Shown piece by piece: positions 1 through 64,000 of a stretch of DNA of 64,000 nucleotides. The notes under the pieces are model-generated. The model was not told the DNA's origin. It did not search any database and saw nothing but the letters and a program-made list of their open reading frames with translations. The stretch spans positions 66,528,001 through 66,592,000 of the forward strand of contig NC_086108.1 in the NCBI RefSeq assembly GCF_963921235.1. Reading direction: 5' to 3'. Source of the stretch: Mobula hypostoma (taxonomy: Eukaryota). How positions within the stretch are numbered: position 1 is the first letter of the stretch; every line of letters begins with the position of its first letter. Both the position numbers and the translations under genes were made by a program.

Positions 1-409
1 CCTGAGTTCCTCCAGCATTTTGTAGCTGTAAATCGACACGCCATAGGCTCTCGAAAGTCATGTAAATGAGTCTAGAGCCTCATTTTCATACTTTTGGCAA
101 CACAACGACTTAGTCAATGTAAAATGAAGATATAAGCTTGGTAATAAAACGAGGCCTATCATTAGGTGGATAGTTTTCTTTTGTAAATTAGATATAAAAT
201 AATATTTGCAAACCTGGAATTGGTTATAACTTTCATAATCCTTATATATTTTTAGGATTTTTACACCTAATCTACTCAAGCTATAGAATACAAATATTTC
301 TCAATAAGTACTACGCATTAGATGTTACCCACTGGGCACAAAGATGTCCTGGTTTGTATCAACACGACGTAAATACGGTGTTATTTTACAGCATTAACGT
401 AAGAAATGA

Positions 410-727
410 ATGGTGCTGAATTCTAACAGTCAAGATGGATAACTTCACCCACCCCAGCACTGATCCGATTCCACAACCTATGGACTCACTTTAATGGACT
501 CTACACTCATGTTCTAGATACTTATTGTTTTTTTTCTTTTTCTATTTGCATAGTCTGTTGTATTTTGCACATTGTTTTTTTTGTCGGTCTCTGTCGTAAG
601 CGGGTTTTCACTGATTCTATTGTGATTCTTTCTATTTACTATGAATGTCCACAAGAAAATAAATGTTAGGGTAGTATGTGGTGACGTATATGTACTTTGA
701 TAATAAATTTAATTGAACTTTGAACTT
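410..727 (+). mobile_element. 3' end fragment of a Rex1-like LINE or a related non-autonomous element
   Basis: T-rich 3' UTR ending in AATAAA and a (TTGAAC)-like tail (tgataataaatttaattgaactttgaactt); similar 3' ends occur at 20.4-20.5 kb and 41.2 kb. Confidence 0.5.
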
Positions 728-1689
728 AGTGATTGTTATCGCGTTGCACACTTAATTAGATTTGGAGATGCAATAGATTACCAATGCTCGAGTCCGAAGC
801 AACAAACAATCTGATGCAAAGTTTCTACCTGAAAAGTTGACATTTCCTACCCCCCCCCCCACCCCCGTCGAGTAAATTTTGTCCATTTTACTCTGGTATT
901 CTGATTCCATTTCTCGATTGCCAACGTTTGGGTCGTCTACATTTTAAAGATATCCAAACTGCGCATCAAACATGATCTTGTTTTCGGAAATTTCTTTCCG
1001 CAAGGAAACTACGCTCAGCCCGCGTTTTGGTTGTCAATTAAAATTCTTTCCTTCCCTTAAAGCATTCAGTGTGCCCAGTGGCACCGAATTTTTAGCTCGG
1101 CATCACCTCGTATGTTAGTACTTTGTAGCTCATTACTCATGTTGACTTATTGTTCTATGATTTCATTTTTATCAGGTCATGCCAAATATCATAACTTCCG
1201 TATCATTTTGCAGAATTCGTTAATCTGTACTAAGAACCATAAGCGCTACTTCTAAAATTTATGAATTAACCCGTCATTGAGTGTGCAAGGAGTTTTAATT
1301 CTGCATTCTGAGTTTACTGTATGTTGTTCTGTCGAATCCATCAATGAAAATCTATTAACTTCAGAAAAAAAGCTTGGATGTGCGCCATGTCTCATATATT
1401 GCAGCACATAATTTTTCAATATAGAAATCTGTTTTGACCTCCGAAACAATTATGACAAATGATTAATATGCTTTCCACTAGCAAGCCGCCTCAAATACCA
1501 GTTTCAGGGTGGCGAGTTCCCTGCCACAAACACGTACACTTCCATATGCTTGTGGTTAAACTAACCAGCCGTACTAGATCTGGTAAGCGGCTACATATCA
1601 CGTAACGTTGATATATACAAGGAAACGAAAGTGTTTTAAGTATTTCAGACTCATTAGTTAGTGTTCTGCCGGTGTTTTGGGACTCTGGG

Positions 1690-2030
1690 CGAATTAGACA
1701 ATGTGACGTGCTTAGAAGGGACTTTATTACCCTTCCAGCTAATCGCCTTGACTGGAATTTTATTAGCCGCACAACCTTGACGTTACCTGGTAACAGTTGA
1801 GTTCAGGTGATAAGATGGAAGGGCTAATGGGTTTTGTACGTCAGTCAGGGCTATTGAAACGGATTATACAGCAGATCTGTAAATCCAGGGCGGAGAACAA
1901 AAATTACAATTTTCCATTGATTCTGGAGATGAGAGCCAAGGCATACATTAGAAGATCCTTCAGCAGAGAGAATATTATAATTAAAGGTGGCCTCTGTGCG
2001 GTTCGGCTATAAAGTGCATAACAACATTCA
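1690..2030. promoter_or_regulatory. candidate conserved non-coding element / enhancer
   Basis: Unique, CpG-retaining block with a palindromic RFX X-box-like GTTACCTGGTAAC (1782-1794), TGACG/CGTCA half-sites and several TAAT/ATTA homeodomain cores. Conservation not tested. Confidence 0.4.
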
Positions 2031-2069
2031 TCAAAACGAACTACCGAATATTGTTCCAATATGTAGCCG

Positions 2070-2110
2070 TAAATAAATATAAATATAAATATATAAATAT
2101 ATAAATATAA
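2070..2110. repeat. AT-rich simple repeat, (ATAAAT/ATATAAAT)n
   Basis: Read directly: taaataaatataaatataaatatataaatatataaatataa. Confidence 0.85.
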
Positions 2111-3249
2111 AACATTATCATACATTTCCCACTGCAAACTAATTTTCATTCTGTTTCTACCTCACGACAATATTTCATCTATCTAGTGATGATAAAACGT
2201 TGTCATGTCATGATCAAAACACATCTATAACTTGGCTTTCCACGAAGGCAGCTTGGACTCACTGTCCACTCGTGCATTCCGCAGACTGTGGAAGACTTCA
2301 AGATGTTCATGTGGAAATTGAAAAGATTTGTGAAGACTGTTATTACTTCTTTTACTACCTAGGGTTCTTCAGACCTAACTATTTTAAATAATAGAACTAT
2401 GAATTATATCGGCTGACATCTCATAACGTAGATTTGTTCGAGCAATGTAACAATCATTGTTATTCCTTTCCCTTATAAAGACTATTTCCGAATTCGTTCC
2501 ATCTTTCTGGTATTTATCACGCTTTCAGAATGTTCGCTGACTCCTGCTGGAATGTAAGCTGTTATTTATCCTGACGTCTCCAAAAAACATTCTTCTTTAT
2601 CATATTCAAGGATGAGTACTGACTAGCCTTATTTAGCTCAAGGTCTAAATTTAAAAAGATGTCCAAACATGTTCACACTCAACATTCTTGTGTGTGGAAT
2701 TGTATTAATGTTTATAAAATCATTCAGAGAATCGTATCAATTAATACCATTGAAAGAAGTCATTCGGCACATTGCAATCAAGCAGATCATTAATTGAATG
2801 CCGTCCACAACACTTTCTATTCAGATTTGTAGATTACCAAACACCAAGAAATCTTCTTGCATTGCCAGCATCTAGTAACAACCGTTTTGCCCAACTAGAC
2901 CAAAGAGGTTAGGGTAATTTCCCTGTCAATCAAATCTAGTGTCCCATCTACCAAATCACCGAGAATGCTTCGCTCACTATAGATTCTAGGATAAATGTCT
3001 TACTTTTATTTGAAGTTCCAGATTCTATTTCTACTACTCTTTATAGTTTGTAATAGAGTATCTGCCGTGGCAAATAACCCACCAATCTCCATATGATACA
3101 TAGAAAATCTGACTTCCAACAATTCTCGTAGCTCTGTTAGTCAGACCGCAAGTGGTGGTGAGAGTTTCTCTCTTAGCTAATATTTCAGACAAGTGCATAT
3201 CACTAATACACATAATGGGTGAAAAATCTTTCTTCATTCCCTTCTAATT

Positions 3250-4930
3250 CTTCTACTAATTATGCTACATCCATGCTCCTTGGCTTTTACCTCCTTTGCT
3301 AAATGAACAGTGCCGTTGTCATTTGTCCTCAGAATTATAAACATTTCAATTAAGTCTAAGCTCAGTCTCTATTGATCAAAGGGAAACAGCATCATCTTAT
3401 CCAATCATTTCACACTACGAAAAATTTCCAGTCTTCGCGACATCCTCATAAATTTCCATGTAGACTCCCGTACAATCTCATCTTTCTTGTAATATGCTGA
3501 ACAGAATTGTACACAATACTTAAGCAGTAACCTAACTAAAGCTCTATGCAGTTCCTGCATACCTCCTCTGCTCTTACATCTGTGCTTTGGCTGAAAAAGG
3601 AAACCTCCTTGGTATGTCATTTTAACCATTGTACTGACCTGTCCTGTTACTTGTAAAAATCTACGCATTTGCAGAGCACTTTGCTTCTCCATGTCCTGCA
3701 CCATCCTCCCGTTTACTGCATTTCCCAAAGTGCTTTATCTCACCCTTGTCTGGATGAAATTAATTTTCCATTTTCCACCTTGCTTTTCTATCATTTTCAC
3801 TATGAAATGAAATGAAATATCTTCATTGTCATTGCATAGTACAATTTGTCATGCACCAATACAGCGAAAATGAGTTTGCAACTCTCATACTCAATGCTAT
3901 AAAATAACAAATAAAATAAATAAACAATAAATAAAATCAAGTAACCAGCCAGTACAAGCAATGTCCAGCAGTACAAAAGCACAACTCAGATGCATGACAG
4001 CCATAAAACTAGTATTAAAGTAGCAATATAACAAATTTATGGATGATGCTTGATCGATTGGTTCAGGGCAATTATAGCTCTGGGGGAAAAGCTATTTTTC
4101 AGTCTGGAAGTGCTGGCATAGAAAATCTTATAACGTCTGCCTGATGGAAGAAATTGAAACAGATGATTGCATGGGTGTGAATTGTCCTTACAGATGCTTG
4201 TAGCTTTCCTTAGGCAGCGAGAGCTGTAGGTGTCCTCCAGGGCTGGGAGCTGTGTCCCGATGATTTTCTGAGCACTAGAGACAACCTGCTGAAGTGCTTT
4301 CCTATTAGCTGCTGTACAACTGAGATACCACACAGAGATGCAGCATGTTAAGATGCTCTCTATGGTGCAGTGGTAAAAGATCACCAGCATCTGTTCGGGT
4401 AGACCAGCTTTAGAGAATTCTAGCTCATTGTCAACCACATGACTAATTTTGGTATCATCTTCAAATTTCCTTCGAGTGCCTCTAATATTGCAATCTAAAT
4501 CATTGAACTATACCACCAACTGCAACTGAGCCCAGTGGAACCCAGTTTTTCAGTCCCAAAGCACGTATCGACAAATATTCCTTGGTTCCTGCCATGAGTC
4601 ATGTTTTGTTCCACATTTCCATTCTCCCTTTCACCCCCCAGGTTTATACTTTGAGTACATTAACAGAACCTTTTGCTCAAATCCACACAGTTTAGCTAAT
4701 ACTGTATATCAAGTAGCTACATCAATTGTATGCCTTATTAACTCTCCTAACTCAGTTCAACCCCAGGTATGACTTTCCCCAGATTAGTCAGTGCCTTTCC
4801 AATTGAAGCTTGTTATGCCCTTAAAAGATGATTTCAATAATTTGCCCAATCCTGGTTTAAATAACTGGTAAATTAGCTTATTGGTTGCACGATGTTTGTA
4901 TGTTGGCCATCCTCCAACCATCAGTTACTA
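3250..4930 (-). mobile_element. old CR1 LINE remnant, split by the Rex1-like insertion at about 3800-4412
   Basis: Decayed CR1 ORF2-like sequence on the minus strand (aatctccgtacaatctc..., ttggtatcatcttcaaattt resembling KFADDTK) on both sides of the Rex1 copy. Confidence 0.5.
3800..4412 (-). mobile_element. Rex1/Babar-like LINE, 5'-truncated 3' end
   Basis: ORF 4037-4438(-) encodes FYHCTIESILTCCISVWY...LPSGRRY...RLKNSF, the typical Rex1 RT C-terminus; (ATTTC)n tail at 3803-3818. Confidence 0.8.
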
Positions 4931-4945
4931 CTCCTGTTGGCAATA

Positions 4946-5204
4946 GGTATGTCACATCTGGAATTTTCCGGGTAGCGGGCGATTTCCTTCCACACTGCTC
5001 TGATGTATTGGAAAATCATGTACGAGGCAAGTTACAGCAGTGGTTTGCCATTGCCTTCTGCCGAGTGAGTTTTTTTTAAATTTAGGAGATTACCAACTCT
5101 TAACCCAGCATGAATGGAGAGCGTGCAAAGGTGCTGGCTGGAATCGAACTCGGGACCTCTCGCCCTGGAGTCTAGTGCCAATGCCACTACACCACCAGCC
5201 AGCT
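4946..5204 (-). mobile_element. tRNA-derived SINE with an RTE/BovB-type 3' part
   Basis: Minus-strand head with A box TGGTGTAGTGG and B box GAGTTCGATTCC; body contains GAAGGCAATGGCAAACCAC, resembling RTE-partner SINE tails; 14-bp TSD tcctgttg(g/c)caata at 4932-4945 and 5205-5218. Confidence 0.8.
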
Positions 5205-5801
5205 TCCTGTTGCCAATAAGAATAGAAAAATGATTATGATAGCCGCTATTTCTTTTCCTCCTTAACTTTTTTCAACAGCTTTGGTAAATTTTCACTTGGG
5301 CTTGATGATTTATACACTTTCATCAATTCTAGGCCCTTAATATTTCCTTTCTTTAATATGTTACAATATTTCAGTCCCTTCCTCCTGAATCACAACAGGA
5401 TCAATCCCTTCTTTTGAGTATAACAACTAACTATTCACTAAAAGCTTTATCTATATCCTTTGTTTCAATACCTCTTCTTGGTTCCAAAGAGTACCTTGGT
5501 CCAGTCCGTGAAGTCCGTATTCCAGTTCACAGTCCAGTCCATCGACCCTTGCTCCAGGTTTTCCTGTCTACCCTGTTTCTGTTCCTGTTTAACACTAATT
5601 GAGGCAGCTGATTCTCGTTGCGGCTGGCTGCGTAAATACCTCCAGAGACCAGGGCATGGCTGCTGGATTGTTCTTGTCCTTACTCCTTGTATCCCTTCCC
5701 CTGCCTTCTGTTTCCTCGCCTGAAGCCGTGCCTTGTCTTGCCGGTAACTCTCGCCTCGCCTTGCCTGTAGTCTTGCCTTGGAGACACCCTGTACCTAGCT
5801 C

Positions 5802-6152
5802 CCTTCCTGTCCCTTACCTCCGCTGGGTAAGTCAGGCTGTCTTGCCATTACCCTGTGGTTGGCTCTGTCCCTTCCTGTCCCCTGCCTCCATCGGGTATGC
5901 CAGGCATTCTTGCCGTTACCTATGGTTGGTTCTGTCCCTTCCTTACCTCCGCTGAGTAAGTCAAGGCATCTTGCCGTTACCCTGCAGTTGGTTCTGTCCC
6001 TTCCTGTCCCTTGCCTCCGTCAGGTAAGCCAGGCCGTATTGCCATTACCCTGCGGTTGGTTCTGTCCCTTCCTGTCCCTTGCCTCCGTCGGGTAAGCCAG
6101 GCCGTATTGCTATTACTCTGCGGTTGGTTCTGTCCCTTCCTGTCCCTTGCCT
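5802..6152 (+). repeat. minisatellite, about 68-bp unit, about 5 copies
   Basis: Unit cttcctgtcccttgcctccgtcgggtaagccaggccgtattgccattaccctgcggttggttctgtcc recurs at about 5802, 5870, 5938, 6000, 6068 and 6136. Confidence 0.9.
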
Positions 6153-6211
6153 ACGTCGGGTGGTGATCCGCGCCCTGCCCAGGGGTACCATGCCCTGCCC
6201 AGGAGGAGTTC

Positions 6212-6345
6212 CAAGACTCCAAGCCTTGAGCCTCGCCCCAAGCCAAGCTTCAAGACCCCAAGCCTCAAGCCTCGCCCCAAGCCAAGCTTCAAGACTCCAA
6301 GCTTCAAGCCTTGCCCCAAGCCAAGCTTCAAGACCCCAAACCTTA
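6212..6345 (+). repeat. minisatellite, 39-bp unit, about 3.5 copies
   Basis: caagac(t/c)ccaagc... recurs at 6212, 6251, 6290 and 6329; it produces the 13-aa repeat QASRLQASSLAPS in the ORF track. Confidence 0.9.
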
Positions 6346-7334
6346 AGCCTCTAGTCTCAAGCCTTGCCTCAAACCTCTGGTCTCAAACCTTGCCTCAAGT
6401 CTCTGTTCTCAAGTTTCGTCCTGCCAGCCAAGTCACGTCTTTACCTAGTTCTGGGGTCCGAGCCAGAGGCAAGACTCAGGCTCTGGGTCCTTGTCCAGTC
6501 TCTGGCTCGGAGTCCAAGCCTGGGCTTCTAGCTCTTTTGTCCAGTCCTGTTCCGGGTTCCCGGTTTTTGTTTCCATGTCCTAGCCCTCACCCTGTATCCT
6601 AGTCCTGTAGATAGTACTTCAGTGTCTGTGCCTTGCACTTGGATCCGTTCCCAGCCACCACCTTATGACATATTGATTCATAAGAGTACAAGGAACAATG
6701 TCTTTTGATTCTTCAAACAGCATCTACTCCAAATAAGTGAGCATGGAATACAAAATCCAGCTACTATTCAGCAACACTGGGATAGATCACTAAGTAGCCC
6801 CACTGATATATATACATATTTAAATTCAGGATAGATCAAAAAATACTAGAATTTCATTAAATAAGTACTTTTCTAAATCTATTTCAACGTCTATATGTCT
6901 TGGCATCTCTTCTGACCCACCCCAAATTTCCTAAAGAAAGTACTGTAGTTTAGGCCATTTTCTTGACTGTGTGAACATAGCTCCACAATGCTATTGGATC
7001 GGAAGTTGCAGAATTTAGACATAGTAATGATAAAGAATGGTGGTATATTTCCAGATCAAGATTGGTGATGTTCCCATTACAGATTATACTGATCTCATTT
7101 CTGATAGAGAATACAAGGTTGGGAGATGATGCTATTCTTAAATCAGCTAACATGGTTTCCAACTCATAGCTGGATAGGAAATTGTAAATGAATGAAAAAG
7201 TGTAACAAGAGGGGATAGGTAGGACACCTTCAGCTTGTATCTTGTAATTCATGTGTACATGCGGTTATAATTGCTCATTTTTATGACACTCCATACAGTT
7301 TATTTTAAATTTAAAACATGAGAACAAAACAAAA

Positions 7335-8010
7335 CAACATAAGAAATACGAGCAGGAGTAAGCCATTTGGTGGAATCTGCTCCACCATTCAATAGTATCA
7401 TGGCTGATATGACCAAGGACTCAGCTCCATGTCTTTGCCTTTTTCCCATAACTCTTAATTCCCCTGCTATGCAAAAATCTATCCAACTTTGTTAAAATGT
7501 ATCTAATAAGATAGCCTTTACTGCTCCCTGGGCAGAGAATTCCACAGATTCACTAATCTCTGGGAAAAGCAATTGATCCTCATTCATCCAAAATATACTA
7601 TTTTGAATCTAGAGGTTATGTTCCTTAATTTTAGTCTCACTTACTAGTGGGGGGAAAAAACTTTCTTGCCTCTATCTTATCTATCCCTTTCATAATTTTA
7701 CATGTTTCTCTCGGAACCCCTTCTGAATTCCTCCGAGTATCTCCCTGGGTAAATTAATTAAATCTCTTCTCATAGGCTAGCACCGCATTCTCCAGAATCA
7801 GCCTAGTGAGCCCACTGTCCACCTCTAAGCCAATATATCTTTCCTTGGGTAAGGGGACCAGAACTGCATGTAGCACTCCAGATGCGGCCTTACCAATACT
7901 CTGTACAGTTGCAGCATAACTACCCTGCTCCTAAATTCAATCCCTCCAGCAATGAAGGTCAATATTTCATTTGTCTTCTTGATAACCTGTTGCACCCACA
8001 AACAAGCCTT
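7335..8010 (-). mobile_element. CR1 LINE 3' fragment
   Basis: Typical CR1 3' end (aacataagaaatacgagcaggagtaagccatt...) and RT C-terminal remnant (gaccagaactgcatgtagcactccagatgcggcct, corresponding to RPHLE-Y-CVQFW). Confidence 0.8.
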
Positions 8011-8271
8011 TGGCTTTGACCTAGTTGTTCCTTGGTTTGTACAGTATCATTATTCCGCAAAAGTATAAATATGTTCCAAGCAGGCTGGTATACTTGTTAC
8101 ATAAATAAATGCACGTAGACGTGCTCAAAGAAGATCAAATAATCTCCTTTATCAAAACACTCATTATTTATTTTAGTGTCACACCTCTCTATACTATTTT
8201 AATGCAAAAATAAAGAAATGTTAGAACTCATCTATACTATTTTAAATGTGAAGAGCAAGAATCAATGTGAC

Positions 8272-8871
8272 CAGTAGTAGTAGGCAGCCGTCGATCCCAG
8301 GGGATCATGGGTTTGCGCCTCTGGTGGACTGTGTCTCAAGCTTGGGTAGGAAGATTTGAAGAAGCGGCTGTTGCCCATGCCGCAGGTTCCCTTTCTCCAT
8401 GTCACTGATGTAGTCCAAGGGAAGGGCAAGCACCAATCCAGCTTGGCACTAGTGTCGTAGCAGAGGTTGCCAGAGTGAAGTTGTAAACAACATCAAACTG
8501 CCTTATGGACCCTGGCTCCAGATTTCTTCCTCGGGGTTTACCCCTGAATCCTTTCCCCTGGTTGGATATGGCCACAAGGCAGCGGAGGTTTAAACTTGAG
8601 AGTTTTCCTTCTCCTAGGCGGGCTGCCGTCCACGGCTGATGGGCCTCTCCTGCCCGAAGCAACTGGTTTTGAGGCACCAGTGGTCCGCCTTTGCCCCTTC
8701 TGTTGTCTGTAGAAACAGTTCCGCCGGGCCTAGTACCTAAGCCACACGTGAGGGCCAAGAGTTGGACTTGGTTGTCAGAGGCTGTTAAGAGTCACATGCC
8801 ATTTGGAGCACTTTATAGGTAGTGGGAGCTTATCCCCACTACCACTCCCGGCTATGACAACCTTAGGAACC
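8272..8871 (-). mobile_element. non-autonomous RTE-derived element (5' UTR fused to 3' tail)
   Basis: The minus strand carries the RTE 5' UTR-type motif GGCAGCCCGCCTAGGAGAAGGAAAACTCT and ends in ...GACGGCTGCC(TAC)n. No ORF2 sequence. Body is homologous to 43171-43631. Confidence 0.65.
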
Positions 8872-8940
8872 ACAATACTAGTATAAAACAGGAAATGATG
8901 ACCATACTAAGCAGGCCCGGCAGTATCTGCAGAAAAAGAA

Positions 8941-9089
8941 TCTCTTACTATCAGTTAGTCCTGACGAAGGGTCTCCGCCCGAAACGTCGACTGTACCTCT
9001 TCCTAGAGATGCTGCCTGGCCTGTTGCGTTCACCAGCAACTTTTATGTGTGTTGCTTGAAATTCCAGCATCTGCAGATTTCCTCGTGTT
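8941..9089 (+). mobile_element. young PLE 3' terminal fragment
   Basis: Matches the PLE terminal repeat; flanked by a 13-bp TSD with 2 mismatches (tgcagaaaaagaa 8928-8940, tgcaggaagagaa 9090-9102). Confidence 0.85.
8957..8992 (+). ncRNA. minimal type I hammerhead ribozyme motif (PLE-associated)
   Basis: AGUC-CUGACGA-A-GGGUCUCCGCCC-GAAA-CGUC^-GACU: core CUGANGA and GAAA intact, stem I AGUC/GACU, stem II GGG/CCC, palindromic loopless stem III ACGU. Confidence 0.8.
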
Positions 9090-9997
9090 TGCAGGAAGAG
9101 AAGTTGCATTAATTTTCAGATTGCTCAGATGGATTGTTCCATGACTCCCCTGATGCAAAATCATCTAACTGAAACGTCAATTCTTTTTCTCTAGGAATAC
9201 AACCAGACCCGCTGGATATTTCCATATATTTCTGTTTTTTTTTAAATCAGACTGCTGGATTTTTAAGGCTGCATTACTAATAACTGAAATATCTACATTG
9301 TTTTCAGCAGCCTGTAATCCTTAGGATGGCTGGCAATCTTGACATTTATTTCATACTCCAATCTTCTTTTAAAAGTGGGTGCCAAGCATAATAGCATCCG
9401 ACAAAAGGCAGTAGGGACATCACCCTGAGATCTAAAAGCGCATGTTTATTAATTTCGGCAATTTTCTTAATAAGATTCAAATTTAATTCAGTATGTATTC
9501 GCTCTAACACAGAAACCGATTAAACCACATCGGTGACTATTACTCCTATTTTCACGTTGGCTGTTTGAAACGTAAATGCTGGCACCATTCTTAGGGCCCT
9601 GCATTTCGTCTCTAGCGTTGTGTCGCTGGTCCCAATTTTATAACCTGGTAGGTTAATGCTGACAAATTAGGTTCAGCTCATCAAGGATGATGTAGTTACC
9701 AAGAGAATGTTCTCCGACACGCATGCTAAGCAACCCCTTCATGTTTACACTAGAATAATGATGGTGCGTATTAACCAATATTACTGAATTTAACTTATTG
9801 GGTTAAATGGAGGACCATACTTAAAGTACGACTTGTATTTTTAGATCCTTCGCGCTTTCGTGACATCACAAAGTTCTTTAAAGACAATGAAGTGCCTAAT
9901 GTGGAATGTTATGTGGACGCAGTCGTAATATGCCAAACGTCATAATAACTTCCTTCTGTAGTCTGAGTATCCTACAGCCAAGTACCCTGTGCATCCG

Positions 9998-10018
9998 ATA
10001 TGTATATGTGTGTGTGTA

Positions 10019-10064
<46 letters not shown>
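9998..10064. repeat. compound microsatellite (TG)n(TA)n
   Basis: Read directly. Confidence 0.95.
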
Positions 10065-10071
<7 letters not shown>

Positions 10072-13000
10072 TATTTATATGCACTCCAGGATACATGACA
10101 AGAACACTTTAGTTCTTATATCTAAAGGAAACAGACACGAATTTATAGAATATTATTTCGGATAGCCATTAGAATCTAAGATTCTATGTAGTGGACTACG
10201 GAAGGTGATAAAGTACCTCTTTTAGAGCTATTCGCAAACTGTAAGAAATAGTCGTATCTGTTTGTCGTTATAAGGATCTACTCATCACAGAATCCTTCAG
10301 TAGGTTTCCCCTCACTTAAACTTCACCGATTTGAGCTGTACGATAGCTGTATCTCCCACAATCTGAAGACTCCATGAATCACACTTTAGATTTTCGACTC
10401 CGCTAAAATGTAGAGACTTTGTTCGACCGATTTGAGAACCACATTCAGTGTTAAAGCAATAAAGGTTACCGTACAGAATTCAATCACCTCTATTAGCACA
10501 AGAAAATTTCTAAGATTCAACAAGGTTTTGCTTTAACATTCTTCCTAATACTTAAGAGCAATAATTTAATTTAGTCTTGCTTGGTACCAATTATTCAACT
10601 GGGATTAAAACGAGTTCCATATTAGCTGTGGGGGATCAAGTGCAGTGTACGTCTTTTCTTTAAATCAAGTTATACGCATCGTCATTATTTAAAAATTCCT
10701 TTTGAAAAAAAGAATCGAAACTAGTTACTTTCTCTTGATTGCTGTGCTTCTCGAATAACTGGCCTGGATCAGATGTTAAAATTGGTGAGACTTAAAAGAA
10801 AATGGTGTCTGGCATTTACCGATGCAGGGCTAGTATTTAAATATGGGTTGATTCATTTACCGCACTCTGGAACAAACGTATTCAATCCCTTATGGGATGA
10901 CCCTACTTTCCAAAACCATAGAAATAAATTTTCAAATGAGATTCAGCAAAGCAGATCGATACAAAAATTATTTTTCAAAATTTTGCGGATTATTATGTCG
11001 CGATAACAACAATAAATCTCTGTATTAAATCTTATTTAGACAAATTGGACATTATACTTGGAACAAAAGCTAAGATAATCAGGTCGCCCTTTCGTATTAA
11101 AATTACGATTTTGTCTCTCCCCTTTTTTCCCTTTTATATTTTCACCTTTATTGTCTTTGATTAGCCTTTTCCTTTTCGTCTTTGCACTTTGCCGTACAGA
11201 ATGTTTACCATGAAAACAGCCTCTTTTGTTTCCGTAATGTTTTCCCATTGATATTGAACTCAGGTGCAGTACTTATGTATTTATATATTCCATATCAAGT
11301 GCCTTAGGGAATAATTCTCTTCACATTTCGCGCTTATTTTTATTGAAAATTCATATATTTTAGCGTTCTTTATCAATCTGCGTTTATTAACCTCACGAAT
11401 ATTTTTGCACATTAAGACAGCCAGATGTACTCCTTTTAATATGTCGTCTTGTATACAAACGGTGCTCACGGAAGTGCAGTTTGACCCATTTCATTCCTGT
11501 CACACTGAAACGCCGTATGTATTTTTAAAACTCTGATAAAATAATGAAAATCGATACCGCCAAGGACCAAATGACTCAAATTGGATAAGTCTACTGTACC
11601 AGTCCGGCTAGGCTAATTGTATATACCGGGGTTATATATTTAATTAAATTATATATTTAATTTAATTTATAGTGCCTGCTCGAATTATATCCAACGCGGA
11701 TATAAATTTGGTCCATTGGAGAGCTATATAATTTTGATATAATAACGATGGAGTATTTTTATTTAGTCTGGGAGTTCTAATCCGTTAATTGGTCAATGTG
11801 CATTAATTTTATAGTAACTGTATACTTTTGCCCTAGGTAACCTCCAAACTAAGTTAGCTACCTGCGAGTGCGGCGTTTTCAGGGTGATTGCGCTGTACTT
11901 AGGCTTCAACCATCCTTATTCTTTCTCGTAATTATTTTGTTTGGAAAATATGAAGACTTGCTCCTTACAAGTGTGTGCCTGTTCACCGCAGCAAAGCTCG
12001 TGGCTACAAGGTTTCCATCATCCATCGGCCTGGTTCCTCGCCCAGAGTCAGTGTTTTGTCGCTATATCTCATATTTGCAATATTTTAGCAAAGTGAGAGA
12101 TTCTCGACATATTAGTGCTTATTTATTTCAGTTTTCACATAATCTAAGAAATTATTTTCGCAAACACTTTAAGCAGCTTCCTCGTTAGTTCCCATCTGTG
12201 CAGATTATCTATTAATCGCTACACTAAATGCATGCAATCGATGTAACCCCGTTTTAATAGCGTTCAGAAACTCCTCCGTGAAGTTTCACCCGCTTTAGAC
12301 GTATACAAAATAGGTTGATGAAGTATACTTGCTCTCAAAAGGGGATGCGCATTTTACTAAAAGCAGCGATTCGGCAATAATTAGAAATAGTACTCATTCG
12401 TCAGTTAAGGATATTAATGGTTAGTTTTAACCTACTTACCCACAGTGAGCCTTTAATTGCTTCCTCAGAATTCAAGGTCGAAACTGTACTATCTTAATAT
12501 TTTTCTAGCACCAAATTGCCCATGTTCGATCGAGCATATCTGAACAATTCTAAATAAAATAATTTGTAAAACCGCTTATTTTTCAACCCTTCAGCCGATG
12601 GACATAGCGTGACCATTTCCACCTTTGTCTATTTCATAGAGCAAAACAACTATTTGTGAATTGGGATGAGTTCGTAAATATATCTTGTTAATACGAGGAT
12701 TACGAAACAGAAATCTAAAAATTCCGAAACACGAACGTGATATCTGTATCAGTATAACTCTGAATGTGCTTTTTGTAACGTTCAGATTTTCGAATATTTT
12801 GATTGCCCAGAAACTGTGCAGTTGCAAAGTCTATTCCGGTTTTGGGAAATAAACATTCGAAATATAATGTCATCTTCCTGATCTTTTCCACTTTAAATGA
12901 AACAAAGTCAATGCCGAAAAGGTCACATTAAAATAATATTTTACCCCTTTCTGCTGCCCCATACTCTGCAGTGTTTGCTTGTTATTGTTATTGCTGACTT

Positions 13001-14699
13001 GTTAAGAGCCATATCATATCTTGAGCCATTACCTAATCCGCTCTGATGTAGAGGGGGTCAATGGCTTCCCCTGGAGAACATCATCATCTTTTTCTCCATT
13101 AAGGTTCTATTATTCTTGACCCGAAATATTACTACAGTTTTACAGATTGGTTGGATTGCAGAAAATGTGAAAAAGGATTGGTTTAATGTTTTTCATTGCT
13201 GTTGAAGATTTCCAAAGGCCCTTAATGATTCGAGCCATTTTGACATTAAAGAGAAAAAGTAAATAAAATCTTATAAAATAATTTCATTGTCTTGATGTTC
13301 TTGTCAGTTCAAGTAGTTTCTTTTCGGTTAAGATTCTGAACAGTACGTTGGGAACAACTCACAATCAATGAACTATTATGAAACAGATCTTTTTTCTTAT
13401 ACGTTCGCTCACACATTTTTAAAAAACCGAGAATACTGTGAAGCTGTTTAAATTGCAGGCTAGGTAATAGCAAAGGACGACTTTCCGCAAACAATATTTT
13501 TGACTGAAGTCTTACTGGGCTCTCTAACCTGCGAATAGATTCCAAACAATAATGGATCATGTTACAGAGAGGTTACAGTGGGAAGTAGGATCAGTTGTAA
13601 CAGTAGCCCTGACCAAAGCAAACTTCATCCATTTTCTACGTCTTACAACATAACATGCGAGAGAAAAATATGGTTTTGCTTGCAGACGAGTAAGGACTGA
13701 CAAATGAATGTAGGCATCTGTTTCTCCATTTTATGAAAGAAAGTAGTTGTTTGGATTCTATAAATTATTCTGAGTATGTATAGCAATTCAGAAAACGTCA
13801 GAATCAGGTTTAATATCACCGCATAGGTCGTGAAAATTGTTAACTTAAGAAGTACAATGCAATACATGATAAATATAGAAAAACACAGCAAGGAAGGACA
13901 AATTTTGTGATTAAAAATCAAATGGTTCCAGTAGCTTGTAAGACGTTATTCCTTTGAATTTCAAATATACGCAGAATTATGGAACATTCAAACTTAAGAT
14001 TTAAAAGTACAAACCGATATGTAGATTCTAGTGCTGAGGCAGCGTCTCCGTTTTTGTCAATGTTTTCTCCAGAGAAAAATCAAATCTATTATTCTTAAAA
14101 TCAAAGTAACGATTTATACTTGAAGCGTGATATTGATGATTAAAAGCCCAATTAATTGACAACATTAGCATTCAAAACAAAAAAAATGATCACATTCTGA
14201 GATTTGTTTTAATCTTCGGAGGTTTCCCTGGATATTTGGTGGGCTTTATGTTTAACAAGTTGGGATCCATACTATTAATTATTCCACTTTTAATGTCCCC
14301 GGAGCTCTGTGAAGTAAAACAACGCCCTTAAAATATTATTAAATTATTTCACGATATTCGTTGACATTTGAAAAATAAAGAACAGGATGTGTCCAGCGTG
14401 TATCTTGTACAATAAAGTTTTGTGGTTAAAAACGTGGTTTAGCATTTGCAAGACTTTAAGATAACTTATATAGAAATTGAGCAACGGGGTGTTTACTGTA
14501 ACATGCTCTGTAAGGCCAGTGCTCCCGACTCGCAGTAGTTTGTTGGAACAGAGAGTGATTATCTTATCTTAACTGTTCAACAGAGTTTCCTTGCGTCTTG
14601 AACTCTCGTGTTCTCGGCTTGGCCAGCCCTAGCTTCCCAGCTCCTCTATTATAAACTAGCTCCGACACAAGAGCCACTATTTAACCTTAGTTTCGTTAA

Positions 14700-15060
14700 A
14701 TCAACATTGCTTTTGAAGTCCGCTTAAAGCAGGAGCACCCAGAGGCCAAGCGATTTTATGCCTTAACATGTATGGCAAATCCTGCGCGGTTAAGTAAACT
14801 TAACCTTCATTTATGAAACTTACGAAACATAGGCCAAATGTGACTTGTGCGGTAATTACAGCAGAGCGGGGAGGGGGTCATTTAAACGAGCCCCCAATGC
14901 CACGCAATCCTAATGAGTTTACCAGAAATTGATTCTCTATAATCTTTCTATTTATATGCAGCCTGCTGCCCCTCCTCCATCGTCTCCAGCTCCCAGGGAT
15001 CAGAGGGGACAACCAGTTAAAGCCTTTTGAAGATTTGACATTAAAATTCACAATTTTTAT
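14700..15060. promoter_or_regulatory. candidate conserved non-coding element / enhancer
   Basis: Unique block with TTTATG (posterior Hox/Cdx-type) sites, TAATTA and TAATGA cores, and the inverted repeat GGTTAAG-TAAA-CTTAACC (14788-14805). Conservation not tested. Confidence 0.4.
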
Positions 15061-16537
15061 TTCAGTTTAGCTGGAGTTTTTTTTTCGCATCTCTGCTAGA
15101 GGGGAATGAATACTTTATCTTTTGTTGTATGGATGTTCATTTTATGTGACACGGGTTTTAGTGTCCTCTCTACGTATGTACTAACGGGGAAGTTGGTCGT
15201 GATGTGTACGAATTTTTTAAAAAAAGCAAAAGTCGAATAAAATGAATACAGCCCTGAAATAGAGAACCCGGCTTGACTTTTCCGATTGGATTTAATTTCG
15301 TTTATACTGGTAGTAATTCATTTCGACCTAACTGCGTTCAGCATCTGTTCCAGACGGGTCCACTTCGAAGACATCTGTAGTTGGTTGAACAATGTGTTTA
15401 ATATGCAAAAGCGGCCTGAATTAACAATTACATCTTCGATGTATTCTCAACAGTTTCATTCCAAGACCTTAAAATGTTTTTTTGACACACGCGCATCCAG
15501 GGTGGGGGGAAGAGACCAACAATGTGGGCTGTGTGGCACAGTTCCCCGAATGCTAACATTTGTCTCAATGGGACTGATGATTGAAGGGTTTATAGAACTG
15601 GCAGCTCATTCTTCTCATTTTGCGTTCAGGCACAGTACGTATTTCTATCCCTGTTTCTGTGTAATCTCCCCTATAGCGTAGAATAACACGCCTACGGAGA
15701 CCCAGAGGGGCACAATTTCCTCCCGTAGTTGCCTTGTTGGTTCCAGACTGTGAAGTTACACAGCTCTAGCGCTCAAAGCATGGGTCAACTCTGACCTTGG
15801 AGAACATCATTCTGGTACATGAAAGGGTGCAGAAGACTTCAAGGACGAGGTGAATGATGATTGTAGGGTTAGGAATGATGTTTGTTTTAAAGCTTGCTCT
15901 TTAACCTGAGAACAGGTTCCGGTTTCTATGGCGTCTCTTAGCAACTGATCTGGTAGCGAAAAAAAAAGCTGATAAGTTTGGACTTCCTTTTAAATACAAT
16001 ATTCTGGTCGTCTTTGTTCGTAAACTGCAGGGATGGACCTAAGTATTACAGGACAAGGGTTTCTCATTCCATATGATTCTGGTACTCAGCCACTATATAG
16101 GAGTCCGCTTTGCAATGATGTCGGAGGTGATCTGTGTTCCAATGTTTGTCACAGGCACTAGTCCACGTTGGCATACTATCGCGATATTACAATTTATTTA
16201 TTTTGCTAAGTCTCCGAAAGCATTTCATTTAACCTTGTCAATACATCTTGGGGCTTTTGGACGACTAACGTGGATCAACACCATTGCAGTTTCCTTCTTT
16301 ATTTGTTTCCCTGATGTCCTTTGAAACCCGACTCATGTCCTCTTCATACTCAGGCCGATAGAATGAGTACCGTTTTCTTAATGTGTCTAAATCACTCAGT
16401 TACATCTCTTGTTATATATAGTAAGCCACGCTTATATCTTTCTCACTGAGAGATTTTATAGCTGCTTCCCTGTTAAAGCATTTCCCTCTCACAGCATCAG
16501 CTTCCAAAGATGACCCATGCGCATACTTTTTGTTTCC

Positions 16538-17690
16538 TGAATCAGAATCAGGTTTACTGTCACTGACATACGTGGTGAAATTTGTTGTTTTGTGGCAGAG
16601 CTACAGTGCAATACATAAAAAATACCTGTTACAAAAAGGAAATATTAAATAAATACTACAATAAGAGAGCAAAATAGTGAAGTAGTTTTCATGGGGTCAT
16701 GGATCATTCAGAAATTTGATGATGGAGAGGAAGAAACTGTTCCTAGAAATAAGGGGGTATTGTCCTGGATGGTGTCCTCAATGGTGGGAGGGTTGAACCT
16801 TTGAAGGAGCTGGCCGAGTCTAATCCTCTGGAGCTTGTTTCGATCCTGTGCAATGGAGCTTCCATAGTAGCTGGAGATGCAACCAGTCAGAATACTCTCC
16901 ACAGTACATTTGTATACATTTGTTAGAGTTTTTGGCGACATACTAAATCTCCTCAAACTCCTAATCAAGTATAACGGCTGCCGTGCCTTCTTCATGATTG
17001 CCTCAATATGTTGGGCCCAGAATAGATTCCCAGATACCTCCTTTCCACTGCAGATCCCTTGATGAGGCCTGGATTGTGTTCTCTTGATTTCCCCGTTCTG
17101 AAGTCTACAATCAGTTCCTTGGTCTTATTGACATTGAGTGCAAGGTTGTTTTTGCCTCATCACTCAACCAGCCAATCTATCACACTCCTGTATGCCCCCT
17201 CATCACCATCTGAGGTTCCACTAACAACAGTCATGTCGTTAGCAAATTTAGAGATGACCATTGAGTTTTGCCTAGTCACACAAACATGAATGTACAGAGA
17301 GCAGAAGATCAGGCTAAGCACGCATCCTTGAAGTGTACCAGTGTTGACTGCCATTAAGGAGGAAATGTTGTTTTCAATCTGCACTGAATTCAGGCTTCCA
17401 ATAAGGAAGTCAAGGATACAGTTTTCAGAGGGAGGTAGAGAAGCCCAGATTTTGAAGCTTGTTGATTACTGCTGAGGGGATGACGGTATTGAATGCTGAG
17501 GTCTAATCAATAACAAGAGTCTGACATTCGTATTGCTGTTCTCCAGGTGGTCAAAGTCCGAGTGGAAAAATAGTGAGGTTGCATCTGCTGTACATCTGTT
17601 GTGATAGGCTTGCTCAGGTAGGAGTTAATTCTAGTCATGACTGACCTCTCAAAGCATTTCATCGCAGTAGATGTGAGTGCAACCAGGTGA
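16538..17690 (-). mobile_element. Rex1/Babar-like LINE, 5'-truncated and decayed
   Basis: Minus ORFs give NTGTLQGCVLS...KFANDMTV (RT core) and KKARQPLY...YKCTVESILTGCIS; (GATTCT)n tail at 16540. Confidence 0.85.
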
Positions 17691-18351
17691 TAGTCTACTG
17701 AAGTTAATTACAATTCTTATCACATTTTCATTTTAGATATATTCAGTATGTTAAACCTGCAGGTTTGATTTTGATTAACTATTTCCACATTTAAAATACC
17801 AAACTATTCAACTTAAATTCTGTCTAAAATCATACTAGTCTGGCAATCGAGTATCCACAGTAGCAATGATATTCAGTATGAGGTATCTGCTGCAAGTGTC
17901 TAGTGGCTGACTTCCACTAGTGAAGCTATTCAATAGTTTCCTCCCTGTCTTGTCCAAAGTCTTTGATACTGATCGTATCATACTCCTACTCTATTCTCCA
18001 TTTCCCATCCCCTTTTCCCTCTTTCACCTCATCTCCTTGCCTGCCCATTACCTCCCTCTGGTGCTCCTTCTCTCTTTTTCTTTCCTCCATAGTCTTCAGT
18101 CTCTTTCACCAATCAACTTCCCAGCACTTTATTTCATCCCTCCCCCTCCAGGTTTCACCTATCACCTGGTGGTTCTCTCTCCCCTTCCCCGCACCTTTGA
18201 AACCTACTCCTCAGTTTCTTTTCTTGAGTCCTGCTGAAAGGTTTCGGCCCAAAATGTTGGCTGAACTTTTCTGCATAGAAACTGCCTGGCCTGCTTAGCT
18301 CCTCCAGCATTTTGTGTGTGTTACTTGGATTTCCAGCATCTACAGATTTTC

Positions 18352-18716
18352 ACGCAAACAACAGGAATTCTGCAGATGCTGGAAATTCAAGCAACACACA
18401 TCAAAGGTGAACGCAGCAGGCCAGGCAGCATCTGTAGGAAGAGGTACAGTCGACGTTTCAGGCCGAGACCCTTCGTCCCATGATCCTCTCGTATCCCCTG
18501 TTGCCTATCACCTGTCCAGCTCTTGGCTCTATCCCTCCCCCTCCTGTCTTCTCCTATCATTTTGGATCTCCCCCTCCCCCTCCCATTTTCAAATCCCTTA
18601 CTCACTCTTCCTTCAGTTAGTCCTGACGAAGGGTCTCGGCCTGAAACGTCGACTGCACTTCTTCCTACAGATGCTGCTTGGCCTGCTGCGTTCACCAGCA
18701 ACTTTGATGTGTGTTG
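18352..18716. mobile_element. young mini hairpin PLE (two inverted terminal-repeat arms)
   Basis: Minus arm 18352-18477, plus arm 18478-18716; perfect 13-bp TSD tctacagattttc at 18339-18351 and 18717-18729. Confidence 0.9.
18619..18654 (+). ncRNA. minimal hammerhead ribozyme motif
   Basis: AGUC CUGACGA A GGGUCUCGGCCU GAAACGUC GACU; G-U pair at the base of stem II. Confidence 0.75.
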
Positions 18717-19093
18717 TCTACAGATTTTCTCTTGTTTGTACTCTAGTAACTGTCTTCATTTTCTCAGCCTTGTAGGTTGACATCAATTGTCTTATTCTTA
18801 TCTGACCATTTGTAATTAGAGAACGTCCTGTAAAGTTTATCTTCTGACATCTCTACTGATATTTAAGATGATTAATCATTAGTCTGCTACTAATCCTCAT
18901 GTATAGCTTACACTTTAGTCACATGATGAGAAACAACCTCCGTCTCCCCAGTACCTCTCTGATTACAGGTGGTATGACTTACACCTAAATCTAGATGAAT
19001 CAAAATTTATTCCAATTCAATATCAGATCTAAAGCATCTTTCCATTGTGCTGTTGGTCCAGCCTCATTCCATAGCTACAACACCATACTCTTA

Positions 19094-19275
19094 CTCACTT
19101 ACTCACTCTTACGAAATCCCTTACTCACTCTTCCTTCAGTTAGTCCTGACGAAGGGTCTCGGCCTGAAACGTCGACTGCGCCTCTTCCTATAGATGCTGC
19201 TTGGCCTGCTGCGTTCACCAGCAACTTTGATGTATGTTGCTTGAATTTCCAGCATCTGCAGAATTCCTGTTGTTT
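19094..19275 (+). mobile_element. young PLE 3' terminal fragment with hammerhead motif (19142-19177)
   Basis: Terminal-repeat match; 14-bp direct repeat acaccatactctta at 19080-19093 and 19276-19289. Confidence 0.9.
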
Positions 19276-19759
19276 ACACCATACTCTTATTTAAAATTCA
19301 TTCATGGGAGATGGAGAAAGTTCAGCATCTATTACCCATCCTTCCTTGCATTTGGGAAGCGTTGATGAGTTGTATTTTTTTGTGTCTGCTGGTGTTTTTA
19401 ATGCTATGGAACATGGAGTTTCAGGACCTCAACCCAACAATAATGAACAATCTATGGTATTTTAAATTCCTAATATTGTATGCTTTGAAGAAAATTGTTA
19501 CCATGGGCCTGCTGTATTCATCTTTCTAATTGGTAAAGTTCAAGGGTTTAAGACATTGTCAAAGAATCCCTGACAAATTATATTGCACCTTTCACACACT
19601 GCAACCATCATACAGAAGTCACCAGAGAAGAAAAATATGATTTCTCTTCATTGTATTTCAATCAAATAGCATATTTATTTCTGGGTATATTAACATGTTT
19701 ATGTGTTGATGGTACTAAATTCATTCAGGAAAAGAAGCAATATTGGAAAGGATTTAGGA

Positions 19760-20495
19760 TGTGATTCACAGCAGAATACTCAGTCTCCAACCTGCAAATG
19801 AAATAATGAAACCATCTGGCCTGGTGGCGAGGTTGGATTGCTCTAGTTGACGAGCTGATTTGAAGAGCTTGAAGGCAGCAAAATTTAGGTCTGGAGTGAA
19901 TTGCTGAGTGGCATGGTCTAGGCACTGAGTCCTTCACAGTGGTCGGGTCCTAGTGCGAGGTACGATTCACTGTTTGGACAATTTAAATGCCGGACTAGAT
20001 TGGAAGTGAGAGCTAATTTCACTCGTTTTCTGTGATGTTCACTCCTCTCTCCAAGGGCCCAGAGCCTTTCACTGTTCTGTTGTTTGGTCAATTTAAACAC
20101 TGGCCCAGACGACTGAGGAAATGGAGTGACAGGATCCGAGGCGAGAGCTGATTTTGCTCACTCGCCACGATGGTCACTCCTCTCTCTATAGCGCTGAGGC
20201 TATGAAGACTGTCCTGGCTGCTATGCACTGTGCCTGTTAATATAATGAAATGACAAGTGAGGCTTTAGGCCTACTCTGGGCTGTTTTGGGGTTTGGAGCT
20301 GAGGACTCAATTTGGTTGGGAATATTTTTGTTTGCTTAAATTGTCTCCATGATTTGTGTTTTCTTTTCTTTCTCTTGCGCATTGGGTGTTTTTTTTTATT
20401 TTTTTTCTTTAATTGGGTTATTTTGGGTTTCTTCCTTTGTGGCTACCTGTGAACAAACAAATCTCAAGGTTGTATAATTTATACATGTTCTTTGA
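19760..20495 (+). mobile_element. non-autonomous element with a Rex1-type 3' tail
   Basis: Shares segments with 40860-41250 (ggacaatttaaatgccgg / ggacgatttaagcaccagg; aacaaatctcaa...tatacat...ctttga). Confidence 0.55.
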
Positions 20496-20682
20496 AACAG
20501 CAAATTCTCCATTACTAGTTTCATGATGAAGAAAGTACCATTAATGAGGTGGTTTGACCTTGGCCACTACATTGAGGAACTCATTCAGTGGTGTCCTCAG
20601 CGTGAGAAGGCTATGAAATGCACATCACAGCTATTGCAGACAATTGAACGGAAGGAGAAAAATGGAAATAACCAGAACAGGA

Positions 20683-20815
20683 AGTCCAGAAGAAGGGTCT
20701 CAGCCTGAAAAGGCAACTGTTATTCAATTCCATAGATGCTGTCTGACCTGCTGAGTTCCTCCAGCACTTTGTTTGTGCTGCTCTAGATTTCCAAAATCTG
20801 CAGTATCTCATGTGT
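20683..20815 (+). mobile_element. PLE terminal-repeat fragment, decayed
   Basis: agtccagaagaagggtctcagcctgaaa...gatgctgtctgacctgctgagttcctccagca. Confidence 0.7.
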
Positions 20816-21074
20816 TTAAGATCAGGTAGTGTCTGTGGTTAAAAGAAAGGTTAATAGTACAGATAGATAACCATTCAGAAGAATTGGGCAGCTCTGGTAC
20901 AAACAGAGAAAAAAATAAGTTGTTCAAAAATATTGACTTTATACTGAGTGTAGAGACTGTAAAGTGCACAGACAGAAGATGTTCTAGTCATCAAACTTAC
21001 AAAGTGCCTTATAAGATCAATGCATTAGGATACAAAAAGATGGACCAGCGTAACAGTGAGATGATAAATTAACT

Positions 21075-21585
21075 GATTGGATAATTAGACACTCAGGGTC
21101 ACCCTTGTTGATTAAATGAAGGTGCTTCACAAAATGGTAACCCAAGATGCATTTGTTAAGAAGACTACATTTTGAGCCCCAAATACAATGCACCAGATTG
21201 ACAGAAGGGCAAGTGAACTGCTGTTTCATCTCAAAAGACTGTATGAATCCATGGATGGCAGGAAGGGGAATATAACCAATGTACTGTGTATCTCTTGTGT
21301 TTGCATGGGAAATACTGTGAGCTGGGAGGGATTGCAGAAGATGGAATAGTGGTCCAAGGAATCATGAATGGAATGGCCCGTTAGGAGAGGGAAGGGAGGA
21401 GACTATGTGGTGAAATTTACAAAACATGATCAATTGAATGTGGAAACTTGTAGGGTGGAAAATGAGCAACAGAGGAACTAATTTCCAGTTCTGATGAAGG
21501 AAATGTACCATTAACTCTGTGTCTCTTTCCACAGATCCTGCCTGACCTGAGCGTTGTGAGCATTTTCTGTTTTTATTTCAGGTGA
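21075..21585. mobile_element. old PLE fragment: minus-strand endonuclease region plus plus-strand terminal repeat
   Basis: ORF 21017-21229(-) QQFTCPSVNLVHCIWGSKCSLL resembles the decayed GIY-YIG N-terminus; terminal repeat at 21485-21580. Confidence 0.6.
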
Positions 21586-22224
21586 CCAGAGGAGTATTTT
21601 AAGAATGTTATAAAGTGAACTATTACATCTTAAAGATAAGTAAATTTGAGATATTTATCTGAAGAATGACAAGCAGCACATCAGGAATTAGTTCTTAATT
21701 GTTATAGAGGTTGTCAATCAGTAGTTACACACAGAAATACACAGCTAAATCTCAAAATATATTACATTTTAAAACTGCTTTCCAGTGAGGTTATTTCATG
21801 AACTGGCAGTAAACTTTGGATTTTCTTCCTTCTCTGTACATGTGTCCACTGCAGAAATTGTTAGCAGATCTCTTCCCTCATAACAAAGATTAGTTCGACA
21901 TTTTTCTCACTGTGAAATAAATTTATATTTATTGCAAAGCATTTAAATAACCATTTTACTTCCTTGTGGAGGGCTTTTATAAGTTGCACTTAGCATTTAA
22001 ATGCGATGGTGGCATGTAGAGTCATTATTAAGCATATTATACGCATGCACATAGACAGAGAAATATGATATATTTAATAAGCTCCTACAAAAGTTTTCAT
22101 ATTTAAATTTCTGCTCCCATCCATGACCAGAAAAAGTGAGAGATGGACACGTATTGATAACTGAGAAGCAATCTGCAAGAACATTATGATTGCTATAAAA
22201 GAGAAAGTGCTGTTTTATAATCTG

Positions 22225-22340
22225 GACAAAGGGTCCTGAACCTGAAATTTTAAATGGTTCTCTGTCCACAGATGCTGCCTGACTTCATGGCTGTTTCCAG
22301 CCTTTTCTGCTTTTGTCACAGGTTTCTAGGATTTGCAGGT
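22225..22340 (+). mobile_element. PLE terminal-repeat fragment, decayed
   Basis: tctggacaaagggtcctgaacctgaaa...ccacagatgctgcctgac. Confidence 0.6.
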
Positions 22341-23129
22341 TTATGATGCTCAGGATTGCAAAAGTACTGCTATGATAAGATGAAAGGAAAAGTAGCACAA
22401 AAATTTCAAAATAATAAAAGAAGGGGAAAGTATTTCTAACGTCAAACCAAAGTATAACCAGATGGGAAATGTAACTGAATGATATAAAATATTGAAGGAC
22501 ATTGTCATTTAAAGTTACGTTTCATTGCAGCTGGAAAAGGATAATGGTCGAACCTATTGTGCCAACTACCGCCTGCATTAAGCCAGTTCAACAACACTAT
22601 GCTTCCAAGGAACTGGCAATTTTATAATGCTCCATTAAATGATTTCAGAGCTCCTGGATGTTGAGGTAAAAAGCTTTTAGCAACTCAGTGTGGAAATCAC
22701 TGGAAACAGCCAAGCTATTTTTCTTAGCTATTGGTGTAACCCTGAATCATCTGTTTGAATTAATGTTGAAATTAGCACTTTCCCCATATTTCATTCTAAC
22801 GAGTAATGCAAAACTCTTAACATAATATTTCTATGTATTAATTTATAGCATTTTCCAAACATGACAAAGTTTGCAGAAAAAAATAACATAATGTTGTATT
22901 GTTAACCAACAGAAGTCCTTTAAATAGATAGGACTCAGTATTCATTCATATCCTGGGCAAAACACTGTCATAAGTTGGAACCTGAGTTCACTGGCATGCC
23001 ACACCATTTCTATTGTTATAAGATTTCCTGGTGAGGAGGAGATGACGAATCTTTGTTCCAAGCCTCACATCAAAGTCCATACTTGGGTAAAGCAACTGGG
23101 CTATCCGCCTAAGATTATTGTAATTATTA

Positions 23130-24190
23130 TTACACATACCAGGATGCAATAAAATCCCTTGCTTACATGAAGATCACAGAGTAAACAGTTCACATGGTAA
23201 TACAAAAACAGCAGAATGGTGCAGAGCATAGTTGTGCAAACCAGGGTAGTGCAAAACGAAATGTTAATGGGACATAATGCAAGAGGCAGAATTAAACATT
23301 TGAGAACATGGCAACACCATCAGGAAGGGGATCTGAGAGAGGAGATTGGTTCAGAGTATGTTAGCAGTGTCTAAGAAGGTGTTCTTGAGTTTGGTCATCC
23401 TGGCTTTCAAGTTCCCATATCCTTTCCTAGAAGACAGAAGAGAGAAAAGGGAATGGACAGGGTGGTAGGCATTCGTAATCATATAGCTTGCCTTCCTGGC
23501 ACAACACACTGGGAAGATGGACTGGTTGGAAGGGTGTGATGGGTCTGTGATGGACTAGGCAGTGTTTTCTATCTTCTGCAGGTTCTGATGGTCCAGAGCA
23601 GAGCAGTTTCTACACCAGGCTGAAATGCAACCCATCAGGATACTTTCTATATTGCAACTATAGAAGTTCGTGGGAATCTTTGTGGGCATGCTGAATCTTC
23701 TCAAATGCCAAAGACAATACATATAGTGATGTGCTTTCTTGATCACCACATCAGTATAAGGGATCAGGAAGTATGCATGCCTAAGAGCTTCAAGGAGTCT
23801 ACAGCAGCTCCACTGATGAGGACAGTGTTGTATTCAACATGCCCTCTTCCCCTCAACCTTGTGTGCTCAGGTCAACAATGTGTTCTTCCCACTTGCAAAT
23901 GATAAGGCTAGTTTGTTGTTCTGACACCATCACAAGTTCAACTTGCTATACTCCATCTCATATTGCAGTTAATTCAGCCTATAACAGTCATCTCCTTGGT
24001 GAACTTGAGGATCAAGTTGATGTTGTATTTTACCATGCAGACCTTGATATACAAGATGCAGAGAGGTACTGAGCAAATATTACTGTGTTGAGGGTCAAGG
24101 TGGATTAATTTTTTTGGCAATTCCTAATCAACTAAGGCCTGTCGATCAGCAAGTCCAGAGACAGGTTAGAGATGGGGGTCCTAAGAGTCT
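23130..24190 (-). mobile_element. Rex1-like LINE fragment, old
   Basis: ORF 23555-23749(-) encodes KKAHH...LRRFSM...NFYSCNIESILMGCISAW. Confidence 0.75.
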
Positions 24191-24344
24191 AAAAGTTGCT
24201 TGATGTGCAGAATTTTCAGATCTGAAATATTGACTTTTGTCCTTGTGCTCCAGTGCCCTGCTGGGCCATTCTGACTGAGATTTCTATCTCAGCCATGTTA
24301 ACACAGCTGGGCCATTAAAACCATCTAGGCCTTCAGAATCACAA

Positions 24345-24475
24345 GCAAAGGAAAGTCTGCAAATGCTAGGAATCCAAGTAACACATAAAAATCTGGAGGA
24401 ACTCAGCAGGCCAGGCAGCATCAATGAACAAGAGTATTGTTGACGTGTCAAGCCTGGGTCCTTCATCAGAACTGG
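24345..24475 (-). mobile_element. PLE terminal-repeat fragment
   Basis: ctggaggaactcagcaggccaggcagcatc...cttcatcagaactgg. Confidence 0.7.
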
Positions 24476-25072
24476 AGCAAAAAAGCTTTCTCCTTCAGAA
24501 TGGCTGTCCTCACCAGACTTCCAATCAGGTTTTAAGATTCCTCCCAGTATGCATGGCTAAGATTATTTAACATGTCTGTACAGCTAGAAGAATGTTGATA
24601 AATGTTATTTTTTTTCTCCTTGTGGAATAAAATGTTTTCTGTATGCTGGTTTCTTGAAAACTGGTGGCCCATTAGGTCCCCTGTTAAAAACCAGTCTTCA
24701 TTTTTAAATCTGATTTTCTGGACACTTATTTGAATTTTGGATTGTATTACAATTAAATCCAATCCTCACTTCAGTATGAATGGACTATTTTTAAAGAAAC
24801 ATCATCAGTTCACTATGAACATCACGAGTCTTTGATCTTTCTTTCTCGAATTGTGGCTTTGCGATTAGTTAAACCCACAAGGTACGAGCCATACATTGAA
24901 TCTGGGACATTCTGATTGCTTGAATTAGGACCAAGCAATGGGAGATAGCTTGCTTTACTACCCTGATAGGAATTGATGCTCATTTTTCGGACGGTATCAG
25001 AGCAGACTCTAGGTCGTCAGCTGAGTTAGTAGAATGGGACAAGCCAGCAGAAGCACTTGCACCAGATTCAAA

Positions 25073-25088
25073 CTACCATCTAGTGGCA
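25073..25088 (-). promoter_or_regulatory. CTCF-like binding motif
   Basis: Minus strand tgCCACTAGATGGTAG matches the core CCASYAGRKGGCRS at all positions but one; lies in unique sequence. Confidence 0.55.
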
Positions 25089-25244
25089 AGATGGAAAACC
25101 GCATCTCAAAGTAACCATTGAAATAAGTGATGAAATAACACTATCACTGTACTTAATTATATAATGGTATAAAAGTCCACTATTCAAGGAGAATATGGGG
25201 TACTAATTGGCAATATCATTTCAAAACCAGGCAGGTTAATTGGC

Positions 25245-25375
25245 CAACACAAGACAATGCAGATGCTGGAATCTGCAGCAACACACAAAAAGTTGGAGGA
25301 ACTCAAAAAGTGAGGAAGCGTTTATAAAGGGAAATGGACAAATGATGTTTCTAGTCAAGACCCACGTCTAAACTG
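25245..25375 (-). mobile_element. PLE terminal-repeat fragment
   Basis: tgcagatgctggaatctgcagcaacacacaaaaagttgggaggaactca. Confidence 0.65.
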
Positions 25376-25891
25376 CCAGAGGGCTGAACTGTAAGAAATT
25401 CTGTATTGTAAGAAATTTGAGAATATGAGAAAACAGCATGTATATTTCTGTGAGGATGCTGATAAAGTCTAAGTGAAAATCACTGCAGCTTCTATTATCC
25501 CTATATAGTCACACTTCTTGATTGGCATACAATATGAATAGCAGTTTCATCCCACTAAAGACCCATTTATGTTTTGTCACTGTGGCAAACTCTATTCTCG
25601 GTACACCCTGTACTTCAGCCTCTCCATCAGTGTTGATGTTATGTTTGACTTTGAAATGTCATTTGAATTGTATATCCATATATATGGCTTTTAGATTCAC
25701 TAATGCACATTAACTGGTGATACTTTATTTTTAATCTTGTTATTATCTCTAAATTTGACCTTTTCAAACCACTTGGTGGATGTGAGAGGGGGTTGCTATG
25801 GCTGGTAGAGAGTTGATACTCTTGATTCTCCATTAATTTGAGGTCATCAGAGGGTCTTCTGCCCATTCTCTGACCAGCCCCTCATCCTATT

Positions 25892-26445
25892 TAGACATTA
25901 AAACATAGGAAGAGATTAGGCCATTTGGCCCATTGTATCTGCTCTGCCATTCCATCATAGCTGATTTATTATCACTCTCAACCATATTCATCTGACTTCT
26001 CTCTGTAACCTTCGACACTCTTACTAATCAAGAACCTATGAATCTCCACTTTAAATATACCAAATGACTTAGTCTCTGCTGCTGTCTTTGGCAATGGATT
26101 TCACAGATTTGCCACCCTCTGAATAAAGAAATTCTTCCTTATCTCTGCTTTAAAAGGACGTCCTTCTATTTTGAGGCTGTGCCCTCTGGCCCTGGACTTA
26201 CCCCTGTCCAGGAAACATCCTCTCCGCATCCACTCTATCTAGGCTTTTGAATATTTGATAGGTTTCAATGAGATCCACCTTCATTCTTTTAAACTCTAGC
26301 AAACACAGACCCAGAACCATCAAATTCTCCTCAAGTATTAATCCTTTCATTCCTAGAATCATCTTTGCAAACTCCAGTGGACTCTCTTCAATGCCAGAAC
26401 ATCATTTCTTAAATAAGGTGCGCAAAACTCGCACAGTACACCTTC
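25892..26445 (-). mobile_element. CR1 LINE 3' fragment
   Basis: CR1 3' UTR and RT C-terminal remnant, homologous to 32.6-33.5 kb. Confidence 0.85.
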
Positions 26446-26499
26446 TGGTATTTACGCAATAGTCCTTCTGTTGCCGGCTAGGCTCATTACCCAACAGGT

Positions 26500-27530
26500 C
26501 CAGCGCAGCCTCTCGTTGAGCCATCTACATCTTAATCCTCCTGGATACACTTCACAAATTCTGCCTCATCTAAAGCCCTTGCACAAAGAAAGTCATACTT
26601 TATACTAGCGAAGTTGAAAACCCCATGACAACAGCCCTATTATTTTTACACATTTCGTTAATCTGTCTACATATTTGTTCCTCAATATCCCGGTGACTAT
26701 TGGCGGCGGGGGGGGGGGTCTGTAGTACAATCTCATCAGTGTGATTGCACCCTTCTTAATCTTGAGTTCTACCCAAATGGTCTCAGTGTCTGAACCCTTC
26801 ATGTATTCCCTAAGTGCAGCTGTGATATTGTCCCTGATTAGTAGTGCAACTGCCCCCCTCCCCCCACTTCTTTTACCTTCTTCTCTATATTTTCGAAAAC
26901 TTCAAAAACCTGGTATATTAATCATCTATTCCTGCCCCTCTCTCAACCAAGTTTACGTATTGGACACACATTGTAGTCCCATGTACTGATCCCTGCTCTA
27001 AGTTCATCACTTTTACCCTAGCATTAATCTACACACACTTCAAACTATTTGTGCCACCACACCTGTTATTTCACATTTTCCTTTCAATACTTTCCGTGAC
27101 AGCTACCTTCCAGTTCGATCCATCACATCCTGACCTGGTGCTCTGGTTCCCAGCCCCCTGCAAAACCAGTTTAAACCCTCCCAAAAAGCATTAGCAAACC
27201 TCCCCCCCCCCATTCAGGTGAAACCTGTCTCTCTTGTACAGGTCACCACTTCCCCAGAAAAGATTCCAATGATCCAAGAACTTGAAACCCTGCCGTCTGT
27301 ACTTTCTCCTCAGCCACTCAATCTGTGCTGTCATCTCATTGCTACCAGCTCTAGCCTGTGGCACTGAGTATAGCCTAGAGATTAATACCTTGGAGGTCCT
27401 TCTCTTCAGCCTCTTTCCTAGCTCTATATTTTTGCTGCATAGGACCTCTTCCCCTTTTTCACCTTTGTCATTAGTGCCAATGTGCACTATGACCTCTGGC
27501 TGTTCACCTTCCACCTTGAGAATATCCTCA
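26500..27530 (-). mobile_element. CR1 fragment spanning the ORF1 SGNH esterase and the ORF2 endonuclease N-terminus
   Basis: ORF 27191-27592(-): EQPEVIVHIGTND...DHWNLFWG...DRFHLN; ORF 26605-26802(-): ETIWVELK...YYRPP. Confidence 0.8.
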
Positions 27531-27604
27531 AAAGGATGCAAAAGGAATGTCTGTGTTGGAATGCAGACTATAGTGTTTAAAGAAGCAAGCACTTTAAAAG
27601 CTTA

Positions 27605-28227
27605 AGCACAAAAATTCTGCAGATGCTCGGAATCTAACGCAACACACACAAAATGCTGGAGGGTCATGTCAGGTTAGGCAACATCCATGGAAATGAATAA
27701 ACGTTGGAAGTTTCAGGCTGAGACCCTTTTTCAGGACTGGAACGGAAGGGGGAAGATGCCGTAATAAACGGGTAGGGAGGGGAAGGAGGATAGCTAGAAG
27801 GAGATAGGTGAAGCCAGGTGGGTGGGAAAGGTAAAGGGCTAGAAATGAAGAAATCTGATAAGAGAGGAGAGTGGACCATAGGAGAAAAGGGAAGAGGAGG
27901 GGCATGGGGGATGTGAGAGGCAGGTAGAGAAGAGGTAAGAGGCCATAGTGGAGAATAGAAAAAATGGAGGGGGGGATTTTTTTTTGCCAGAAGGAGAAAT
28001 TGTTATTCATGCCATCAGGTTGGTGGCTACCCAGATGGAATATAGGGTGTTGCTCCTTCACCCTGATGGTAGCCTCAATCGTGGCAAAAAAGGAAGCCAT
28101 AGACCAATATATTGGAATGGGAACAGGAATGGGAATTAAAATGTCAGGCTACTGGGAAGTTCCACTTTTGAGAGATGGAGCGGTGGTGCTTGATGAAGCA
28201 GTTCCCCCAACTTATGATGGGTTTCAA
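27605..28227 (-). mobile_element. PLE 3' part (GIY-YIG C-terminus plus terminal repeat); resumes at about 33478-33580
   Basis: ORF 27669-28100(-): EATIRVKEQHPIFHLGSHQPDGMN; the endonuclease sequence continues beyond the nested CR1s at 33480-33575. Confidence 0.8.
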
Positions 28228-29622
28228 CTGGAAGGTGTTGAATTTGGATAGAGCTATGAAACTATAAGGGTAAAAGGACCCTGAATGGAGTTGTAAAGAG
28301 ATCCCCAAACCATAGTAAGGATGTGGTCTATAAATTACAATGGGAGATAGAAAATGCATGCCAAAATGCATGCAATAGTCATGGGGGATTTTAATATGCA
28401 GGTTGATTGGGAAAATCAGGTTGGAACTGGATTCCAAGAGTGGGAATTTCTAAAATACCATCGAGATGGCTCTTTAGAGCAGTTTGTGGTTGAGTCCACT
28501 AGGGTATCAACTATTCTGGATTGGGTGTTGGACAATGAATTGTGCAATAAATGATTAGAGAGCTTCAGGTAAAAGAACCTTTAGGCACAAGTGATATGAT
28601 CAAATTTATTCTGAAATTTGAGAAGGAGAAGCTAAAGTCAGATGCATCAGTATTACAGTGAAGTAAAGGGAATTACAGAGGCATGAGAGAGGAGTTGCCC
28701 AGAATTGATTGGAAATGGACACCTGCAGGGATGACGGCAGATTAGCAATGGCTGGAATTTGGCGAAGCAATTCGGAAGACAAGGATAAATACATCCTAAA
28801 GAGGAAGAAGTATTCTAAAGGCAAGATGACACAACTGTGGCCAACAAGATAAATCAAAGCCAACATAAAAACCAAATAGAGGACAAATAATAGAGAAAAA
28901 AAAGTGGGAAGTTAGAGGCTGCTCAACAAGTTATGAGCTCATGGTTTTACAGGAAGGATTGCAGCATGGATAAACCAGTGGCTGATTGTCTGGAAGCAAA
29001 GATTGGGAATAAAGGAAGCCTTTTCTGGTTGAGTGCTGGTTACTATTGGTGTTCCACAGGGGTCTCTTTTGGGACCAATTCTTTTTTCGTTATTTGTCAA
29101 AGATTTGGATAATGAAATTAATGGCTTTGTTGCAAAGTTTGCCGACGATATAGACACAGGTGGAGGAGCAGGTAGTTTTGAGGAAGTAAAGAGGCTACAG
29201 AAGGACTAAAACAGATTAGGAGAATGGGCAAAGAAATAACAGGTGGAATATAGTGCTGGGAAGTGTATGGTCATGCACTTCGGTGGAAGAAATGAAAGGG
29301 TTGACTATTCTGTAGTTGATGAGAAAATTCAAAAATCTGAGGCAAAAAATGGATTTGGGAGTCCTTGTGCAAAATTCCCTAAAGGTTAATTTACAGGTTC
29401 AATTTGTGTTGAGGAAAGCAAATGTGATGTTACTTTCAGAGGATTAGAACATAAAGATGTAATATTGAGAGTTTATAAAGCATTGATGAGGCCACACCTG
29501 TAGCATTGTGAGCAGTTTTAGGCCCCTTATCTTAGAATGGATGTGCTGAAACTGGAGAGGGTTCAAAGGAGGTTCACAAAAATGAATATGGGATTGAATG
29601 GCTTGTCATATGAAGAGCGTTT
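28228..29622 (+). mobile_element. CR1 copy A, 5' part (internally deleted ORF2)
   Basis: Endonuclease remnant IVMGDFN...LDWVL, then RT remnant GVPQGSLLGP...KFADD; breaks at gaagagcGTTT and resumes at 33040 GTTTgatg. Confidence 0.8.
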
Positions 29623-32600
29623 CCAGTGCAGAGTACCTATGTGGCCATCCCCCTCAACAACAGGAGTATCACTTTGGATACAGTTGGAGTGGATGACTTA
29701 ACAGAGGAAAGTCATAGTGGTCGGGTCTCTGGCACTGGGTCTATCTCGGTGACTCAGAAGGGATGGAGAGAGAAGAGGTACACTGTGGTGATGGGGGATT
29801 TGTTAGTTAGAGGAACAGAAAAGAGGTTCTGTGGGTCAGAACAAGATTTCTGTATGGTAATTTGCCTCCCAGGTATCAGGGTCTGGGATATCTCAGATCG
29901 ATTCCTTAGCCTTCTTAAGTGGGAGGGTGAACAGCCAGAAGTTGTGGTCCATGTAGGTACCAAGGTCATGGGTAGGATGAGTCACAAGGTTCTGCATAGG
30001 GAGTTCAGGGAGTTAGGTGCTAAGTTAAAGGGCAGGACCTCCAGGGTTGTGATCTCAGGATTGCTACCTGTGCCACGTGCTAGTGAGGCCAGAAGTAGGA
30101 AGATTATACAGTTTAATATGTGGTTAAGGAACTGGTGCAGGATGGAGGGCATAAGAATTTGGGATCATTGGGTTCTCTTCCAAGGAAGGTGGGACCTGCG
30201 AATAAGGGACGGTTTGGACCTGAACTGGAGGGGGACTAATATCCTAGTGGGGAGGTTTGTTAATGCTGCATGGTGGGGGTGCAGTTAAACTAGAGTTGCG
30301 GGGGTTGGGAACCAGAGTGCCAGAGCAGACAGTGGAGAGTTTGTGGAGGCAGATGTTGGTAAGACCTCAGACAAAGTTAGGAATCAAAAGATTGAGCGTG
30401 GTATGACTAGTGTCCTGAGCTGTGTATATTTCAATGCAAGAAGTATCGCAGGAAAGGTGGATAATAGTGTTGAAGATGAGGTAGCTGTTTTACAAGCAGA
30501 GGGAATGTGTAGTGAGGAGAGGGCTGAATAGGACAAAATTGCAGTTAACAGGATGAGTTGCAAGGTTAAGGACTGACAAAATCAAAAAGGGTGAATGCAG
30601 GAGTGAAGGTGTTGTGTCTGAGTGCACACAGTATATGGAATAAGGTAGATGATCTTTCAGTACAGTTGCGGAGTGGCAGGCATGATGCTGTAGGTATCAC
30701 TGAATCATGTCTCTAATGTTATAGCTGGGAGCTTAATGTCCAAGGATACACATTGTATCAAAAGGATAGGCAGGAAGACAGAGGGGGTGGCATTGCGCTG
30801 TTGGTAAAAATCAACTCAAATCATTAGAAAGAGGTAACATAAGGTCAGAAAGTGTTGAATCATTGTGTATAGAGCTAAGGAAATGCAAGAGAAAAAACAC
30901 CTCCAAGCACTAGTAAGGATGTGGTCTATAAATAACAATGAGAGATAGAAAATGCTTGCTAAAAGGACAATGTTACAATAGTCATGGGGGTGGGGTGGGA
31001 GGCTCAATGTGCAGGTATATTGGGAAAATCATGTTGATGCTGGATTGAAGGAGGAAGAATCTGTAGAGTGCCTATGAGATATCTTTTTAGAGCAGCTCAT
31101 GGTTGAGCAACGAGCGGATCAGCTATTCTGCACTGGGCATTGTGCAATGAACCAGAATTGATTAGAGATCTTAAGGTAAAAGAACTCTTGTGGGAAAGTG
31201 ATCATAATATGATTGAATTCACCCTGAAATTTGAGAAGGAGAAGCTAATGTCAGATGTAGCTGTATTATAGTGGAGTAAAGGGAATTACCAAAACATGAG
31301 AGAGGAGTTGGCCAGAATTGATTGGAAAAGAACACTGGCAGGGATGATGACAGAGCAGCAATGGATCAGGATATGTACATCCCAAAGAGCAAGAAGTATT
31401 CTAAAGGAAAGGTGACACGACTGTGGCTAACAAGAGAAATCAAAGCCAACATGAAAGCCAAAGAGAGGGCATATAATAGAGCAAAAATTAGTGGAAAGTT
31501 AGAGGATTGAGAAGCTTTTTAAACCGACAGGAGGCATCTAAAAAAGTCATTAAGAAGATAAAAGATGGAATAAGCTAGCCAATAATATTAAAGAGGTTAC
31601 CACAAATTTCTTCAGATACACTAAATGTAAAAGTGAGTCGAGAGTGCTATCAGACCACTAGAAAATGATGCTTGAGACGTAGTAATGGAAGACAACAAAA
31701 TAGTGGATGAACTGAATAAGTATTTTGCATCAGTCTTCACTGTGGGAGACACTAGCAGTATGGTGGAAGTTCCAGGTGTCAGGGGTCATGAAGTGTGTGG
31801 TCACTGTAACTAGAGAGAATGTTCTTGGGAAACTGAAAGGTCTGAAGGTGGATAAGTCACCTGGACCAGATGGTGTACACAACAAAGTTCTGAAAGAGGT
31901 GGCTGACGAGATTGTGAGGCATTAGCAATGATCATTCAATAATTAGTAGATTCTGCAATGGTTCCAGACACTGGAAATTTGTTAATGTCACTCCACTATT
32001 TAAGAAGGGAGAGAGTCAGAAGGAAGGAAATTATAGGCCAGTTAGTCTGACCTCAGTGGTTGGGAAGATAGAGGAGTCGATTATTAAGGATGAAGTCTCA
32101 GCGTACTTGGAGGCACATGCTAAAATAGGCTGCATCCAGAATAGTTTTCTCAAGGGAAAATCTTGCCCGACAAATCTGCTGGAATTCTTTGAAGAAATAG
32201 CAAGCAGGATAAATGAAGAAGAATCAGTTGATGTTGTGTACTTGTATTTTCAGAAAGCCTTTGACAAGGTGCCACACATGAGACTGCTTAATGAGCTAAA
32301 AGCCCATGGCACTACTGGATAGACTCTAGCATGGATAAAGCAGTAGCTGATCGGCAGGAGGAAATGAGTGGGAATAAAGTGAGCCTTTTCTGTTTGGCTG
32401 CTAGTGTATAGTGGTGTTCGGCAGGGGTCTGTTTTGGGACCAATTCTTATTACATTATATGTTATTGATTTGAATGATGGAATTAATGGTTTTGTTGAAA
32501 AATTTGCTGATGATATGAAGACAGGTGGAGGGGCAGGTAGTTTTGAGGAAGTAGAGAGGTTCACAAAAATGATTTCAGGTTTGAGTGGCTTGTCATATGA

Positions 32601-33039
32601 AGAGGGTTTGATGGCTCTGGGCATAATTCACTGGAATTCAGAAGCATGAGGGGTGACCTCATTGAAACATATTGAATCGTGAAAAGCCTTGATAGAGTGG
32701 ATGTGGAGAGGATGTTTCCTATGGTGGGAGAGTCTAAGACCACAGGACACAGCCTCAGAATAGAGGGGCGTCCTTTTAGAACAGAGATGAGAAGGAAATT
32801 CTTTAGCCAGAGAATGGTGAATCTGTGGAGTTCTTTGCTACAGGCAGCTGTGGAGGTCACACCTTTATGTATATTTAAGGCAGGGATTGATAGATTCTTG
32901 ATCAGTCAGGGCATGAAGGGATATGTGGAGAAGGCTGGAGATTGGGGCAGAGAGGAAAATTGGATCAGCCATGATGAAATGGAGGAGCACTCAATGGGCC
33001 AAATGGCCTAATTCTGCTCCTATATCTTCTGGTCTTGTG
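29623..33039 (+). mobile_element. CR1 copy B (ORF1 esterase, decayed ORF2, 3' UTR) nested in copy A
   Basis: ORF1 esterase, endonuclease, RT motifs (KSPGPDG, FQKAFDKVPH, QGSVLGP, KFADD), RT C-terminus and tail tcttctggtcttgtg; GTTT duplicated at 29619-29622 and 33040-33043. Confidence 0.85.
29626..30288 (+). pseudogene. CR1 ORF1 SGNH/GDSL esterase-like domain (TE-derived)
   Basis: VVMGDLLVRG (GDS block, Ser lost), LPGIRV, VVVHVGTK (GxND block altered), ISGLLP, DGLDLN (DxxH block, His lost). Confidence 0.8.
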
Positions 33040-33043
33040 GTTT

Positions 33044-33477
33044 GATGCCTCTGGGCCTGTATTCACTAGAATTCAGAAGGGGTGACCTGATTGAAACTTA
33101 TTAAATGGTGAAAGGCCTTGACCCAGTGGATATGGAGAGGATATTTCCTAAGGTGAGGGAGTGTAATACCAGAGGACACAGCCTCAGAATAAGGGGGTGT
33201 CCTTTTAAAACAGAGATGAGGAGGAATTGCTTCAGCCAGAGAGTGATGTATCTGTGGAATTATTTGCCAAAGGCAGCTGTGGAGGCAACACCTTTATATA
33301 TATTTAGGGCAGGGGTTGATAGATTTTTGATTGGTCAGGGCATGAAGGGATACGGGGAGAAGGAGAAGATTGGATCTGAGAGGAAAATTGGATCGGCCAT
33401 GCATGACAAAATCACAGAGCAGACCTGTTGGGCCAAATGGCCTACTTCTGCTCCTATATTTTATGGTCTTATGGTCT
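33044..33477 (+). mobile_element. CR1 copy A, 3' end
   Basis: ORF 33105-33479 RT C-terminus (TRGHSLRIRG...FSQRVMYLWN); tail ttatggtcttatggtct. Confidence 0.85.
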
Positions 33478-34588
33478 AATGTAGAGGAGAACGCATTGGG
33501 AGCACCAGGTGCAATAAACAGCAGAAGATTTGCAGGTGAAGTGTTGTATGACCTGGAAGGACTGTTTGGGGTGGGGTAGGATGTTGGGAAACACAAAGTC
33601 ATATAAGTTCAGAGTGACCACAGGCATTTTTGAAATGCAAATGTAAGTTGTGGGCCAACTCCAGCACAACCAGTCCAATCTCAGCAACATAGAAAACTTG
33701 CATACATATATATACCATTTCAAAAATATTGAAAACACACAAAAACAACGAACATACTGAAAATTTGAAACAGAAACAATTTACTCATTGTAGGATTTAG
33801 GTGCCAGCAGCAAGGTCTGAATTTTTTTGTCTATTACCAGTTGATCTTGATTAGGTGTTGGTGACACTTTCTTAAACTGAAATCTTTCTGCTGAAGTTGT
33901 CTTCTTTTTAGGGGGAAAGTTCCGGATTTTGGGCTTAGCACTGATGAAGCATCCCTTCATGCTAGTCAGAAATGACTGTAAGGAAAACCTGCAAGTGATA
34001 GTATTCTTGTGCAGCTGAATCCTGTGCCTTTCTAGTGCTCTCTGGTTTGGTGGTGCTGAGCATGTAATTACAGTATATTTTGTAATTGGTGTATGATGCA
34101 GCCAACTCTTTAGGATCTGATGATAAGTAACATGAAGAATGCAGTCAAGCTCTGTTTCATGAATGGAGTGCATAACATTTAATGATATAACAAAGCTAGT
34201 GTTCTAAATGGTTAAAATTGGAACCACATATATGGGGAAAATAGCCATGACACAATTATGATACTTCAGTCTCACATTTACTTTCTTTAGGTTTTTTTAT
34301 TTCTCTTTTGTTTTCTGTTACTTGTAACGTGATCTCATTTTTTTTTTGGAATTTGTGAATGTTTTTCTTGCCAAGAAATTAATGAATCTGGAAAAAGTTG
34401 TGCTTTTTGGGATGGCAGAAGATTCAGATTGTAGTAAGAAGAATAGCAGCAAATAGTGAAATAGTTTAAACAAATTTTATATTTGAATGCAAACACAAAG
34501 AAATCTGCAGATGCTGGAAATTCAAGCAACACACATAAAAAATGCTGGTGAACGCAACAGGCCAGGCAGCATTTATAGGAAGAGGTAC

Positions 34589-34624
34589 AGTCGACGTTTC
34601 GGGCCGGGACCCTTCGTCAGGACT
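34589..34624 (-). ncRNA. minimal hammerhead ribozyme motif, intact core
   Basis: Minus strand AGUC CUGACGA A GGGUCCCGGCCC GAAACGUC GACU. Confidence 0.8.
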
Positions 34625-34888
34625 AACTGAAAGAAGAGCTAGTAAGAGATTTGAAAGTGGGAGGGGGAGGGAGAGATCTGAAATGAGAAGACAGGAGGGG
34701 GAGGGATGGAGCTAAAAGCTGGAAAGTTGATTGGCAAAAGGGATATGAGGCTAGAGAAGGGAGAGGATCATTGGACGGGAGGCCTAGGGAGAAAGAAAGG
34801 GGGAGTGGGGTGTACTGACCTCTAAGTTGCCAAGGCACAGCAACAACTGGCGGATACCTCCTCTTATTTACCCCTTGATCAGGATCCC

Positions 34889-36573
34889 ATGAAGGAGCAC
34901 CAAGCCATTGTCTCCCACACCATCACCAACTTTATCAGCTCAGGGTATCTCCCATCCAATACTGCAAACCTTATAGTTCCCACACCCTGCACTTCCCATT
35001 TCTACTTCCTACTAAACATCCACAAACCTGCCTGTCCAGGTAGACCCATTGTCTCAGCTTGCTCCTGCCCCACCGACTCATTTCTGCATACCTCGACATT
35101 GTTTTATCCCCCTTTGTTCAATCCCTTCCTACCTATGTTCGTGACACTTCTCTGGCTCTGAAACTTTTCGATGATTTAAAGTTCCCTGGCCCCCACCACT
35201 TTATTTTCACCATGGATATCCAGTCCCTATACACCTCCATCCCCCACCAGGAAGGTCTCAAAGCTCTCCGCTTCTTTTTGGATTCCAGACCTAACCAGTT
35301 CCCCTCTACCACCACTCTCCTCTGTCTAGCGGAATTAGACCTTACTCTTAATAATTTCTCCTTTGGCTCCTCCGACTTCCTCCAACCTAAAGGTGTAGCC
35401 ATGGGTACCCATATGGGTCCCAGCTATGCCTGCCTTTTTGTTGGCTTTGTGGAACAATTCATCTTCTAAGCCTATACTGGTATCTGTCCCCCACTTTTCC
35501 TTTGCTACATCAACGACTGCATTGGCGCTGCTTCCTGCATGCATGCTCAGCTCGTTGACTTCATTAACTTTGCCTCCAACTTTCACCCTGCCCTCAAGTT
35601 TACCTGGTCCATTTCCAACACCTCCCTCCCCTTTCTTGATTTTTCTGCCTCTGTCTCTGGAGACAGCTTATCTACTGATGTCTACTATAAGCCTACGGAC
35701 TCTCACAGCTACCTGGACTATTCCTCTTCCCACCCTGTCTCTTACAAAAATGTTATCCCCTTCTCGCAATTCCTCTGTCTCCACCGCATCTGCTCTCAGG
35801 ATGAGGCTTTCCATTCCAGGATGAAGGAGATGTCCTCCTTTTTTAAGGAAAGGGGCTTCCCTTCCTCCACCATCAACTCTGCTCTCAAACGCATCTCCCC
35901 CATTTCAAACACATCTGCTCTCACCCCATCCTCCCACCACCCCACTAGGAATAGGGTTCCCCTTGCCCTCACCTACCACCCCACCAGCCTTCGGGTCCAA
36001 CATATAATTCTCCGTAACTTCCACCACCTCCAACGTGATCCTATCACCAAGCAGACCTTTCCCTCCCCCACCCCTTCTGCTTTCCGCAGGAATCACTCCC
36101 TACGCGACTCCCTTGTCCATTCGTCCCCCCACCATCCCTTCCCACTGATCTCCCTCCCCGGCACTTATCCTTGTAAGCACAACAAGTACTACACATGCCC
36201 TTACACTTCCTCCCTTACCATCATTCAGGGCCCCAGACAGTCCTTCCAGGTGAGGCGACACTTCACCTGTGAGTCGACTGGGGTGATATACTGCGTCCGG
36301 TGCTCCGGATGTGGCCTTCTATATATTGGCGAGACCCAATGCAGGCTGGGAGACCGTTTTGCTGAACACCTACGTTTGTCCGCCAGAGAAAGCAGGATCC
36401 CAGTGGCCACACATTTTAATTCCACATCCCATTCCCATTCTGATATGTCTATCCACGGCCTCCTCTACTGTCAAGATGAAGCCACACTCAGGTTGGAGGA
36501 ACAACACCTTATATTCCGTCTGGGTAGCCTTCAACCTGATGGCATGAACATTGACTTCTCTAACTTACATTAA
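34889..36573 (+). pseudogene. disrupted PLE ORF: reverse transcriptase + GIY-YIG endonuclease
   Basis: KPACPGRPIVS, FTMDIQSLYTSIPH, GVAMGTHMGPSYA, YIND (YIDD mutated), linker Cys motif (CxxxxYxxC here, CxxxxCxxC in copy 2), VIYCVRCSGCGLLYIGET...EQHLIFRLGSLQPDGMN; frameshift near 35070 and stop at 35467-35469. Confidence 0.9.
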
Positions 36574-37530
36574 TGCCCCACATCCCCTTCGTACCCCATC
36601 TGTTATTTATTTAATATTTTTTCCTTTCCCCTTTTTTCTCTGTTTTTTTCTCCCTCTGTCCCTCTCATTATAACTCCTTGCCCATCCTCTGGGCTCCCTC
36701 CCCCTTTCTTTCTCCCTAGGCCTCTCCTCCCATGATCCTCTCCCTTCTCCAGCCTCATATCCCTTTTGCCAATCAACTTCCAGCTCTTGGCTCCATCCCT
36801 CCCCCTCCTGTCTTCTCCTATCATTTCGGATCTCCCCCTTCCCCTCCCACTTTCAAATCTCTTACTCTCTCTTCTTGCAGTTAGACCTGATTAAGGATTT
36901 TGGCCCGAAACGTCGACTCCTCCTCTTTCTATAGATGCTGCCTGGCCTGCTGCGTTCACCAGCATTTTTTATGTGTTTTGCTTATATTTGAATGTCTCAC
37001 TGCATAAGCAATATGAGTGAAAGAGATGTGAGGTAATGCTTCCTTGTATTTTGTGACTTTCTCGTTGAGATAAGTATGAGCTATTTGGCCTTGTAAAAAA
37101 AACAATATCAACATCTTACAACTAGAATAGCCCTTTGACAATGAACTCTGTTTGGTTTTCCTCCTACTAGTCACATATGTACAGCACTTTGATGTAACAA
37201 ACATAATTATATTTCATTTGATAGAGGCGTTAGGCAATCAAAGGAATGACACTTTATCTGTTCTCAGTACAGTCACAAAATGCCACAAAAATAATAAACC
37301 TTTGAAACTAGTTGTTTTCCTTCCTAAGATCCAATCACATTCAATTAAGTCATATAAATTTGAAATACTTGATTAAAATGTGATTCATTAAAAGCAACCA
37401 ACATTGGCATCATGATGTTATTTTCGGCTCTGATATATCACTGGAGGTGAATAGCCCAATTATATTTATTGGCCAAATGCAATGGCTATTTAGGCAAAGT
37501 ACCAGAGGCCAACCTGACAACAATAGGATA

Positions 37531-39770
37531 GCAAACACAAGGAAATCTGCAGATGTTGGAATTTCAGGCAACACACACAAAAACTACTACTGAACACAGC
37601 AGGCCAGGCAACATCTATAGGAAGAGGTACAGTCAATGTTTCGGGCCGAGACCCTTCGTCAGGACTAACTGAAAGACGAGATAATAAGGGATTTGAAAGT
37701 GGGAGGGGGAATGGGGAGATCCGAAATGATAGGAGAAGACAGGAGGGGGAGGGATGGAGCTAAGAGCTGGAAAGTTGATTGGCAAAAGGGATATTTTGCT
37801 GGAGAAGGGAGAGGATCATGGGATGGGAGGCCATGGGAGAAAGAAAGGGGGAGGGGGGAAGCCCAGAGGATGGGCAAGGAGTATAGTGAGAGGGACAGAG
37901 GGAAAAAAAAGAGAGAGAAAAAAAAAATTAATAATAAATAAATAAATAATGGATGGGGTACGAAGGGAAGGTGGGGCATTAACAGAAGTTAGAGAAGTCA
38001 ATGTTCATGCCATCAGGTTGGAGGCTACCCAGATGCAATATAAGGTGTTGTTCCTCCAACCTGAGTGTGGCTTCATCTCAGCAGTAGAGGAGGCCGTGGA
38101 TAGACATATCAGAATGGGAATGGGATGTGGAATTAAAATTTGTGGCCACTGGGAGATCCTGCTTTCTCTGGCTGACAGAGCGTAGGTGTTCAGTGAAACT
38201 GTCTCCCAGTCTGCGTCGGGTCTCGCCAATATATAGAAGGCCGCATCGGGAGCACCGGATGCAGTATATCACCCCAGCCAACTCACAGGTGAAGTGTTGC
38301 CTCACCTGGAAGGACTGTCTCGGGCCCTGAATGGTGGTGAGGGAGGAAGTGTAACGGCATGTGTAGCACTTGTTCCGCTTACAAGGATAAGTGCCGGGGA
38401 GGGAGATCGGTGGGAAGGGATGGTGGGGACGAATGGACAAAAGAGTCCCATAGGGAGCGATCCTTGCGGAAAGCGGGGGAGGGAAAGATGTGCTTAGTGG
38501 TGGGATGCCATTGGAGGTGGCGGAAGTTACAGAAAATTATATGCTGGACCCGGAGGCTGGTGGGGTGGTAGGTGAGGGCAAGGGAACCCTATTCCTAGTG
38601 GGGTGGCTGGAGGATGGGGTGAGAGCAGATGTGTTTGAAATGGGGGAGATGCGTTTGAGAGCAGAGTTGATGGTGGAGGAAGGGAAGCCCCTTTCTTTAA
38701 AAAAGGAAGACATCTCCTTCGTCCTGGAATGAAAAGCCTCATCCCAAGAGCAGATGCGGCGGAGGCAGAGGAATTGCGAGAAGGGGATGGCATTTTTGCA
38801 ATGGACAGGTTGGGAAGAGGAATAGTCCAGTTAGCTGTGAGAGTCCGAAGGCTTATAGTAGACATCAGTAGATAAGCTGTCTCAAGAGATAGAGACAGAA
38901 AGGTCAAGAAAGGGGAGGGAGGTGTTGGAAATGGACCAGGTAAACTTGAGGGCAGGGTGAAAGTTGGAGGCAAAGTTAATGAAGTCAACGAGCTGAGCAT
39001 GCGTGCAGGAAGCAGTGCCAATGCAGTCGTCGATGTAGCAAAGGAAAAGTGGGGGACAGATACCAGTATCGGCTTGGAACATGGATTGTTCCACAAAGCC
39101 AACAAAAAGGCAGGCATAGCTGGGACCCATACGGGTGCCCATGGCTACACCTTTAGTTTGGAGGAAGTGGGAGGAGCCAAAGGAGAAATTATTAAGAGTA
39201 AGGACTAATTCCGCTAGACGGAGGAGAGTGGTGGTAGAGGGGAACTGGTTAGGTCTGGAATCCAAAAAGAAGTGGAGAGATTTGAGACCTTCCTGATGAG
39301 GGATGGAAGTATATAGGGACTGGACATCCATGTGAAAATAAAGCCGTGGGGGCCAGGGAACTTAAAATCATTGAAAAAATTCAGAGCGTGAGAAGTGTCA
39401 CGAACATAGGTAGGAAGGGATTGAACAAGGGGGGATAAAACAGTGTTGAGGTATGCAGAAATTAGTTCGGTGGGGCAGGAGCAAGCTGAGACAATGGTTC
39501 TACCTGGACAGGCAGGTTTGTGGATCTTGGGTAGGAGGCAGAAACGGGAAGTGCGGGGTGTGGGAACTATAAGGTTGGTAGCAGTGGATGGGAGATCCCC
39601 TGAGCTGATAAAGTTGGTGATGCTGTGGGAGACAATGGCCTGGTGCTCCTTAGTGGGGACATGATCGAGGGGTAAATAAGAGGAGGTATCCGCTAGTTGT
39701 CGCTGTGCCTCGGCAAGGTAGAGGTCAGTACCGCAGACTACAACAGCACCCACCTTATTGGCGGGTTTTA
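37531..39770 (-). mobile_element. Penelope-like element (RT + GIY-YIG), frameshifted and 5'-truncated
   Basis: Minus ORFs: LLPKIHKPACPGR, MDVQSLYTSIPH, QTKGVAMGTRMGPSYA, YIDDCIG, CKRNKCYTC, IYCIRCSRCGLLYIGET; full terminal repeat with a CpG-decayed hammerhead at 37631-37666. Confidence 0.95.
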
Positions 39771-40666
39771 TAGATAGTATAGTATTGTGGGTGGTGGGGG
39801 TGGTGGTAGTGAGAGGTGAAAGAGGTTAGGCAGGTGACAGAACAGAAAAATAAATAAAAAGAAATCACATCAAATTATCATTTATAACAGTAATTAACAA
39901 CTTTCAAATGTTCAATTGCTGAGAATGTGTTTACTATCAGTTCATTACTTACCTAGAGAACCATGGTTTGAAAAAAGAATAGTGCCCACTGCTGGGAAGT
40001 CATTGATTGCTTTCATTGTAGTGATCTTCATGCTGAACAAAATTAGCATAGGGGACTGCAGAGGCTGTGCAGTGATGGGTTTCTATACAGTGTCAGTCTC
40101 GTGCCCTCAATGTCAAGGTCACTTTTGAAAGTCAAACACTTTCACAGGAATCACAGTTAGGGCAAGTGCATGATGTCCAGACCTGAAGTCTTCCAAGTCA
40201 CCCATTTCTGGAGGAATTGTGTATCCTTGACTTCCTCCCACCCATCTTTACTTAAGCAACATTGGCTGTATCTGTACATTGGTGTCAGTTTTTATTCCAA
40301 ATACATTTAAATTCTAAAGGTGCAACATAATGCAGTGAGCCATATGCCCACCAAGGGTCCCCAGGGGCCACCATATGCCTTTCCAGGTGGACCTGCAGGA
40401 TTTTTGTTGGAGCCACAAGTAAAAAAAGCAGAAGTCTGGGAGCCACATGAGTTTCTAAATGGGCCACGATAAGTTTACTGCTTTAGTGAGATATTACTAA
40501 AATATTTTATATTTTACTGTTACAACATTTTATTAATATACATTTTATTTCATTTTTACAATATTTCTGCTGTTATGAATCAGAGCACATATGAAACTAC
40601 TCAAGTCATCCCCTTGAGCAACTCAACAGTGTTGAAGCGTATAGATGAGATGTCAGATGATATGGG

Positions 40667-41792
40667 AAATCCTGCCTAAGTGACTATCGTCCTGTGGTAT
40701 TAATATCAACCATTATGAAATGCTTTGTGTGGCTGGTCGTGGAGCACATTAAAGCCTTTCTCCTGGCTTCATAGGATCCTTCCAGTTTTCTTATCGCTTG
40801 AATCGATCCAGTAATGATGCCATAGGGTATGAGCTGAATTGAGGTGGCGGGGCACCGGCCTGAGAGCATATCAATGCAGTAAGGTGTGGGTCGGAGACCA
40901 GGGTCTGGACGATTTAAGCACCAGGCCAGACTGAAAAGGACAGAATGTCAGGGCTGAATGCGGGGCACGGGCCGATTCATCTCGTTCCTTTGCACCGAAC
41001 TGCAGCTGTGGCCTGCAACTATTGCGGTGTGAACTAACTTGTGTGAACTTCAGTTCTGATGCTATTTGCTTACTTTTATGTTTGCACAGTTCTTTTTTGT
41101 TTTTTTCTCTGCACTTTGGGTGTTTGACGGTCCTCTTTTGTTTTAATGGGTTCTGTTGTGTTTTGTTGCTGCCTGTAAGAAAACAAATCTCAACTTTGTA
41201 TAAAGTATACATACTTGGATAATAAATGTACTTTGACTTTGATTTTGACTTTGTCTATGCCCTCCACTCTGTCCTGTCCCACCTGGAAAATGTGTCTCAT
41301 ACGCCAGGTTTCTGTTTCTAGACCAGTTCAGCATTTACCCCAGAAACTGGTGGGGAAACTGTCCTCGCTGTGACTCACCGCCTCAGTCTGTAACTGGATC
41401 CTGGATTTCTTAACAGAAAAGCTAGTCAGTCCGTGTGGGCAGCTAAGTCTCTAGTTCCATTATGCTGAGCACAGGTGCGCCCCAGCACTGTGTGTGCTCA
41501 GCCCGCTGCTGTTCAGACTGCTGACACATGACTCTGTCGCAGGCTGTTAGGGCTCCTGAACTCCCTGCTACAGTGCACTCAAAAGTGTCACCGGATAATT
41601 TGTACTGCACCCTAGAAAATTTATGCACTTTACTTTGTTTATCTATGTGTAATTCATTTGTATATTTAATTATTACTTTCCCAATTTATTGTGTGCTATA
41701 TTTACTACTGTGCTTTAACACCCTAGTCCAGAGAAATGCTGTCTTGTTCACTGGTATACATGTATATAGTTAAGTAACAATAAACTTGACTT
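40667..41792 (+). mobile_element. two Rex1-related fragments inserted in the hAT transposase
   Basis: First ends AATAAA + (ACTTTG)n at about 41250; second has Rex1 RT remnants (tggatcctggatttcttaac, agcacaggtgcgccccag...tgtgtgctcagccc) and ends aataaacttgacttg. Confidence 0.65.
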
Positions 41793-42613
41793 GGAAAAAG
41801 AACTAGATGCATAGCTGCAAGTTAAGAAGTTTGCCCTGCAAATCAATGAAAACACTGTATGAGATAATGAAGCCCTTTTGATGATGTATGTTAGGCTTTT
41901 GAATGGTCATCAGGCCAGTGAGGTTATGCTTTATGCCCAAAAGCTGAAGACAGGTGAAGGTGAAAGGTGAAACAATTTTTGAAGAAGTCAAGACTATTTC
42001 TTGGAAGAGAGTATTCCACTGGAAAATGTAATGGTTTGTGCAACTGATGGTGCTGCTTCAATAACAGGAAGATACAGGATTCATTGCTCATTTAAGAAAT
42101 GGTGTTATATGGTGTTAAATGCTATCCCTGAAGTTTCTGTCATACACTGTCATCCACCTTCAGCATTTGGTTGCAAAAAAATTAAGACGAAGGTTGCAGT
42201 AATAATGGCTGTCAACTTCACCAAAACAAATCCTCTTCAAGATCGTCTTTTCTGACAACTGTGTGAGGAAAATGAAGACTGATTTATGAGGAAAATGATT
42301 CTGAATAACTACTAATGCATACAGAGGTTTAATGGTTATCAGAAGTTATTTGTCTTTGTTGCTTTGTAGCATTTCTAAGTGATAAGCAGCCTAGAGAACT
42401 AATTGTTGCTCATAAGTCTGACACATTTTACCTGTTAGATACGTTTGAAAGATTGAATTTATTAAACAAACAATTATAAGGAAAAAACTGCAATCTCATA
42501 TCATGCAATGAGGCTATCACTGTTTTCCTTGGAAAAGTCAAACTTTTCAGCAGCAAAAGCGGATGTCATGAGTTTAAACTATTTCCTTCACTGGCCACTC
42601 TTAAAATAAAATT

Positions 42614-42667
42614 TTGTGGGCCAAAGGGCCTGTATTGTGCTGTAGGTTTTCTCTGTTTTTATGTTTC
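42614..42667 (+). mobile_element. 54-bp CR1 3' terminus insertion
   Basis: Near reverse complement of the CR1 end at 52951-53003; 7-bp TSD taaaatt at 42607-42613 and 42668-42674. Confidence 0.8.
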
Positions 42668-43170
42668 TAAAATTGCAGAATGATGATCTGATTGTATATC
42701 TTGATCATTTGAAACAACTGCACACTGATATGGAATTTCAGCCAGAGTCCTGCTGGAGATGCATATTCCAGATTGGGTCGTGGATGTGAATGATGTGGAC
42801 AGCACATTGCAAGAATGTCTTTTTGAGCTGCAGAGTGATATAACAGCTCAAGCAAAATTCAAACACAGCAAGAAAAATTCTGGATAACAAGTGATAGTCA
42901 AAATAAATTTCCACAGCTCTGGGAGAAACCAAAGTTGTTTTTAATTGGGTTTCCTACCCCTTATCTAGTTGATTGTGGTTTTAGTCAAGCTCTTCATCTG
43001 CTATCAAAAGCTCATAACTGCCTTGATGTTGTATTAAGGAATGATCTTTGATTATCTTTAGCTGTGTTGCATCCAGATAGTCAAACGCTCACTAGTTTGC
43101 ATAAGTTGCAAGGATCTCACTGAGTACCCAAAGTAACAATATTAAGTGCTTTTTCATTGCTTCTGGTTGG

Positions 43171-43631
43171 TCGGTTAGCATCCATGTGTCTCAATGGACA
43201 AAGGATGATCATCATCAGCATCACAAGCCTGGGCGGATGGTACAGAAATCCTGAGATGCCCAGTTGTCAAGATCTCTCTCTCAGCCTCACCAGTATAGTC
43301 CAAAGGAAAGCTTATGAAGCAATACGTTTAGCACCAGCTTGGTTGCAGGAGCTGCTGGAAGGATGTTCAATGATGTCCAGCTGCCTTAGGGGCTCTGGAT
43401 TTGCTGTCTGGGTTTACTCCCGTAACCTTCATCTCTTCCAAAGCTGCCCACAAGGCAATGGGGCTATTTATCCATAGCTGGACACCTGATTCATGAACAC
43501 CAGGGCATGTCAACGCAGCAGTGGGCCTGCGTGCTATGTATGCGGAGGCCAGGTCTCCTCCCCATCTTCTGTAGTTCAGCCAAAGTCCAAAAGGAGTGCA
43601 GTTTCCGTGAATCACCAGCGAGGAGGCACTA
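43171..43631 (-). mobile_element. non-autonomous RTE-derived element with an HDV-like ribozyme head
   Basis: 8-bp TSD ctggttgg (43163-43170 and 43632-43639); minus-strand 3' end CATCC...GGATG stem followed by ctaaccga and the TSD ccaaccag; body homologous to 8272-8871; no ORF2. Confidence 0.7.
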
Positions 43632-43632
43632 C
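43571..43632 (-). ncRNA. HDV-like ribozyme fold, 5'-truncated (P1 5' strand missing)
   Basis: Minus strand: P2 GUAGU, P3 GCC, L3 UCCUCGCU, P3' GGU, P1' GAUUCAC, P1.1 GG, P4 region, J4/2 G-C-UGA, P2' ACUAC. Confidence 0.7.
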
Positions 43633-44367
43633 TGGTTGGAAGAATATTATATTATGTTTTAAATAAAGTAACCTATTCAGAGCTTTGAAATAGATTTATT
43701 TTTCATAGGTACTTGTGACATTATATTTAACATAATAATACCTATGAACTGTTAAAACATAAATATTGACTTATATTAGAATAATTAGTACAGTTGACCA
43801 AAAAAATACTTTAGTAAAACTAACTGAGACTATGGAGGGTGGAGGCCACAGAGATAAATGAAAGTCACAAGTGGGCACCAGCAGAAAAAGGTTAAGAACC
43901 ACTGACATAATGCACATTGTTGTTGAGAATTGTCTGTTCTCAAAAGTGACTCCTCTAAAGGTAGGAACTTAGAAACCTCTTTATTCTAGGGTTTTTCATA
44001 AAAGGGAGTAACAGTGAAGAACATGTACTCAGTGGTTTCAATATTGGTCAAAGGAACACATAAAAATTATAGTGTTCTAGCTTTCCAGTCATTTACAAGT
44101 TTTACACATCTTATCATTATGAAATATCTTTCTTATGGTAATATAAACATTTGTTGAACTACTGCAGCACAATCATCTAGCAATGATGTAAAAATACAAA
44201 TATTTGTGTCCAAAAGCCAATAACCCAATGTATCTCAGCTCTAAGGAAGGACATTTTTAATATGTTTTACTGGTGACATTTATTTGGTGAAAACCCATCT
44301 GCTAAGTTCCATGAAAGCACTGTAATTCAAACCTTTTTAGAAAGTTTATTCAATACAGTTGGGTGTT

Positions 44368-45891
44368 CTTCTTCTGAGGTTTTATGGTGGTTGGCAGACA
44401 GCTTTAAGGTGCATTACCACCAACTTCTGAACAGGGGTGTGGGTCAGGATATCTAAATCCTATATATTTATATTTGTATCAAATTTTATGAAAAAGACCT
44501 GTATTCTTAAGGAATACCACTATATTTTAAAGCAATAATCCTGTGATTCTTTCTGTGAAGTACTGTTAATGTTAAATTGTATTTTATTCTGTGATAACTT
44601 TAAAATCAATCATCCCTTCTCTTGATTATATCTTGAACACCTCACCAGTACGTGCTCAACCGTTCCTTGTTGATGACAATACTCACACCTCCTATTGTGT
44701 TTCTTCATTAAAAACAATGTACAATTTAATCCTGTGTACCCAAACCTCAATCTCAATATTATCACCTCCCCCCCCCTTACTCTTTCCTACGTTCCTCAGC
44801 CATCCCACTTCTTTCTGGATAACATAAAGATATCTTCCTCTTCTCTCTTCATCCCATTGTTTTTTCCACATTTTTGTTTATTTCACTTAATAATGTTTTT
44901 CATTTCTCCTTTTCTGTGATTTATTTGAATATCCGCTTCTGCTCGTCTAGTTGTCTGCTTTGCTAATCTATCTGCTTGCTCATTGCCTCCAATACCAACA
45001 TGTGGAATCCGCATAAAACATATACAGAGTCCCATCGTTTTAAGTCTAAATAATGTTTGTAGTATTTCACACAGAATGTCTGGTCTTGCCTCTGAATGTA
45101 AATCTTTTAGACTCCTGATTGTTGTGCTTGAATCAGACAATATTACAACTCTTGTCCATCTCACTTCCTTCGCCCACTGCAGAGTGAATAGACCTGCGGT
45201 CATTTCACCTGTGTACATTGAGAAATCATCATTTCTCCTCACCTGCTTTTTACTGTTAAAAGCCAGGCACTATGAATCCTACTCCTTGCTACTATTACCA
45301 TTTTTGGATCATCTGTATATATTTGTAAATATCTATAATGATTATTGTTTATTTAAGATTGAACTATACCTTGATTTAAAATCACTTCTCTATTTCTCTG
45401 TCTTCTTTTGAATAATTTAAGATCCACCTCTGGTGCTTCAAGCAGCCTTGGAGGCACCCCAGGAAAAGGCATCATGGCATTTCCTACCTTATTGATAATT
45501 CCTGTCCTTTCTGCTTTTCCTTCAATAGTCCATGCAAAAATTCCAATTTTCTTTCTTTCCTTTTCACAGCATGGATCTGAAAGCTGTTTTGCTGGGTGGT
45601 TTTCTCCATGTCCTTGTAGGTTTACCCAATATGTTAACACAAGCTGTGTCCTTCTCAGTTCCAGAGGTGTCTCTCCCAACTCCATCTGCATTGCCACCAC
45701 TGGTGTGTCCTTATTGCCCCACAGATTAACCTTATTGCTTGACTTTGACCTATATCCAGTTTCTTGAGCGTACTGTGTAATGCTGATCCATATACCACAC
45801 TTCCATACTCCAGTATTGATCTTATTGATCCTCTATATATTGCTTTCAAGGATTTCCTATCAGCTCCCCATTCCTTTCCTGTCAAACAACT
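44368..45891 (-). mobile_element. RNase H-containing LINE (Nimb/I group), 5'-truncated and decayed
   Basis: WGADRKSLKAIYRGSIRSILEYGSVVYGS (RT C-terminus); VILSDS...IPHVGIGGNEQADRLAK (RNase H); (GAA)n tail; possible aged 12-bp TSD cagttgggtgtt (44356-44367) / cagctggatgct (45892-45903) differing by three transitions. Confidence 0.85.
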
Positions 45892-45927
45892 CAGCTGGAT
45901 GCTAATAATGAATGGAACTATTTAATT

Positions 45928-46160
45928 TAGACCATAAGACCATAAGACATAAGAGCAGAAGCAGGTCATTTGGCCCATCAAGTCTGCTCCGCCATTCAAT
46001 CATGGGCTGATCCACTTCATCCAGTCATCCCCACTCCCTGCTTTTATCCCATACCCTTTGATGCCCTGGCTAATCAAGAGCCTATCTATCTCTGCCTTAA
46101 ATACACCCAATGACTTGGTCTCCACAGCCACTCGTGGCAACAAGTTCCACAGATTTACTA
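45928..46160 (-). mobile_element. CR1 3' end with (TCTTATGG)n tail
   Basis: agaccataagaccataagacataagagcagaagcaggtcatttggccc. Confidence 0.85.
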
Positions 46161-49119
46161 ATTTGTAAGTGCTTTAGTTAGTTCATTTAATTGAACTCAT
46201 ACGTCACTAATTTTTAATGAAAAACCTGAAAGTTCAGGTTGCAATTACAGATAGAGTACAAAATCCTACAACTTAACTGTTCTTTCAGTCAGTAGAAAGC
46301 TGGTGATAGGATGTGGATATGTCATGGTATTTGAAGTTCATGTAGGAAAAGTGCATCTGCTCGAAAGTCCCTTTCCTTTGAGTATTGCAAAGCACTTTTT
46401 TGCTTTCTTCCATTGCTTTTGACTGGGTTTTGTATTTTAATTGACAATAGGTTATTTCAATTAAGGTGGCAGCAAGGTACTGATAATTATAAGAGAGAAA
46501 GCTCAAGGCTTGAATTGCCTCAGAAGATAAGATTGTAAGTGTAATGATTGGGAGTATAACGACTAGAATAAAACAACAATTTATTAGCTGGAGAATTTAG
46601 TATTTTTGAGATGATTTTAACCCATTTTGTCCTATTCTGGCTTACCTTTCTTCTATTCAAGATGCTTGTCAAATCTGTTGAAATCTTTCCCTGGATATCC
46701 AGTGCTCACCTGAGTAAAATTATAAAATAGGTGGCACCTATTTAAGAGGTGCTGGATAATTCACAGCTCAATGCTGCCCTCAACTTGCAGCATTGCAAAA
46801 ATACACCTTTAAAATTCAAGTATGGAGTTTGACAATGATTAGAAATTTGTTGATAGACTCTTTTGTGGGTTTCCTCTACATTATTGGAAGGAGTAGATTG
46901 AAGTGCTATCTGCTAGGATAGCAGGAATAGTCTTCATCTCCAAGGAACCTCTTCTGCTATGTGAGTAAGGTGATACTGGAAGTACTTGGGGTCAGGCCAT
47001 TGTGATGGTTTTTTACATATTTAGTCTTCTGAAAAGTTCATATCACATGAATGTGGAGTAGAATCCTATTTAGAATGTTCACTATATTTTGGGGTGGAGA
47101 CATTATTACAATGATACTGCCTATTGTACTTTGTACCCTGGAGAATGCTGTCATGTGACAGCAGTTTCAACTTCTCTTGCGCCTTCCCTATACTGACGTT
47201 CCAAAGGTTAAAAATTAGGATACCCACCTGAAATGAGTGCTGACAACAGACTGCAAGCTGAATGATGTAGAAACCAGTAGTTGCAGCCTGGGGGGAAAAT
47301 AGTGTCATTAAAAATGTGGACTGTGGCTTTTTTCACCTGAGGGTGTGTGCAGTATATGCTTAAGGGGTGTGACTGTAATAAGCAACTGAATTTCTGCACT
47401 GCCTCCTGATTAAAGTATAATCTTATTGAAAATTAGAAGTAGGCAAGAGGAGCTGAGTGACTTTGTACTTTCCACTAATTCCTACTTCCTGGAAGGAAAG
47501 TTGAGATAGGATTTTGAATTTTGTTTATAATTACAAACATTTAAAAGAAAAATCAATGATGTATGAGTTCTTGTATTATAATATACTCTATCTGATCTAC
47601 ATATTTCAATTGGACTTATTTCTGCTAAGTTCTTTCTCAATATTTGTCCACTTCTGAGGAACATTCAAAGTTCATAATTATGTTATGAGTAATTAATAAT
47701 GCTAAATTGGGTTGAAATTGATGAAGATAAAGTAATTGCCTCATAAGCCAGGACCAGTAGGACATTTTATTAATGTGTTTAAATGATGCTGATCTTAATT
47801 GCAACCCCTTTTAATCTTTACAATGGTAAATGTGTGTGGTTGTGGACCTTGAGTTCCTTGAGGAAACCTGCTGATTACAGCCTCTTCCAAACACAGTAAT
47901 TGCAGCATGATCCAAAAGATGCCAACACCAATTCTCCATCACAGTATTGTGGCTAGCTTTCACCTCTGGGCTCCAAACTGAATTCCTGAAAAGATAAATT
48001 GCTTCAAAGGTTCATTCTTTTGTCCTTGTGCCAGTGTTTTCCCTGCCTGGTAACCAAGCTGGTCATGCTGGCTCTTTAGCTGACTCCCCAGAGTGAAACA
48101 AATGGCAAATGACAATGGTGCCTGTTTGTTAATTTTGGTAGGATATTGCCAGTCATTTGGCAATTTTAGCCCTTTTATACAGCCTCCTCAGGAATATCAG
48201 GATCTGAAACTTCATCCTTGTCTGAATCCTATTTTTCCCCTTCAATCATGGCAAATCAAGAGTGGAGGAGAGAACTGCTTACACAGTAGAATGACATAAC
48301 TCTATTTTAACAGCCAATTTTATAGAACAATTTTACAGATTGATGCAAACATTTAGATTACGTTGAGGGGAATGGTTAAGAAATTTATGAATAGGTTAAG
48401 CTGTTATCTAACATGAATGCTCTGCTGCAATTTTTTTTTATTATTGTTGGCACATTCATGTTATTACACAACCTTCACAATATAAATCTGATAAGGAGCC
48501 TTATTCTTAAAATAGTATCTTTTTCAAAAAAAAGGCAAGTAAAAGATTGCTTTCATTTGTGATGATTTAAAGATTCTTTAACCCTTTAGACAAACCATTT
48601 GTAAATGTTAAATCTCTGCTAACCAATTTTTACTGCTTTATCTCTATTTTCTCATTTAAATCTATTATTAAGACCTTTCTCTTTAACTGCTATTTCCTGA
48701 CCCAATTTCCTTGTGTCAATCTCCGACAGTTTTATTTTACATAATTTTCCTGTGATATGCCCTTGGACAATTTACTACATTGGAAGCTTCAAATACAAGG
48801 TATGGTTGTTATTACCAGCATCACAGGTGTGTTGGTGGAAATTGTTAATACAGTAACACTATCTCCAATAATTTCCAATGTTAATCGGGCTGAACAGTAC
48901 TCAAGTACCTTCCTTCATGGACAGACATTGGTGAGAACCACTGATCAATAGGTCTTAATTCAGAAGACAGAGAATCAATATCGTTCTTCAGAAAAAAAGT
49001 CAACTTCACATGATACTTTGTGATACCTTATGTATGTAAATAAACAGGGGCACTTTGTAAAACCTTGGCTTTGCAAAATTCAGCCATATCCTCTGATTAA
49101 AATTTTTATAACTTACAAG

Positions 49120-49311
49120 ATTCCCACCCACCTGGCTTCACCTATCACCTTCCAGCTATCCTCCTTGCCCTCCCCCACCTTTTTATTCTGGTGTCTCCCC
49201 CCTTCCTTCTCAGTCCTGAAGAAAGATCTTGGCCAGCAATGTGGACTATCTATTCATTTACAAAGATGCTGCCTGAGCTGTCGAGTTCCTGTGGCATTTT
49301 GTGTGTGTTGC
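49120..49311 (+). mobile_element. PLE terminal-repeat fragment
   Basis: cagtcctgaagaaagatcttggccagc...gatgctgcctgagctg...gtgtgtgttgc. Confidence 0.75.
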
Positions 49312-50591
49312 ATGAGATGTAAAATGTTTATCATTGTGAAAGAGTTAGTTGCTTATTTATAGGTTTTTTTAAAAAGTGGTGATAATGACATTCTACATTT
49401 AATTTCACATCAACCAAAGTAAGTATAAAATGTGTTGCAAGCACATCATTTCTCAATTTTAGTCATTATATCGTAACTGGTAGAGGAGGCCAGTTCCCTA
49501 AGTGGAACACTTTTAATTAAAAAGCATTAATGAATTGAAGTAATATTAGTTTCTCTCTCTCTCTGTTCAGTTGTATCGTGATAGCTATCCCACTGACCCA
49601 TTTTCCTGAGGTATCACCATATCCATCGATTCCTTTCTGTACTCCAAAGTTCACGTCTATTCAACTGTATGGCTAAAACTTCAGTCAGGAGTGGAGGATT
49701 TACTCTGTTCCTGAGGCAGAGAATTTCAATTTTCCCATACTTTGTGGGAGGTAATTTCTACTCACCTCAATAAAGACTGGCTTCATTCTGAACCTTGATT
49801 TTGAATAACTAATCATGGAAAGTATCCTTCCAACATCTCTCATGTCATACAACCTCAATAAATGGGAGAAGGGAGGATTGTGCATGGCACTGAACTAGTA
49901 GTCAGGCGACCACTTGGAATGACATGCTTTTTGAAATTATTTATTGTGTGATAATACTCGTCTTGGCCTCAAGCTAGAACCTCAAGCAGGACACAGAATC
50001 AGTTCAATAGTTTCTTAATAGACATGTATCACATTTCACTTAATTGTTCTGTGTTCCCATAGCTAGGAATGAAACCAAAAAGAATATGAATGATAACTTA
50101 CAGAGATGAAACAAGAAGTTTCTGCATTTGATGATAATGCTAATTTCCAATTCATGAACTTATTGGCATTTCCTTTCATTTTCTGTGGAGCTGAAAAGTA
50201 AAGGCAGCCGATCAGGTGCTGGGATCACCATGTATGTGCAGATGTAGAGTTTCAGCAAACATAGCACCTCACTAGAGTGCACATAGGAGGGAGGAAGGAC
50301 CCTCTGTTGGATGCCCTGTCCTCCTCGATGATAGATAAAAGCCTGGTTACACAGGTGATGGTCTGTGCCGTGCAGAAATATGCCTACTCTTGACTGGAGA
50401 GTTTTCAGAGATGATATTTCCACATGGAATTTTATATGAGTACTGATCCTTTTGTGAACTTAAGGTGAGGTAATGCTGAATCTCTGTCGGTGTTTATTGA
50501 GAACGAACATTCAGCAAGTTTAATGATGTTTGGATTTGCCAATTCTGTATAAAGATCTTGGGATATTGATAATGGCTACTGTACACTATCA

Positions 50592-51435
50592 CCACAACAC
50601 ACACAAAATGCTGGAGGAACTCAGCAGGCCAGGCAGCAACAATGGAGAAAGAGTACAGTTGACATTTCGGGCCATTAGAATGGGAGAATAAAAAAGATGG
50701 AGTCAGAGTAAGTGGGAGGGGGGAGGGGAGGAAGAAACACAAGGTGATAAGTGAAACCCTGGGGGGGGGGCGGTGGAGTGATGAAGTAAAGAATTGGAAG
50801 TTGATTGGTGAAAGAGATACAGGGCTGGAGAAAGGGGAATCTGACAGGAGTGGACAGAAGGCCATGGAAGAAAGAAAAGGGGGAAGAGCACCAGAGTGGT
50901 GAGAATGGGCAGGTAAGGAAATAATGTGCGAGGGAGAAATGGGAACGAGGAATGGTGAAGGGGGGGGCAGGGCATTACCAGAAGCTCAAGAAGTCGATGT
51001 TAATGCCATCAGGTTGAAGGATACCTAGACGTAATACTAGGTGTTGTTCCTCCAACCTGAGAGTGGTCTCATCGCAACAGAATGCAAATGGGAAGTGGAA
51101 TTAAAATGGGTGGCCACTGGGATATTCTGATTCTTCTGGCAGACGGGAGTCTAGGTGCTAGGTGATGTAGTCTTCCAATCTACCTCACGTCTCACCGATA
51201 TACAGGAGCACCAGATACAGTAGATAATCTAACAGACTCACAGGTGAAGTGTCGCCTCACCTGGAAGGATTGTTTGGGACCATGAATGGTAGTGATTGAA
51301 GAGGTGTAGGGGTAGGTGTAGCACTTGTTCTGCTTGAAAGTATAAGTGCCAGGAAGGAGATCAGTGTGGAGGGATGAATGGACAAGTCGTGTAGGAAGTG
51401 ATCCCTGTGGAAAGTGGGGGGTGGGGGGAGGAGGG
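50592..51435 (-). mobile_element. PLE 3' part (GIY-YIG remnant plus terminal repeat)
   Basis: ORF 51192-51464(-): PGTYTFKQNKCYTYPYTSS...QSFQVRRHFTCES. Confidence 0.85.
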
Positions 51436-52940
51436 AAAGTTGCATCTGCTATTTTTCTGCCCATTTTACTGGCTGATACAGATCCTTCTGCGAGCCATGA
51501 TAGCCTTCCTCACTGTCTACTGTACCCCCAGTCTTGGTGCCATCTGCAAATTTGCTGATAACAGTGCACTGGTGGCACAGGGTTTTAATATTTGGGATGA
51601 TGGAGATGGTATCCGTCATGCCAACTGCTTTGTCACAAATGGTATCAAGCTTGAGATTTGTTGGATCTGCATGCACCTGGAATAGCCAGCCTCTGTTCTG
51701 CTCCCATAGCCACAGTTTTCATTCAGCTAATTCATTTGACATTCTGGTCAGTGGTGACCCTCAGGGTGTTGACGGTGGATTCTTGGCGATGGTATTGTCA
51801 TTGAATATCAAAGAAAAGTGATTAACATTTTCTTGTTGGTGATGGTCATCGTCTGGCTCAAATGTCACTTAGCAACCGATGTTTGAATATTGTTTACTTC
51901 ACAGAGTCATACAGCAGAGAAACAAGCCCTTTGGCCTACTGACCTCCAAGTACCTGTCTATATTAACCTCATTTTCCAGCACTTGGTTCATAGTCTCCCC
52001 AGGTTTATAAATTGGGAGCGTACCTGTCCTTCGCATTCACTTGGACTGTATGTTCCTGATTACAGCCAAACTCAGAGCGGAAAAAGTTCTTTCTCTAATC
52101 ACTATTGTCTTTGGCACTCCATAATTGTATATACTACATCTGTATCGGGTCCCTCCTTGGTAGCCTCTGCTTCAGGGAAGACTAAACCGGATTATGCTGT
52201 TTCTGAAAGACTCACTCTGTCCTGGGCAACATCCTACTGAATCTCCATTGTACCCTCTCTAGTGCAAGCAAGCACATCTTTCATGAGTGTGACAACCAGA
52301 ACTGTATATGGTACTCCTGCTGTTGCCTAACTGATATTTTATAAATGTCTTCCAATTAGTAGTTTATGCCCTGGCTAATGAGGACCTGTATCCCACATAT
52401 CTTCACTACTTTATTTACCCACCACCTTCAAGGATCTTTGGACGTACATCAAAGAACTTCTTTCCCTCAATACTCCTTAAGGCCCTACCATGTATTGTGT
52501 TTGCCATGTCCGTATTAACCCTCCCAAAATTATCATTAGATATAGGAGCAGATTTAGGCTGTGTGGTCCATCGAGTCTGCTCCGCCATTTCATCATGGGT
52601 GATCCAATTTTCCTCTCAGCCCCAGTCTCCTGCCTTTTCCCCGTATCCCTTCACGCCCTGACCTATCAAGACAAACTCTACCTTAAATAACATAAAGACT
52701 TGACCTCCACAGCTGCCAGTAGCAATGAATTTCACAGATACACCACTCTTTAGCTAAAGAAGTGTATCATTTTGCCCTTGTCTGGATTAAATTCTATCTA
52801 CCCTTGTTCGATCCAAGTTACCTAATAATCAATATCATCCTGCTGTCTATCACTTCCTCCTCACTATAGATCACATCATCAAGTTTCATGTTACCTGTCA
52901 ATTTCCTAAACATACCTCCTGTATCTGTAGATAAGTTATC
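51436..52940 (-). mobile_element. cluster of older CR1-type fragments
   Basis: ISKFADGTKTGG (51.5 kb); CR1 3' ends at about 51900 and 52540. Confidence 0.6.
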
Positions 52941-52950
52941 AATATATACT

Positions 52951-55885
52951 AACATAGAAATATAGAAAACCTACAGCACAATACAGGCCCTTCGGCCCAC
53001 AAAGTTGTGCCGAACATGTCCCTACCTTAGAAATTACTAGGCTTACCCATAGCCCTCTGTTTTTCTAAGGTCCATGTACCTATCCGGAAGGCTCTTAAAA
53101 GACCCTATCGTATCGACCTCCACCACAGTTGCCGGCAGCCCCTTCCACGCACTCACCACCTTCTGCGTAAAAAAACTTACCCTGACATCTCCCCTGTACC
53201 TACTCTCCAGCACCTTAAACCTGTGTCCTTTTGTGGCAACAATTTCAGCCCTGGGAAAAAGCCTCTGACTATCCACACTACCAATGCTTCTCATCATCTT
53301 ATACACCTCTATCAGGTCACCTCTCATACCCCGTCGCTCCAAGGAGAAAGGGCTGAGTTCACTCAACCTGTTTTTATAATGCATGCTCCCCAATCTAGAC
53401 AACATCCTTGTAAGTCTCCTCTGCACCCTTTCTATGGCTTCCTCATCCTTCCTGTAGTGAGGCGACCAGAACTGAGCACAGTACTCCAAGCAGGATCTGA
53501 TCAGGGTCCTATATAGCTGCAACATTAGCTCTTGGCTCCTAAATTCAATTTCATGATTAATGAAGGCCAATACACTGTATGCCTTCTTAACCACACAGTT
53601 AACCTGTGCAGCTGTTTTGAGTGTCCTATTGGACTCGGACCTCAAGATCCCTCTGATCCTCCATACTGCCAAGAGTCTTACCATTAATACTATATTCTGC
53701 CATCATATTTGACCTACCAAAATGAACCACTTCACACTTATCTGGGTTGAACTCCATTTGCCACTTCTCAGCCCAGTTTTGCATTCTATCAATGTTCTGC
53801 TGTAACCTCTGACAGCCCTCCACACAATCCACAACACCTCCAATCTTTGTGTCATCAGAAAACTTATCAACCCATCCCCCCACTTCCTCATCCAGCTCAC
53901 TTATAAAAATCATGAAGAGTAAGGATCCCAGAAAAGATCCCTGAGGCACACCACTGGTCACCAACCTCCATGCAGAATATGACCCGCCTACAACCACTCT
54001 TTGCCTTCTGTGGGCAAGCCAGTTCTGGATACACAAAGCAATGTTCCCTTGGATCCCAAGCCTCCTTACTTTCTCAATAAGCCTTGCATGGGGTACCTTG
54101 TCAAATGGCTTGCTGAAATCCATATACACTACATCTACTGCTCTTCCTTCATCAATGTGTTTAGTCACATCCTCAAAAAATTCAATCAGGCTCGTAAGGC
54201 ACAACCTGCCCTTGACAAAGCCATGCTCACTATTCCTAATCATATTATGCCTATCCAAATGTTCATAAATCCTGCCTCTCAGGATCTTCTCCATCAACTT
54301 ACCAACCACTGAAGTAAGACTCACTGGTCTATAGTTTCCTGGGCTATCTCTACTCCCTTTCTAGAATAAAGGAACAACATCCGCAACCCTCCAATCCTCT
54401 GGAACCTCTCCCATCCCAGTTCATGATTCAAAGATCATTGCCAGAGGCTCAGCAATCTCCTCCCTTGCCTCCCACAGTAGTCTGGGGTACATCTCATCCA
54501 GTCCCAGCGATTTATCCAACTTGATGCTTTCCAAAAGCTCCAGCACATCCTCTTTCTTAATATCTACATGCTCAAGCTTTTCAGTCCACTGCAAGTCAGC
54601 ACTACAATCACCAAGATCCTTTACCACAGTGAATACTGAAGTAAAGTATTCATTAAGTACCTCTGCTATTTCCTCCAGTTCCATACACACTTTCCCACTG
54701 TCACACTTGATAGGTCCTACTGTTTCCTGTCTTATCCTCTTGCTCTTCACATACTTTTAGAATGCCTTGAGATTCTCCTTAATCCTGCCCATCAAGGCCT
54801 TCTCATGGCCCCTTCTGGCTCTCCTAATTTCATTCTTAAGCTCCTTCCTGTTAGCCTTATAATCTTCTAGATCTCTAACATTATCTAGCTCTCTGAACCT
54901 TTTTGTAAGCTTTTCTTTTCTTCTTGACTAGATTTATTATAGCCTTTGTGCACCACGATTCCTGTACCCTACAATATCTTCCCTGTCTCATTGGAACGTA
55001 CCTATGCAGAACTCCACAGAAATATCCCCTGAACATTTGCCATATTTCTTCCGTACTTTTCCCTGAGAACATCTGTTCCCAGTTTAAGCTTCCGATTTCC
55101 TGCCTGTCAGCCTCATAATTCCCCTTACTCCAATTAAACACTGTTCTAACTTGTTGGTTCCAATCTCTCTCCAATGCTATTGTAAAGGAGATAGAATTAT
55201 GATCACAATCCCCAAAATGTTCTCCCACTGAGAGATCTGACACCTGACCAGGTTCATTTCCCTATACCAAATCAAGTACAGTCTCTCCTCTTGTAGGCTT
55301 ATCTACATATTGTGTCAAGAAACCTTCCTGAACACACCTAACAAACTCCACCCCATCTAAACCCCTTACTCTAGGGAGATCCCAATCAATATTTGGGAAA
55401 TTAAAATCTCCCATCACGACAACTTTGTTATTATTACATCTTTCCAGGATCTGTTTCCCTATTTACTCCTCGATATCCCTGTTACTATTGGGCGGCCTAT
55501 AAGAAACACCCAGTAATGTTATTGACCCCTTCCTGTTCCTAACCTCCACCCACAGAGACTCCATAGACAATCCCTCCAAAGCCTCCACCTTTTCTGCACC
55601 CGTGACACTATCTCTGATCAACAGTGCCATGCCCCCACCTCTTTTGCATCCCTCCCTGTCCTTTCTGAAACATCTAAAACCCAGCACTTGAAGTAATCAT
55701 TCCTGTCCCTGAGCCATCCAAGTCTCTGTAATGGCCACCACATCATAGCTTCAAGTACTGATCCATGCTCTAAGCTCATGTGTTTTGTTCACAATACTCC
55801 TTGTGTTAAAATACACATCTCAGACCGTCTGTCTGAGCGTGTCCCTTCTCTATCACCTGCCTATCCTCCCTCACACACTGTCTCC
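52951..55885 (-). mobile_element. CR1 LINE with near-complete ORF2 (APE endonuclease + RT), frameshifted
   Basis: FRKDREGCKRGGG...YRPPNS (endonuclease), GDCDHNSI, LDKSLGLDEMYPRLL, DFSKPFDKVPH, GVPQGSFLG, KFSDDTKIGG, LEYCAQFWSP, TKGHRFKV; tail (TTTCTATR)n at 52951-52968. Confidence 0.95.
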
Positions 55886-57079
55886 ACTAAATACTGTTTA
55901 ATAGCAATCGTCCCACACCAACTCCTGTGGTATAGGCTTTCAATCATAAAAGTAACTCTCCACCGTTATGTTTTGCCTCCTATTAACAATATACTTTTGG
56001 ATCTATCTGACGTTTGAGTCAAATTCTTTGGAAGTTGTTTTTCCTAAAATGTTGAAGTAGGCCATAACTCCTGAATCTGTATGTAGTTAATTTTAACCTA
56101 ACTAATATGATCATGTGCAACAGCTTTACTCATGCCAAATTCGCCTGTGAAGTTAAATTATTTCCAATCCCATTTGTTTCCTCCACATCAGGTTGGAAGT
56201 TCTGCTGTTTATCTTGCAGGAGAACTTTGCCACTGTTTTTGAAACATACTTCATTCATCTGCTGTGGAACCGAAATATGAGCAGAAATGTGAAGAGGCAG
56301 CATGTGATGTTTAATTGGTTAATTGTGTTACAGTAGAAGCTGGCCAGGTTTCACTTCAGACTATGCACGTCTTTAAAATGCAATGTTACAGAAGCCTAAA
56401 GAATGCATCAAGGTTGATTGTTTTCTCTGGGTTAGTCAATGAGAATGGATACATGGGTTTTAATTTTAAAATTCCTTATAGTCTCTGAACATTTAGTTGC
56501 AGATTATAAGAATCAGATGTAAAATTTGTTGTTTTGTGGCAGCAGTGCACAGAAAAGACATAAGATTCCAAAAAAATTATAAAATAAATAAGTAAGTAGT
56601 GCAATAAAAGGAATAATGGGGTTGTGTTCATGGACAGTTCAGAAATCTGATGGTAGAAGGGAGGAAGGTATTCCTAAATTGAGTGTGGGGGTTCAGGCTC
56701 CTGTACCTTGTCTCTGACGGTAGCAATGAGAAGAGATCATGTCCCAAATGCCGAGAGTCCTTAATGATGGATGTAACACTGGTACCTCTGAGGCACTACT
56801 TCTCGAAAATATCCTCGATGGTAAGGGGGTTCTGCCTGTGGTCGAGCTGGTTAAGTCTACAACCCTCTGCAGCCTCTTGTAATCCTGTGCATTGGAGCCT
56901 ACACACCAGGTTTTGAAGGAACCATATACCTAAAGAAGTTTGCAGGAGTCTTTGGTGACATAACTAATCTGCTCAAACTCCTAGTGAGGTAGAGTCACTG
57001 GTGTTCTGTCTTCCTAATTGCATCAATATTTTCGGTCGAGGAATCAGGTTTATTATCCCTGACATATGTAATGAAATTT

Positions 57080-58514
57080 TAAAAACGCAAACAGCAGGAA
57101 TTCTGCAGATGCTGGAAATTCAAGCAACACACATCAAAGTTGCTGGTGAACGCAGCAGGCCAGGCAGCATCTCTAGGAAGGGGTACAGTCGTTGTTTCAG
57201 GCCGAGACCCTTCGTCAGGACTAACTGAAGGAAGAGTTAGAGATTTGAAAGTGGGAGGGGAGGGGGAGATCCAAAATGATAGGAGAAGACAGGGGGGGGG
57301 GGATAGAGCCAAGAGCTGGACAGGTGATTGGCAAAGGAGATATGAGAGGATCATGGGACAGGAGGTCCGGGGAGAAAGACAAGGGGGGGGGAACCAGAGG
57401 ATGGGCAAGGGGTATAGTCAGAGGGGCAGAGGGAGAAAAAGGAGAGTGAGAGAAAGAATGTGTGTATAAAAATAAATAACGGATGGGGTACGAGGGGGAG
57501 GTGGGGCATTAGCGGAAGTTAGAGAAGTCGATGTTCATGCCATCAGGTTGGAGGCTACCCAGACGGAATATAAGGTGCTGTTCCTCCAACCTGAGTGTGG
57601 CTTCATCAAGGTCCCGATGTGGCCTTCTATATATTGGCTTCCCGATGTGGCCTTCTATATATTGGCTTACGCGACTCCCTTGTCCATTCGTCCCTCCCCA
57701 CTGATCTCCCTCCTGGCACTTATCCTTGTAAGCGGAACAAGTGCTACACGTGCCCTTACACTTCCTCCCTTACCACCATTCAGGGCCCCAGACAGTCCTT
57801 CCAGGTGAGGCGACACTTCACCTGTGAGTCGGCTGGGTTGATATATTGCATCCGGTGCTCCCGATGTGGCCTTTTATATATTGGCAAGACCGGACGCTTT
57901 GCTGAACACCTACGCTCTGTCCGCCAGAGAAAGCAGGATCTCCCAGTGGCCACACATTTTAATTCCACATCCCATTCCCATTCTGACATGTCTATCCACG
58001 GCCTCCTCTACTGTAAAGATGAAGCCACACTCAGGTTGGAGGAACAACACCTTATATTCCGTCTGGGTAGCCTCCAACCTGATGGCATGAACATCGACTT
58101 CTCTAACTTCCACTAATGCCCCACCTCCCCCTCGTACCCCATCCGTTACTTATTTTTATACACACATTCTTTCTCTCACTCTCCTTTTTCTCCCTCTGTC
58201 CCTCTGACTATACCCCTTGCCCATCCTCTGGGTCCCCCCCCCCTTGTCTTTCTTCCCGGACCTCCTGTCCCATGATAATCTCATATCCCCTTTGCCAATC
58301 ACCTGTCCAGCTCTTGGCTCCATCCCTCCCCCTCCCGTCTTCTCCTATCATTTTGGATCTCCCCCTCCCCCTCCCCCTCCCACTTTCAAATCCTTTACTA
58401 ACTTTTCCTTCAGATAGTCCTGACGAAGGGTCTCGGCCTGAAACGTCGACTGTACCCCTTCCTAGAGATGCTGCCTGGCCTGCTGCGTTCACCAGCAACT
58501 TTGATGTGTGTTGC
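57080..58514. mobile_element. young hairpin PLE: minus arm 57080-57607, plus arm about 57668-58514 with GIY-YIG remnant
   Basis: Perfect 13-bp TSD tgtaatgaaattt (57067-57079 and 58515-58527); ORF 57595-58116 encodes the GIY-YIG domain with a short deletion; hammerhead motifs at 57187-57222 (-, mutated) and 58416-58451 (+). Confidence 0.95.
58416..58451 (+). ncRNA. minimal hammerhead ribozyme motif
   Basis: AGUC CUGACGA A GGGUCUCGGCCU GAAACGUC GACU. Confidence 0.75.
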
Positions 58515-58637
58515 TGTAATGAAATTTGTTGTTTTCTTTGATGTTGGCACTCAAGAATTTATAGCTGGTCACCTTTTTCACCTCCAACCACAGTGCATGT
58601 TCTCCTGACTTTGTCGTCCTGAAATCCACAATCAATT

Positions 58638-60143
58638 CAATAGACAATAGACAATAGGTGCAGGAGTAGGCCATTCGGCCCCTTTGAGCCAGCACCACCA
58701 TTCACTGTGATCATGGCTGATCATCCACTATCAGTATCCAGTTCCTGCCTTATCCCCATAACCTTTGATTCCGCTATCTTTTAAGAGCTCTATCCATCTC
58801 TTTCTTGAAGTATCCAGAGACTTGGCCTCCACAGCCTTCTGGGGCAGAGCATTCCATATATCCACCACTCTCTGGGTGAAAAAGTTTTTCCTCAACTCCG
58901 TTCTAAATGGCCTACCCCTTATTCTTAAACTGTGGCCTCTGGTTCTAGACTCACCCATCAGCGGGAACATGCTTCCTGCCTCCAGCGTGTCCAATCCCTT
59001 AATAATCTTATATGTTTCAATAAGATTCCCTCTCAGCCTTCTAAATTCCAGAGTATACAAGCCCAGTGGCTCCAATTTTTCAACATATGACAGTCCCGCC
59101 ATCCCGGGAATTAACCTTGTGAACCTACGCTGCACTCCCTCAATAGTAAGAATGTCCTTCCTCAAATTTGGAGACCAAAACTGCACACAGTACTCCAGGT
59201 GTGGTCTCACCAGGGCCCTGTACAGCTGCAGAAGGACCTCTTTGCTCTTATACTCAATTCCCCTTGTTATGAAGGCCATTAGCTTTCTTCACTGCCTGCT
59301 GTACTTGCATGCTTGCTTTCAGTGACTGATGTACAAGAACATCTTTTCCTTTTCCTAACTTTTCCTAACTTTACTCCATTTAGATAATAATCTGCCTTCC
59401 TGTTCTTAGCACCAAAGTAGATAACCTCACATTTATCCACATTAAACTGCATCTGCCATGCATCTGCCCACTCACCCAGCCTGTCCAGTCACCCTGCATT
59501 CTCATAACATCCTCCTCACATTTCACACTGCCACCCAGCTTTGTGTCATCAGCAAATTTGCTAATGTTACTTTTAATTCCCTCATCTAAATCATTAATAT
59601 ATATTGTAAACAGCTGCAGTCCCAGCACTGAACCCTGCGGTACCTCACTGGTCACTGCCTGCCATTCCGAAAGGGACCTGTTAATCGCTACTCTTTGTTT
59701 TCTGTCAGCCAGCCAATTTTCAATCCATGTCAGTACTCTGCCCCCAATACCATGTGCCCTAACTTTGCCCACTAATCTCCTATGTGGGACTTTATCAAAG
59801 GCTTTCTGAAAGTCCAAGTACACTACATCCACTGGCTCTCCCTTGTCCATTTTCATAGTTACATCCTCAAAAAATTCCAGAAGATTAGTCAAGTACGATT
59901 TCCCCTTCATAAGTCCATGCTGACTCAGACTGATCCTGTTACTGCTACCCAGATGTTTCGTAATTTCATCTTTTATAATTGACTCCAGCATCTTTCCCAC
60001 CACTGACGTCAGGTCTATAATTCCCTGTTTTCTCTCTTCCTCCCTTCTTTAAGAGAGGGACAACATTAGCCACCCTCCAATCCACAGGAACTGATCCTGA
60101 ATCTATAGAACATTGGAAAATGATTACCAATGCGTCCACGATT
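58638..60143 (-). mobile_element. CR1 LINE, 5'-truncated, relatively young
   Basis: ORFs 59380-60003 and 58731-59279 (DFQKAFDKVPH, QGSVLG, KFADDTKLGG, RPHLEYCVQFWSP, TRGHSLRIRG); (TCTATTG)n tail at 58638-58657. Confidence 0.95.
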
Positions 60144-63100
60144 TCCTTGGTCTTATTGCTGTTGAGTGCAAGGTTATCGATGCAACATCACTCAAATAGC
60201 CGATCTATCTCACTTCTGTACATCTCCAAATGTTCCTCATTGACAATATATAAAGCAACCTACTTTTAATTCACTAAGTTAAAGTAACTTGTTATGCCAA
60301 TGAGGGGGACGGTGGAGGGAATAAAACTAGGAGAGGAACATTTGGACTTTTCATTCAAAAATTGAGAGCAGGCGTAAACCTTATGGCCCTATGACCATTT
60401 TTGCTTAACTAATCTTATATCTTGTAAAAGGAAACATTTTCCTTTTCAATTCTGTCTTATGCTGTTGAAATTGAGCAATTCTTGCTTGATCCCATGAACT
60501 GAATGTACATTACAATCGCACCTTGTCATTGTAAGCTGTTTTAAAATGTTAACTGTTTTGATGACGATGACATTGAATTTCAGAAGTAGAATATAACACA
60601 ATGTTGCTGCTATAGTATATGTTCACCATTTCTAACCACAGATCAACACATCCAAACCGGCAAGGAATTGAATCCCTGCTATGTTTTTAGGACTAGATAG
60701 TGGAAAACTTGTGCTTTAAGTATGTAAATCTCAGACATGGTCATTATGTGCGAATTATGTTGTGAAATCCAATCCAGGGCACATTGTCTGTCATGCCACG
60801 TACTTTTGAGCAAAACAGCTGAACATAGGTCATGAAATTCAGCTCTAGAAAAAAATCATTGGCCACTCTCATGTTTTCATAGTACTCCATTCAAGTGGCC
60901 ACTTGTACTTGATGAAAATTCTGCAGTCTGGACACTGGCTGAGGAATCAGGATGCTATTGCACATTAACACAGCAACCTCAGTAGGAAACATTGTCATTT
61001 GTACAATTATTACCATGGGGTTTTCCTGCTGGCTATGCTACTTAAACTGTAGGAAGGCTTTGGAGATAAAGCAGAGATGTCTAAGGACCCTAAGGCTATA
61101 AGTGAAGAATATTCCCACAGATGATTGCATGGGCTGTCCAAGTTTGTTGTGGTCATGGAACATCCTAGACTCCTGTATTTCCTCTGATTCCAAACACAGA
61201 TGGAAAGTGACTTTCTTTCCCATCAATTCCGGATGTGACTTCGTCCTAATGTTTGATCATTCAGATCCCAGAGTGTTCATTCATGGTTACTGCTGCATTG
61301 ACGTATCAGGAAAGGAATATAAGCATGTCTATGACCGAGACACATGAGTGCGGTGATTGTTTGTTCTCTCTGCATGGGGACTAAAAATCACCTGTACATT
61401 TAACAATCACAGCGTTACTTCAGTTCCTTTCACCCAGAAAGCTCACACAAACTTCTACTGGAACATTTATTCTCAAAGATAGGCTGAAACCTGGGAAGTA
61501 GCGGGTGATTTTGGTCTTGAACTTGCATATTCCAGGAGGACTTTCTTCACAAAGAAGTCCTATGGTTTATAGGGTTCCCATCATTCAGGTTCATCACTGC
61601 GATCTCGATTGCGTTATGAGCCCCACCTCAAGCCAGATCACTGAGAATTTGAACAGAGGAAGATGCACATTCCCCAGACAGTTTCTTTTGCAGCCTCTTC
61701 AATAACAACAGTGCTATGGCTGGAGCACTGTTGTTAATGAATGCTACAGGAATGGATACAAGGCATTGAAGTAGCAATTTTTTGGTCTCTGCTTCTTTTT
61801 TTCACCTGAAAAGCAGTATTGCATAACGCTACATCCAAGCTATAATAAAAGGTTTAGATATACGTTAAGCACTCAGCAGCAGCTCTGCCTTTCTACTTAG
61901 AAGCAGGTCAATTTCTAGGAAAATACTTTTTTACATGTTTTGTGAATGGAGAGTACAGAATATTAATGTTTCATTTATAACTTGCTCTAAAGGGGGAAAG
62001 TCATTGTAGAAGTTTATTTTTGTGGTGGCAGAACATTGCTGGTTACTGATCTGTTTGCGCCAACAGCCAGAATAGTGGCTTTCAGATGACACAACTCCAA
62101 AAACTCAATCATTGATGATATTTCTATACAGTGTCATTCATTTGCTATGACAAAATAAGTAAATTTCTTTTTTTTATCAAACAGAATTTCAGGATTGTTA
62201 CTGACATTTTAGCAATTGTATTTTTTTCCTTTTTAAACTGATAGCTAGGGACTTCGTTCATTCATTACAATCTATAATGGGATGATAGAAATACTATTGC
62301 CTCAATACAATATTTTGTTAGTTGCATTTTCTGTTCTGCAGTGCCTTTTTTTGTTTAATTAAGGCATGCTGTCAGATCAACAATCTTATCTCTCACTAGA
62401 TATACAATTTAATCTAAGTGGTATCATCTAGTGAACATGTCAAAGTGGGATGAAAGCATTCGGTAGGATAATTACACTCATTAGCCGTGTAAGCCAACCT
62501 AAAAGATCAACACTTCACCATAGTGTTTATATCTCAACACTGTATGACCTCTTTGCTGCATGCAGATTGTTGACCCTCTAATTTTCCATCTGTATTTATG
62601 AAATGAAATTTAATATAATGTTTGAAACCAAGCACCTGAAATCTTGTCTCATTTCCCTCCTGGCATTTTATCCCCATGTGTTAAGCTTGTGCTGGCTGGA
62701 TGAATTTTGGTCAAAATTCTTTAGTGTCTGGAAAGGGTTGATTCTAATGAAGAAAAATTTATGCTTTTGAATTGTAATGTTAGCCACTCAAAAGGGAAGG
62801 TGTGATACAGGTCAATGACAAAATGGCCACCTTCAACCACAACCTCAGCTGAAACAACCCATAATGGCTGTTTCATTATCCGTTTTTTAGCTTCAGAGCA
62901 GAAACTGCTATCCAAACTAGAATGATTCTTTGTTGCAGATTTACATGTCCCATTTTTAAATTGTTTAAAAAATGTTAAAGGTGCCATTTGGAGAAAATTC
63001 GAAAACTAATAGCATTTGTATCAAGATGTCCTCGAATATTTAGAGTGTAACACATTTTCTCAGTTATAAGATATCGCATTTCTGTAAAATACTTTATGCT

Positions 63101-63249
63101 TATGGATTCATGAAGCATAGACTTGAGGCCATTGAATTTAAAGCAGTCTCTATTACATCTCTCTCTCCTAAACAAGGAATAATTAGAGTACTCAAAACTT
63201 TGAATTGTTCCATTGAGTTACATTTATAATTCTGCAGTAGCATTGATGA

Positions 63250-63570
63250 ACCCTTGTGGAGTAACCCGGGGTCCAAATTAACTGCTTTAATACAGTCAAA
63301 ACTAATTATACTTTTTTATAGTTTGGAAATTAAGCATAACAACAGCCTTCTGGAATACAGATAGAGTCTTGAAGTACCTCTTGGTAATTAGGGTAAATTA
63401 CTATTCAGCCAGAAGTGTCACCTACATCTATCTCCCGTTTTCTCTGTAATGGCAAGATTTCTGCCAACATCTGATTTGCAAATGATAGAAAAGCATCTTT
63501 AGTCTCAGATTAATTAGACAGACAATTAACATTATGCAGAAGAAACAAGTGGGCAATCAGGATATGTGTT
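63250..63570. promoter_or_regulatory. candidate conserved non-coding element
   Basis: Unique block dense in TAATTA/AATTA homeodomain cores within a TE-poor stretch. Conservation not tested. Confidence 0.3.
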
Positions 63571-64000
63571 GTCTCTGTAGTACTGCTATTATAAAGTTTC
63601 AATTTTGAGGCAATTGTCATGAAAACAATGCTGAAAAAAAATTGAAAATGTTTTTGAATCATGTGAATACATCTCAACTATAAACTTAACTGCATTTTCT
63701 TTACTATATATTAAATGATGAAGGGAACCCTGGTCTACATAACTTAAATCAGGTACTCTTTTGTCTGCATGGTTTGCTTGAATGTTAGAGTCCCGTGTTA
63801 TTCTCATGGAGATTGTGTGTGCGTTAGTATTTCTTGTCACTTTCTCAGTTCCTGTAGCTAGCTCAGTTTACCATTGATTTGTAAAATAAATTCCTTTGCT
63901 AAGATCACTTAATTTTGGAAAAATAAGCCTTAAAAATTGCAAATTTTAGATTTGCTATGTTTGATTTAATTATTTAAATGTTTGTTTAGATGGTTGAACT

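Follow-up and report, generated by a model that had tools for sequence, protein, structure and literature searches.

HDV-like ribozymes predicted at the 5' ends of a non-coding, RTE-derived repeat family in the genome of Mobula hypostoma

A stretch of 64,000 nucleotides from Mobula hypostoma (contig NC_086108.1, positions 66,528,001 to 66,592,000 of the forward strand; hereafter, the window) carries on its minus strand a short repeat whose first bases had been interpreted, in a preliminary description, as the core of a self-cleaving ribozyme of the HDV-like kind heading a non-autonomous element derived from RTE. The questions raised by this locus were whether the fold is more than a fortuitous arrangement of letters, and whether self-cleavage could define the element's 5' end. 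Read off the sequence, the minus strand from 43632 to 43571 matched the HDV-like parse exactly, and the letters and places that had been assigned to each helix were all correct; the features of the copy are listed in Table 1.

Table 1. Features of the element copy at 43163-43639 of the window.
Feature	Position in window	Strand	Remarks
5' TSD copy, 8 bp	43632..43639	-	final base doubles as base 1 of the truncated element (G, also P2 base 1)
P2 5' strand, inner 5 nt	43628..43632	-	outer P2 extension, 154-nt J1/2 and P1 5' strand (family positions 1-167) lost by 5' truncation
P3 - L3 - P3'	43614..43627	-	P3 43627-43625, L3 43624-43617 (8 nt), P3' 43616-43614
P1' strand	43607..43613	-	GAUUCAC, two changes from family GACACAC; partnerless in the window copy
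P1.1 GG	43605..43606	-	predicted pairing with CC in L3
P4 region	43580..43604	-	four differences from the family; lower helix not intact in the window copy
J4/2 CUGA	43576..43579	-	catalytic C predicted at 43579; families A, B1 and B2 have identical letters here
P2' and 3' strand of family P2 extension	43566..43575	-	P2' is 43575-43571
Conserved RTE 5'-UTR domain	43464..43481	-	also seen in RTE-3_BF (325-) and Ceph-SINEs; by-eye comparison with the available part of the PMC5786205 supplement
Segment like RTE-12_AMi 134-237 (5' UTR)	43348..43444	-	about 60 of the first 69 bases equal the family majority, counted by eye
A1-specific inverted TGA/TCA-repeat segment	43205..43223	-	stands in place of a different A2 hairpin
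3'-terminal motif with small hairpin	43177..43204	-	likely LINE recognition end; layout common to B1, B2 and the tRNA-like-headed SINE
Short (AACC/ACC)n-type tail of subfamily A1	43171..43176	-	
3' TSD copy, 8 bp	43163..43170	-	

The window copy was 87% identical to the majority sequence of its family (family A), and its TSD resembled the tail repeat of the element itself. Besides the changes in P1' and the broken lower P4, its P3' read GGU, leaving one G-U pair in P3 where the family majority has GGC (CpG decay). Since its first base corresponds to family position 168, the copy is 5'-truncated. Neither GUGAAUC nor the family P1 strand was found within 300 nt upstream, in agreement with the earlier remark that the P1 5' strand is missing and the copy probably inactive; as P1 cannot form, the copy is predicted to be dead. 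It is very likely inactive, and is in itself an ordinary dead fragment.

A search of the same genome yielded 2,818 first-look candidates for family A, of which the best 40 were scored, with 82-84% identity to the window copy. Shared sequence continued upstream in 28 of the 29 fetched loci other than the window copy, mostly by 150-180 nt; the full-length element measures about 632 bp and has no ORF, so that the length of about 460 bp first proposed is that of a copy starting at position 168. A 21-nt pattern of the 5' end gave 155 exact matches (control, 0), and among 30 loci found via the 3' end alone, five of which repeat earlier loci, 15 started at consensus positions 1-7 and 19 within positions 1-15. 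Non-CpG divergence was about 6% in every region (6.3% in the core, 6.2% elsewhere), and the frequent second alleles were of the CpG type, with a single exception in the repeat segment close to the 3' end; these samples represent one main lineage of dead copies. No covariation was detected within family A, which, together with the unexceptional conservation of the core, is expected for dead copies.

Where they were clear, the duplications flanking family A copies were mostly of 7-14 bp, and those of RTE measure 7-15 bp (PMC6007223). A microsatellite tail, variable duplications, 5' truncations and the lack of an ORF fit a bipartite non-autonomous RTE. In 54 copies, the share of T climbed to 43-50% at some 20-25 nt upstream, a distance counted from the element start and not from the duplication start; in the insertion signature of RTE, a T stretch precedes the duplication by about 10 nt. 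Contigs from sequencing runs of four organisms covered 27 of 30 bins of a full-length copy, which speaks for presence and not for expression, such contigs being unable to reveal where copies start, and a pattern scan of metagenomes for the family gave 0 matches. Small local clusters of family A copies (L261, L262, L263 and L264, C82 and C85; L004, L021 and L033, C96) share private changes, including damaged P2 or L3, and likely arose by segmental duplication or gene conversion, not by new retrotransposition.

Full-length copies whose 5' strand is complementary to P1' had been sought to complete the fold, and they were found: the first bases of these copies are that strand. It lies about 165 nt upstream of the core, and not in an extension of 7-15 nt as had been anticipated, and it reads G(U)GUGUC; the predicted GUGAAUC was the wrong target, because the GAUUCAC of the window copy is a decayed GACACAC. 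Classification of 133 copies distinguished two subfamilies, the second of them (A2) found through a variant 3'-end pattern and represented by few copies. In A2, which has a CAT tail, GUGUGUC opened four of the five copies with a 5' end, as it did 3 of 15 unclassified copies, and with GACACAC it makes a perfect 7-bp P1. In A1, which has an AACC tail and includes the window copy, a 5' end was present in 72 copies. None of these showed GUGUGUC, and 36 started with GG(U/C)GUC; the other 36 lacked the full GG start through truncation by 1-3 nt or mutation. The P1 formed by GGUGUC in A1 comprises G1-C and five Watson-Crick pairs, 6 bp in all, and leaves one A bulged.

A2 shares a 3' segment with sister family B1 and with a tRNA-like-headed SINE, whereas in A1 this segment has been replaced; divergence was 10.8% in A2 (12 copies) and 9.1% in A1 (98 copies), both samples being biased by their route of discovery. 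Because of the shared segment and the slightly higher divergence, A2 is likely the ancestral, older subfamily, from which A1 would derive. The replacement segment of A1 (compared in the window copy with L266-L282) is unrelated to the A2 hairpin, although it also folds as a hairpin, and its inverted TGA/TCA repeat looks like the old CAT tail joined to its reverse complement.

The J1/2 of family A spans 154 nt, with a long predicted basal helix and a folding z of -2.05, and P2 is predicted to extend to 10 pairs with one bulge; the J1/2 values were -3.19 for B1 and -0.99 for B2, the latter no better than shuffles. Family positions 22-38 of J1/2 (for example in L025 and L037) hold a near-copy of P1' at 22 and a strand for the bottom five P1 pairs at 32; these two strands pair together in the predicted fold, so that neither would compete with P1. 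The strand at position 32 was discarded as an internal alternative P1 strand, since it is not used as a start.

A pattern search led to the sister families B1 and B2, and B1 is about 70% alike to family A over positions 371-581. First-look candidates numbered 7,562 for B1 and 7,200 for B2, two sets that likely overlap. Elements of both B1 and B2 (about 600 bp) start with GGUUCC, and with the GGAAC(C/U) strand that directly follows P3' these bases form a perfect 6-bp terminal P1. As the B starts pair with their own P1', four subfamilies whose letters differ have the cut-site helix at base 1. Their heads have no P4, a hairpin inserted in L3 and an extended P2. Between consensuses, compensatory changes were seen in P1, P2 and P1.1 (A versus B) and in one P2 pair (B1 versus B2): P2 is UGUAGU/ACUACA in A, CUCUUG/CAAGAG in B1 and CUCCUG/CAGGAG in B2, and P1.1 is CC/GG in A and UC/GU in B, with P3 and CUGA constant. 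All the covariation thus rests on three or four consensuses, since none was present within A, and the expectation that P2 and P3 would be conserved or covary is borne out between families only. The A and B ribozyme regions gave no BLAST alignment with each other, so the homology of the heads is deduced from their common layout and the downstream body. The sampled loci were L158 and L161-L190 for B1 and L217 and L232-L255 for B2, with (TAC)n and (CTCA)n-like tails.

A T just before the first G was present in 57% of 54 copies of A, 64% of 28 of B1 and 44% of 16 of B2, and a preferred target, or an A added to the cDNA without a template, may account for it. Its participation in P1 was ruled out, as it is enriched alike before A, B1 and B2 and often lies within the duplication.

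A relaxed descriptor of the core (P2, P3 with one G-U allowed, L3, P1.1, C-N-R-A and P2'), composed after the sequence was known, had a single match on both strands of the 64-kb window, at the 43632-43571 site, and 0 matches in 423,306 bases of other loci; it also matched 4 of 3,000 dinucleotide shuffles of the window element. A strict descriptor, comprising the core and the terminal P1, matched the family consensus and 0 of 3,000 consensus shuffles, and did not match the window copy. Among family copies, the core was kept in 19 of 99, and the core with terminal P1, by the strict descriptor, in 4 of 99. The nested order P2-P3-L3-P3'-P1'-P1.1-P4-J4/2-P2', with a P2 of at least 5 bp, is present in the family. 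In the J4/2 of family A the C was conserved in 88 and the A in 100 of 102 copies, and the G of L3 was kept in 68 of 101, with a CpG-type A in 26. U and G in L3, and the catalytic C and a constrained A in J4/2, are features of HDV-like ribozymes in the available text of PMC3774820. The parse of 43632-43571 is not a chance one. Rfam, on the other side, reported no HDV-like family in the window element or in four full-length copies; the long J1/2 would likely defeat the Rfam HDV-like models. Two Rfam matches outside the element were dismissed as chance.

That J4/2 reads CUGA instead of CNAA had been noted as a caveat. It is no defect, because CUGA is common to all families and a stop codon in J4/2 occurs in 18 of 19 Drosophila R2 ribozymes, according to the accessible text of PMC3414825.

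In a by-eye comparison with the available part of the PMC5786205 supplement, the family A body matches RTE-3_BF 325-414 and RTE-12_AMi 134-237, the latter in about 60 of the first 69 bases (about 87%, a by-eye count); sister family B also carries the second half of the RTE domain. The tRNA-like-headed SINE (L159:1277-1575, L160:1058-1575) has only the downstream part of the same RTE-derived body, with a similar 3' end and without the ribozyme, and a ribozyme-less, tRNA-headed relative of this kind is as expected by PMC5786205, in the part available. A coding partner with the family 3' end was found neither among the 30 3'-end loci nor among 17 variant-end loci, all of them non-coding. A DUF6451 search gave 145 places; among the 70 whose 3' end was examined, and the six followed over longer stretches, none shared the family 3' end with an RTE frame; further partner patterns returned more non-coding relatives or chance matches only. 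These partner searches score the best candidates only. As no coding partner was found, mobilisation by an RTE is what we infer from the body. One RTE (L151:1760-4813, minus strand) has an uninterrupted 1,018-codon endonuclease-RT-DUF6451 frame, a (GAA)n tail and a 5' UTR that looks short or truncated; it was rejected as the partner, having other ends and no match to the core descriptor.

No B box was found upstream of family position 609, even at one mismatch, and one A-box-like match lies in J1/2 at position 38. ARAGORN reported no tRNA in three family A loci, a weak negative because it also missed the tRNA-like head of L159/L160. The proposal of a ribozyme-headed, non-autonomous, RTE-derived element was upheld by the 5' strand, the covariation, the RTE 5'-UTR body and the lack of a B box or tRNA, and had to be amended in size and in the letters and distance of P1.

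Judging from these sequence patterns, we favor, with a probability of roughly two in three, the reading that the full-length ends are set by HDV-like ribozyme self-cleavage and that the copies were mobilised by an RTE. A source copy would be transcribed by read-through from a host promoter, and its RNA would fold into the double pseudoknot, with the J1/2 helix and the extended P2 holding P1 and P2 together, as was measured for Agam-2. The C of J4/2 would then cut 5' of G1, freeing the element RNA from the longer host transcript and leaving a compact, nuclease-resistant 5' end. An RTE protein acting in trans would bind the 3' hairpin and tail and prime reverse transcription at a tail-like target sequence, and early stops of reverse transcription would yield truncated copies such as the one in the window. 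A1 would derive from A2 and still cut, perhaps more slowly. R2 ribozymes have a P1 of 6-7 bp, a P2 of at least 5 bp, a variable P4 and a J1/2 of up to more than 700 nt, and the family layout falls within these ranges for P1, P2 and J1/2, as they are given in the accessible part of PMC3774820; a structured J1/2 with an extended P2 speeds cleavage (PMC4908430, available text). Pairing between leader and tail in family A was unsupported (duplex of -28.2 kcal/mol against -29.9 +/- 2.7 for 100 shuffled tails).

Three other explanations seem improbable to different degrees. A chance arrangement in an ordinary repeat, the least probable of all, could draw on the empty Rfam result and on a relaxed descriptor that was composed post hoc and also found in the 4 shuffles, whereas in four subfamilies, whose letters differ, the missing strand lies precisely at the 5' terminus, and the strict descriptor was absent from all 3,000 shuffles. 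Only slightly less remote is a Pol III SINE driven by the A-box-like motif of J1/2, with the ribozyme likeness incidental: it has that one match at position 38 in its favor and, against it, the lack of a B box upstream of 609, the (weakly informative) ARAGORN result and a terminal P1 pairing that covaries across families; Rfam, too, gave no match that would identify such a SINE. An internally deleted, ribozyme-headed LINE that came from, or was mobilised by, Vingi, Ingi or another clade instead of RTE is improbable too; no RTE partner with the family 3' end appeared among the loci examined, and in the available text of PMC5786205 both clades also give bipartite elements, with Ingi-3_AC and R4-1_ADi carrying the conserved domain, yet two separate segments of the body match RTE 5' UTRs, one of them at about 87% over 69 bases to RTE-12_AMi, and family B has the second half of the RTE domain as well.

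A more serious competitor, which we nevertheless consider unlikely, is a genuine fold, passed down from an RTE ancestor, that no longer cuts, at least in A1; an internal Pol II start, or an exonuclease that trims up to the fold, would then set the 5' end, and the fold would only stabilise the RNA. The bulge of A1 weighs against cleavage because it adjoins the cut site and a single P1 mismatch can abolish cleavage (PMC3774820, in the part available). The accessible text of PMC11331408 reports that ribozyme structure alone improves template use, leaderless heads being intermediate, and that of PMC3383444 that the L1Tc head is promoter and ribozyme at once. On the other hand, a catalytic-C mutant was severely impaired (PMC11331408, same portion), all four consensuses (A1, A2, B1 and B2) retain CUGA and the catalytic C, the new first base G can pair with the last C of P1', and the internal strand at position 32, with its five bottom P1 pairs, went unused as a start.

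If self-cleavage does define the ends, A1 would have multiplied once the helix at its cut site had changed from 7 perfect bp into 6 bp carrying a bulged A, and would represent a natural bulge-tolerant or slowed HDV-like ribozyme in a vertebrate clan formed by A1, A2, B1 and B2 (thousands of copies each for A and B); we put this forward as a possible, rather doubtful, extension. Slow cutting might then have been favored, as it would do less harm to host pre-mRNAs with an inserted copy. The A2-to-A1 change in P1 is a small natural experiment.

The genomic HDV ribozyme, which is viral and has a J1/2 of 3 nt, has the same letters as family A in P3, the 8-nt L3 and the two-pair P1.1, and there was no sign of descent between the two. 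The drz-Agam-2-1 ribozyme of Anopheles is linked to RTE. It resembles family A in its large structured J1/2 and extended P2, of 12 bp against 10 bp with a bulge, and differs in being tested and fast, with no P1 bulge mentioned in the available text of PMC4908430, whereas the ribozyme of family A is predicted. The closest parallels in layout are R2 SIDEs and R2/R1 hybrid SIDEs of Drosophila, which, like family A, are non-coding, of about 500-600 bp, with a 5' HDV-like ribozyme (a predicted one in family A), a long J1/2, a 3' end derived, or in family A probably derived, from a LINE and no Pol III head; they are trans-mobilised and their ribozymes were shown to cleave, and they are rare and confined to 28S rDNA, whereas family A is dispersed in thousands of copies over a 3.5-Gb genome and derives from RTE (PMC3414825, accessible text). 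NARTc and RIME of trypanosomes (L1Tc/ingi clade) are likewise internally deleted LINEs with an HDV-like ribozyme at the first base, although their 77-nt head is also a promoter and belongs to the Ingi clade, in contrast to the 233-nt head and RTE body of family A (PMC3383444 and PMC5786205, parts available). Bipartite vertebrate RTEs (RTE-N2_Lch, WALLSI3, RTESINE2 and Bov-A) join, as family A probably does, the 5' part and 3' end of an RTE, with a microsatellite tail and no ORF; bipartite elements have been proposed to keep the ribozyme-bearing 5' end of the LINE, and the available text gives no ribozyme structure for any vertebrate member (PMC5786205). Some SINEs use HDV-like ribozymes, according to the accessible part of a review (PMC6765202).

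The kind of element is thus already known from flies and trypanosomes (R2 SIDEs and NARTc), and what is new here is a vertebrate family of internally deleted LINEs with a predicted ribozyme head. The literature we searched described neither this family nor a ribozyme of this type in an RTE derivative of a cartilaginous fish, which does not establish its absence from print; vertebrate RTE ribozymes may be listed in the supplements of Ruminski 2011, Webb 2009 and Kojima 2011. Whether the ribozyme explains the bipartite elements of RTE, Ingi and R2 was left open by Kojima, in the available text of PMC5786205. Family A and its sisters add vertebrate cases with thousands of dated copies, a subfamily pair differing by one base at the cut-site helix, and a ribozyme-less relative. 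With these cases one can test whether RTE-type mobilisation requires cleavage or the fold alone, and whether selection in introns acts against intact heads in sense orientation. RNA-only gene-writing systems also make use of RTE ends (PMC13708176, part available).

Other retroelement remains were observed in the window. A LINE fragment at 44883-45832 (minus strand), whose RNase H match is weak (E 0.00024) and falls short of the Pfam cut-off, lies 1.3 kb upstream of the element and outside its TSD, and no link between the two was seen. Decayed reverse-transcriptase-bearing repeats, which by their motifs we take to be Penelope-like and CR1-like, occupy 34826-36573, 38078-39825, 53043-54760 and 58731-60048, with RVT_1 confirmed for 53629-54360.
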